Counted from the stretch's first letter, positions 1 to 64,000 are shown. The stretch: DNA of 64,000 nt from Callorhinchus milii (GCF_018977255.1 NW_024704742.1:138510001-138574000), one strand, 5' to 3'. Notes: generated by a model from the sequence alone, not told the origin. Made by a program: numbers and translations.

Positions 1-35
1 TCTGCAATCCTGAATAGAACTCTACCACAGGATAA

Positions 36-222
36 TAGTTTAGTCGCTCACACTCTCGCCTCAGGAGCAGGAGGTTTGTGGGTTCAAGCCCAACATCAGA
101 GACTAAGCTCACATCTGGGCCGACGCTCCAATGCAGCGCTGGGGGAATACTGCAATGTCAGAGGCCATCCGTCAGATGAGACATCACATCGAGCTCCCTG
201 TCTGTGTCTGTTGAGGTGGATA
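36..222 (+). mobile_element. Old DeuSINE (AmnSINE1/SacSINE1-like) fragment
   Basis: gtgggttcaagccc..gctccaatgcagcgctggggga..tgtcagagg..cagatgagac..aggtgga resembles the Deu core as I recall it. Further decayed copies at ~14200-14325, 18320-18435, 32400-32590, 38130-38425, 44950-45220 and 50915-51125. Confidence 0.7.
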
Positions 223-268
223 ATAAGGTTTAAGGGTAAAGGGGTAGAGGGTAAACATTAGGCTATAC

Positions 269-315
269 CTGTAGCTGTCCAGATCCTCATACATCTCTCC
301 ACCGGAATCCTCGTT
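269..315 (-). CDS. FYB1: FYB1 exon 6 ([16 protein letters not shown])
   Basis: 47 nt, phase 0-2; ttttgttttcag|AAC ... AG|gtatag; resembles human DSEGETYEDI. Confidence 0.88.
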
Positions 316-3300
316 CTGAAAACAAAAGTGTCATTTTAATCTTCGTCAGTTTAATCACCTTTAGCTTCTCCGATGTCAAACGTTAGGGCTTTGCTCACAA
401 GAGCTGAATACTGCAGACCTGCTTGGCCCAGGAAACGGTCTGGAGACCATCACAGAGGCCTGGCTCGATTCCCACATTCCATTGCCAGGCATGTCACCTT
501 GGGGCCAGTTCGGCTCCGAGGAGACCCCGCTAACCTCATCCCCAAGGAGGATAGTCACAGAATCTCTATCAGAGTGTGTTATACAGCGAGTTTCTCTGTC
601 ATGGCTTTGTTATACAGTGAACTGCATTGAATTTTGGGCACTGTACCTCAGGAAGGATATATTAGCTTTGGAGGGGGTGCAGAGCAGATTCACCAGAATG
701 ATACCGGGGTTTAAAGGGTTAAATTATGAGGACAGGTTGTATTAACTCGGTCTGTATTCCCTGAGGTTAGAAGGTTGAGGGCTGATCTGATTGAGGTGTG
801 TACCATGATAAAGGGATTCGATAGGCAGCGACAGAGAAACTATTGCCTCTGGTGAGGAATCCAGAACAAGGCATCATCTTAAAATTAGAGCCGGACATTT
901 AGCAGTGAAATCAGAGGCCGGTTTTCACCCAAAGGCCAATGGGAATCTGGAACTCTCTCTCTCTCTCTCCCCCCAAAAGACCTTGGATTATAACTGGATC
1001 CTTTCACATTGTCCAGCCTGAGGTGGAGAGATGTTTGTTAGGTCGGGGATCCAGGGATATGGGGCAAAGGCGGGTAATTGGAGTTGAGGTACAGATCAGC
1101 CATGATCGAAGATTATGGTGGAACAGGCTGGAGTGGCTGAATGGCCTCTCCTGTTCCTATGTTCTATGTTGCTGTAGACCTGGCCGGGGAGATGGAATCA
1201 CAGGGATTATCTGATGTAAAATCTCACCTCTTCGGGAGAGTTTGACCGTTTCTGGCGATCTGTAATTATAAATGTGATTACATTGTAAATAAGTACAAAT
1301 CAGATCATTGAACTGAGAGCTCAAACACACACTCAGATAGTCAGCACAACAACTAACCCACTCTTTCTCTCTCTCTCTCTGTTTTCTCTCTCACCCTTTC
1401 CCCCTCTGTGTCTTTCTCATTTCTTCCATTATTCTCTCTCTTTCTCTGTTTCCTTTTCTCTCTCCTCCCGTTGCTTTCTATCTTTCCAGTTCTATTTTGT
1501 TATTTTTCTCCCTCTCTCTCATGGAGACCTTGCGGAGTACTGTAGCTCACTGGTTGAAGCCCTCGCCCCGCAAGCGAAAGGACTTGGGTTTGATTCCTGG
1601 ACAGGGCAAAACATTGGGCAAGTTTCCTTACCCCACACGCCTCTGTTTACCAGCAGTCAGTAGGAACTCGGTTGTTAGTCGATTGGCGGATCACTTTTTC
1701 GGGGTAATAATCCCTCCAAAAAAAATAATAATTTGGTCACTCAATCCACGACTGTTTGTGGGACACTGCTGTGCGTAGTGTTTTGCCCGTAAAATATACA
1801 GTCACTACACCTTACAGTGTATGCTGTGAAGCGCTTTGAAGGCGTGATAAAGCGCTGTATCAAATGCAAGGATTATTATTATGAAATGTGAGACGAGGCG
1901 TTCAGAGCACAGTCAGACAGTGGAGCTGTGAGGAGGCCGAGCATACCTTCTAGTTTCAGTGGGGGGAGCGGGGGAGGTAAGGGTCCTGCTGGGGAGACAT
2001 CATCATAGTTCTGATCCTCCTCGTCCATCGGCAGCCTGTGGGCAAGAAGAAGGGTAATGCAATGGGAATACACTGAGCCCACACACCTACACACCCTCAC
2101 ACACCCATACACTCTCACACACACCCACACACACCCTCAAACACACCCACACACACCCACATACATACACACCGTCACACCCTCACAGACACGCACTCAC
2201 ACACACATACCCCCACACTCACACACCCACACACACACACACACACAGCCAGCCCTCGACTCCTCAGCCTCCACACCAATCCCTTACAACAACAACTTGC
2301 AGGGTAGTGTCCCAGAGCTTGACAGTGGCGGAGCACGATGCCGAGCCGGGGGGAGGTGACCTTAGGCACTGTCAAAGAGGAAGGTCTTCAGGCGTGATCT
2401 GAAAATGGGGAAGGAAGGGGCAAGGTGGAGGGATAGAGGAAGAGTGATCCAGAGTTTCGGGGCGTAGTGGCTGACAGCGAAACCACCGATGATGGACCGG
2501 AGGGAATGAGGGACAAATAGGATGGAGTCAGCTGAGTGGAGGCAGCGGGTGGTGGAGTGGGGGTAAGCAGGTCGGAGAGGATAAGGAACACATTAGGAAA
2601 CAATTCTGCCAATTTCTCCCCTTTGTTGATATAATAAACAGGTGGAACAGGCTGAGGGGCTGAATGGCCTCGCCCTCCCTGTGGTACTCACGTGTTGTCT
2701 GGAGCTTTCCCGGGCTGTGGCCTGGGAGGCAGACTGGGTCCTGCCGGGGCCGGGGCCGGAGGCTGCTTATTAGCCAGTTTGTTAAAGGCTGCAACATAGC
2801 AACACAGAGTGAATTACCATCTAGTCACCATCAGTCACCAACTCAGTCCGAACCTGTCTCCCCCTCCTCTCTCATCACCACTATAATCCGCATGAAACCG
2901 ACCACCTGCTCCCTCGACCCCATCCCTATCTGTCTCCTTACCTCCCAGCTTCACCTCCTTCCCCTCTGATCACTGACATCGTAAACCTCTCCCTGTCCTC
3001 TGGTGCTGTTCCCACCCCTTTAAAAACGGCCGTCATCACTCCTTAAAAAACCCTCCCTGAACCCTTCTCCACTCCCTAACTACTGCCCCATCTCCAACCT
3101 CCCCTTCCTCTCCAAAGTCCTGGAACGAGTTGTTGCTTCTCAGCTTCGTTCCTTCCTCTCCCGTCACTCCCTTCACAAACCCCTCCAATCGGGTTTCCGT
3201 GCCGCCCACAGCACAGAGACAGCTCTGGTCAAAGTGACAAATGACATTCTGTCCATCTGCGACCAGGGCTCCCTCTGCCTCCTCGTCCTCCTTGACCTCT

Positions 3301-6300
3301 CTGCTGTTTTCGACGCTGTTGACCACTCTATCCTCATCCACAGTCTCTCCTCTCATCTCAACTTTCACTGTTTTGTCCTTGACTGGTTCAGATCAAATCT
3401 CTCACACCGCCTCCACTTCATCTCCTCAAACGGTTTCTCCTCTAGTCCCCGGATTGTCTCGGGCGGTGTTCCTCAGGGCTCTGTCCTTGGTTCCCTCCTC
3501 TTCAACATCTATGTGCTCCCTCTTGTGACGTCATCTGCAGACATGGGGTCAACTTCCACATGTATGTGGATGACACCCAACTCTCCCTCTTGACTCCAGG
3601 ACCCACTGCTGTCCTGACAGAATGTCTGTCACACGTCAAGTCCTGGATGAGGGCAAACTTTCTACAGTCAACAAGACCGAGGCTCCTGATTGGCTCCCGT
3701 CAGCGCCTCCTCACCTCAGGCGCCGACAGCATCACCATCCCTGGGGCTCACTCCCCCTCACTGCGCCAGTCCAGGAACCTTGGGGTCTGGTTTGATCCTC
3801 AGCTATCTTTTCTACCTCAAATTTGTGCCATGACCTGCTCTGCCTTCCCCACCTCCGCAACATGGCCCGACTCCCCCACCGTCTCACACCACAGCCCCCG
3901 AGACCCTCACACACACCTCCATTACAGCCAGACTCCACTATGCAAACTCCCTCCTTGTCGGCCCCCAACTCCTCCCTCCACAGACTGCAGATCATCCCGA
4001 ACTAACTCTGCAGCCCGTGTCCTCTCCCCCACCCCATCACCCCCATCATCACCCCTACCAGGGTCCCTCACCGCATCACCCACATCCTCACCCCCATCAG
4101 GCTCCCCGACTATATCACTTCAATCCTCATACCCACCAGGCTCCCCGACTTCATCAAACCCATCCTCACCCACACCAGGCTCCCCGACTCCATCACCCCA
4201 TCCTCACCCCACCTGGCTCCCCGACCCCATCACCCCCATCCTCACCCCCACCGGCTCCCCGACCCCATCACCCCCAAGCTCACCCCCACCAGGCTCTGGA
4301 CCCATCACCCCCATCCTCAACCCCACCAGGCTCCCCAGCCCCATCACCCCCATTCTCACCCCACCAGGCTCCCCGACCCCATCACCCCCATCCTCACCCC
4401 CACCAGGCTCCCCAACCCCATCACCCCCATCCTCACCCCACCAGGCTCCCGACCCCATCACCCCCATCCTCACCCCCACCAGGCTCCCCGACCCCCACCC
4501 CCCCATCCTCACCCCCACCGGCTCCCCGACCCCATCACCCCCAAGCTCACCCCCACCAGGCTCTGTGAACCCATCACCCCCATCCTCACCCCCACCAGGC
4601 TCCCCGACCCCATCACCCCCATCCTCACCCCCACCGGCTCCCCGACCCCATCATCCCCATCCTCACCCCCACCAGGCTTCCCGACCCCATCACACACTTC
4701 CTCACCCCCACCAGGCTCCCCGACCCCATCACCCCATCCTCACCCCCACCAGCCACCCGACCCCATCAACCCATCCTCACCCCAACCTGGCTCCCCGACC
4801 GCATCACCACCATCCTCACCCCCAGCAGGCTCCATGACACTATCACCTCCATCCTCACCCGACTCTTCTGACTTCGCATCATACAGAGGATACAGTTCAA
4901 GATCCTGGTTCTCACCTTCAAAGCCCTCCATGGTCTTTCTCCCCCCCACCTCCTCGACCTCCTAACCCCCTACCATCCTGCTCACTCCCTCCGCTCAGTG
5001 GCCTCTGGTCTGCTTCATGTCTGCCACTTTGCCAGCCCCACCACTGGCAGGTGGGCCTTCTGCCACTCTGCCCCCACCCTCTGGAACTCCATGCTGCAGT
5101 CCCTCCATCTCACCCGCTCCCTCGCCACCTTCAAGACCCATCTCACGACCCTCCTCTTCGACCGTGCTTTTGATCACTCTGCTTCCCCCCCTGCTCTCCA
5201 CCCTCCCCAATTGTGACCCCCAGCTTGGGTCCGAAACACTGACTGTCCAGCGCCTTGGGACGTCCTCCCAACATGAAAGGCGCTTTACACATGTCATTTT
5301 GTTGTTGTTGTCAGTCACCATGAGACACCGTCATCTCCAGCACCCGAAAGGATTGTGAGAGACCTGATATGTTATGGTTTTTACATTATGTAAGTTATCG
5401 TTTCCGCTACTGACATAAGAGTGACACCCCAGGCTTATCACAATAATAATAGTCCTTGTATTTGATATAGCGCCTTATCACTTTGAGACATCTCAAAGTG
5501 CTTCACAGGATATACTATAAAATGGATTGACTGCACTTTTTGGGGGCGAATCATAGCAGTCAACTGTGCTCAGGTGTCCCACAGCCAGTCGTGGATTGAG
5601 TGACCAAATTATTATAATTTATTTCGTTTTTTTTATGACTTGGAAAGCAGGATCCTGATGACCAATGCACTGACTGCTTAGGTGTGGTGAGGCGGGCAGG
5701 GGCTGCCCGAAGTATCTCCCTAGAGGACACCTTGTTGGTTTGAGCTTACGTGATGATCAGTTGATTTCATCTTGTGGGTTTGCGGGTTTGTGAATCCATC
5801 GGAGGGTTTTGTCATCTTTGTAGTGTTCAGTCCTGGTCTGAATGGTTGCATGATTGGCCTAACCACAGAGACTAAGTGTGCGAGTGTGTGTGTGAGTGTG
5901 TGTGTGTGGTGGGGGGAGCAGATATGGGTGGAGATATCAAGCTAGCCTTTCATGAGAGCACACAGCACTGGCTGGTCTCAATAATAATAATACTACTAAT
6001 CCTTGCATTTGATATAGAGCTTTTCATGTCTTCTCGACGTCTCAAAGTGCTTCACAGAATATACTGTAAAGTGAATTGACTGTATATATTTGGGTGAAAC
6101 GGGGCAGCCAATTGCACACTGCAGTGTCCCACAAACAGCCGTGGATTGAAAGTGACCAATTTATTATTGTTTTTGGAGGGATTACTATTAGGTGTGTGGA
6201 GTAAGGAAACTTGCCCGAGGTTTGGCCCTGTCTGGGATTGAACCCAGGTGTCTCGCTTGCAAAGCGAGTGCTCTAACCACTGAGCTGCAGGACTCCAATA

Positions 6301-9300
6301 AGACTACTAATAATAGTCCTGGCATCTAATATAGTGCCTCATCACGTCTTCTGGACATCTCAAAGCATTTCACAGAATATACAGAAACCCTCACACACGC
6401 TTTCATTATATCCAGGCTCGACTATGCAAACTCCCTGCTTGTCGGCCCCCAACTCCTCCCTCCATAGGCTGCAGATCCTCCAGAACTAACTCTGCAGCCC
6501 ATGTCCTCTCCCCCACCAGGCTCCGTGACCCCATCACCCCCATCCTCGCCCCCACCAGGCTCCTTGACCCTATCACCCCCATCCTCGCCCAACTCCACTG
6601 GCTTCCCATCACACAGAGGATACAGTTCAAAATCCTGGTCCTCACTTTCAAAGCCCTCCATGGTCTTGCTCCTCCCTACCTCTGTGACCTCCTACCCCCC
6701 TACCATCCTGCTTGCTCCCTCTGCTCAGCGGATTCCAGCCTGCTTCACGTCCCGCACCTTGAACGGCCTTCTATTGGCGGATGGGCCTTCAGCCACTCTG
6801 TGGACTCCATCCCACAGTCCCTCCGTCTCACCCCCTCTCTCGCCTCCTTCAAGACCCATCTCAAGACCCTCCTCTTCGACTGTGGTTTCGATCTCCCTGC
6901 TTCCCTTCCTGCCCTCCACCCTCGCCGATCCCGATCCGACCCCAGCTCGGGTCCATAACTCTGTCTGTCCAGCACTTTGGGACATCTTCCCAACGTGAAA
7001 GGCGCTTTACACATGGAATTTTATTATTGTTATTGTAAGGAAACTTGCTCAACGTTTCGCCCTGCCCGGGAATTGAACCCAGGTCCTCTCTTGCGAGACA
7101 AGTGCTTTGACCACTGAGCTACATGACCTCTTGCAATGGAATTAATAGGTCCAGCTCCCAAGTACTGTGTCCAGCTGTGGTCAGGCCACATCTGGAAACT
7201 GTCCAGCTCTGCTAACGAGACACAAGGAACAGTGGTTGAGGCAGAATATTAGCTTTCAAAAGGGAACCAGATAAATAGGATTAAACTGTGGAGTGCTGGA
7301 GCTCAGTGGTTAGAGCACTCGCCTCGCAAGCGAAGAGGACCAAACCTTAGGCAAGTTTCCTTACTCCACGCCTCTGGTTACCGAGCAATAAGTAAGAACC
7401 CGTTTGTTAGTCGATAGGCAGATCACTTTTCCTGCGATAATCTGGTCACTCAATCCACAATGCTGTGCGCAATTGGCTGCCGCGTTTGTCCACAAAATAT
7501 ACAGTCACTACACTTTGCAGTATATTCTGTGAAGCGCTTTGAGGGGTGATCAGGCGCTATATCAAATGCAAAGATTATCATTCTAAACTATAGGGGTAGG
7601 GAGGGTTAGTGGGGGGTGTAGCGGCGGGGATGGGGGGGGAGGGAGTGTAGCGGGGAGGGCGGAGCAGTGGGGTAGAGGGGGGAAGAGCATGGAAATGGGG
7701 CTGAAATGGTGCACAGACACGATGGGCTGAATGGACGCCTTCTGTGTGTAAATGTCTATGATTGAGCTGAGGTCACGGCTCAGATCTCTCTCTCTATCTC
7801 TCTATCTATCTCTTTATCTCTCTGTCTATCTTTGTGTCTTTCTTTATCTCTGATCTCTTTCTCCGTATCTATTTTTCTCTACTGTTTCTCTTCTATCCTT
7901 ATGTGTTTCTTTATCTATAGTACCTGTACATCTCTTTTTGTATCTCTCTGTCCTTCTATTTATGTCTGTCTGTCTGTCTCCCTTTATCTGCCTCTCTATT
8001 TATCTTGTCCCCCAGTTCGGCCCCGGGATCCATTACTATGAAGCGCTCTGAGACGCCGTCCGGCGTGGAGGGCGCTATATAAATCCAAGTTGTTGTTGTG
8101 TATGTGTGTGTGTCTCTCTCACTTTCCGTCTCTCTCTCACTTTGTGTGTGTGTGTGCCTCTCTCTATTTGGGTGATGTTCTTATGCTCAGGAGGAAGTGA
8201 GCAGAGGAGAAGTTGGTTGCTGGTTTTCCTGTGTGCTAAGCTGTATCCTGTGTGTGCTCAGCACTAGTTTCTAACACAGAGAGACCAGCCGCTGACATTG
8301 CCCAGAGCAACTCATCTGCGTTATTTACCAGCACCAGGGACAGGCCGGCGCCAACACGCCATGCACACGCACACCACCGCCCGTCACTTCACATCACTTC
8401 ACTATGCAACATCTGTCTGCACGGTGGCAGCTCTCACAGTCACCACTCAGTTTGTAGCGCTCTCAGCTCCGAGTCAGAACGTTGAGCTCCAGGTTCAAAC
8501 CCGCACGTCTGGGTCTTTCACACTCCAGCACAGCGCTGGGGGGGAAAGAGAGCTGCATTGCAGTCTGTAGCTCAGTGGTTAGAGCCCTCGTCTCGCAACC
8601 GAGAGGACCTGGGTTTGATTCCCGGCAGGGTGAAACGTTGGGCAAGTTTCCTCACTCCACACACACGCCTCTGTTTACCAGCAGTGAGTAAGAACCCGGT
8701 TGTTAGTCGATTGGCGGATCACTTTTCCGAGGGTAATAATCCCTTCAAAATAAATAATAATAATTTGGTCACTCAATCCACGGCTGTTTGTGGGACGCTG
8801 CTGTGCGCAATTGGCTGCAGTGTTTCGCCCACAAAATATGCAGTCACTACGCTTTACACTGTATTCTGCGAAGCGCTTTGCAACATCTCGAAGGAGTGTC
8901 TCATCTGTGACTGTTTAGGTGGACGAGGATCCCAAGGCCCTGTTGGAAACGGGAGGGATTCCTGCCCAACAAACTAATCGCCCTGGATCAATCGCTCAGG
9001 AACATGGCGGCTTGCGGACTCCCCACCTCCCCCAGCGCTGTGTGTAAAATGACTGCAAACACACAGTCACTTGGCAACAATTCCCTGTTTACACCGCCGA
9101 ATCAGAGTCCTGTAGCTCAGTGGTTAGAGCACTCGCTTTGCAAGTGAGGGACCTGAGTTCAATTCCCGGGGGGTCAGGGCAAGACCTTGGGCAAGTTTCC
9201 TTACTCCACACAGAGCCTAATAATAATCCCTCCAAAACCAAAACAATAATAAATTGGTCATTTTCAATCTACGACTGTTTGTGGGACATTGCTGTGCGCA

Positions 9301-12300
9301 ATTGGCTGCCGCGTTCGCCCACAAATATACAGTCAATTCACTTTACAGTGTGTTCTGTGAAGCGCTTTGGGACGTCCTCCCCACGTGAAAGCGCTATATC
9401 AAATGCAAGGATTATTATTATTATATTATCAACATAATTCTCACGTTCAATACAGTCAGTGCCTTTCACATCAGCAGCAAGTCTCACAGCGCTTCACAGC
9501 ATTCACTGTAACGTGTAGTGACTGTGGGTTTTGTAGGAAACCACAACACAACACACAACAGCATACAAACAGCCAGGAAGCGACTGAGTGAATTTGTTTG
9601 CGAGATTGTTGGCCTGGACCCAGGGGGGGAACTCTCTTCCCGGGTATATGTGCGCTACGGGCTCTTTAACAGACCCTGCCCCTCTCTACCTCTGTGACCT
9701 GCTAACCCCATATCAACCTGTCCGCTCCCTCCACTCAGCAGGTGCTGGCCTGCCCCATGTACCCTGCCCGCCCCCCCCCAACCATCATCAGTGGGGCCTT
9801 CAGCCTCTCTGCCCCCATCCTTTGGAACTCCATCCCACAGTCCCTTCCCCTCGTTCTCTCCCTCGCCTCCTTCAAGGCCCGTCTCAAGACCCTCCTCCTC
9901 AACTGCGCCTTCAGTCGCCCTCCTATACCCTCCCTCCCTGCCCTCCACCCTCCTGATCCCAAAGCCGCACCCCCCCACCAGTTTGGGTCCAAATCTCTGA
10001 CTGTCCAGCGCCTTGGGACGTCTTCCCTTCTCTCCTCCCTGCTGTGAGATGGTCAGTGCTGTGAGATGGTCACTGTGAGAGACACTGTGTGAGCGGGAGC
10101 TGTTGTGAAGCCGGGAGACTAACTGTGGGAGCGAGTGTGCACAGTGTGTGTGGAGCAGAGTCAGGCACTGTCCGCCCCCTGTTATGTCAGCATTGTTTAC
10201 TTCCTCTTCTCCACTTCCTGATTTGAATAAAGTAAAATTTGGGAACTGTCATAACTGCCGTCAGGTCAGTTTCCCAACATCCTGCAGCTCAGAGCCTCAA
10301 CATAATGACAGCTCAGCAGGACATTCACCCCATCGTCCTCGCTCCCCCACTGTCGCTCTCTAGTCCAACCCCATTCCCTCCCTCTCTCCCCCCACTGGAG
10401 GCCCAGGGGAGCTTGAGATGGCTTTTGGGAGAGTGGGAGGGGATGGAATGGCTGTACGTTTGCTGCTGATGTTGGTCCGGTCGGGGCGGGGGGCACGGAG
10501 CAGGCTGGTGCCCGCTGAGCTCCACGCCGGTGACTAAATGCATCTGTTCTGCCTGAGTAACTGTAGCTGAAACCTGAGTGTAATAAAGGAAGTTGTTGAG
10601 CGGCTTGGCTGGGCTCCTGAAGTCTCTGAGGACAGCTCAGCTGTGCAGCGACTCTCACAAGTGGCACGTGACACTGACCTCGACACCACATCCACTCACT
10701 CTCTCTCAGCACCGGTATGTCCCAGGTCCAATCACTTCCTTCCTCTCTCTATTTTATCAATACGACTATCAGCTCCTCTGTCCACAAAGGCTGTGGCTTC
10801 ACAGCCCACGTGACGGCTGGGAATTGGAACCATATCAACCTGTCCCCTCCCTCCACTCAGCAGCCTCTGGCCTGCTCCACATCCCTCGCCCGCCCTGCTA
10901 CCCACCGTCGGGCCTTCAGCCTCTCTGCCCCCATCCTCTGGAACTCCATCCCACGGTCCCTTCCTCTCGCTCCCTCCCTGGCCTCCTTCAGGACCCATCT
11001 CAAGACCCTCCTCTTTGACCAGCCCTTCAGCCACCCTCCTACCCCTACCTTCCCTGTCCTTCACTCCTCCTGATCCTAACCCCCAGCTCGGGTCCAAAAT
11101 CCGTGACTGTCCAGCGCCTTGGGACGTCCTCCTGACGTGAAAGGCGCTGCGTAAATGTGATGTGTTGTTGTTGTCCCAGGCTGAGTGCCAGCCCGCCCGC
11201 CTGTTCAGGATTACACAACCAGAGGCCTTCAAAGGCACAGAAGAAGACCATTCGGCCCACTGTGCCCAATCCTGGCTCAATCAGTGCCACTCAGACTCCT
11301 GCAGATCACTGCTTTTCGGATATCTGTGCAGATATCAAAGCTAATGTGAATTTGTTAACAATCCCAGGAAACAATTGCAAAAGAGAAGGGAGTTTTTCTC
11401 TCCCTGTGTCCCTGTGTCCTGACCAACGATTGCCCAGACAAAGTGCTCATTGCTTCATAGCTGTTTGCCACATCCATATTTACAGCCGGGAGAGGGTGGT
11501 GGTGGGGGGAGGGGAGGGGAGGGGAGTTGACCATAAATATGGTCGAATAGGAATCAAACCCAGGTCCTCTCACTTGCGAGGCGAGGGCCCTAACCACTGA
11601 GCGACAGGACTCCACAGGATTATATGAAGGTATACCGGACACAACAGGGATAGCGAAAGTAAACTCAGAACTCTCCGTACACAGCGCCAGAAATGGAGAG
11701 GGGAAGTTTTGACCAGACCCCAGGAAGTATTTCTGTACACAGAGCTGAGCAAAGGGTGGTTTTGGAAGCTGGTTCTTGTTGCAGAAAAGCAGCTTTCAGT
11801 TTCAGGCGGGCTCCTCACCTTCACATTAGCTTTCTTTACGTGTGAGACACTGCACAGCTCAACCAAGCCTGCGTTCAAGACGAGACACACGCTCTGATCC
11901 AAATAGCAGGCGGACAGGGTATTTATAACAGTGCAGTGGGCTGCTTCAACTCTCGCCTCACTTCGCTAAGCCTCGCCTCGCCAAGCCATGGTTTCCAGCT
12001 GAGGAAATGCTCCGTCAACACTTTCTCCTCCAGCCTCACTGCACCGGCTCCGCAATCAGTCCTCACACACCGCAACCTAGCACTGCCTCTGTGTGAGTGT
12101 GCGTGCGTCTCCCCAGTTCCAGCCCTCTTCCTCCATCCACCCCCTTCACCACCCCTGAAACCGGGTGAATCATTTATGGCAACAAATTGCTCTGACTCAG
12201 GATCCTCCACAATATATAGTTTGGGATACGACATGGCAAGTGACGGCCAGGAAGGTGGAACGTGAACTGGATGGACCGTAGTCTTTTTATAGTCTTAGAA

Positions 12301-15300
12301 AATTCTTACGTCCCTCCCCCACCCCCCTAACACCGCACCCCCCACCCTCCACACACCACCCGGATAAACAGCTCAAAGATTTCACAGAAGCCACAGGGAG
12401 GAGAGAGTGTGGGCTGGGCGGGTGACGTGGAATATGCCAGAGCTGCTGAGTGGTGGGAGCGAACGGGTTGATATGGGATTAGCAGCATTGCCAGACTCCG
12501 CCACTGCCTCAGCCCTCGGCTGCCGAAACCCTCACCACGCATTCGTCACCTCAAGGCTCGATTAGGGGAACTCCCTCCTCATCGGCCTTCCCACCTCTTC
12601 CCTTCACAATCTACAGATCATCCAGAACTCTGCAGCTCGTGTGCTCTCGGGCACCAGACTCCGTGACCCCATCACTCCCCCCCTCGCCCGACTCCACTGG
12701 CTCCCCATCCCCCAGAGGATTGAATTCACGATCCTCGTCCTCACCTTTAAGGCCATCCATGGCCTCGCCCCCTACTACCTCTCTGACCTGCTGACTCCCT
12801 ACCAACCTGCCCACTCCCTCCGTTTATCGGGCTCCGGCTACTCCATGTCTCCCGCCCTACCATCGGTGACCGGGCTTTCAGCCACTCTGCCCCCACACTC
12901 TGGAACTCCATCCCACGGTCCCTTCGCCTCGCTTCCTCCCTCGCCTCCTTCAAGGCCGGCCTCAAGACCCTTCTCTTCGATCATGCCTTTGAACTCTATG
13001 CTCTGGGGGATGGGGAGCCAGTGGAGCCGGGCCAGGGTGGGGAACCTAGGAACAGGAGGCCATTCTGCCCTTCAACCTGCTCCACCAGTTTATTTTTAGG
13101 GCAGATTCCTTGAATCAGGCGTGGATTCTAGCGCTGCTAGAAATCACTCTCTAAACCTATGAATTCCTTCATTATTTTACATCTGAATCACATGTGATTC
13201 CACTCAAAGGAAACTAACCTCGGTCTCCAGCCTCTATCAAGTATAAACATCTCAACACACTTCACAGCAACTCACACGTAGAACTCGCACTCAATTTCAA
13301 GATCCTCACACTCATCTTCAAACCCTTCATGTCCTGCCCTCCCTCCCTCTCCGACCTGCTTGCCCGCCCAACCTACTACCCGCTGCCTCCGCTCGACTGG
13401 CTCCAGCCTCCGGTATGTCCCTTGTGCCCTCCATTCTACCATCGGTGGTCTCGCTTTCAGCCACTAACAGCCCAAAACCCTGGAACACTCTCCCCCTATC
13501 CCTCCACCTCGTCCCCTCTTTACCCATCTTCAGGTCGTGCCTGAAGCCCTTTCTCTTCGATCGTGCCTGCGGTCACCTCCCCCTCCTCCCGGCTCGGTGT
13601 CGCACTCCGCCAGCGTCAAGCGCTCTGGGACGGTGTCCTGAATGAGGGGCGCTGGGTTGTGATTGCGATGCTTGCACAACGCAGTTTGAGACGTCTCGAA
13701 GACGTGATAAGACGCTATATCAAATGCACGGATTATTATTATTATTATTATGTTAATAATAGCGTTGATGGAAAGCTTCTCTGTTGCGTGCGGTTTGAAG
13801 GACCTGAAACAGGAGCCAGCAGAGGCGGTAGCTTCTCTGCTCATTCTGCAAACTTCCCCTCCCTGTCTATCTGCACGGAGTCACGCTTCGGCTGGAGTGA
13901 GAGAGTGAGAGAGAGACTGGCAAATGGACACCCTACCCCTGGCCCAGAAACTGCCTGAGCCCAGAACGACACCCAATAGAACTCTTTAATCTTTATTTCC
14001 TTTCCAGATCGGATCACACCCTTATTCGCAGCTCACAATGCACCAACAATAGAAGAAAGAACTTGATCTTTATCATCTCACAGCATCTCACAAACACTTG
14101 CTGCCGATAGGGACTTGTTTTACCGGCAATTGCAGCAACTATTTGTCACGCACAACATGACACAAACAGCTGGGAATTAAACAAAAATTTTATCTGTCAG
14201 CCAGGAGAGAGAGAGAGACTCTTTTCCCTTTTCCCATAGGGCTGCAAGATGTTTAACGTCCACCTGAACAGGGCACAGACAGGAATCCGGTTTAATGTAT
14301 TATCTGAAGGATGGCGTCTCTGACAACAATGATAATAATAATAATCCCTGCATTTGATATGGTACCTCATAATTTTGCCCACAAAATGCACAGTCAATCC
14401 ACTTTACAGTGTATTCTGTGAAGCGCTTTGAGCCGTCTCGAATCAAGTGCAAGGATTATTATCATCACGTCTTCAGGACGTCTCAAAGTGCTTCACAGAA
14501 TATACTGTAAAGTGAATTTACTGTATTTTGTGGGCGAATCTCAGCAGCTAATTGCGCACAGCAGTGTCCCACAAACAGTCGCAGATTGAGTTATTAATAA
14601 TTCATAATTATTCCGTAATAATTTACTTGCCCAAGGTTGCGCCCTGCCCGGGAATCGATCCCAGGTCTTCTTGCTTGTGAGGGGAGTGCTCTGTGGGAAA
14701 CTGCTGTGTGCAATTGGCTGCCGCATTGCACCCACAAAATACAGTCACTACACTTTACAATATATTCTGTGAAGCTCTCGCCGCATGCATGGGTGGACTT
14801 TAACACACTCACAGACACCCTTGCCCTCTTTCACTGTGTGTGTATTTGTGTACACTTTAACTCTCACACTCATATCTAAATCAGACAGACACCCACACAC
14901 ACTTCTCCCTCTCACCACTCAAACGATAACTTGCACAAATACTAAACTATTCATGTTGGATAATGTCCTGAAGCAATTCACAGAGATGGGGATAGTGAGC
15001 AGGGAGGAGAGGAGAGAAGGGGCGAGGAGAGGAGAGGAGAGAGAGCATCTTAACTAGAGGCTGAGCATCTTAACTGGAGGTACCATCAGAGCGAGGGAGA
15101 AAAGGACTTTGTTTTTTGATCAGCCGGGTGTCTGACACACACACAAACCTGTCACCGTGACCAGCCAGGTGTCTGACACACACACACACACACAAACCCG
15201 TCACCGTGACCAACCGGTGTCTGACACACACAAAGACCCATCACCGTGACCAACGGGTGTCTTGACACACACAACTCCATCACCGTGACCAGCCGGGTGT

Positions 15301-18300
15301 CTGACACACACACAAACCCATCACCGTGACCAGCCGGGTGTCTGACACACATGGAAACCCATCACCGTGACCAGCCGGGTGTCTGACACACACACAAACC
15401 CATCACCGTGACCAGCCGGGTGTCTGACACACACACAAACCCATCACCGTGACCAGCCGGGTGTCTGACACACACACAAACCCATCACCGTGACCAGCCG
15501 GGTGTCTGACACACACACAAACCCATCACCGTGACCAGCCGGGTGTCTGACACACATGGAAACCCATCATCGTAGCTCAAGTGTCTCTAAACCAAACTGG
15601 AAGTTCCAGTATGTCACCTACGCATGGAAATTTCTCTTTGTCTGGTATTGAATGTACAACTCTGAAAAGAGGAGCGAGCCCCAGCACAGACACGATGGAG
15701 AGAGAGAGAGAGAGAGAGAGCAGGGAATGGGGTTAGAGTAGAGAGAGAGCTCCAGTGGGGGAGCGGAAAGTGAGTACCTGGTGGGATTGCCGGTTGCCTG
15801 TCCTGTTGCTGTTTAAATTTGTCCAGGTTGATGGAGGGCGGGCGGCTGGGCTTTTGGGGTGGAGGTCCGAGGGTCCAGGTCGCGGGGAGAGGTTTCCTCT
15901 TCGGTGTATCCAGGCCCTTCCCCTCCTCACTGTCCTCCATACTCTGACGTTTGGCCAGGAATTGGCCTTTGGGTTTGGGCCGGATGCTGGGGGGGGCTGT
16001 GCTGTGCTCCTCAGCTTTGGGTTTCTGCAGGAAAGTGGTGGGTTTGAGGCCTTGGCCCGAGATCTGCTTCACCGGCCTGAGGGGGAAACGCCCGACAGCC
16101 CCATCCTCATTCGCTGCCTTCTCCACACTGTCCTTGTGCCCAGCCACAGACTCAGCCCCAGGCTTCGGCCCGGGCTTGGGGAAGGTAGACCTGTCCCCCA
16201 GGCTGGGCTTGAGGCCTGAGGGCTTGGGGAAGGCCGGCTTCTCGTAGCTGTTGCCGGGATTGAGGGGTTTGGCGAATGGCGGGGGCTTCGTGAAGCGGCT
16301 CTCGTTCTCCTTCTGCAAATCCCGGGTCTCTGTCACGGCCTTCAGCCCGACCAGGGGCTTGGGGATGACTGGCTTCTCCTCCCCCGCCTGGACGCTGAAC
16401 GCACTGACCAAGGACTTTGTCCCAACGCCCGGCTTCACGAAACTCGGTTTGGCCTCCTTTTGGGGAGTCAGGCCCTCGGTTTGGGTCCTTGCAGTTGTCC
16501 CGGGCTTCGGAAAGGACACCCATGGTGGGTTGGGTTTAGGCCCGGCCGAGCCAGAGTGCTCGCTGAACGATAGGGTGGGCTTCAACCCCGAGGGCTTGGG
16601 GGTAGCTGTGCTCTCGAAGCCGGCTGCCCGACTGGCTACCGAAGTCTTGACAGCTTGGAGGGAGGAATGAGGAATGGGTCTGAGCATCCGCGGGCCTACA
16701 GCAGAAGCCACCTCCTCCCCCGGGGGCTTCGAGCCAAACTTCGCCATCAGGGCCTTGACGTCAGACTTGGCATTCTGCGAGAGAGAGAGAGAGAGAGAGA
16801 GAGAGGAACAGTGACTGAGCGAGTACCAGGCAACAGGGAACAGGGAACGTCGATCAGACTGACGCACGGCCAGCGAACAACAACGAGCCCCCAGGATCGG
16901 TCTCCCCCGCAGCCCCAACCTTCTCCGCTTCCTGTCTGACTGTGACTTCCTGAGCCGTGGTCAGAGCGCTTCAAACACATACGCCAGCGAGCGATGTGTG
17001 CGTGTGCGCGTGTGTGCGCGCAGACACCCAGCAAGTCACCCCCCCCACCCCACCCCCACCGGTGTGAAAGCACACTTCCTGCTCTGCACTTGCTCCGCAA
17101 GAACCCCAGGTCAGGCGGAGAGCCAGGGGGAGGCTTCACTTGGGGCTCAGTCGCTCGCGCTCTCCCCTCCTGAGTCACGAGGTCACAGAATCTGAAGGAG
17201 ACCATTCGGTCCATCGAACCTGCGTCGGCTCTTTGTAACCAATCCCACTCCCCCACTCTTACCCCAACTAGTCCCACTCCCTCACTCTTTCCCCAACTAT
17301 TCCCACTCCCCTGCTCTTACCCCAACTAGTCCCACTCTCCCACTCTTACCCCAACTAGTCCCACTCCCCCACTCTTACCCCAACTAGTCCCACTCCCCCA
17401 CTCTTACCCCAACTAGTCCCACTCCCTCACTCTTACCCCAACTAGTCCCACTCCCCCACTCTTACCCCAACTAGTCCCACTCTCCCGCTCTTACCCCAAC
17501 TAGTCCCACTCCCCCGCTCTTACCCCAACTAGTCCCACTCCCCCGCTCTTACCCCAACTAGTCCCACTCTCCCGCTTTTACCCCAACTAGTCCCACTCCT
17601 CCGCCCTTACCCCAACTAGTCCCACTCTCCCACTCTTTCCCCAACTAGTCCCACTCCCCCACTCTTACCCCAACTAGTCCCACTCCCCCGCTCTTACCCC
17701 AACTAGTCCCACTCCCCCGCTCTTACCCCAACTAGTCCCACTCTCCCGCTCTTACCCCAACTAGTCCCACTCCCCCACTCTTACCCCAACTAGTCCCACT
17801 CCCCCGCTCTTACCCCAACTAGTCCCACTCCCCCGCTCTTACCCCAACTAGTCCCACTCCCCCGCTCTTACCCCAACTAGTCCCACTCCCCCACTCTTTC
17901 CCCAACTAGTCCCACTCCCCCGCTCTTACCCCAACTAGTCCCACTCCCCCGCTCTTACCCCAACTAGTCCCACTCCCCCGCTCTTACCCCAACTAGTCCC
18001 ACTCCCCCACTCTTACCCCAACTAGTCCCACTCCCCCAGCCTTTCAGGCAGTGTATTCCAGACCGTAACAACTCTCTGGGTAAAAAAAAATCTCCTCGTC
18101 TCCCCTCTGGTTCTTTTGGCCATTATCCTGAATCGGTGTCACCTGGTTACCGACCCATTGCCACTGGAAACAGTTTCTCCCTATTTACTCTTTCAAAACC
18201 CCTCATAATTTTGAACCTCTCTATTAAGTCTCCCTTTAAACTTCTCTGCTCTGAGGGGAATAACCTCTCTCGTCTCTCCACATAATTGTAGTCCCTCATC

Positions 18301-20886
18301 CCTGGAATCATCTGCCATGTTGTGGGTTCGAGCCCCACATAAGGGACTCTGAGCTCACAGTCCAGACTGACGCTTGCGCAGCGCTGGGGGGAGAGAGAGA
18401 GAGAGATAACGCCGCATTGTCGGAGGTTCTGAGTTAATCCGGCATAGATTTCTGTGTGTTAACGTCGGATAAAAATAATAATCCTTGCGTTTCATATAGC
18501 GCCTGATCACGTCTTCGAGATGTTTCAAAACACGGCGCAGAGTATGTTGTAAAGTGTAGTGACTGTGTATTTTGTGGGCGAAACACACCAGTCAACTGGG
18601 CACAGCAGAGTCCCACAAACAGCCGTGGATCGAGTGACCAAATTATCATTTTTGAAAGTGTATTTTTTTTATTTTTTGAAGGGATTATTACCCCCGGAAC
18701 AACCGGATTCCTAGTTACGGCTTAGTAAATAGAGACGTGTGGAGTAAGGTAACTTGCCTAATATTTTGCCCAGTCTGGGAATCGGACCAGTTCCTCTCGC
18801 TTGTGAGGTGAGGGCTCTAACCCCTGAGCTACAGCCCCAAGAGAAGGAAGTTTCTCTCTCCCTGTGTCCTGGCCGACAATCCCCCAGATTGAACCCCGTC
18901 ACTACACGTGACCGCAATTCCCTGTGAAGCACTCTGAAGTGGTTTGGAGTTACAGATGATGTATCGAACACGAAGATACCAAACCAAACTCAGGAACAGT
19001 CTCTCTGTGACATTAGCAGTTAAGGGGAACTTCCACTCATCAACCGTCAGGACGAGACGTCACAGGGTCAGAGAAGGGGCAATGTCAGGACAGACACCAG
19101 GAAGTGTTTCTTTATACAGTGGGGAATTAGGAACCTAGGAACAGGAGCAGGCCATTCAGCCCTTCCAGCCTGTTCCGCCATTCTATAAGATCATGGCTGA
19201 TCAACTCCAATTACCCCCTTTTCCCCATTTCCCTGGGTCCCCCGACCTAACAAACATCTCTCCACCTCAGGCTGGACAATGTGAATAGATCCAGACATAA
19301 TCCACAGCCTTTTGGGAGAGGGTGAAAGAGAGAGAGAGAGTTCCAGATTCCCACTGGCCTTTGGATGAAAACCTGCCTCTGATTTCACCCGGGTTTGATT
19401 CCCGGGCAGGGCGAAACGTTGGGCAAATTTCCTTACTCCCCACACCTCTGATCACCAGAGATAAGTAGGAACCTGGTTGTTAGTCAATTGGCGGATCACT
19501 TTTCCGGGGATAAAAATCCCTTCCAAAATGATAATAATTTGGTCACTCAATCCACGACTGTTTGTGGGACGTCACTGTGCGCAAATGGCTGTGTTACGGC
19601 CACAAAATACACAGTCACTACACTTTACAGAATATTCCGCGAAGTGCTTTGAGACCTCTGGACAATGTGATAAAGTGCTGTGTAAGTGGAGGAATATGGT
19701 TTTATAGCTGTGGCAGAGAGGCGGCACAGGCACAGGCACGACAAGCCGAATGGCCTCGCTCTGTCTGTGAATGTCTATGGCTTGTGGGGCTGAGAGACCG
19801 GGTGTGGACAAGGTGGGGGTGAAATTTAAATGGAATATTTGTAGCTTCGCTGCTTGAATTTCTGGCAATCAGTTGTATTTTCAATTTGCTCTTTTAGCGC
19901 CTAGAAACGTTGAGACATTTAGCTCGTCCAGACTTTCCCAGCTTTCTCCCTCCCCGTCTCCCCTCGCTTGACGTCCACAACTCATCCAAAACATCGCCCA
20001 CGTCCTCACCCACACCGAACTCCATCCCCCCCATCACCCCAGCCCTCGCCAAGCTCCCCTGGCTCCCGGCAGAATGATCTCAAGCTCCTCAGCCTCATGT
20101 GCAAACCCATCCACTCCCTGACACCTCCTCACCTCCTGTGCGGATTCCTGTAGTTTAGTGGTTAGATCACTCACTCGTTTGTAAGCAAACTTTTTAAAAA
20201 GGATTATTATCCCAGAAGGTGATCCGCCAATCGACTACCCCAGGCTCCTACTCACTGTCAGGCAAACGGGTGCGTGGAGTAAGGGAACTTGCCCAGCGTT
20301 TTGCTCGAGAATCAAACCCGGGTCCTCTCGCTTGCTCTAACCACTGAGCTACAGGGCTGCACACTTAAGGTGGATTTTAAAGGTGGGGAGGAAGGAGAGA
20401 AGGGGGTGAAGCGCAGGGGGAGAGGGGGGATGGGGGGGAAAGAAGAAGGGGGAGAGGTGCAGGGGGAGAGGAGGAGGGACTCCGGGATGGAGTTCCAGAG
20501 TGCGGGGGCAGGATGGCTGAAACGCCCTCTGATGGCCGGGCGCGTGATGTGAGGGCGGTAACCACTGACCGGTGAGGACGGTGAGGTCGGGGGAGGGCAG
20601 AGATCGGGATGGACTGGGGCAGGGAAGTGAAAGTGCGGGCGAGGAGAAGGTTGAGTTTCAACGATTAACATCCATAGAAACTCCCTCCCCCTCTTCCCCT
20701 AACCTCCCCCCTCTCCCCCTAACCTCTCCCCCCCTCCCCACCTCCACAGTGTTCAGAGTAAGAGACTTAATCAGGTTACCTTGGGTAGGGCTACGCAGAA
20801 AGCCAACCGGTGTCTCAGTCACAGAGAGGAAAGTGAGAGTGGATGAGACTGAGCCGCACTCCGCGCTCTCTCTCTCCTCTTCCTCC

Positions 20887-20920
<34 letters not shown>

Positions 20921-23900
20921 TGACCACAATATCCTCTCACAGTGCCGGTCGGCTGAGCCGCTAGCGAGCGAACGAGAGAGCGATGGAATGAGCGAGATGC
21001 TCCGAGACGCAGCCCAACCCCAGTGAGGAAGCTATTAAGAGGACCTTGAAACAGGAAGCGTTTGACAGTCTCGGGGGGAAGGAGAGTCGGGGGAGAGAGA
21101 GAGAGAGAGAGAGAGAGAACTCACTTACCGAGACGCGGAAGCTGTCGTTATTCACATTAGATAAATATAAACACAAACAAAGCCTTTACTAAAGCTACCG
21201 AAAGCCAGCGAGGTGCGGAGTAAAACACCGTCAGCCGGCTGGCTTGTCACACAGAGGGACTTTTCCAAACACAACTACCTGCCAAGCCGGTTTCATTAAA
21301 CATCTCCTCCTTCTCTGGATGAGAGGCAACCTCGTTCAGGTGAACACCAGCAACAGGTGACGGTGCTTGAAAAGGAACAAAAATTGCAGGGCTGTAGGGT
21401 AAGGGCGGGGGAGATGGGGTAAGGGAGTTGGGGTAAGGGTGAGGGAGTTGGGGTAAGGGCGGAGGAGTTGGGGTAAAAGGGCGAGGGAGTTGGGGTAAGG
21501 GCGAGGGAGTTGGCCCACAAAATATACAGTCACTACAGTTTACAGTGGATTCTGTGAAGTGTTTTGAGAGGAGGAGTATTATTATAATAACAAAGCACAC
21601 AGTCACTACACCTCACAGTAAATCCCCCGTGAAGCACTTTGAGACGTTCCTCCTGAAGTGAAACCGATGTGAGGATGATGAGGAGTTGTGGTACGTTGTA
21701 TGTAACAATGTCAGACTCACTGCTTCACACCAACCAAACCCATCCCCGGCCCGAGCCCGGCTCAGCCTCCACTACCTGATAAGGCACCGTATCAAATGCA
21801 AGGGCCTTGGGGGGCTGGGGAGACGGGGATGACTGGTTGGACAACCCCACCCTCCCCCACTCACTGCAGTGTCACACAATAAATCCCCCGCTCCCCCCTC
21901 GTGCAGCTCCTCGCCTCACGCGAAGAGCCCAAGTTCAAGCTCACCCGACATCTCTCCCAATGACAACCGATGCAAATCGAGGGAAGAAACACGGAAGCCG
22001 CGGCTTTCCCACTTTCCTGGGGGTTTTGCCCTCCCTCTAACACACGCTCGCCGAGCTCACAGTCCAGGCGCAATTGGCCGCCACGTTTCGCCCACAAAAC
22101 GCACAGTCACTACACTTTGCAGTACATTCTGTGAAGCGCTTGGAGATGTTTCGAAGACGTGATAAGGCGCCATATCAAATGCAAGGATGATGATTATTAT
22201 TATTACCAGTTTATTGCCTGGAAACCCCTCTCTCTCTCTCGGAGAGCGGGGGGGAGAGAGTGTGAGATAGCCATATGTTAACTAACACATCCCACATCGC
22301 AATCTCACCCCCTGCTCGCTGCACTTCCTGCCTGTACTTTCCATCGCCTCGCCTCACCTCACCTCATCCCGCTGCTCGTTTAAACTAAAATAAAAGTCCT
22401 GTAAAATAAAAATTTCCTCTTTCGGGCTGAGTTTGTGTTCATTTTTAGACCTGGAATGATCCCAATATCACACCTCCTCAAAGCCCGGCCTCAACGGCTG
22501 ACATTTCCTGGCCTCTCCTCTGTATTTAGCACTTAAGGAATCACTTTGGGTACTATTATTAGTTTTACATCGACTCTAACCTCAAGATGTTGGCTCCACA
22601 TTCCCCCCCCACCCCACCCCACCTCACACCATTGGTGGTCAGGCCTTCAGCCTCTCTGCCCCTCACCCTCTGGAACTCCATCTCACATTCCCTTGGCCTC
22701 GCTCCCTCTCTTGCCTCCTTCAAGGCCCGTCTCGAAACCTCCTCATCGACCGTGCCTTCAGTCACCCGCCCACCCCTACCCTCCCCGCGCCCCTCTCTCT
22801 CTCCCTCCTGATCCCAGCCTTGTAGCTCAGTGGTTAGAGCTCTCGCCTCGCAAGCGAGAGGACCTGGGTTTGATTCCCGGGCAGGGGGCGAAGATTTGGG
22901 CAAGTTTCCTTACCCCCCCCCACGCCTCTGTTTACCAGCAGTCAGTAGGAACCCGGTTGTTAGTCGATCGGTGGATCAGGGCAATCAATTAATTTTACAG
23001 TGTATCCTGTGAAGGACTTTGAGACGTCACGAAGATGTGATAAGGCTCTACATCAAATGTAAGGATTATTGTTATTATATTATAATCCCCAGTCTCAGGG
23101 TCCAAATCCCTGAATGTCCAGCACTTTGGGGTGTCCTCCTAACACGGAAGGCACTGTGTAAATGTCATTTGTTGTCGTTGGTGAAGCCCATTCGGTCCAT
23201 TTGATCTCATCCATCCAGCGTCCCTGCCCACAACCCTCCCCCCCAGCATCCTAACCCCAACCCTAGCCAACCCAAATGGCTCCCAACATCCTGACCTCAC
23301 TCCAGGGGGGAATTCTCCCTCCGGCTACAGAAATACTTCCTGGTGTCTGGTCTGAAATTGCCTCTCAACCCGTACCACAGTGGTTAGAGCACTTGCCTCA
23401 CAAGCGAGAGACTTGGGTTGATTCCCAGCCAAGAGAAACGTTGGGCAGGTGGACCTTAAAGATCCTGGGGCTGAGACACCAGCATTTAAGTGCTCTGAGA
23501 CGCTACTGTGCGTGGCGGGCGCTATATTAATGCAAGCTGTTTTTTCTCTCACTCAACAGGAGCCCTGTAGTTCAGTGGTTAGAGCGCTCACCTCCCAAGT
23601 GAGAGGACCAGGGTTCACTCCTGGGCAGGGAGAAACCTTAGGCAAGTTTCCTTACTCCAGACGCCTCTGTTATCAGCAGTAAGTAGGGACCTGGTTGTTA
23701 GTCGATTGATGGATCACTTTTCTGGGGTAATAATCCCTTCAAAAATAATAATTTGGTCACTCAATTCAGGGCTGTTTGTGGGACGCTGCTGTGTGCAATT
23801 GGCTGCCACGTTTCGTCCACAAAATACCCAGTCAATTCACTTTACAGTGTATCCTGTGAAGTGCTTTTTTGAGACGTCTCGAAGACGTGATAAGGGGTCC

Positions 23901-25520
23901 TGTAGCTCAGTGGTTAGAGCACTCGCTTTGCAAGTGAGAGACCTGAGTTCAATTCCAGGCAGAGGGCGAAACCTTGGGCAAGTTTCCTTACTCCACACAG
24001 AGCCTAATAATAATCCCTCCAAAACCAAAAACAATAATAAATTGGTCATTTTCAATCTACGACTGTTTGTGGGACATTGCTGTGCGCAATTGGCTGCCGC
24101 GTTCGCCCACAAATATACAGTCAATTCACTTTACAGTGTGTTCTGTGAAGCGCTTTGGGACGTCCTCCCGACGTGAAAAGCGCTATATCAAATGCGAGGA
24201 TTATTATTATTAATTGGAGTTGAGCTACAGATCAGCCATAATCTTACAGAATGCCGGAACAGGCTTGAAGGGCTGAATGGCCGCCTATTCCTATATTTTC
24301 ATGTCCCAGCCCGACTACCCCTCAGCCAGGCTCCCCGGTTCTGAGTTCACCTTATTATCTTACCACACAAGCAACCCGTGACTTTAAACCCGACACCAAA
24401 GCCTCAACCAGAGTAATCTGATCAAATGGCTTCCAAAAACTCCGTCCGAAATCACACTCGTGGCTTCAATAACTTCCCCAAAGACAGGTCAGTAACTGCA
24501 CAAACACCAACTCATCCTCTTTGCAGCATCTCAGCTCTCTTTATGGCATGTGTCACATGGACAGTGAGTAAAAATAAACTGTCTTCCTCTGTGCCGTTTG
24601 CGGGGGACTTTGCTGTGTGCAAACTGGCTGCTACATTCGCCTGGAGGGCATTGCAGAGTCCTGTAGCTCAGTGGTTAGAGCCCTCGCTTCACAAGCGAGA
24701 GGACCCGGGTTCAATTCCTGGGCAGGACACAACCTTAGGGCAAGTTTCCTTACCCCACACGCCTCTGTTTACCAGCAGTCAGTAGGAACCCGATTGTTAG
24801 TTGATTGGCGGATCACTTTTCCGGGGGTAATAATCCCTTCAAGAAATGAATACTGCAAATAATCTGTTCGCTCAATCTACGGCTGTTTGTAGGACGCTGC
24901 TGTGCGCAATTGGCTGCCGCGTTTCGCCCACAGAATATGCGGTCACTACACTTTACAGAGTACTTTAAATAACTGCTGAGACAGAAATGACAGGAAATTG
25001 AGAAACATAGGAGGCCATTCAGCCCCTCAAGCCTGTTCCACCGTTCCTCCCCGTCAATGACCCCGAGAGAGAGAGAGAGAGAGAGAGGGATAGAAAGCGA
25101 AAGAGGGAAGGAAGGATGGAGGGAAGGAGACAGAAATAAGGAGGGAAAGAAAGATATAGAGGGAGACCAAGAGACAGAGCGAGTTAGAGGAGCGAGGAAC
25201 AGGCCTCTCAGTGTTGAGTTACTGACCCACACGAGGATTAATTTGAATAAAAACTAAATGCAAATGTCGGGCTTGGCCTGCTATCTCTTTCCCTTTCTAT
25301 CTTTCTCTCTTTCCCCCTCTCCTTCTCTTCCCCTCGCTCTCCCTCTTTCACTTTTCAGTGTATCCTACGAAGCTCTTTGAGACGTCTCGAAGACGTGATA
25401 AGGCGCTGCAACAAATACACCAATTACTACGATCATTATTATTATTATTATTATTGCTATTGTCGGTCGCTGGAGATTAACAGAGATTAAAAGACAATTC
25501 ACTGGAGACTGACTCACCAT
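269..25520 (-). CDS. FYB1: FYN-binding protein 1 (ADAP/SLAP-130), spliced CDS span, 5' part; continues beyond position 1
   Basis: Six exons with matching phases (0,1,2,1,0,2). Sequence includes [51 protein letters not shown] and YEDL. Synteny with DAB2 matches human 5p13. Confidence 0.93.
625..1170 (+). mobile_element. CR1-clade LINE 3' fragment
   Basis: [31 protein letters not shown] is a typical CR1 ORF2 C-terminus; 3'UTR ends ggctgaatggcct..ctgttcctatgttctatgtt. Confidence 0.88.
1228..1259 (-). CDS. FYB1: FYB1 exon 5, small exon ([11 protein letters not shown])
   Basis: 32 nt, phase 1-0, which is required to bridge exons 4 and 6; attacag|AT ... GAG|gtgaga. Confidence 0.72.
1947..2035 (-). 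CDS. FYB1: FYB1 exon 4 ([29 protein letters not shown])
   Basis: 89 nt, phase 2-1; cccacag|G ... GAAG|gtatgc; acidic YDDV motif. Confidence 0.87.
2692..2788 (-). CDS. FYB1: FYB1 exon 3 ([33 protein letters not shown])
   Basis: 97 nt, phase 1-2; ttgcag|CC ... AC|gtgagt; contains PSLPPR as in human exon 3. Confidence 0.87.
2846..5310 (+). mobile_element. L2-clade LINE, 5'-truncated and frameshifted, with internal 39-bp array
   Basis: RT motifs across frames: [39 protein letters not shown]. Ends in cagcgccttgggacgtcctcc..gaaaggcgct and a (TTG)n tail. Confidence 0.93.
4020..4860 (+). repeat. 39-bp minisatellite inside L2, about 20 units
   Basis: Unit ccaggctccccgaccccatcacccccatcctcaccccca; it generates the spurious [13 protein letters not shown]s. 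Confidence 0.95.
6385..7035 (+). mobile_element. L2 3' fragment
   Basis: RLDYANSLL / LHW-type region plus the same 3' tail. Similar fragments at ~9675-10025, 10830-11172, 12480-12990, 13295-13660, 31490-31835, 54130-54745 and 61370-61850 (+), and ~2290-2590, 32090-32390, 45600-46055, 48490-49275 and 52285-52775 (-). Confidence 0.85.
10190..10275. promoter_or_regulatory. Candidate haematopoietic enhancer in FYB1 intron 2
   Basis: Overlapping TGTTTAC (Forkhead) and ACTTCCTC (PU.1-type) sites, then CACTTCCTG (ETS), in non-repeat sequence. Motif evidence only. Confidence 0.35.
15120..15572. repeat. ~40-bp (CA)n-containing minisatellite, array 1
   Basis: Unit accagccgggtgtctga(ca)n aacccatcaccgtg. 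Confidence 0.95.
15778..16774 (-). CDS. FYB1: FYB1 exon 2, large Pro/Lys-rich exon
   Basis: 997 nt, phase 0-1; (ct)n gcag|AAT ... CCAG|gtactc. Repeated FPKP/LKP motifs and the conserved SKAP-binding proline segment; lies within ORF 15614..16918. Confidence 0.94.
17185..18312 (-). mobile_element. CR1 3' fragment carrying a 29-bp minisatellite
   Basis: Reverse-strand [25 protein letters not shown]; the array sits in the 3'UTR. Confidence 0.85.
17241..18037. repeat. 29-bp minisatellite, about 27 units
   Basis: Unit agtcccactcccccgctcttaccccaact. Confidence 0.96.
21129..21245 (-). other. Candidate alternative non-coding first exon of FYB1 (5' limit unknown)
   Basis: Strong donor TCG|gtaagtg in a CpG-containing unique segment (20770-21360), with an ETS site at 21051. 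Exon 2 has its own ATG (MAKF). Confidence 0.35.
25518..25520 (-). CDS. FYB1: FYB1 first exon: terminal ATG (5'UTR extends to roughly 25700, TSS unknown)
   Basis: GAGAGATG|gtgagtc donor in unique sequence. Phase 0 joins exon 2 to give [14 protein letters not shown], like the human long isoform MDGKADVKSLMAKY. Confidence 0.75.
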
Positions 25521-26154
25521 CTCTCCCTGAGGCAGGACAAACCCACACTCCCTCCGTCGGTCTGCCCGCCCGCACTCTCCCTCCCTCCCTCCCTCCCTCG
25601 CTCACTCGTCTGTCTTCCACGGCACTGGCTGCTCAAACTTCCCCTCCGCTGGCCACCTAACCACACGCTTCCCACCCTCAGCCGTCATCACTGTGACAGC
25701 TGTACCCACAGCCCTGTGTCAGCTTCTTATCACTCACACTCATCACTGTGATGGGCGGGTGGGGGGGGGGGAGGGAGAGACAGGGAAAGAGGGAGAGAGT
25801 GACAGGGAGGGGGAGAGAGGAAGGAGAGAGAGAGGGTGGGGTGGGGGGGGGGGGGGTGGGGGAGGGTGCCTGGGGTGTGGGGGAGCGACAGAGGGAAGTG
25901 AGAGATGCAAACGCAGTCACAAGATGGGTTCACATAAAGAAAACCTTTCAGGCCGTCTGATCTCCTCCCCCCAGAACCCCCGCCCGACCGTCCCCCCATC
26001 ACAGCATTGAGCTGCTTTATAAACCAGTCCCGGAGACCTGGCCTCAACCCCCCCACCCCCCCACCTCCCCACTTCCTGCTAATCCTGTTCCACGGGTTAA
26101 TTACCCTCTGGGCAAATAAACACTTCCTGGTGTCTGCCCTGAAGAAACATTTTG

Positions 26155-26870
26155 AATCATAGAATTTTACAGCACAGAAGGACGTCGTTCGGCCCATCGT
26201 GTCTTTGCCGGCTCTTTGGAAGAGCTGCCAAGTAGTCCCACTCCCCCGCTCTTACCCCAACTAGTCCCACTCCCTCACTCTTACCCCAACTAGTCCCCAC
26301 TCCCCCGCTCTTACCCCAACTAGTCCCACTCCCTCACTCTTACCCCAACTAGTCCCCACTCCCCCGCTCTTACCCCAACTAGTCCCACTCCCCCGCTCTT
26401 ACCCCAACTAGTCCCACTCCCTCACTCTTACCCCAACTACTCCCAGTCCCCCACTTTTACCCCAACTACTCCCACTCCCCCACTTTTACCCCAACTACTC
26501 CCACTCCCCCGCTCTTACCCCAATTAGTCCCACTCCCCCGCTCTTACCCCAACTACTCCCCCCGCTCTTACCCCATAGCCCTGCACATTTTTCTTTTTAA
26601 GTCCCTATCCAATTCCCCTTTGAAAGCTGTTATTGAATCTGCTTTCACCCGCCTCTCGGGCAGTGAACTCCAGACCGTAACAACTCTCTGTAAAACAAAG
26701 TCTCCTCCCCTCCCCTCTGGTTCTTTTGCCGATTATCTTAAATCTGTGTCCTCTGGTCACCGCCAGTGAAACAATTTCTCCCTATTTATTCTATTTATCA
26801 AAACCCTTCATAATTTTGAACACCTGTATTGAATCTCTCCTTAACCTTCTCTGCTCTAAGGAGAACAATC
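26155..26870 (-). mobile_element. CR1 3' fragment carrying the same 29-bp minisatellite
   Basis: Collinear with 17185-18312 (ccagaccgtaacaactctctg, ccctctggttcttttg, ttcataattttgaac). Confidence 0.85.
26231..26575. repeat. 29-bp minisatellite, about 12 units
   Basis: Same unit as 17241-18037. Confidence 0.95.
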
Positions 26871-27589
26871 TTGCCTAAGGTTTCGCCCCCCGCCCGGGAA
26901 TCAAACCCGGGTCCTCTCGCTTGCGAGGCGAGTGCTCTAACCCCTGAGCCACAGGACTCCACTTTACCTGAGCACTAATGTTAAATCATTACACCCATAA
27001 TAAGTATCTAATTGTATTTGTGTTTAAACGATCTCCTTAAGTATTGTGAAATACCAGCGCAGAACGGTTTCATTTTAGTTGTTGAGAAATTAACTTTTAA
27101 CTTGGAAAATGGAACAGAAAGTTCTCATGCGCTGCCACCGTTAATAGGAGACTAAAAATATCCACTTAATCAACTTCAGAACCTTTAAGGAGGCAATCGG
27201 AGTATCAGCTCGCATCACCATGTACTATATTGTTGGCTGACCAATAATATATAATATATAATAACCCTTGCAGTTGATACAGCAACTTATCGCGTCTTCG
27301 AGACGTCTCAAAGCGCTTCACGGAATATACTGTAAAGTGTAGTGACTGTATGTTTTGTGGGCGACATGTGGCAGCCAATTGCGCACAGCAGCGTCCCCAC
27401 AAACGGCCGTGGATTGAGTGACAATTTTTTAAAATCAGATGCTATATGGAAGGCACAGGAGGACAAGGCGTTAATATATACACGGAGCATGAGGTCCCAG
27501 TGCAAACCCCTGAGCCCCTGAATCCACAGCTATGTCCTTGTCCTCGATACCCAGTGACCACGGTTTGCGGAGAAATCTCTCCAAACCCA

Positions 27590-30230
27590 CCCGATCCCCC
27601 GGTACAACAACAATCTCCGCCGCCAAAAACCCAAACCCGGCTGCTCGAGCGCAGATGGCGGAAAACTGTCCTGACGGTTCACCAACTGAGGCTCGAGCAT
27701 CTCCACAGCGACCGCCGTTCTTTGACACGCGCAAAAACGGCTTCTACTCCAACATCATCGCGGAGGCTAAACACAACCCCAACGTCCTTTTTTCCACCAC
27801 CCACTACCTCATCCGTGCCCCCCCTCAGGCCCCTCAATCTTCACATCCAATGCCAAGTGCGAGGAGGTCATGGACTTCTTTTCATCCAAAATACACATCT
27901 ACCAGACAGCCTCATCCTCCTGCCTCTTGTCACACACCACCACCCCCTCTCCGACCGCCTCACCCTCCCCATCATCTGCTCATACCAACACCCCCATTCT
28001 ACATTCTTTCCTCCCCATCTCTCCCTCCTCCCTCTCACCCACCATCACCTCCATGAAACCCACCACCTGCTGCCTCGACCCCCTCCCCACCAACTTGCTG
28101 GTCACACAGCTCCCCCTCCTCTGCCCACTACTGGCTGACGTCATCAACCAGTCCCTCTCCTCCGGATCAGTCCCTGCCCCTCCTCAAAATTGCTGTCATC
28201 ACCCCCCTCCTCAAAAAACCCTCCCTCGATCCCTCAAACCCCAGCCATTACTGCCCCATTTCTAACCTGCCCTTCCTCACCAAAGTCCTAGAACGCGTTG
28301 TTGCCAATCAACTCCGCGCACACCTCTCCTCCCACTCCCTCTTCGAACCCCTCCAGTCCGGTTTCCGCCCACAGTACAGAGACTGCGCTTGTGAAAGTCA
28401 CAAACGACATCCTCTCTATCTGTGACCAGGGCTCCCTCTGCCTCCTTGTCCTCCTGGACCTCTCCGCGGCATTCGACACAGTCGATCAACCCATCCTCCT
28501 CCCCCGCCTTTCCTCCGTCATCCACCTCAGTGGGACCGCACTCGCCTGGTTCGAGTCCTACCTCACAAACCACCAGCAGTACATCTGCACCAACGGCTTC
28601 TCCTCTCCCGCTCTCACCCGGATACCTGTTGGGGTACCCCAAGGATCCATCCTTGGCCCCCTCCTCTTTCTGATCTACAAACTCCCTCTTGGGGATGTCA
28701 TCCGCAGACATGGGGTACACTTCCACATGTACGCGGATGACACCCAACTCTATTTGTCCACCTCTCTTTGCGCCCCCCAGTCCCCTGATGTTCTCCTGTC
28801 AGATCTCAGGGGTTGGATGAGCGCAAACTTCCTTCAGCTGAACGTTGACAAGATGGAAGCCATACTCTTTGGCTCTCGTCAACATCTAAAGTCTCAGGGT
28901 TCTCACCTCCTCCACCGACCCGACCTCCCCCTAAAACTCTCCGAACCCGTACACAACCATGGCGTCAACTCCACGACCCCCGATGTCCTGACAGCTGTCT
29001 GTCTGACATCGATCCTGGACGAGAGACAACTTTCTTCAGCTCAACGTGCGCAAAACTGAGGCCCTCCTGATTGGCTCACGTCAGCGCCTCCGCACCTCAG
29101 GCGCTGACAGCATCAGCATCCAAGGCCGCACTCTCCACCTCTCAAAGCCATCAGGAACCTCGGGGTTCTGTCAGACCCTGAGCCGTCCTTTCTCCCTCAT
29201 ATCCGCACCACAACCGGCACCACCTTCCATCACCTCCGGAACATCGCCAGACTACGGCACTACCTCACCCCTCACGCGGCTGAAACTCTGGTCCACACCT
29301 TTATCACCTCAAGGCTGGACTATGGGAACTCTCTCCTCGCGGCCTTCCCGGCCCTCCCTCCACACTGCAGGTCATTCAGAACTCTGCAGCTCGTGTACTG
29401 TCCCGCATCAGTGACCACATCACTCCCACCCACACCCTCGCCCTCACTCTCACCCTCACTCGCCTCCACTGGCTCCCCATCCCCCAGAGGATCGAATTCA
29501 AGATCCTCATCCTCACCTACAAGGCCATTCATGGCCTCGCTCCCTCCTACCTCTCTGACCTACTATCCCCCTACTTACCTGCCCGTACCCTCCGTTCCTC
29601 TGGCTCCGGTCTTCTCCACGTCCCCCGCCCCAACCGCCCTACTATAGGTGGCCGGGCCTTCAGCCTCTCAGTCCCGAGGCTCTGGAACTCCATCCCCCAG
29701 TGCCTTCGCCGCTTCCTCCCTTTCCTCCTTCAAGGCCGGTCTCAAGACCTTTCTCTTTGACCGTGCCTTCAGCTCCGCTCTCGACTCTCTCTACCCCCTT
29801 CCTCGCCCCCTCCCTTCCCTCCCCTCACTGACCATTTTCCCCCCCCTCCTCCTGCCTTCCCTCCCTCACCCTGACCATTTCCCCCTCCTCGCCCCTCCCT
29901 CCCTCCCCTCACCCTGACCATTTCCTTCTCCTCGCTCCCTCCCCTCCCCCTGACCATTTCCCCCCAATGCTCGAGTCCTGACCCAACTCTCCAGCGCCTT
30001 GGGACGTCCTCCCAACGTGAAAGGCACTCTATAAATGGAATCTTGTTGTTGTTGTTGTGTTGTCAGGTTCGCCCCCCAATTATCCTTCCTCCCCCACACC
30101 ATCTTCTACCACCTCCGACGCATCACCCCTCTCGGCCAATACCTCACTCCAAAAGCCGCTGAAACCCCTGGTCCATGCCTTTGTCACCTCTCGGCTGGAC
30201 TACTCTAACGCCCTCCTCGCCGGCCTCCCA
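27590..30230 (+). mobile_element. Composite degenerate L2 LINE
   Basis: [25 protein letters not shown] and YADD in ORF 28298..29059. The NFLQLN region occurs twice (~28825 and ~29025). (TTG)n tail at ~30043-30062, followed by a further fragment. Confidence 0.93.
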
Positions 30231-30808
30231 AAATCAGATGCTATATGGAAGGCACAGGAGGACAAGGCGTTAATATATACACGGAGCATGAGGTCCCAGT
30301 GCAAACCCCTGAGCCCCTGAATCCACAGCTATGTCCTTGTCCTCGATACCCAGTGACCACGGTTTGCGGAGAAATCTCTCCAAACCACCCGATCCCCCGG
30401 TACAACAACAATCTCCGCCGCCAAAAACCCAAACCCGGCTGCTCGAGCGCAGATGGCGGAAAACTGGCCTGACAGTTCCGCACAGCAGCGTCCCACAAAC
30501 AGCCGTGGATTGAGTGACCGCATTTTTTTTGAAGGGATTATTACCCCCGGAAAAGTGATCCGCCAATCGACCAACAACCGGGTTCCTACTCACTGCTGGT
30601 AAACAGTTGTGGGAGTGAGGAAACTTGGCCAACGTTTCACCCCCTGCCCGGGAATCGAACCCAGGTCCTCTCACTTGCGAGGCGAGGGCTCTAACCCCTG
30701 AGCTACAGGGGTCCACAAGATGGTTCTCCCATCTCTCACTTGTCTCTGTCTCGAGGTAAGTGAGAGATGGGGGGACGAGCATGAGGTATTGAAAGGTGAG
30801 AGAGTTAC

Positions 30809-31375
30809 CGTTGGTGACGGAGGAGACCTGAGCGATCTCAAAGTCATCGTTGTCGGCTGTGTCCTGGGCCAGACCTACTTTGCTGAAATACTGGGAGAAG
30901 GCGGCTGAGGTCCCGGGAACGCTGGCCGGCTCGGATCGCCGGGCTGGCACTGCGGGCGGCTTGGCAATCTGGAAATCTTTAAACAGGTCCTTGACGCTCT
31001 TGGAGTCTCGTTCGCCCAGGGGGTCCAGGCCACTGAAGGCACTGGGCTTGGGGGGCTCCAGCACGGAGGGTCTTGGTGGAGGCTGTGGGGGTCCCGCGCT
31101 TTGGGAGGAGGTCAGGCCCACCAGGGGCACGGCGACTGGTGGGCTGAAGGGGTTGGGGGTTAATGGGGCAGCCTGGGGGGCGGCTGGATGACCCCAGACC
31201 CCGGGCTGGGAGAGGGGAACCTGCCCCCAGGCGGAGGACATAAAGGTGCCGGGCTGCCCCCAGCCCACGGGAGCTTGGCTGAAGACGTTGGGGTGTATGA
31301 ACCCTGCTGGTCTGGGAGCCACGGCAGTCGGAGCGGGTGGGCCCCACGGTCCGGGGGGAGAGGGTCCGACCAGAC
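30809..31375 (-). CDS. DAB2: DAB2 exon 12, proline-rich and myosin-VI-binding region
   Basis: 567 nt, phase 1-1; ccctgtag|GT ... AACG|gtaact. Encodes [36 protein letters not shown] and [17 protein letters not shown]. Confidence 0.96.
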
Positions 31376-34300
31376 CTACAGGGAGAAGAACTGAGTGAGT
31401 GTCTGTCTTAACACCAAGGTCCATCCTGTTCGCCTTCCACCATCCCACCAGTCACTTGATATGTCGTGTCCCAACTATATACTATATCCCCATATCAACC
31501 TGTCCGCTCCTTCCGCTCAGTGGGCTCTGGCCAGCTCCACGGCCCCCGCCCGGCCCATCCCACCATCAGCGGTCGGGCCTTCAGCCTCTCTGCCCCCACC
31601 CTCTGGAACTCCATCCCACAGTGCCTTCGCCTCAGCCCCTCTCTTGCCTCCTTCAAGATCCGTCTCAAGACCCTCTTCTTTGACTGCGCCTTCGATCACC
31701 CTCTAATCCCCCACCCTCCCTGGCCTCCACCGCTCCCGATCCCAACCCCCACTTCGGGCCCCAAATCACTGACTGTCCAATGCTTTGGGACGTTCTCCTG
31801 ACGTGAAGAGCGCTGTGTAAATGTCATGTGTTGTTACGGTCCTACCTGGACTGGCCAGTGTTGGTGCTGTGGTGGGCACGGTGAGGAGGCCGAGGGGGTA
31901 GCTGGGAGATGGTTGACTAGCTGGAGCGCCAGCCTCAAACATGCCAGAGCCAAAGGGGTCACCAGAGGGCAGGTCACCAGGAGACTGAGAGAGAGAGGGC
32001 AGAGGTCAGGCAATTCCTATCAAACATAGCACAGAAACCACACAACTATAGAGCGTGAAGGCGTTTAGACTCCAACCGGACTCCCACCCCGGGATCTGAA
32101 GGTGGGGAGGGAGGGGGCGAGGCGGAGGAATTGAGGGAGAGAGTTCCAGAGTTTCGGGGTGTAGGGGCTGAAGGCACGGCCACCGATGGTGAAGCGGAGG
32201 GGGCGAGGGACAAACAGGAGGCCGGAGCCAGCCGAGCAGAGGCAGCGGATGGGGGAGTGGGCGGGTGAGCAGGTCGGGGAGGTAGGGAGGGGCGAGGCCA
32301 TGAAGGGATTTGAAAACGAGTGAGAGGAGCTTGAAATCGATCCATTCGGTGATTGGGAGCCAGTGGAGCCTGGCGAAGACTGGGGTGATGACCGGTTAAC
32401 ACAGAGGAACGTTTACGTCCACCTGAGCAGGTACAGATGGGACCTCAGTAAAATGTCTCCTCCGAAGAACGGCAGCTGAAAACACAGCACTCCACCAGCA
32501 CTGTGCTGGAGGGTCAGCTTGGACTGAGCTTACAGTCCGACAGGGAGTTGGCTCAAACTCACAACCTCCTGACTCAGAGGCGAGTGGCATTGGATGGGGA
32601 GAGAAGAGCAGTTGGAGACACTGCTGATGACAGCCCAGCCCATCGGCAGGACCCGGTAGGACACACCAGTCACTTGGGGCAGGGAAACCTCCCACTCAGC
32701 TCCTGTTACCCCGCATCCAAAGCCCTAACTAATGGGGAGGGTGGTCCTCGCTGGACAAGCAGCGGGAAAGCTGGTCAGACAGTGATCTCAATGGCCGAGC
32801 TGTGTGGGTTTAACTGGTTAGACTCCAGCAGTTACCCCAACACACACTCTGGGCTCCCCCCAGGCCTTGGCTCTCACCAACCTGCGCCTAATACTCTCTG
32901 GAATTAGATAAACAGGATGTGTCCCTCCAGAGAGAGAGGAGAGAGAGAGAGAGAGCGCATTCCATTCCAACCATCTATCTCTGGGATTCTCATATGTAGG
33001 TGGGAGACATGGAATTCTCAGTTGGGTTTGGAGACTCTTAAGCAACGGTGATGGGTTTCCACGTGTGTCAGACACCCGGCTGGGGGAAAAAAAAGCAATT
33101 GAGAGATTCACACAATTAGTAACATTATATAAAGTTGGTTCCTGGTGTCTGTGCAGTGAGGAGATGCTGTTAGACCTGCGTTAAAGCCACACCACTCGCT
33201 GCAACAACCTTGAATTTGCATCCTTCACAAGCAATAGGTTAAAAGCAAATTCCGGGGATTAGATGATAGAATGGTAAGCCTTGCATTTGATACAGCGCCT
33301 CATCACATCTTCGAGACGTCTCAAAGCGCTTCACAGAATATACTGTAAAGGTGTGGTGACTGTGGGGCGAAACTCGGCAGCCCATTGGGTTCAGCAGCGT
33401 CCCACAAACAAGTCGTGGACTGAGTGACCAATCCACTAACAACTAAAAACTAACGTGTTCCTACTTACTGCTGGTAAACAGAGGTGTGTGGAGTAAGGAA
33501 ACTTGCCCAACATTTCGCCATTCCCGGGAATCAAACCCAGGTCTCTCGCTTGCGAGGCGAGGCCTCTAACCACTGAGCTACAGGACTCCATGCTCCAGTT
33601 AACGGTTAGTCACATCTGGAGCCCGAGTGTTGGATCTCATCACAATGTCAGAGCTGGTTAGTAGCTGAGCAGGGTTAGGAACATTCAACGCAGTGTCGCT
33701 GGTGGGACAAGGATCCGGGTTTAGTGCAGAGCGTAGAGCTGTAGCAAGTCTGTGGTTAGTGACGAGCTTCGTCTGTTAGAGTCACCTTGACGTTCCTTCT
33801 GCCTCGTGCCGTCTGGGGCGGTGGGGAGAGCACGACAGAGTCTCGGGGGGGCTTGTGGACGAGGTCCGATTGGCGTTGGCCTGGCTCCAGGTTCCTTACC
33901 GGTGGTGACGGCACAGCCTGGCGCTTGGCAAAGGGGTTGGTGTAGGTGCTGCCCGCATGGCTGCTCGCTCGGTCACTTCCGGAGCCTTGGTTGAGGGATC
34001 CATTCAGGGCTGATGCGGAGGATTCCAACTGGTCAAGTCTCCAGAGCCCCTCCAAGCCCCCCGCTCTCCCGTTCACCAGCTCAGAGTCACAGCCAGTAAG
34101 CTCCCTGCTCAGTCCGTTGACGTTGATGTTGGGACCCCCAGGGAGAGAGCCTTCGCTGGGGTTGGGGGGCTGAGGGCTGAACACAGTGAAGGGATCGTGG
34201 CCGAAAGGGTTGGGGTCTGGGGTGGGGAAGAAAGCCAGCGAGGAGGGGAAGCCGCTGGCACACGGAGCCTCCGCAGAGACGCTGGCTGGGGCAGGAGTCA

Positions 34301-37300
34301 GATCCAGTAAGAAAGTGGACGAGGAAACGCCGTTAGTGTCCTGGATGGCCAGAGAGAAAGGTCAGATCACTCACTCCGTGGCTCGTCCAACACAGGGGAA
34401 GCCAAGCAATGGTCACTGAGCCTTGAATTGAACACAACAGAACAATCTGCCAGGTGGACAAAGCCCAAAGTCCATCCCGTTCATCTTCCACCAGCCTGGA
34501 GGTCGCTTGACATGTCGTGTCCCAAACTACACACCGTATCCCCCAGATATTCTAATAATCCTTGTATTTGATACAGCGCTTGATCACGTCTTCGAGACGT
34601 CTCAAAGCGCTTCACAGCAATAGCGTTGGTGCCTTTTTGTGGGCGAAACGCGGCAGCCAATTGCGCACAGCAGCGTCCCCGCAATCCGTCGTGGATTGAG
34701 TGACCAAATTAGTATTTTTTTAAAATCATTTACTTCGTTATTTTGATTAAGGGATTAGTACCCCCGGAAAAGTGATGACTTGTCAAAAAAACAGAAATCG
34801 ATCTCATTCATTCTTGAAACAAGAATCAATTAGATAGGTTTCTGCTTCCACCGTCTCTCCCGAGGGAACCTGTTCCATACGTTTATGACTCGTTCACTGA
34901 AGTCGTGTTTCCGCAGATTTGTTCTGAATTTCGCCCCTTTCGATCTCAGGCCGTATTGTCTGGTTCTACTGTTCAGTACGAGATATAAAACAGCTTCTCG
35001 TGGTCTGTAAGAATTGGAGTAGAGAAACTCCTCACTGTTCTCTCCAGACACCACAACCCATTAAATAAATGATAGATTTCCGTTAGCAAATAATATTTGG
35101 GGATACAGTATATAGTTTGGGACACGACATGTCCAGCGACTGCCAGGATGGTGGGTGGAAGGTGAACTAGCTGGACCTTGGACTTCCTTCTCCGAGCAAA
35201 TTCTCAGTTCTGATGAAAGGTCATTGACCTGAAATGTCGACTCATTTTCCTCTCTCCATAGATGCTGTCTGACCTGCTGCGTGTTCCCAGCCACTTCCGT
35301 GTTTATACCAGATTTCCAGCATCCGCAGTACTTTGTATTATGTTCTTAACCTGGTCAGAACTCCATCTCTCCACCCCCCACACCCGCTCCACCCGCAATG
35401 AGATTCATCTATAAAAACAGTCACTACACTTTACCCTGAATCCTGTCAAGCTCCGAGACACCCCCCAACCCCACCCCCCACCCCCTTACTCCCAATGCGA
35501 ATGGAGTTGTATCAAGGATTTATATTGGATTTCTTGAAGTCAAACATCCCAATGGGCTTTACAGGATTCATTGAGAAGTGTAGTGACTGTTTGTAGGTGA
35601 ACCCAGCAGCCGATTGGCAACTTCCCACAAGTTGGGATGTCAACACAGGATAGAAAACGGTTTGGGTTTCTCATTAACAAAAACATCTGGCTTCTCCTCA
35701 CACCTTCAGCTTAGTCCCTTAACAACAGATTACACTAGTACAGCACCCTTCACTTCGGAAAGATGTCCCACAGCTCCTTGCCATGAAAATGTCTGCCATT
35801 CTCCTGGCTCCCCTACACATCACACCAAGAGCAGCACCAAATTATCCAGAGCTCAGTCTCCAGACAAGACAATAGATCAACAAGGCGACAAGTACAGCCA
35901 ATTCCACACGTACATCCACACAGGAGCACAGCCAGACAGACACCTCGGACGGGGGCTGACCTCAGTACAGTTCATGGGCTCCAGCAGTAACCCCTTGGTT
36001 CTTGCCAACCTGCACCTAAAACTCTTCGAATTAGGTAAACAGGAGGCCTCCCTCCGGGGGGGAAGAGAGAGAGAGAGAGCGCATTCCATTCCAACAATTT
36101 CTCTCTGGGATTTCCATGTGTAGTTGGGAGACGGGGAATTTTCAGCTTAGTTTGGAGACTCTTAAGCAACGGTGATGGGTTTCCGTGTGTATCAGACACC
36201 CGGTTGGGCACGGTTGGAAGTGGGATTTAAGGACAGATGGGGAGGGGGAGTTGTCGGGCGTTCCAGATATTAGGGAAGTCACCACTTACATGAAATCCAG
36301 AGACTTGTCAAAATAAAGCAGTTTATATCACTTCATATATTCCCTCCTCCCCCGAAATGCTATACAATAGTCAGCGTTTACCTGGCCCTTCAGGCTGTGA
36401 GTCACACCAATTTAAACTCTCGCTCTCCCCCATCACCCCCCACTGCCCCCACCCAGCACGTCATCTGGGATTCCAGGAAAGATGTATTTACTGAGGTCAT
36501 AGCCCAGTCAACATGGCAATCAGTAACTGGGTGCAATGACCCAGGTGTTTGGGGGGCGTGGAAGAGAGAGCACAACAAATTGTATTAGTCTACAGCCTTT
36601 CACATCGGGAGGTCAACAGATGATGCGAGGCATCAATTGACTGATAATAATAATCCTTGCATTTGATATAGCGCCTGATCATGTCATCAAGACATCTCAA
36701 AATGCTTCATGAGAATATATTGCAGAGTGTGGTGATCGTATTTTGTGGGTGAAACGCGGCAGCCAATTGCGCACAGCAGCGTCCCACAAACAGTCGTGGA
36801 TTGAGTGACCACAATAATAGTAATCATTAAAAAATTTTGAAGGGATTATTATTCCCAGAAAAGTGATCCGCCAATCGACTAACAACCGTGTTCCTACTGA
36901 CTGCTGGTAAACAGAGGCGTGTGGGGTAAGGAAACTTGCCCAACGTTTCGCCCCCTGCCCAGGAATCAAACCCAGGTCCTTTCGCTTGCGAGGCGAGGGC
37001 TCTAACCACTGAGCTACAGGGGTCCACTCCAAGCTCCAGGTGGGATGCACGGAATTCTCAGTTTGGTTCGGAGACTCTTAAGCACAGTGATGGGTTTCCG
37101 CATACGTCAGATACTCGGCTGGGGAAAAAAGTAGTGCCTTTCACGTCCAGAGGACGTCCCAAGGCAGTGAAGTGGAGAGTCAATTGATTGAAGAGAACGG
37201 CTAAAGACACATTTGTAATAGCGCCTTTCGTGTCGGGAGGACGTCCCAAGGTGCTGGACAAAAGCTCTCGGAAGGGTACCTGATGCTGCACAGTTAGCTG

Positions 37301-40300
37301 GGCTGGGACTTCAGTGCGTGTCTAGCTTTACTGCTATCACAGTGACGTGCTGACCACGTTACAGGGCTAGAGAACGGTCCTTACCGAGGGAGTGTGGATG
37401 TCAGGTGGGGTGGACATGTCTCCAAATAGCTCCAGGCCATCGAGGCTCTGTCAAAATAAACAGCCCGGTTACTGCAGGAACACCGCACGCTCATTAACTA
37501 GGTGTGAGAATAATAATAAAAAAAATCTTGTAATAATCCCTGCATTTGATACGGCGTCTTATCACGTCTTTGAGACGTCTCAAAGCGCTTCACAGAGTGT
37601 GTATACTGTAAAGTGTAGTGACTGTGTGTTTTGTGGGCGAAACGAGGCAACCAATTGCGCACAGCGTCGTCCCACAAACACTCGCGGATTGAGTGACCAA
37701 ATTATGATTATGTTTTTTTTAGAAGGGATTATTACCCCCGGAAAATGATCCGCCAATTGACTAACAACCGGGTTCCTACTCACTGCTGGTAAACAGAGGT
37801 GTGTGGAGTAAGGAAACCCGCCCGACGTCTCGCCCCCGGCCCGGGAATCAAACCCAGGTCCTCTCGCTTGCGAGGCCTCTAACCCCTGAGCTACAGGCCT
37901 CTGTGATAGTGTCAGAGTTTGCTCCGCAAGTTACACACAGCAAGGCCCTCTAAAGAGCTGTGAGGCGAGTGGGAGAATCATCAGTCGGGTCAGAGGAAAA
38001 CTCCCTCCTCTTTTTGAATAGCAAACGTCCACCCGACAGTAAACGGTTTAAGGTCTCATCTGAAGGACAACGTCTCTGACAAGGCTCAGAATATAATACT
38101 TGTATTTGTTATTGTGCTTCATCAGTTCGGAAGGACACCTCAAAGTGCTTCACAGTACTCACTGTGAAATGTAGTGACTGTGTATTTGTAGGCAATTGTA
38201 AAGGCAGCACAGATTGTGCAGAGTGACGTGACACCAACAGCCACAAAATGAGGGACCAATTCTATCTGGGGATTGTTGGCCAGGACACCGAGACAGAGAG
38301 AGAGGAACTCCCTTCTCTTTTGGAATAACGTCCACCTGAACAGGCTGCCGGGACCTCGGTTTAATGTCTCATCAAAAGGACGGGGGTGTGAAGGGGTGGG
38401 GGTTGAACCCACAGCATTTACACTCAGGGGAGCTGGCAATGGGGAAGACAATCTGAGAAACCTTCCCGCCCCCATCAACAACAACAACAACAACTTACAC
38501 TCTTCACTCCCCTTGTCGTCTTCTGGTCATCGAAGCTTAGCAGCGCTCCACTGCCGTTCTGTAAGAGCAAACATTGAGTGAGTACATGGCGGGTGTGGGG
38601 GGGGTCTGTGGGGGAGGTCAGGGGCCATTGTTCAGTATATGCTATGGCGCCGTGGAGTCCTGTGGCTTTGTGGTTAGAGCCCTCGCCTCGCAAGCGAGAG
38701 GACCCGGGTTCATTCCCAGGCAGGGAGGAACCTGAGGCAAGTTTCCTCGCTCCACACGCCTCTGTTTACCAGCAGTCAGTAGGAACCCGGTTGTTAGTCG
38801 ATTGGCGGATCACTTTCTGGGATAACAATCCCTCCAAAAGAAGTCACTCACTTCACGGCTGTTTGCGGAACACTGTTCTGTGCAATTGGCTGCTGTGTTT
38901 TGCCCACAAAATATACACTCGAGTCACTTGACAGTATATTCTGCAAAGCCTTATGAAATGTCTCAATGACGTGATAAGGTGCTCTCTCAAATGCAAGGAT
39001 TATTACATTGTTAGATTATTATAGTTATATTATTAAATTGTAATTATGTTTTATTATACACAACTAATTATATTATTAAATTGTAATTATATTACATTGT
39101 AATTATATTATTACATTGTAATTAGATTATTAAATTGTAATATTAGATCATTAAATTGTAATTATTAGAGTATTAAATTATAATTATATTATTACATAAG
39201 ATTACATTGAATTAGTAGATTATTAAATTGTAATATTAGATTGTTAAATTGTAATTATTATAGTATTAAACTGTTTAATACTATTTAGTAGATTATTAAA
39301 TTGAAATTATTGTTATTATAGGCAGTCCCCTGCCTGGCAATGGAATGTTAGCCAAGTCGTAGCTCAAAGTCCTCAGGTAGGATTGAACCCACAACCTCCT
39401 GGTTCTGGAGCCAGTTGTGACCCACATCTCCCACGGTGACCGCTGGCAGTGAATGCTGGACACCGGGTGGGTGGGATTGCATTTCACGTTCATGTCGGCC
39501 TCAACAATGAGATGTTTTCCTCAGCTGACAAACCCCTAGATCCTTGTCCCCCCCCCGCCACCCCCCCCAAACACTGACCCACCATCATTCCCCCAATAAT
39601 AATAATCCTTGCGTTTGATACAGCGCCTTATCAAGTCTTTGAGACGTCTCAAAGCGCTTCACAGAATATAGTAGTGTGTAGCGACTGTATATTTTGCGAA
39701 GCAAGTGCTCTAACCACTGAGCTACAGGACTCCACATCACATCCCTCCCCCCCGCACAGTGTCAGAGAATAACACATGAGGTCACACCTGCTGGGAACTG
39801 ATGATGGTTTTATTAAGGGTTTGGATTAAACAAGATGTTCTCAGACATCACACCGCATTGAATCCCAAACAACCAGCAAACCCATCAGATAGCGTGAGCC
39901 TTGACTTCTGCTGCCCCAAGTGAGAGCGAGAGATAAACGACTTGTTGATCCCAGCGCCTCTCACGTTAGGAGGACGTCTCAAAGTGCTTCACAGGATTTC
40001 TAGGAGTCCTGTCTCGTGTAGTGGTTAGAGCCCTCGCCTCGCAAGCGAGAGGACCTGGGTTCGATTCCCGGCCAGGTGAAACGTTGGGCAAGTTTCCTTA
40101 CTCCGCGCACCTGATAATAATCCCTCAAGAAAAAAAAATAATAATTTGGCCACTCAATCCACGACTGCTTGTGGGACGCTGCCGGGAATCGAACCCAGGC
40201 CTCTCGCTTGCGAGGCGAGTGCTCTAACCACTGAGCTACAGGACTCCACTAATAATTTATTATTATCATTATAAAGTGTAGTGACTGTTTCCCAGGTGGC

Positions 40301-43300
40301 TGGGAAACTGGTTCAGAGCAAGACTGGGGTGGTACGGGGGGAGGAAGGTGGCAAGTCCCCTTTAAAGCATAACAGATGGTGAGAGATGCCACCGCGTTCC
40401 TACCTCGGTGGATGTATTTCCATCAACCTGAGAGAGGGAGAGAGAGACAGAAAAAAAAAAGACACACACATGTCAACCACTGGTGGTCTCACACAACACT
40501 CCCAAACAAGACTCAACTAGGAATCCTCCCCCTCAGCTCCCGTTACCCCCGCAGCCAAAGCCCTAACTAACGGGGAGGGTGGTCCTCGCTGGACAAGCAG
40601 CGGGAAAGCTGGTCAGACAGTGATCTCAATGGCCGAGCTGTGTGGGTTTAGCGGGTTACACTCCAGCAACAACACGTTACATTTACACATCACCTTTCAC
40701 GTCAGGAGGACGTCCCAAGGCGCTGGACAGTCAGGGATTTGGACCCGAGGGGTAGGAGGGCAGTCGAAGAGGAGGGTCTTGAGACTCAGCTACCCCTAGC
40801 AATTACCCCAACACACACTCTGGGGTCCCCAAGTCTTGGCTCTTGCCAACGTGTGGCTAATACTCTCTGGGATTACGGTCGGCAAGTGCAGTGTAGAGAG
40901 AGAGAGCTCGGGGGCTGTGCCCAGGAACCTAACTGACGGTATATAGAGTACGGGGGACACTTTAAGGTCTCAGCTCAGAGTTGGGGGAGTGGTGGGGGGT
41001 GTGTGAGGGGTTGCATTGTGAATCAATATATTGGAGTTGGAGTGACGAGACTCTCTAACACAGAGTGAGTGTGAGTGTCTCTCCCCCACACGCTACCAGC
41101 AGGACACCTTGAAGTTCCTCACCTCTGCTGCCCACCCTGTACCCCCTCGCCTCCCCCCCCCCTCACCTCTGGCTTGGATTCCGTTTCCTCCTTTTTCTTC
41201 ATGTTGAAGATCAATTGGAAAAGATCTTTCAGATCCACCACCAGTGACTCCGCCTGAGGCAATAGGTCATAATAATAATCCTGGCATTTGATACAGCGTC
41301 TTATCACATCTTCGAGACGCCTCAAAGCGCTTCACAGAATATACTGTAAACTGTAGTGACTGTATATTTTGTGGGTGAAACACGGCAGCCAATTGCGCAC
41401 GGCAGAGTCCCACAAACACTCGTGGATTGAGTGACCCCATTATTATTATTATTAATTTTTTTTGAAGGGATTAACACCCCCGGAAAAGTGATCCGTCAAT
41501 TGACTAACAACCGGGTTCCTACTGACTTCTGGTAAACAGAGGCGTGTGGAGTGAGGAAACTGCCCAATGTTGCGCCCCCTGCCCGGGAATCGAACCCAGG
41601 TCCTCTCGCTTGCGAGACGAGGGCTCTAACTACTGAGCTACAGAACTCTACAGTTTAGGGGGGGTGGAGGGGAGGGGGTGGAGGGGGAGTGAAGAGAGAT
41701 TGGGAGAGAACAAGTTGACTGTGTGACCAGCAATGAATACCCACCTGTTGAGCAGTCTTGATGGCCAGGAACTGGTGCTGCCCCGAAGCTCCACACACAT
41801 AACCAAATGCACGGTTATCAGTAACATCCCGAGCGATGAAGGAGATCTTGTCCACAGAGTGTTCGTGCTCTATCACCTGAGAGAGAGAGAGAGTCAGTGA
41901 CTCCAATCCCTGGAGAAAGGGGACATTGCAGAGGTAGGGGGGAGCAAATCCATGGAGGGCTTTAGTGGGGAGCGCACACACACACACACATACAGCCACT
42001 CAGAGACACAGACGCACACAGTCCCATACACATGCACAGCCATCCAGAGACACAGACACACACCCACACTGAGATACAGACACACACCCACACACAGCCA
42101 CAGCCGCCCAGCACTTACTCCTGTCTTCTCATCGATGATCCTGATGCCCCCCATGGAGATGTTAACCCAGATTCTCTGCTTGTGCAAACCTTGAGAGCGA
42201 GCAGCGATAGCCATTCCCTGGGACAACAGAGACAACGTTACTGTCCATACAGACCCTCACCCACCTCACACCCCCACAGCCCCTCACCCACCTCACACCC
42301 CCACAGTCCTCCCCCCCCACCACACCCGCAGCCCTGCCCGCCCACACAGCCCCCCGCATGCCCCCCCCGCCCCCGCATGTCCACCCACACCCCCCCCCCG
42401 CCCCTGCACACACACAGCCCCACCCCTCACACACAGCGCCCCCCACCCCTCACACACAGCGCCCCCCCTTGCCCGGAAATCGAACCCAGGCCTCTCGCAT
42501 GCGAGGCGAGGGCTGTAACCACTGAGCCACAGGGACTCCATCTAACAGCAGAGTCTCCTCACTTTGAGCTTCATCATGGAGTCCTGGCACATCTTGTCCC
42601 CCCGAGCCTCGCACACCTCATCCACACCGATCAGTTTGGCCTTATACCTCACCCCATCACCCTTAAAGCGGGTCAGCAGGTACTCCTCGGTCTTCTCCGA
42701 CCCTGACAGACGACAAGGCACTCACTTAGCCCCTCGCTACAGCGAGAGAGAGACAGAGACACATGTCTGACACACACACACACCCGTCACCGTGACCAAC
42801 CGGGTGTCTGTCACACACAAACCCATCACCGTGACCAGCCGGGTGTCTGTCACACACACACACACACCCATCACCGTGACCAGCCGGGTGTCTGACACAC
42901 ACACAAACCCATCACCATGACCAGCCGGGTGTCTGACACACACACAAACCCATCACCGTGACCAGCCGGGTGTCTGACACACACACACAAACCCATCACC
43001 GTGACCAGCCGGGTGTCTGACACACACACACACCCATCACCGTGACCAGCCGGGTGTCTGACACACACACAAACCCATCACCGTGACCAGCCGGGTGTCT
43101 GTCACACACACAAACCATCACCGTGACCAGCCGGGTGTCTGACACACACACAAACCCATCACAGTGACCATTCGGGTGTTTGATACACACACAAACCATC
43201 ACCATGACCAGCCGGGTGTCTGTCAAACACACAAACCCATCACCATGACCAGCCGGGTGTCTGACACACACGCAAACCCATCACCGTGACCAGCCGGGTG

Positions 43301-46284
43301 TCTGACACACACACACACACACACACACACCCGTCACCGTGACCAGCCGGGTGTCTGACACACACACAAACCCGTCACCGTGACCAGCCGGGTGTCTGTC
43401 ACACACACAAACCATCACCGTGACCAGCCGGGTGTCTGTCACACACACAAACCATCACCGTGACCAGCCGGGTGTCTGACACACACACAAACCCATCACC
43501 GTGACCAGCCGGGTGTCTGACACACACACAAACCCATCACCGTGACCAGCCGGGTGTCTGACACACACACAAACCCATCACCGTGACCAGCCGGGTGTCT
43601 GACACACACACAACCCCATCACCTTGACCAGCCGGGTGTCTGACACACACACACACACACAAACCCATCACCGTGACCTGTCGGGTGTCTGACACATACA
43701 CACACACAAACCCATCACCGTGACCAGCCGGGTGTCTGTCACACACACAAACCCATCACCGTGACCAGCCGGGTGTCTGACACTCACACACACACCCGTC
43801 ACCGTGACCAGCCGGGTGTCTGTCACACACACAAACCATCACCGTGACCAGCCGGGTGTCTGTCACACACACAAACCCATCACCGTGACCAGCCGGGTGT
43901 CTGACACACACACACCCATCACCGTGACCAGCCGGGTGTCTGACACACACACACACCCATCACCGTGACCAGCCGGGTGTCTGACACACACACACACCCA
44001 TCACCGTGACCAGCCGGGTGTCTGACACACACACAAACCCGTCACCGTAGCTCAAGAGTCTCCAAACTAAGCTGAAAATTCCCTCAGTTTGGGGAATCTC
44101 AGATTGTTGGCCACACACACGAGCAGAGATGGTCACATTTTACACAGGAAATAATAAAAACAACAATAATCCTTGATACGGCCCCTGATCACATCTTCGA
44201 GACGTCTCAAAGCGCTTCACCGAATATACTGTAAAGCGTAGTGACTGTGCATTTTGTGGGCGAAACGCAGCAGCCAATTGCGCACAGCAGCGACCCACAA
44301 ACAGCCGTGGATTGAGTGACCAAATTATCATTATTAAAAAACATTTTTTTGTGAGGGATTATTGCCCCCGGGAAAAGTGAATCCGCCAGTCGACTAACAA
44401 CCGGGTTCCTACTGACTGCTGGGATCGAACCCTCTTCGCTGACACTGCCCCACACACAGCGGACAACAGTCACCGAGGTTACAGTTGGCAGCCGACTGAG
44501 CTTTGAACCAATATAAAGGCCAGACCCGCTGCACCCTCTAGCGGGATCGCTCATTATTAACTGCAGTGTTGTGGGTGAACGCAGAAGCCAATTAATAATA
44601 ATAATAATTTTTTCAGGGGAGGATTTATTATTCCCAGAAAGTGATCCGCCACTCGACTCACATCCCGGTTCCTACCGACTGCTGGTAAACAGAGGTGTGT
44701 GGAGTAAGGAAACTTGCCTAAGGTTTTGCTCTGCCCGGGAATCGAACCCGGGTCTCTCTCTTGCGAGGGAGGGCTCTAACCCCCGAGCTACAGGACTCCA
44801 CTCAAACACGTGGTAAATAATGGGACATCGCTGGGTGTTGAGAGTCGGTGACCGCACTTCATAGGGAATCCTGTGAAAGGTGCGAATCTAATTCAATATC
44901 ATTTTATTACAATAATAAATGTGATATCGCCACCTTATCACATCACGAGTGTCTGAGCGCTTCACCGCATGTACTGTGCAGTGTAGTGACTATTGTGTAG
45001 GCGAATGTGGCGGCCATTTTGCTCACAGCGACGTCCCAGAAACAGCCGTGACGAGTGTATCTGGGGCACTGTCGGCCAGGACAACAGGAGAAACTCCCTT
45101 CTCCTTTCCTGTCAGTGTAGTGGGACCTTTCATGTCCTTTAAAAAACAGACAGGACTTTGGTTTAATGTCTTGTGCAAAGGGCGGCCTCTGGCAATGACC
45201 AACGTGTGGCTCAAACACACGGATTGGCGGCCATGTTCAGACAGTCACTGCACTTGACAGCAACTGTTGGAAAATCTCAATGAGGTGAGTAGGGACCACA
45301 TCAAATGCAAGGATTATAGTCTTATGCCAGAGTTCATCACACAGAAGATATAGTTCAAGATCCTGGTCCTCACCTTTAAAGCCCTCCATGGCCTCACTCC
45401 CCCCATCTTTGCGTCAACCTAACCCCTACCATCCTGCCCGTTCCCTCTGCTCAGCGGGCTCTGCTTCATGTCCCGCACCTCGCCCTCTCCTTTGCCTCCT
45501 TCAAGACTGGTCTCAAAACCCTCCTCTTCGACAGTGCCTTTGGCACCCCCCCATCACCCCCTGCCCTCTACCCTCCCTGATCCCGACCCCCAGCTCGGGT
45601 CTGTGGGATGGAGTTCGAAAAGGTGGGGGCAGAGGCCGAAGGGTGGTGGAGGCGGGGGGGGTGGGGTGATGGGGTCGGGGAGCCTGGTGGGGGTGAGGAC
45701 GGGGGTGATGGGGTCACGGAGCCTGGTGGGGGTGAGGATGGGGGTGATGGGGTCGGGGAGCCTGGTGGGGGTGAGGACGGGGGTGATGGGGTCACGGAGC
45801 CTGGTGGGGGCAAGGATGGGGGTGATAGGGTCATGGAGCCTAGTGGGGGTGAGGATGGGGGTGATGGGGTGGGGGTGAAGACGTGGGCTGCAGAGTTAGT
45901 TCTGGATGATCTACAGCCTGTGGAGGGAGGAGTTGGGGGCTGACAGGCAGGGAGGTGGTGTAGTCGAGCTGAAATGGGAAGAATGAGGGTTCAGCGGCCT
46001 GAGGGGTGAGGCAGTGGCAGAGCCGGGCGAGGTTGCGGAGGTGAGGGCAGACAGAGCGAGTTATCACACACACACACACACACACGCACACAGAGTCTGG
46101 TTTCATGTCAATTGACCTGGTTTGACCCACCTCGTTTTTTGTCCTTCTTGATCTTTGTGGGAGTGTCCCCCTGGGTGGGGGCTGGGGGGCTTGTCTGGGC
46201 AGGGGAGATGGGCAGGGCGGGGGTCTGGGCGGGGGCACTGGCCACTGAGGGGCCCCCAACGCTGATCTCTGGAACTTCAGACAT
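30809..46284 (-). CDS. DAB2: Disabled homolog 2 (clathrin adaptor), spliced CDS span; 3' end not found in window
   Basis: Eleven exons join in frame (154+140+99+132+87+24+60+63+555+139+567 = 2020 nt). They encode a PTB/PID domain with DAB2-type [18 protein letters not shown] and VIEHEH, followed by [16 protein letters not shown] motifs, PPQPPPR and [13 protein letters not shown]. Confidence 0.97.
31846..31984 (-). CDS. DAB2: DAB2 exon 11 ([19 protein letters not shown]...TLASP-G)
   Basis: 139 nt, phase 0-1, exactly bridging exons 10 and 12; (ct)n cag|TCT ... CCAG|gtagga. Confidence 0.85.
33786..34340 (-). CDS. DAB2: DAB2 exon 10, large central (p96-type) exon
   Basis: 555 nt, phase 0-0; ccatccag|GAC ... 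AAG|gtgact. Encodes [24 protein letters not shown] and [14 protein letters not shown]. Confidence 0.93.
35200..35345 (+). mobile_element. Penelope-like-element-derived short repeat containing a hammerhead-like motif
   Basis: ctgatgaaaggtc..gaaa..tctcca.agatgctg.ctgacctgctg..gatttccagcatccgcagta; resembles a repeat common in cartilaginous fish (recalled, not searched). Confidence 0.65.
35206..35242 (+). ncRNA. Minimal type I hammerhead ribozyme motif (possibly decayed)
   Basis: agtt-CTGATGA-a-aggtc(att)gacct-GAAA-t-GTC-gact gives both catalytic boxes, stem II, stem I and a GUC triplet. Confidence 0.6.
36640..37025 (-). mobile_element. tRNA-derived SINE, major subfamily (representative of >30 copies or fragments)
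   Basis: Other copies at about 1535-1880, 7290-7580, 8563-8890, 19390-19690, 22820-23080, 23558-23895, 24655-24960 and 38653-39005 (+); and 5980-6297, 18470-18835, 30478-30715, 33275-33590, 37530-37900, 41270-41650, 44160-44430, 44570-44800, 47690-47995, 49275-49530, 50170-50525, 51970-52285, 53520-53855 and 60330-60605 (-). Confidence 0.92.
37385..37447 (-). CDS. DAB2: DAB2 exon 9 ([21 protein letters not shown])
   Basis: 63 nt; gacag|AGC ... TCG|gtaagg; contains the DAB-family [10 protein letters not shown] motif. Confidence 0.96.
38499..38558 (-). CDS. DAB2: DAB2 exon 8 ([20 protein letters not shown])
   Basis: 60 nt; ttacag|AAC ... AGT|gtaagt; resembles human NGSEALMILDDQ. Confidence 0.92.
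39000..39320. repeat. Degenerate AT-rich repeat continuing from a SINE tail
   Basis: Recurrent attattaaattgtaat-like units directly after ..aatgcaaggattatt. Confidence 0.85.
40404..40427 (-). CDS. DAB2: DAB2 exon 7 microexon (VDGNTSTE)
   Basis: 24 nt, phase 0-0; long polypyrimidine tract then cag|GTT ... GAG|gtagga. Positionally equivalent to the short human exon; no real sequence similarity. Confidence 0.7.
41167..41253 (-). CDS. DAB2: DAB2 exon 6 ([29 protein letters not shown])
   Basis: 87 nt; cctcag|GCG ... GAG|gtgagg; end of the PTB domain. Confidence 0.96.
41745..41876 (-). CDS. DAB2: DAB2 exon 5 ([44 protein letters not shown])
   Basis: 132 nt; (ct)n cag|GTG ... CAG|gtgggt. Confidence 0.97.
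42119..42217 (-). CDS. DAB2: DAB2 exon 4 ([33 protein letters not shown])
   Basis: 99 nt; cccag|GGA ... GGA|gtaagt; lies within ORF 41894..42235. Confidence 0.97.
42563..42702 (-). CDS. DAB2: DAB2 exon 3 ([47 protein letters not shown]), PTB domain
   Basis: 140 nt; tgtcag|GG ... AAA|gtgagg; strongly conserved DAB PTB sequence. Not represented in the ORF track. Confidence 0.97.
42764..44048. repeat. ~40-bp (CA)n-containing minisatellite, array 2, about 30 units
   Basis: Same unit as array 1, with variable CA number. Confidence 0.96.
46131..46284 (-). CDS. DAB2: DAB2 first coding exon ([11 protein letters not shown]...[12 protein letters not shown]); exon starts at 46290
   Basis: Acceptor ctctccag|ATCACCATG, donor CGAG|gtgggt, phase 1. 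The basic patch matches the human KKEKKKG exon end. Confidence 0.9.
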
Positions 46285-46779
46285 GGTGATCTGGAGAGAG
46301 ATAGAGAGAGACTGTGAGACACAGAGAGAGAGAGAGAGACTCAAAACTCCTACTTTCCCCCTCCTTCCCCATCTTCAGATAAAGCCTAAAGACCTCTCTC
46401 TTCAACGGTGCCTCCAGTCACCTCCCCCCAGTCTCGGAGTCATGCTCCGCCACTGTCGAGCGCTCTGGGACGCTGCCCTATATGACGGGCGCTGTTTAAA
46501 AGTTGTTGTTGTGATACACTGAGAGGGATGGAGAGAGAGAGATTATGGAGAGAGAGAGAGAGGAGATTGGCTTCCGTGACCTCTGGAGTCCAGTGGTTGA
46601 GAGACTTGTTACACGTACTCACTGGGATCTGAAAGACAAAGAGAGTGCGAGAGAGCGAGAGAGAGAGAGAGGGAAAGAGAGTGTGAGGGAAAGAGTTTGA
46701 GAACGAGAGAGAATGTGTGTGTGAGAGGCACTGGACATTGAAGGGCCCCTCAGAATAATTATTATTATCTTGTATTGAA

Positions 46780-47045
46780 CAGTAGAACCAGGGGACATGG
46801 CCTGAGATTAAAGGGGGGAAATTCAGAGCAAATCTGCAGAGGAGGAACTTCAGGGAGCGAGGAGCAAATTTATGGAACAGGCTCCCTCGGGAGACGGACG
46901 CTGGGAGCAGAAAATGTCGTTCGTTTCGAGAACAAATGAGGTAGATTTCTGTTAGAAAATAACAGAGTATAGTTTGAGAACAAGACATGTCGAGCGACTG
47001 CCAGGATGGCGGAAGACGAAGGGCCTGGACCTTAGTCTTCCTTCT
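46780..47045 (+). mobile_element. Second CR1-like family, 3' end
   Basis: agaaccaggggacat..aaattcag..tggaacaggct followed by a tail tagtttg.ga.a.gacatgtc.agcgactgccaggatgg. Related pieces at ~12190-12310, 31415-31492, 34465-34970, 35065-35195 and 55820-56000. Confidence 0.7.
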
Positions 47046-50000
47046 CAGTCTCGTCCTCGCCTTCAAAGCCCTCCACGGCTTAGCTCCTCCCTACCTGCTG
47101 ACCCCATATCAACCTGTCGACCCACCCTCTTGAACTCCATCCCACAGTCCCCTCGTCTCGCTCCCTCCCTCCCTCGTTTCCTTCAAGGCACATCTCGAGA
47201 CCCTCCTCTTTGATCGGGAACTTCGGTCACCCTCCTACCCCCACCCACCCTACTCTCCACCCCTCCCCGATCCCGACCCCCAGCTCGGGTCCAAATCCCT
47301 GATTGTCCAGCGCCTTGGGACCTCCTCCCGACTTGAAAGACTCCGTGTGAATGTCGTTTGCGTTGGTATTGTATGCTTTCCCCAAGCAAACTCTTTATGT
47401 TCTTAGATCAGGTGGACTATCCCAGCTCTCAAACACAAACCAGGCTGGTGTCAGGGGAGTGATTGTGGGGTTAATCCCATTTTATCACCATTTTCTGCGC
47501 TGAATAGTCACTCAGTCCTATTGCACTTCTAAAGGTGGAATAGATTGGTCTCATTAAGACATTTAATCGCAGGCAACTGTAGGTTAACGAGAGAGAGAGA
47601 GAGAGAGAGCGCACAGCAGGTTAAACCCACACTCTCTCTCCTCGCTGCCCGCGATAAACCTCACTGAACTCAGCCAGAGTTCAAACAATAATAATCCTTG
47701 CATTCGACCCTCGAGACGTCTCAAAGCGCTTCACAGGATATTAGTAAAGGGAATCGACTGTACTTTGTGGGTGAAACACAGAGGCCAATTGCGCACAGTA
47801 GCGTCCCATAAACAGCTGTGGATTGAGAGACACAATTTTATTTTGGGGGCTATTACCCCCAGAAAGTGATCCTACAGATTGCTGGTAAACAGAGGAGTCA
47901 GGAAACTTGCCCAGTGTTTCGCTCCAACACAGGAAACAAACCCAGGTCCTCTCACTTGGTGGCGAGGGCTCTAACCCCTGAGCTACAGGGCTCCACGATA
48001 AAAACCACAACAAAAAAAAAATCACCAACCTCAGGCTGAACAACTCAGCGTGCGGACATCAGTGAGTGACAGACCCCCAAATCAGGACCCCCAAAAATGG
48101 TGCACAGAGAGGTGGGGGGAGAGTGTTCAGACAGCGTTGGACAAGCACGCAACAGGATTAGACTCGACCAGACCAGGCGCGCGCGAGAGAGAGAGAGAGA
48201 GAGAAAACGAGAGCCTCCACTACATATTGGCTGTTCAAAGGTTAAAAGATACTCACTCGCTTTCAAAAAAAAACATCAACTTTCAGCATATTTGGGGGAA
48301 AAAAAACAGCGGGAAAAGTGCTGGAGCAGCACTAGAGCAAAGGTAATGAGTAGACTGTAGCCACAACAAGTCTTGAAAGCCAACTCTGATAATAATAAGC
48401 CTTGTGTTTGATACAGTCTTATCACGTCGCCACAGGATAGACTGGAAAGTGTAGTGACTGTGGATTTTGTGGGCGAAACGTGGCAGCCGACAACAACTTG
48501 CACTTATATCGCGCTCTCCACGCCGGGCGGCGTCTCGGAGCTTAACAATGGCGGCGGCCGAGCCAGGGGGGGAGGGGGAGGTGACCGTAGACGCGGTCGA
48601 AGAGGAAGGTCTTCAGGCGCGAACTGACGATGGGGAAGGAGAGGGCGAGGCCAAGGGGTGGAGGGAGGGAGTTCCACAGTTTCGGGGTGCAATGGCTGAA
48701 GGCGCGGCCACCGATGGTGGAGTGGAGGATTCGGGGGACGCGGAGGAGGCCGGAGCCAGTAGAGTGGGTACTGCTGTGGGGGGAGAGGAGGTTAGAGAGA
48801 TGGAGGGGAAGGAATGGAGGGTTTAAACACTAGAGTGAGGATCTGGAAGTGGATCCGCTCCGTGACAGGAGCCAGTGGGGTTTGGCCGGGACTGGAGTAA
48901 TCGGGGACGGGGTTTGGTACGGGTGAGAATGCGGGCGGCGGAGTTTCAATGAGTTAGATTTTGTGGGCATGGAGGAGGGGAGACCGGCGAGGAGGGAGTT
49001 ATTGTCGTCCAGCCGAGAGGTCACAAAGGCACAGACAAGGGTTTCGGCAGCTTTTGGGGTGAGGTATTGTCGGAGACGGGCAACGTGGCGGAGGTGGGAG
49101 AAAGCGGTGCTGGTCAGGGACTGGATGTGGGGGAGGAAGGACAACTGAGGATCGAACCTGACGCCTAAGTCACGCTCGGGTTCAGAGAGTTTTAAGGACA
49201 GGTCGGGTAGGTTGAGGAGGTCGGAACCGCGGGAGTGAAGACATCGACGGGAGCCAAAGGGTATGCCTTCCCATTCGGCACAGCAGAGTCCCACAAACAG
49301 CCATGGATTGAATGACCAAATTATTATTATTTTTTTTATTTTTGAAGGGATTATTACCCCTGGAAAAGTGATCCACCAATCGACTAACAACCGGGTTCCT
49401 ACCGACTGCAGGTAAACGGAGGCGTGTGGAGTGAGGAAACTTGCCCAAGGCTTTGCCCGGCCCGGGAATCGAACCCAGGTCCTCTCGCTTGTGAGTCGAG
49501 GGCTCTAACTCCTGAGCTACAGGACTCCACGGCCATAGGAGTGAGAGAGCGAGCGAGTTAATACAGAGAGTGCCTCACAGAGAGCAGCCTCAGCCAAACT
49601 GGACTGTGTTTGGAGACTGAGAGACTCAAACCCAGACCTTGAACTTTATAATTATAAGGTGGATTAAGGGAGACTGAGGTCAGACAATGTGGTATTAAAT
49701 GGGAGTTTTCCCCCTCATTTCTCCCCCCCCACCTACCGTTGTAAAACTATTTTGGATACAAGTCATCCTCATATCAAGGAGGCACACAGCTCCGCAATTT
49801 AACCCTTTCCTGCTTTTCCCATCGACAACAATCTCACAAGATTTCACTACTCTTTTCTTACTCTCTTCCCGTCCTGTCTGTGCTGGTGCTCGCTTCGCTC
49901 CTCCAGTGGAGCTCTCTACTCTAACCCCATTTCCCCCATAATGATACGATAATGATCTCTATCCATTTCCCTGAAAATGCCATTGAACCATTCATTAACG

Positions 50001-51390
50001 CAGCCAGTTTCCATTGCAGAAGCTGGTTAATTTTAACCCAGTTACTAAAAATTAACCAGGAACAAACAGGAATTGCTTCTATTTGTCTCCAGCCTTGTAA
50101 CTTGAACCAAAGATAAGGGGAGGATGGTGGGGCAGAGGGGAGAGAGAGACAATCCTTGCATCAGACGGTCTATAATAATAATACTTGCATCTGATATAGC
50201 AATTTACCACATCTTCAAGACGTTGCAAAGCTCTTCACAGAATATAAAGTGTAGTGACTGTATATTTTGTGGGTGAAAAGTGGCAGCCAATTGCGCACAG
50301 CAGCGTCCCACAAACAGTCGTGGATTGAGTGACCAAATCAGAATTTTTTTTAAATGGATTATTACCCTCGACAACGAAATCCGCCAATCAACTAACAACA
50401 TGGTTCCTGCTCACTGCTGGTAAACGAGGCGTGTGGAGGAAGGAAACTTGCCTAAGGTTTCGCTCTGCCCGGGAATCGAACCCAGGTCCTCTCGCTTGCG
50501 AGGGCTCTAAACACTGAGCTACAGGTCTAATGGTGAGACTTCTCAAAGCACTTCTCAGGCTCACTGTAAAGTGTAGTGACTTGCTTTGTGGGTCAACATG
50601 GCAGCCCATAATAATAATCCTTGCATTTGGTATTGCGCCTTATCACGTCGGCGAGACGTCTCAAAGCGCTTCACGGAAGACAGTATATAGTAAAGTGGAG
50701 TGACTATTTTGTGAGCACACAGCAATGTCCCACAAAGCTAGGAAGTCAATGAGAGATTTTAATGGGGGAAAGGTAGTCAGCCAGGACACCAGGAGAGAGA
50801 TACAGGGCAAAGGCGGCTGATTGAAGTTGAGGTACAGATCAGCCATGATCTTATAGAATGGCGGAACAGGCTCCAGGGGCTGAATGGCCTCCTCCTGTTT
50901 CTATTTTCCTACCTTTGAATAGCGCCACGAGATCTTTAACGTCTGCCTGAACAGGGCACAGACGAGGAGTGAGGTTTAAAGTCTCACCCGAAAGATGGCG
51001 TCTCTGACAATGCGTCTCTCTCTCTCTGCCCCCAGCGCTGTACTGGAGTGTCAGCCTGGACTGAGAGCTCAGAGACCCCGACGTGGAGGTGGGGCAGGGG
51101 GGCTTGAACCGACAACCTCCGAACTCCAAGGAGGGCACAAAACTACAAGAATTTCAGCATAGAAAGGGACCATTCGGTCCATCATGTCTGGTCATTCAGC
51201 TGCTTTCAGTTACCAGCCGCCCAGGCTGCCAGCGCAAAGGGGCTTAGGCGACAGAAAGGCAAACAGCTCAGGGTATAAATAAGCTCCCAGCTCGAGGCTG
51301 CTGTTTTTAGAAACACAAGTCAGTCAATAAGTATAAAAGTGCTGTAAATAGCAACCACAAGGCTTACTGTATTGTTACAAGTCAATCCCC

Positions 51391-51951
51391 TCAGACACAC
51401 ACACAAACCCATCACCGTGACCAGCCGGGTGTCTGTCACACACACAAACCCATCACCGTGACCAGCCGGGTGTCTGACACACACACAGACCCATCACCGT
51501 GACCAGCCGGGTGTCTGTCACACACACACACCCATCACCGTGACCAGCCGGGTGTCTGTCACACACACACAAACCCATCACCGTGACCAGCCGGGTGTCT
51601 GACACACACACACACCCATCACCGTGACCAGCCGGGTGTCTGTCACACACACACACACCCATCACCGTGACAAGCCGGGTGTCTGTCACACACACACAAA
51701 CCCATCACCGTGACCAGCCGGGTGTCTGTCACACACACAGACCCATCACCGTGACCAGCCGGGTGTCTGACACACACACACACACACACCCATCACCGTG
51801 ACCAGCCGGGTGTCTGACACACACACACACCCATCACCGTGACCAGCCGGGTGTCTGTCACACACACACAAACCCATCACCGTGACCAGCCGGGTGTCTG
51901 TCACACACACAAACCCATCACCGTGACCAGCCGGGTGTCTGTCACACACAC
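51391..51951. repeat. ~40-bp (CA)n-containing minisatellite, array 3
   Basis: Same unit and orientation as arrays 1 and 2. Confidence 0.95.
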
Positions 51952-54900
51952 ATTCGACTTATGTTTTTGAAATGTCTCAAAGGGTTTCACAGAACATACT
52001 GTAAAGTGAATTGACTGTATATTTTGTGGAAGCCAATTGCACACAGCAAATGTCCCACAAACAGTCATGGGTTGAAGTAACCAAATTATTATTATTATTT
52101 ATTTTGAAGGGATTATTACCCCGGAATAGTGATCCGCCAATCAACTAAGAACCAGGTTCCTACTGACTACTGGTAACCAGAGGTGTGTGGAGTAAGGAAA
52201 CTTGCCCATGTTTCGCCCCCTGCCCGGGAATCAAACCCGGGTCCTCTCGCTTGCGAGGCGAGGGCTCTAACCACTGAGCTACAGAACAACAACAAGATTC
52301 CATTTATAGAGCGCATTTCACGTCGGGAGGATGTCCCAAGGCGCTGTACAGTTGGGTCAGGACCCAAGCATTGGAGAACTGGTCAGGGTGAGGGGAGGGA
52401 AGGGAGGGAGCGAGGAGGGGGTAGAGAGTTGGGAGCTGAAGGCTGAAGGTCAAAGAGAAAGGTCTTGAGACCGGCCTTGAAGGAGGAAAGGGAGGAAGTG
52501 GCGAAGGCACTGGGGGATAGAGTTCCAGAGCCTCGGGGCTGAGAGGCTGAAGGCCACCGTTGGTAGGGCGGTTGGGGCGCGGGATGTGGAGCAGACCGGA
52601 GCCAGAGGAACGGAGGATATGGGCAGGTAGGGGGATAGTAGGTCAGAGAGGTAGGAGGGAGCGAGGCCATGAATGGCCTTGTAGGTGAGGATGAGGACCT
52701 TGAATTCAATCCTCTGGGGGATGGGGAGCCAGTGGAGGCGAGCGAGGGCGAGGGTGGGAGTGATGTGGTCGCTCCTCTACAGGGAAAAGAGAGACAGACA
52801 GAGAGATACAACAGGCAGAAGGTTATGCACTTCCTCTCACACACAGAGAGAGGGGTTTGCCCAGAGACAGAATGGGCTGAAGGGCCTTCAGTTACAGAGT
52901 CTGAAATACCCCATTTCCTTTGAAAGGTGACTCTGTTGCAGAAAACCACATGATTTACACACAGTGCCAGTGCAGACTTCCAAAACACACAACCTCCCCC
53001 ACTTCGCCTCCCCCCCCCACCACCCACACACGCACATATACATGCTCCCCCAGGAGAAGATAAATATTCGAAGCATGTTCTCGTCAGCTGGGCCTTGGGG
53101 AGGGGTGGTGGGGGGGGGCATGGGGGAGAGAGAGAGGAAGTGCATAACCTTCTGCCTGTTGTGTTTAGTCTGTAGTTCAGCACTGAGATTAGAGAGCTCC
53201 AGTGGGGGAGCGAGCCCCAGCACAGACGTGATGGGGGGGGGGTGGGGGAGAAGAGAGAGAGAGAGAGAGCAGGGAATAGGGTTAGAGTAGAGAGCGCCAG
53301 TGGGGGAGCGAGCACCAGCACAGACACGATGGGGGAAGAGGAGGAATGGAGTTAGAGAAGAGAGCTCCGTGGGTGTGTGGGGGTGTGGGGGGGGGGGGGA
53401 ATAAATTATTTTCTGGTTAGTAGGGTGTGACCCTCTGGCAGGAGAGCACATTCCAATCCAGACAGGAATTTCCTGGTGTCGGTGACACACACGCACACAT
53501 GTGGAACTCGGTTTGGTTACTCTAATCCCTGCATTTGATACAGCGCCTTATCATATCTTCGAGACGTCTCAACGCGCTTCACAGGATACACTGTAAAGTG
53601 AAGTGACTGCATGTGTTGCGGGCGCAACGCGGCAGCCAATTGCGCACAGCAGCGTCTCCGCAAACAGCCGTGGATTGAGCGACCCTTTTTTTTTATTTGG
53701 AAGGGATTATTACCCCCAGAAAAGCGATCCGCCCATCGACTAACAACTGGGTTCCTACTGACTGCTGGTAAACAGGGCCGTGGAGTAAGGGAACTTGCCC
53801 AACGTTTTGCCCAGGCCAAGCCCAGGCGAGGGCTCTAACCACTGAGGTGCAGGACGTGTCGAGACGACTGGCTGAGCAAAGAGAGAGAGGAACCTGCGCT
53901 CCCTGCCCTATCCTTTGCTCCTTCGACCCCACTGGTCCCAGGTGTTAGTGGGCAGGACACCCTACAGGTGCGGGGAATCACAGTAAAGATTAGCTGTTCG
54001 TATCAGGTGTTTTGAAATCAGTTACCAGGAGACTCCAGCCATAAACCGCTGAGGTCACAACCTGGAGAGCTCTCCCCAGCCCACAGTCAAACCCCCTCCT
54101 CAACAACCTTTTCCCTGAGGTTCTGCCTCCCCTCCCCTCCCGCCCCGCAACATCGTCAGGCTCCGCCACTGCCTCACCCCTCAAGCCGCCAAGTTCATCG
54201 CAGCTCGACTACGCCAACGTCCTGCTTGTCGGCCTCCCCAACTCTTCCCCTCCACAGGCTGGAGATCATCCAGAATTTACTCTGCAGCCCGTGTCCTCGC
54301 CCGCACCAGGCTCCTTGACCCCAACACCCCCGCCCGACTCCACTGGCTCCCCATCCCCCAGAGGATAGAGTTTAAAATCCTCGCCCTCGCCTTCAAAGCC
54401 CTCCACGACTTTGCCCCCTTCCCTATCTCTGTGACCTGCTGACCCCATATCAACCTGTCCTCTCCCTCCGCTCAGAAGGCTCTGGCCCCCACCCTACCAT
54501 CAGCACTCGGGCCGTCAGCCTCTCAGCCCCCACCGATTGGAACTCCATCCCACAGTCCCTTCCCCTCGCTCCCTCCCTGACCTCCGTCTCAAGACCCTCC
54601 TCGTTGACCGTGGCCTTCGGTCACCCTCCTACCCCCGACCCTCCCTGCCCTCCACCCCTCCCTGATCCCGACCCCCAGCTCTGATCCAAATCCCTGACGG
54701 TCCAGCGCCTTGGGATGTCCTCCTGACATGAAAGGGGCTGTGCCAATATCTTTTGAGGCAGAACCAGGGCAGATTGGGGGTGGTCGGGGGGGGGGCGTTG
54801 GGCACTCAAACCTTCTCACACTGCAGCCCGGCTCTCACACCCGGACTGGGGGAGAGAGAGAGAAAGAGAGAGAGGGGGAAAGAGAAAATAATAACTGTTA

Positions 54901-55333
54901 GAGGCAATTTGAGACACACTTTGAGGAGTGGAGGCAAGTTAGAGACCCGGGAGGCAACCGTTCTTGAGAGCAGGGCTGAGCGGCTAAGAGATTGCTCACC
55001 CCTTGGGGGGTCCTAGCGGAAGCAGGCGTCTCAGAGAGAAAGGGAGAGAGGGAAAGGAAAAGAGAGAGATACAGAGAGAGAGGGTGTGTGTAACACAAGA
55101 GCTGACAGACAGAGTGAGGCAGAGGGGAGAGAGGCACAGAGAGAAACACACACACACACAAAAAAAGTGAGAGAGAGAGACGGAGAGAAAGACACACACA
55201 ACCAGAGAGGAGAGGGGAGAGCGACAGGACAACAGCACAAGAGAGGGTTCAGGCTGGGACAGGCAGAGGGGTAGGAGGAGGGGGAGAGAGAGAGAGACAG
55301 AGACAGACGGACAGACAGAAAGAGAGAGAGAGA

Positions 55334-55379
<46 letters not shown>

Positions 55380-55425
55380 GTGTAACAAGTGCTGTCACCA
55401 GGCTGGGACGAGACGAGACACTTAC

Positions 55426-55640
55426 TGGAGTGGTCAGAGGTGGTCTTGTGGCCAGAGGTGGGGTTCAGGCTGTGGGGGGGTCAGGTTGGCAGATGTTCGC
55501 TGGGGGTGGGGAGGGGGGTGTTGAGCCTCGGGGTGGGTGGGTGGTNGGGGGACCCCCAGAGCCGCTCAGAGATCAGGCTAATCACAGTCTGTGACTGAAG
55601 GAGGCAGGAATCTGCCCGAGAGCTGTCAACATCCAGCCCC
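55426..55640 (-). other. Candidate non-coding first exon/promoter of DAB2 (5' limit unknown)
   Basis: Donor CCA|gtaagtg at 55426 in GC-rich unique sequence upstream of the first coding exon; an alternative donor AAT|gtaagt is at 56350. Confidence 0.35.
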
Positions 55641-55658
55641 AATCCCGGCGGCTCAGCC

Positions 55659-55793
55659 GCGGTTCCCGTTAACCCCGCCATTGCCAGGCTCCCACGCAGC
55701 GGTTCCCGTTAACCCCGCCATTGCCAGGCTCCCACGCAGCGGTTCCCGTTAACCCCGCCATTGCCAGGCTCCAACAACTATTCCCGTTAACCC
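55659..55793. repeat. 40-bp tandem repeat, three copies plus a partial
   Basis: gcggttcccgttaaccccgccattgccaggctcccacgca at period 40. Confidence 0.93.
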
Positions 55794-57639
55794 TGCTGGA
55801 ATTTTCCAGGCGAAAGAAGGCCAAGTTCCATCCAGTTTGCCTTCCCATCCTGGCAGTCGCTTGACATGTTATGTCCCAAATCAAATACCGCACCCCCCCC
55901 CCCCAGATAGGTTTCCTTAACAGAAATCGACCTCATTTTTCTTTCTTGAAAGGATCAACACTTTCTGCTTCCACCCAGGGAGCCCGTTTCATACGTTTAC
56001 TCTTCCCATTAACCCCACAAGTCCTGTGGCTCAGTGGTTGGAGCACTCGCCTCGCAAGCGAGAGCATCTGGATTCGATTCCCGGCAGGACGAAATCTTAG
56101 GCAAGTTTCCTTAGTCCACACGCCTCCGTTTACCTAACAGTAAGTAGGAACTCGGTTGTTAGTCGACTGGTAGATCTCGGCTCTCCTCTGCCCCCCCACC
56201 TCGGGCTCCCCTCGCCCCCCACCCCTCCCCCCCCACTCGCCACACCTCTCAATACCATGGTAAAGACACAAGCATTTACACTGTAGAAACCTCGGGAATC
56301 AGAGCCGGGGGGGGGGGTGTGGGAGCGTGTGGGTCGAGGAGAGACTTACATTCCAGACTCTTGGATGCAACGTTACAGCAGGTCACCAGAGCAACGCACG
56401 CTTAACCCCTTCCTTCCAGGGTTTAACCAACAACTCTAACAGCATTTGACGCAGCACTTTACCGTGTCTTCGAGACATCTCAAAGCGCTTCACAGGGCAC
56501 ACCGGAAAGTGTAGCGACTGCATTTTGTGGGCGAAACGCAGCAGCCAATTGGGGACAGCAGCGTCCCGCAAACAGTCGTGGATAGAGTGAACGATTTTTT
56601 TGTACAGAAAGGGGTTATTACCCCCAGAAAAGCAATCCGCCAATCGACTAACAACAGGGTTCCTAATTACTGCCGGTAAACAATTGAATACTTCTTAGGT
56701 CAGGGGATCAAGGGATATGGGGCAAGGGGGCGGGTAATGGGGGTTGAGGTACAGATCAGCCATGGTCTTATAGAATGGCGGAACAGGCTGGAGGGACTGA
56801 ATAGTCCTCCATGCCTCCCCATGCTGTGAGGAGCGAGGCTAACATAACATAGAGGAGCAGGAGGAGGCCATTCGGCCCTTTGAGCCTCTGCCCCGCCATT
56901 CAATCATAGCTGATCTTCTAATCTAACTCCGGCTAATAACCTGACGCTGCCTTATCCCCATATCCCTTAATCCCTTTTGCAATAAGAAATCTATCTATCT
57001 CAGTCTTGAATATGTTCAAGGACTGAGCGTCAACAGCCCTTTGGGGTAGTGAGTTCCATACATTCACCGCCCTTTGAGTTGAAGAGGCTGAGCTGCAGGT
57101 TAGGTCTGGGAGGGGCTGTGCCGGCTGGTGACTGGTCAGCTGTACACAGTGTAGTCCTTGTGTGGTTGCAGCCCGGGGCCATCAGCCCCATTAGCCCTCG
57201 CCCACGACCTGGCTGTGCCCATGTGCAAACCATTACTGAGCATTAAACCCTCAAACCTCAACACAACAGCATATACACAGCCCAGCCACTGTGTGGGAGT
57301 GTGAACACACACCACACGCACACACACACTCACAGGGTGGGCTGCAGAGTATCACACACACAGGGTTAGAGAGTCACCTACACACACACAGGTTAGAGTG
57401 TGTGTGTGTGTGTGTGTGAAACCCCTGCCCCCACACGCACATACACACAGCCCAGCACACCGTGCACACACACGCACAGTGCAAGAGTGTATAAACATGT
57501 CCCCACCCCCACTACACACTCACTGTGACACTCTCCCCATGAACCAAAATAATAATAGTGAGGGGTAGGGGAGAGGCCGGGGACCATACATGTGGTTGAA
57601 GAAATAACAACAATAATATTGATAATAATAATCCTTGCA

Positions 57640-60245
57640 GTTGATATACTTGGAGATCTCTTGGAGCCTCACCATCACCCCAACAAAGCCATCTCGGACC
57701 ATCACTTAATCTTCCTCAATCCCTCTCCCCACCATCACCCAACCCACCTCCATCTCCTACCGCCCCAGGGAAAAAATCCCCCCCCTCTGTCTCGGCTGCC
57801 TTGGAGTCATCTGAACTCCTTCCCCTCTGGACTTCCTTCCGTAATGACCTATCCTCCTCGATCACTCTTCTCCACAGCTCCCTCTCTTCTACTCTCAATT
57901 CCCTCACTCCCCTCTCTTCCAGAACTGTCTCCTACTCATACAAATCACCCTGATACACCATCCACCTCCGCTCCCTTAAAGCCCAGGCGTGTTATGCTGA
58001 GCGCACTTGGCTTAAATCAAACCTAACTGTCCATCGGCAGATCTGGCTGGACCATGTCAAATCCTACCGCTCCACCCTCGCCTCCGCTAAATCATCGTTC
58101 TTCTCCAAGACAATCTTGGAGACTAAGGACAACAACAAAATTACATTTGTAAAGCGCCTTTCACATCGGGAGGATGTCCCAAGGCGCTGGACAGACAGAG
58201 TTTCAGACCCGGGAATCGGGGAGGGTGGGGTCAGGGTGGCAGAAGGCCTGCCCGCCAATAGTGGGGCGAGCGAGGTGAGGGACATGAAGCAGGCCGGAGC
58301 CCGCTGAGCAGAGAGAGTGAGCAGGAGGGTAGGGGGTTAGGAGGTGGCAGAGGTCAGGGGGAGCAAGACCATGGAGGGCTTTGAAGGTGAGGAGTAGGAT
58401 CTTGAACTGTATCCTCTGTGTGATGGGAAGCCGGTGGAGTCGGGTGAAGATGGGGGTGATAGGGTCACAGAGTCTGGTGGGGACGAGGATGGGGGTGATA
58501 GGGTCACGGAGCCTGGTGGGGGCGAGGATGGGGGTGATAGGGTCACGGAGCCTGATGGGGGCAAGGATGGGGGTGATGGGGTCACGGAGCCTGGTGGGGG
58601 CAAGGATGGGGGTGATGGGGTCGGGGAGCCTGGTGGGCGTGAGGATGGTGGTGATGGGGTCACGGAGCCTGGTGGGGGTGAGGATGGGGGTGATGGGGTC
58701 GGGGAGCCTGGTGGGGGTGAGGATGGGGGTGATGGGGTGGGGGAGAGGACACGGGCTGCACAGTTAGTTCTGGATGATCTGCAGTCTGTGGAGGGAGGAG
58801 TTGGGGGCCGACAAGGAGGGAGTTTGCATAGTCAAACCTCGATGTAATGAAGGTGTGTATGAGGGTCTCAGGGGCTTGCGGTGTGAGACAGTGGGGGAGT
58901 CAGGCGATGTTGCGGAGGTGGGAAAAGGCAGAGCGGGTCAACCCCAGGTTCCTCTTCTGCATCACCAACTGGCTCCTCCTCCACCCACCCACTCACACCT
59001 CGCCCATCCTCAACTCCAATGCCAACTGCGAGGCAATGCTGGAATCCAAAGTCAAGGGAATCCGCTCATCTGCCTTTGCCCTTCCGTCTACTATGCCCTC
59101 CTCATCTCCCCCAGGCCCTTCCCCACCCCTCCCTCCACACCTTCGAACCTGTCTCCCCCTCCTCTCTTACCACCACCATAATCCGCATGAAACCGACCAC
59201 CTGCTCCCTCGACCCCATCCCTATACCCCTCCTTACCTCCCAGCTCCATCTCCTTGCCCCTCTACTCACTGACATCGTAAACCTCTCCCTGTCCTCTGGT
59301 ACTGTTCCCACCCCATTAAAAACCGCCGTCATCACTCCTATCCTTAAAAAACCCTCCCTGAACTCTTCTCTGCTCTCTAACTACTGCCCCATCTCCAACC
59401 TCCCCTTCCTCTCCAAGGTCCTGGAACGAATTGTTGCTTCTCAGCTTCGCTCCTTCCTCTCCCGCCACTCCCTTCACAAACCCCTCCAATCAAGTCTCTG
59501 TGCCGCCCACAGCACAGAGACAGCTCTGGTCAAAGTGACAAATGACATTCTGTCCATCTGCGTCCAGGGCTCCCTCTGCCTCCTCGTCCTCCTTGACCCC
59601 TCTGCTGCTTTCGACACTGTCGACCACTCTATCCTCATCCACCGCCTCTCCTCCCACCTCAAGCTTCATGGCTTTGTCCTTGTCTGGTTCAGATCGTACC
59701 TCTCACACCTCCTGTACTTCATCTCCTCAAACGGTTTTTCCTCCAAACCCCCGCACCGTCTCATGTGGTGTTCCTCAGGGCTCTGTCCTTGGTCCCCTCC
59801 TCTTCAATATCTATGTGCTCCCTTTTGGTGACATCATCTGCGGACATGGGGTCAACTCCCACATGTATGTGGTTGACACCCAACTCTCCCTCTCTGCCCC
59901 CCCCTTGACTCCAGGACCCACTGCTGTCCTGACAGAATGTCTGTCAGACGTCAAGTCCTGGATGAGGGCAAACTTTCTACAGTTGAACGTCAACAAGACC
60001 GAGGCTCCTGATTGGCTCCCGTCAGCGCCTCCTCACCTCAGGCCCTGACAGCATCACCATCCCTGGGGCTCACTCCCCCTCACTGCGCCAGTCCCGAACC
60101 TTGGAGTCTGGTTTGACCCTCAACTATCCTTTCTACCCCCACATCTGCCCCATGACCCGCTCTGCCTTCCCCACCCCCGCAACATGGCCCGACTTCCCCA
60201 CTGTCTCACACCGCAGCCCCCGAGACCCTCACACACATACCTTCA
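57640..60245 (+). mobile_element. L2 LINE (endonuclease end, linker and RT), interrupted at ~58133-58938
   Basis: Starts near an AISDHH motif; RT motifs in ORFs 59019..59831 and 59542..60048; closely similar to the 2846-3920 copy. Confidence 0.9.
58130..58940 (-). mobile_element. L2 3' fragment nested antisense in another L2
   Basis: (CAA)n tail at 58130, reverse-complement L2 3'UTR, and a 39-bp array at 58450-58740. Confidence 0.88.
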
Positions 60246-60960
60246 TGGCTTGGGGTCGGGCTCTGCCACTGTCACGCTACCCTGCGTGAGGGGCGCTGTG
60301 TAAATGCAAGTTGTTGTTGAGACATCTTAAAGCGCTTCACAGAATACACTGTAAAGTTTTGTGGGCGAAACGCAGCAGCCAACTGCGCAAAGCGACGACG
60401 TCCACACAATTAGTCGTGGTTTGAGTGACCAAATTATTGTTATTTATTTTATTGTTATTGAAGGGATTATGATCCCCACTAGTTACCCAAATACTGCTCG
60501 GTAAACAGAGGCGTGTGGCATAAGGAAACTCACCCAACGTTTCACCCGGCCTGGGAATTGAACCAAGGTCCTCTCGCTTGTGAGGGGAGTGCTCTAACCA
60601 CTGTCCAGGGCCTTGGGACATCCTTCCAACGTGGAAGGTGTGATATAAATGTCATACAGACCCAACCCTACGCTGTGTGCCCCCTCTCCTGGCCCACTGT
60701 TACTTTCTCCCCCAAATCGAGACACCAGGAGAACCTCCTCCTTCTCCCCCTCCCTGACAGACAGCCTTATTTGCGGGACCTCACTGTGAACAAAATGGCC
60801 ACCACCTACAGACAGTCACTACATGTCACACGAAGCATTAAGATGTCACTAAATTAGTGTCAAAGTGCACGAGATGGTGTATCAGAGCCCAGGTGGGGAA
60901 ATGGCCTTCAGCCACAAGGTACCAAAGCCACCAAACTGAGGTCCCCCCCACTCTCCTGAC

Positions 60961-61163
60961 CCCCCTCCCCGCTGGCGCCCCCGCCCTCCCCGCTGGCGCC
61001 CCCGCCCTCCCCGCTGGCGCCCCCGCCCTCCCCGCTGGCGCCCCGCCCTCCCGCTGGCGCCCCCGCCCTCCCCGCTGGCGCCCCCGCCCTCCCCGCTGGC
61101 GCCCCCGCCCTCCCCGCTGGCGCCCCCGCCCTCCCCGCTGGCGCCCCCGCCCTCCCCGCTGGC
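60961..61163. repeat. 21-bp GC-rich minisatellite, about 9-10 units
   Basis: Unit cccccgccctccccgctggcg. Confidence 0.95.
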
Positions 61164-61992
61164 CCCTGACCAGGAAACAGCAGTAATTAGCGAGCGGGTG
61201 GAAGGATGTGTGACTTCCTGTCAGCAGTGAATTCCAACCCCAGGAAACCAGCCCCAGGAAACCAGCCCCAAGATTGTTCTCAAAACATGTTGTTCAACTG
61301 AACAGCTTTTAGTGACGGTCCACCCCAACCCCCCCTCCCGACCCCCTCACTCCCGATTCCCCTCACACACACAATGTCTGTCAGACACCAAGTCCTGGAT
61401 GAGTTGAACACCAACAACTCAGGTGCTGACAGCATCACCATCCCTGGGGCTCACTCCCCCCTCACTGCGCCAGTCCCGAACCTTGGGGTCTGGTTTGACC
61501 CTCAACTATCCTTCCTACCCCACATCTGTACCATGACCCGCTCTGCCTTCACCCACCTCCGCAACATCAACCCTATCACCCGCATCCTCACCCCCACTAG
61601 GCTCCGTGATCCTATACCCCCATCCTCGCCCGACCCCACTGGCTTCCCATCACAGAGAGGATCCAGTTCAAGATCCTGGTCCTCACCTTCAAAGCCCTCC
61701 ATGGTTTTGCTCCCCCCAACCTCTGCCCCTCCTAACCCCTTACTATCCTGCTCGATCCCTCCACTCAGCGGGCTCCGGCCGGCTTCACATCCCCAAACTA
61801 TTGGCAGGTGGGCCTTCTGCCACTCTGAGCCCACCCTCTGGAACTCAGAGTGTCTGACTCGGGGCTCAAACCCACAATCTCCAGACTCAGAGGCAAAAGT
61901 CAGAGACTGAGTCGGGCTGACACCCACACACAGACCTGCCCCAGCCCCACAGACTCACCCAATCACCAATAACCAGCCTTGCATTTGATACT

Positions 61993-64000
61993 ACAACAAC
62001 AACATTACATTTATAGAGCGCCTTTCACGTCAGGAGGACCGTGGGATGGAGTTCCAGAGTGTGGGGGCAGAGTGGCTGAAAGCCCGGCCACCGATGGTAC
62101 GGCGGGTCGGGTGGAAGACATGGAGCAGGCCAGAGCCCGATGAACGGAGGGAGCGGGCAGGTTGGTAGAGAGTCAGCAGGTCAGAGAGGTAGGAGAGGGC
62201 AACAACAACAAGATTCCATTTATAGAGCGCCTTTCACGTCAGGAGGACGTCCCAAAGCGCTGTACAGTTGGGTCAGGACCCGAGCAGGGGGGAAATGGTC
62301 AGGGTGAGGGGAGGGAAGGGAGGGAGCGAGGAGGGGGTAGAGAGTCAAGAGGGGAGATGAAGGCATGGTCAAAGAGAAAGGTCTTGAGACCGGCCTTGAA
62401 TGGCCTTCAAGGTGAGGACGAGGATCTTGAACTCGATCCTCTGGGGGATGGGGAGCCAGTGGAGTCGGGTGAGGGTGGGAGTGATGGGGTCACGGAGTCT
62501 GGTGCCCGAGAGCACACGAGTTGCAGAGTTTTGGATGTTCTGTAGATTGTGAAGGGAAGAGTTGGGAAGGCCGATGAGGAGGGAGTTCCCGTAATCGAGC
62601 CTTGAGGTGACGACTGCGTGGGTGAGGGTTTGGGCAGCCTGAGGGCTGAGGCAGTGGTGGAGTCTGGCAATGTTGGAGTCCTGTAGCTCAGTGGTTAGAG
62701 CACTCGCTTTGCAAGTGAGAGACCTGAGTTCAATTCCAGGCAGGGCGAAATCTTGGGCAAGTTTCCTTACTCCACACAGAGCCTAATAATAATCCCTCCA
62801 AAACCAAAAACAATAATAAATTGGTCATTTTCAATCTACGACTGTTTGTGGGACATTGCTGTGCGCAATTGGCTGCCGCGTTCGCCCACAAATATACAGT
62901 CAATTCACTTTACAGTGTGTTCTGTGAAGCGCTTTGGGACGTCCTCCCGACGTGAAAAGCGCTATATCAAATGCAAGGATTATTATTATTATTATTATTA
63001 TTATTGCAGAGGTGGTGGGAGGCAGTGCCGGTCATGGTGAGGATGTGGGGGAGAAAGGACAGTTCAGGGTGAAACAAGATACCCAGGTTCCTGACTGGCT
63101 GAGTGAGTGAGGTTGAGTGCACAGCCATGGAGGCTGATACTGCCAGCGCCTGAGGTGCGGAGGCGCTGGCACGAGCCAATCAGGGGGGCCTTGGTCTTGC
63201 TGACATTGAGTTGGAGAAACTTGGCCCTCGTCCAGGACTTGATGTGGGACAGGCAGTCGGTCAGGACGCCATTAGTCCTGGAGTTGAGGGTGGAGGCGGA
63301 GAAGTAGAGTTGGGTGTCATCCGCATACTTGTGGAAATTTACCCCATGTCTGCGGATGATGTCACCACAGGGGGAGCATGTAGAGGGTGAAGAGCCTTGA
63401 GGAACACCGCACTAGACAGTGCGGGGGCTGCAGGAGAAGCCGTTAGCTGAGACGATGTGAAAGGTAGGACTTAAACCAATCAAGGACAGAACCTTAAAGG
63501 TTGAGGTGGGAGGAGAGGCGGTGGAGGAGGATTGAGTGGTCCATGGTGTCAAAGGCAGCAGAGGTAGCCCTGGTCACACATGGTCAGGATGTCGTTAGTG
63601 ACCTTGACCAGAGAAGTTTCTGCGCTTTGGGCGGCACAGAAACCCGATTGGAGGGATTCATGGAGGGAGTGAGAGGAGAGGAAAAAGTGAAGCTGGGAGG
63701 CAACGGCTCTCTCAAGGACCTTGGATAGGAAGGGGAGATTTGAGATGGGCCGGGAGCTGGATCGCTGTGATGGGTCAAGGGAGGGTTTCTTCAAGGTGGG
63801 GGTGATCGTGGCTGTTTTAAGGGGGGAAAGGAACAGTGCCAGATGACAGGGAGAGGTTAATGGTGTCAGTGAGTACTGGGGTAAGGAGGTGGAGCTGGGA
63901 TTTAAGGAGAGAGGTGGGGATGGGGTCCAGGAAGCAGGTGGTGGGCTTCATGGAGGTTACGGTGGTGGAGACAGAGGAGGGGGTGACAGGTTCAAAGGTG
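61993..64000 (-). mobile_element. L2 LINE(s), nested 3' ends plus RT; runs off the window
   Basis: Reverse-strand [21 protein letters not shown] and ETSLVKVTND; YADD at ~63317-63328; two (CAA)n tails at ~61993 and ~62200; interrupted by the SINE at 62676. Confidence 0.9.
62676..63005 (+). mobile_element. tRNA-derived SINE, young subfamily (also 9105-9428 and 23896-24212)
   Basis: A box TAGCTCAGTGG, B box GAGTTCAATTCC, DeuSINE-type 3' region, L2-like tail and (ATT)n; the three copies are near-identical. Confidence 0.92.

Follow-up and report, generated by a model that had tools for sequence, protein, structure and literature searches.

Absence of the DAB2 end and complement C9 from the Callorhinchus milii assembly: a probable assembly error between DAB2 and FYB1

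Between DAB2 and FYB1, where the largest scaffold of the Callorhinchus milii assembly (G000) nears its end, the last DAB2 exons and the whole complement C9 gene appear to be missing. This raises the question of whether the sequence was lost by the species or by the assembly. We analyzed a window of 64,000 nucleotides (C1:138510001-138574000 of 139202109), in which both DAB2 and FYB1 lie on the minus strand, and followed up a reading made from the sequence alone (the sequence-only reading), which had offered a repeat-mediated deletion and a misjoin as alternatives and thought the misjoin at least as likely. The misjoin side of that reading is backed by our results. A deletion at the level of the species is refuted, since C. 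milii has both a full-length C9 and a DAB2 with a normal C-terminus on record. C9 and the DAB2 end are most likely absent from the assembly and not from the species.

Layout of the DAB2-FYB1 interval

The DAB2 exon of the window matches Callorhinchus milii proteins at 100%, which identifies the animal as the elephant shark, and 187 consecutive residues of the last exon present in the assembly are identical to P0001 (UniRef V9KDX0, C. milii DAB2, 548 aa; Table 1). This exon ends G/GTAACT, which is the normal phase-1 GT donor at 30809 that the sequence-only reading had described for exon 12. The ATG exon of FYB1 also lies where that reading had placed it, 5.3 kb beyond the donor. It ends ATG/GTGAGT at 25517-25519, in frame with the acceptor of the large FYB1 exon at 16774. 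A further exon on this strand, 3 kb beyond the window edge, encodes an hSH3-N domain that matches PDB entry 2gtj, a structure of the FYN-binding protein (E 1.8e-18), which confirms that the gene left of the interval is FYB1/ADAP. No public contig cover was reported at 25400-25623, a span that overlaps the FYB1 first exon, in a comparison that skipped repeats, and an Atlas search with FYB1 exon 2 returned no match at 0.9 or above.

The 5.3-kb interval contains no N. Repeat comparison shows it to be the mosaic of SINE, LINE and minisatellite sequence that had been described, plus three short unique pieces. Read towards the DAB2 donor, the order is a minisatellite-bearing repeat, a SINE piece, 278 unique bases, a second SINE piece, copy 1 of a 250-bp duplication, three abutting LINE pieces, copy 2 of the duplication and a final SINE piece. 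The first of these repeats is presumably a CR1 element (a label taken from the sequence-only reading), and a reverse transcriptase frame at 28292-29059 within the LINE pieces is probably of the L2 type. None of the alignments of the LINE fragments to the other DNA compared crosses either of their two joins. The two 250-bp copies are 98.8% identical with 3 differences, and at the last two of these copy 2 agrees with 4/4 other family members. The first 147 bp of the duplicate match only these two places among the 40 candidates scored of 968 in G000.

The interval had been said to hold no C9 or DAB2-end exon, and our searches bear this out. In a tblastn comparison of the interval with C9 proteins and DAB2 C-termini, six of each, scores reached at most 25.8 bits. 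Exact peptides shared with the window as a whole were at most six residues long for C9 and the DAB2 end alike, which is chance level, as this length was reached by 406/500 shuffles for C9 and 208/500 for the DAB2 end. The search for decayed C9 exon remnants at the syntenic site likewise gave chance-level matches only, both in the interval and in the whole window. Neither tblastn nor the exact-peptide comparison found diverged DAB2 end exons or C9 remnants within the interval.

The sequence-only reading had looked to C9 and DAB2 end exons on another contig as the mark of an artefact. This expectation failed in that the exons are on no contig of G000; they are absent from the assembly altogether. 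Searching G000 with the last 60 residues of the C. milii DAB2 protein gave 3 matches, the best at 59% (4/4 candidates scored), which comprise two degenerate intronless copies (59% and 49%, one of them frameshifted) and a weak 39% match. A DNA search with one degenerate copy found no intact parent (4/4 candidates scored). The species' own C9 (P0252, UniRef V9KPT1) gave 19 matches with no exon above 55% (70/70 candidates scored), and by place and query range these are C8, C6 or LDL-receptor-type exons. In a control, the species' own C8A gave 11 exon matches of 65-98% on C5, including a 29-residue exon, with 75 of 139 candidates scored. A MACPF family search of G000 found only the two C8 genes and three further genes, which we take from their sequence to be MPEG1-like. 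Relocation of the C9 and DAB2 exons to another contig is rejected, only degenerate or paralogous matches having been found in G000; for these assembly-wide negatives, stretches reading as N could hide a match on another contig.

Table 1. Features around the DAB2-FYB1 interval (positions counted from the first letter of the window)
Feature	Position	Strand	Remarks
Two FYB1 intron 1 pieces used as the false C-terminus of P0002	20964..21365	-	approximate bounds
FYB1 first exon, ends ATG then GT donor	25517..25720	-	upstream bound approximate; identity from hSH3 exon match
Repeat fragment holding 29-bp minisatellite (26228-26560)	26150..26871	.	related copy at 17194-18266
AT-rich unique piece of 278 bp, flanked by SINE fragments	26964..27241	.	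X1 record 1 (26933-27314), X2 records 10, 11
250-bp duplication, copy 1	27431..27680	+	98.8% identical to copy 2
Three abutting LINE (L2-type) fragments	27578..30229	+	joins near 28965 and 30060
250-bp duplication, copy 2 (147 bp unique + about 100 bp LINE start)	30230..30478	+	
Partial SINE beside DAB2 donor	30473..30716	-	exon adjacency from 30680 on: X1 record 6, X2 record 16
Last DAB2 exon in assembly	30809..31373	-	P0001 residues about 301-488 + first base of codon 489
Preceding DAB2 exon	31844..31985	-	spliced to next exon in probable-RNA contig (X7 record 31)

DAB2 and C9 products of the species

Residues 1-488 of P0001 are encoded exactly in the window and residues 489-548 are not. Past residue 488 the protein continues with the normal PKPAPR...DPFGNPFA end, as in sharks, rays and bony vertebrates, and an older NCBI C. 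milii DAB2 model (P0357), the source of which may be either genomic DNA or transcript patching, has the same C-terminus. Contigs from 4 of 24 public runs were also compared with the window. Two runs are DNA-sized (X1, X2) and two, from two studies, are probable RNA (X5, X7), a status that is an automatic guess and is not on record; the X7 contig is spliced. In both of the probable-RNA runs (2/2), contigs leave the stretch exactly at 30809 (X5 record 24, X7 record 31) and run on for 276 and 167 bases, respectively, that are found nowhere on 25400-32100. The X7 contig is spliced between exons 31844..31985 and 30809..31373. Since the missing DAB2 coding part is 179 bases plus the stop, both overhang lengths are compatible with it, and their position and length suggest that the overhangs are the DAB2 end. 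Independent data (X5, X7, P0001 and P0357) run beyond the break into sequence that is off the stretch.

P0252 is a full-length C. milii C9 of 584 aa, with the TSP1-LDLa-MACPF order and the length (about 550-620 aa) of a C9 protein. Its MACPF match scores 107 bits, and the matches of its other two domains are near or under the Pfam cut-off, LDLa above it and TSP1 just below. The five best PDB matches are all C9, at 385-409 bits versus 253 for C6. In a quick tree of 27 proteins, P0252 joins the C9 clade (support 100), apart from C6, C7, C8A and C8B. Within that tree, which gives no firm branching order at the base of the cartilaginous-fish clade, it is placed among the cartilaginous-fish C9 proteins (98), outside the shark clade (99) and most rays. 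Identity between P0252 and each C9 protein of a set of 12 from sharks and rays is only 42-49%, against 61-69% between the Hemiscyllium C9 and those of six other sharks. This low identity and the place outside the shark clade rule out P0252 as a shark contaminant, and its position is the one expected for a chimaera. Both UniRef records (V9KDX0 and V9KPT1) probably derive from transcripts, because C. milii RNA-seq transcripts were deposited (PMC3964593) and the sequence is lacking in G000.

These records bear on the reading that the chimaera lineage lost C9 and carries a truncated DAB2, the database proteins being contaminants. Both pieces are indeed absent from G000, and genuine C9 loss has been described for galliform birds (bioRxiv 10.1101/2022.04.21.489004). 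However, the DAB2 record is identical to the window for its first 488 residues and then runs on, the C9 record is too distant from those of the 12 sharks and rays to be a shark contaminant, and probable-RNA contigs of two studies run past the donor. Based on the DAB2 and C9 records, the tree and these contigs, we consider lineage-level loss refuted and assign it next to no probability. Our literature search found no paper on C9 in C. milii. The main text of the C9-loss preprint contains none of the words 'elephant shark', 'Callorhinchus', 'cartilaginous' or 'chimaera', and its supplements may list C. milii. The supplement file of PMC3964593 has no complement entry, and its supplementary notes may discuss C9; the accessible part of PMC6795676 does not address C9 in C. 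milii.

Origin of the join

The DAB2 end and C9 are absent from G000 and present among the products of the species. As to the cause, a seamless misjoin or collapse in the repeat-dense scaffold end very probably removed both; misjoining itself and the site of the join are what we infer. In the animal, the last DAB2 exons would come after exon 12, and C9 would stand between them and the FYB1 promoter. An assembler or gap filler would have linked the DAB2 and FYB1 sides via look-alike repeats, presumably of the L2/SINE type, leaving no N, and the intervening segment would have been dropped and placed nowhere else. This segment is probably tens of kb long, since the paralogue C8A alone spans 8.2 kb in G000. 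The likeliest scars would be the two 250-bp copies together with the 29-bp minisatellite.

Other gene parts are missing within about 140 kb, a pattern indicative of a general assembly problem. The FYB1 hSH3-N exon is followed after 1.1 kb by a 25-N gap, and the PF14603 model, used to seek the FYB1 hSH3-C exon, finds 3 places in G000, none on C1. C6, located 60-70 kb beyond the window, could be traced only as far as about residue 240-260 (of 935 in all), two of its exons are duplicated 5 kb apart, and no C7 locus was found in G000 with a shark C7 query. Four gaps of 25-30 N occur in the 364 kb examined. The absences of C6, C7 and FYB1 parts, for which the queries were proteins of other species or a Pfam model, may back the reading of an assembly problem as supporting context only. 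For the published chromosome-scale C. milii reference, a single-copy orthologue completeness of 93.1% is reported (PMC12952989).

The interval does not look like an unpolished patch, and this counts against an artefact. Its LINE pieces carry 0 and 2.5 private single-base indels per kb versus 0-4.2 in 11 control copies, an absence of the excess that would mark poor polishing. The X1 and X2 contigs confirm the 278-bp piece together with the SINE sequence on either side of it (26933-27315), and also the exon together with the neighbouring SINE (from 30680); the 278-bp piece is therefore genuine DNA in other animals, with depth 0 in X5 and X7. No listed contig bridges 27315-30680, which speaks neither for nor against the join, and the listed X1 and X2 contigs, dominated by repeat-derived ones, show no point at which the true sequence departs. 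A joint from 27318 to 30473 (X1, X2 and X5) was set aside as a junction; its short side is only 25 bases and lies inside a SINE.

Alternatively, the sequenced animal could have been heterozygous for a private, repeat-mediated loss of the DAB2 end and C9, with the deleted haplotype being the one assembled. The 250-bp duplicate would then be a templated insertion at the repair junction, and a cartilaginous fish would carry a natural C9-null allele. In keeping with this, the sequence is seamless, N-free and of normal quality, and the SINE fragments at 27242-27430 and 30473-30716 share orientation and have overlapping repeat coordinates. Template switching leaves locally copied pieces as scars, and the 250-bp copy, with a unique part found only here, would fit that type. 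Set against a private deletion are the three other missing gene parts within about 140 kb, the rarity per individual of two-gene null deletions, and the lack in G000 of an alternate-haplotype C9 contig, though haplotype-type duplicates do exist elsewhere in this assembly (L037 and L038, 99.6% over 3 kb). The 250-bp duplicate itself is ambiguous: it could be a scar left by the assembly, or a templated insertion where DNA was really deleted. It is because of the clean indel counts, the unbridged interval and this ambiguous duplicate that our confidence in a misjoin or collapse is high without being complete, and that we rate a private deletion as unlikely.

It is also conceivable that C9 moved away from DAB2-FYB1 into a region that was never assembled, and that the DAB2 end was lost by local collapse. 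C9 is on no contig, which leaves its position free, and the P0252 cluster holds a UniRef/MetaClust record only, with no NCBI genome-based model, whereas C8A has models of two versions. Nevertheless, a single hole accounts for both absences, and such a move appears very improbable to us.

Comparison with known cases and consequences for annotation

In galliform birds, a true loss of C9 between DAB2 and FYB1 is described, with LINE insertions in the interval, decayed C9 exon remnants, long reads, optical maps and linked reads that span the locus, and RNA that supports the loss (available text of bioRxiv 10.1101/2022.04.21.489004). The C. milii case resembles it in the DAB2-FYB1 locus and in the LINE insertions within the interval. 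In contrast to the galliforms as described there, no C9 remnant is present, DAB2 is also cut, the species has an intact C9 (P0252), and the locus is known from short contigs only. The case fits an assembly drop-out because there are no exon remnants, a neighbouring gene is cut and an intact C9 is on record. Incomplete long-read assemblies give false gene loss in GC- and repeat-rich regions. As in such artefacts, the gene is lacking in the assembly while a full-length product exists in the species, the site is repeat-dense and near a scaffold end, neighbouring genes are also incomplete, and an annotation error has followed downstream. Unlike in typical artefacts of this kind, the join here is without an N gap and looks like real contiguous sequence. 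The risk of false loss is stated for the C9 locus in the same preprint.

With high probability, the missing DAB2 end and C9 are no biological feature, and the value of this case lies in an annotation correction and a caution for surveys of complement evolution, that is, in a warning and not in biology. C. milii serves as a standard outgroup in work on how immunity evolved in jawed vertebrates. If G000 were the only source for a survey, C9 would be counted as lost by mistake, and C6 could also be recorded as truncated and C7 as missing. Should the deletion prove to be private and real, the natural C9-null allele would be of modest interest.

The annotation error concerns the NCBI DAB2 model P0002 (XP_042188009.1), the last 52 residues of which map at window positions 21363 and 21008. 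The C-terminus of P0002 is false because it is encoded inside FYB1 intron 1, beyond the FYB1 ATG exon. Intron sequence stands where the conserved C-terminus belongs, and the model needs correcting.

DAB2 terminal sequence

In one NCBI DAB2 model (XP_042188009.1), the last 52 residues are encoded by two pieces of FYB1 intron 1 (window 20964-21365). This C-terminus is an annotation error, caused by the absence of the DAB2 end exons between the last DAB2 exon present and FYB1. Elsewhere in the assembly, two degenerate copies of the DAB2 3' end were located (see table), each containing the last 45 codons and some downstream sequence. They share 72% identity with each other, and one of the two carries a frameshift. 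From their sequence, both look like processed copies, since each reads uninterrupted through the site of the last intron suggested by shark isoforms. We saw neither a poly-A tract nor a target-site duplication at either copy, and the sequence 5' of both resembles a hAT-type transposon end.

Coordinates of features in the C. milii assembly
Feature	Location	Remark
MPEG1-like genes (3)	L001, L003, L004 (contigs C27, C51, C92)	single-exon
DAB2 3'-end copy	L006:1446-1651 (C1:123.16 Mb)	degenerate, intronless
DAB2 3'-end copy	L007:1478-1691 (C2:16.17 Mb)	degenerate, intronless
FYB1 hSH3-N exon	L051:6919-7080	
25-N gap	L051:5812	1.1 kb past hSH3-N exon

Complement-related and FYB loci

C6 (C1:138636389-138646721) could be traced only to approximately residue 240-260; its LDLa exon and the next exon occur twice, 5 kb apart, with a 54-bp minisatellite after them. 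A search of the assembly for C7 turned up no locus. The MPEG1-like genes, a name we assign presumptively from their sequence, differ at their ends: that on C27 has a transmembrane-like tail, which is missing from both genes on the small contigs.

A search of the assembly did not recover the hSH3-C exon of FYB1. Another hSH3 exon (L040, C5:2704902) adjoins C8A/C8B (C5:2.66-2.68 Mb) and probably belongs to FYB2. FYB1-C9-DAB2 has a known paralogous block, which this arrangement fits.

A probable haplotype copy and a base difference

Two 3-kb stretches (C33:662844-665884 and C3:38130025-38133065) are 99.6% identical throughout, and probably represent an uncollapsed haplotype copy. Within the last DAB2 exon present (30809-31373, minus strand), position 30978 is T in the window versus C in all four public runs compared. 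The DAB2 protein is the same either way, and the T reflects a mistake in the assembly or an allele private to the sequenced animal.
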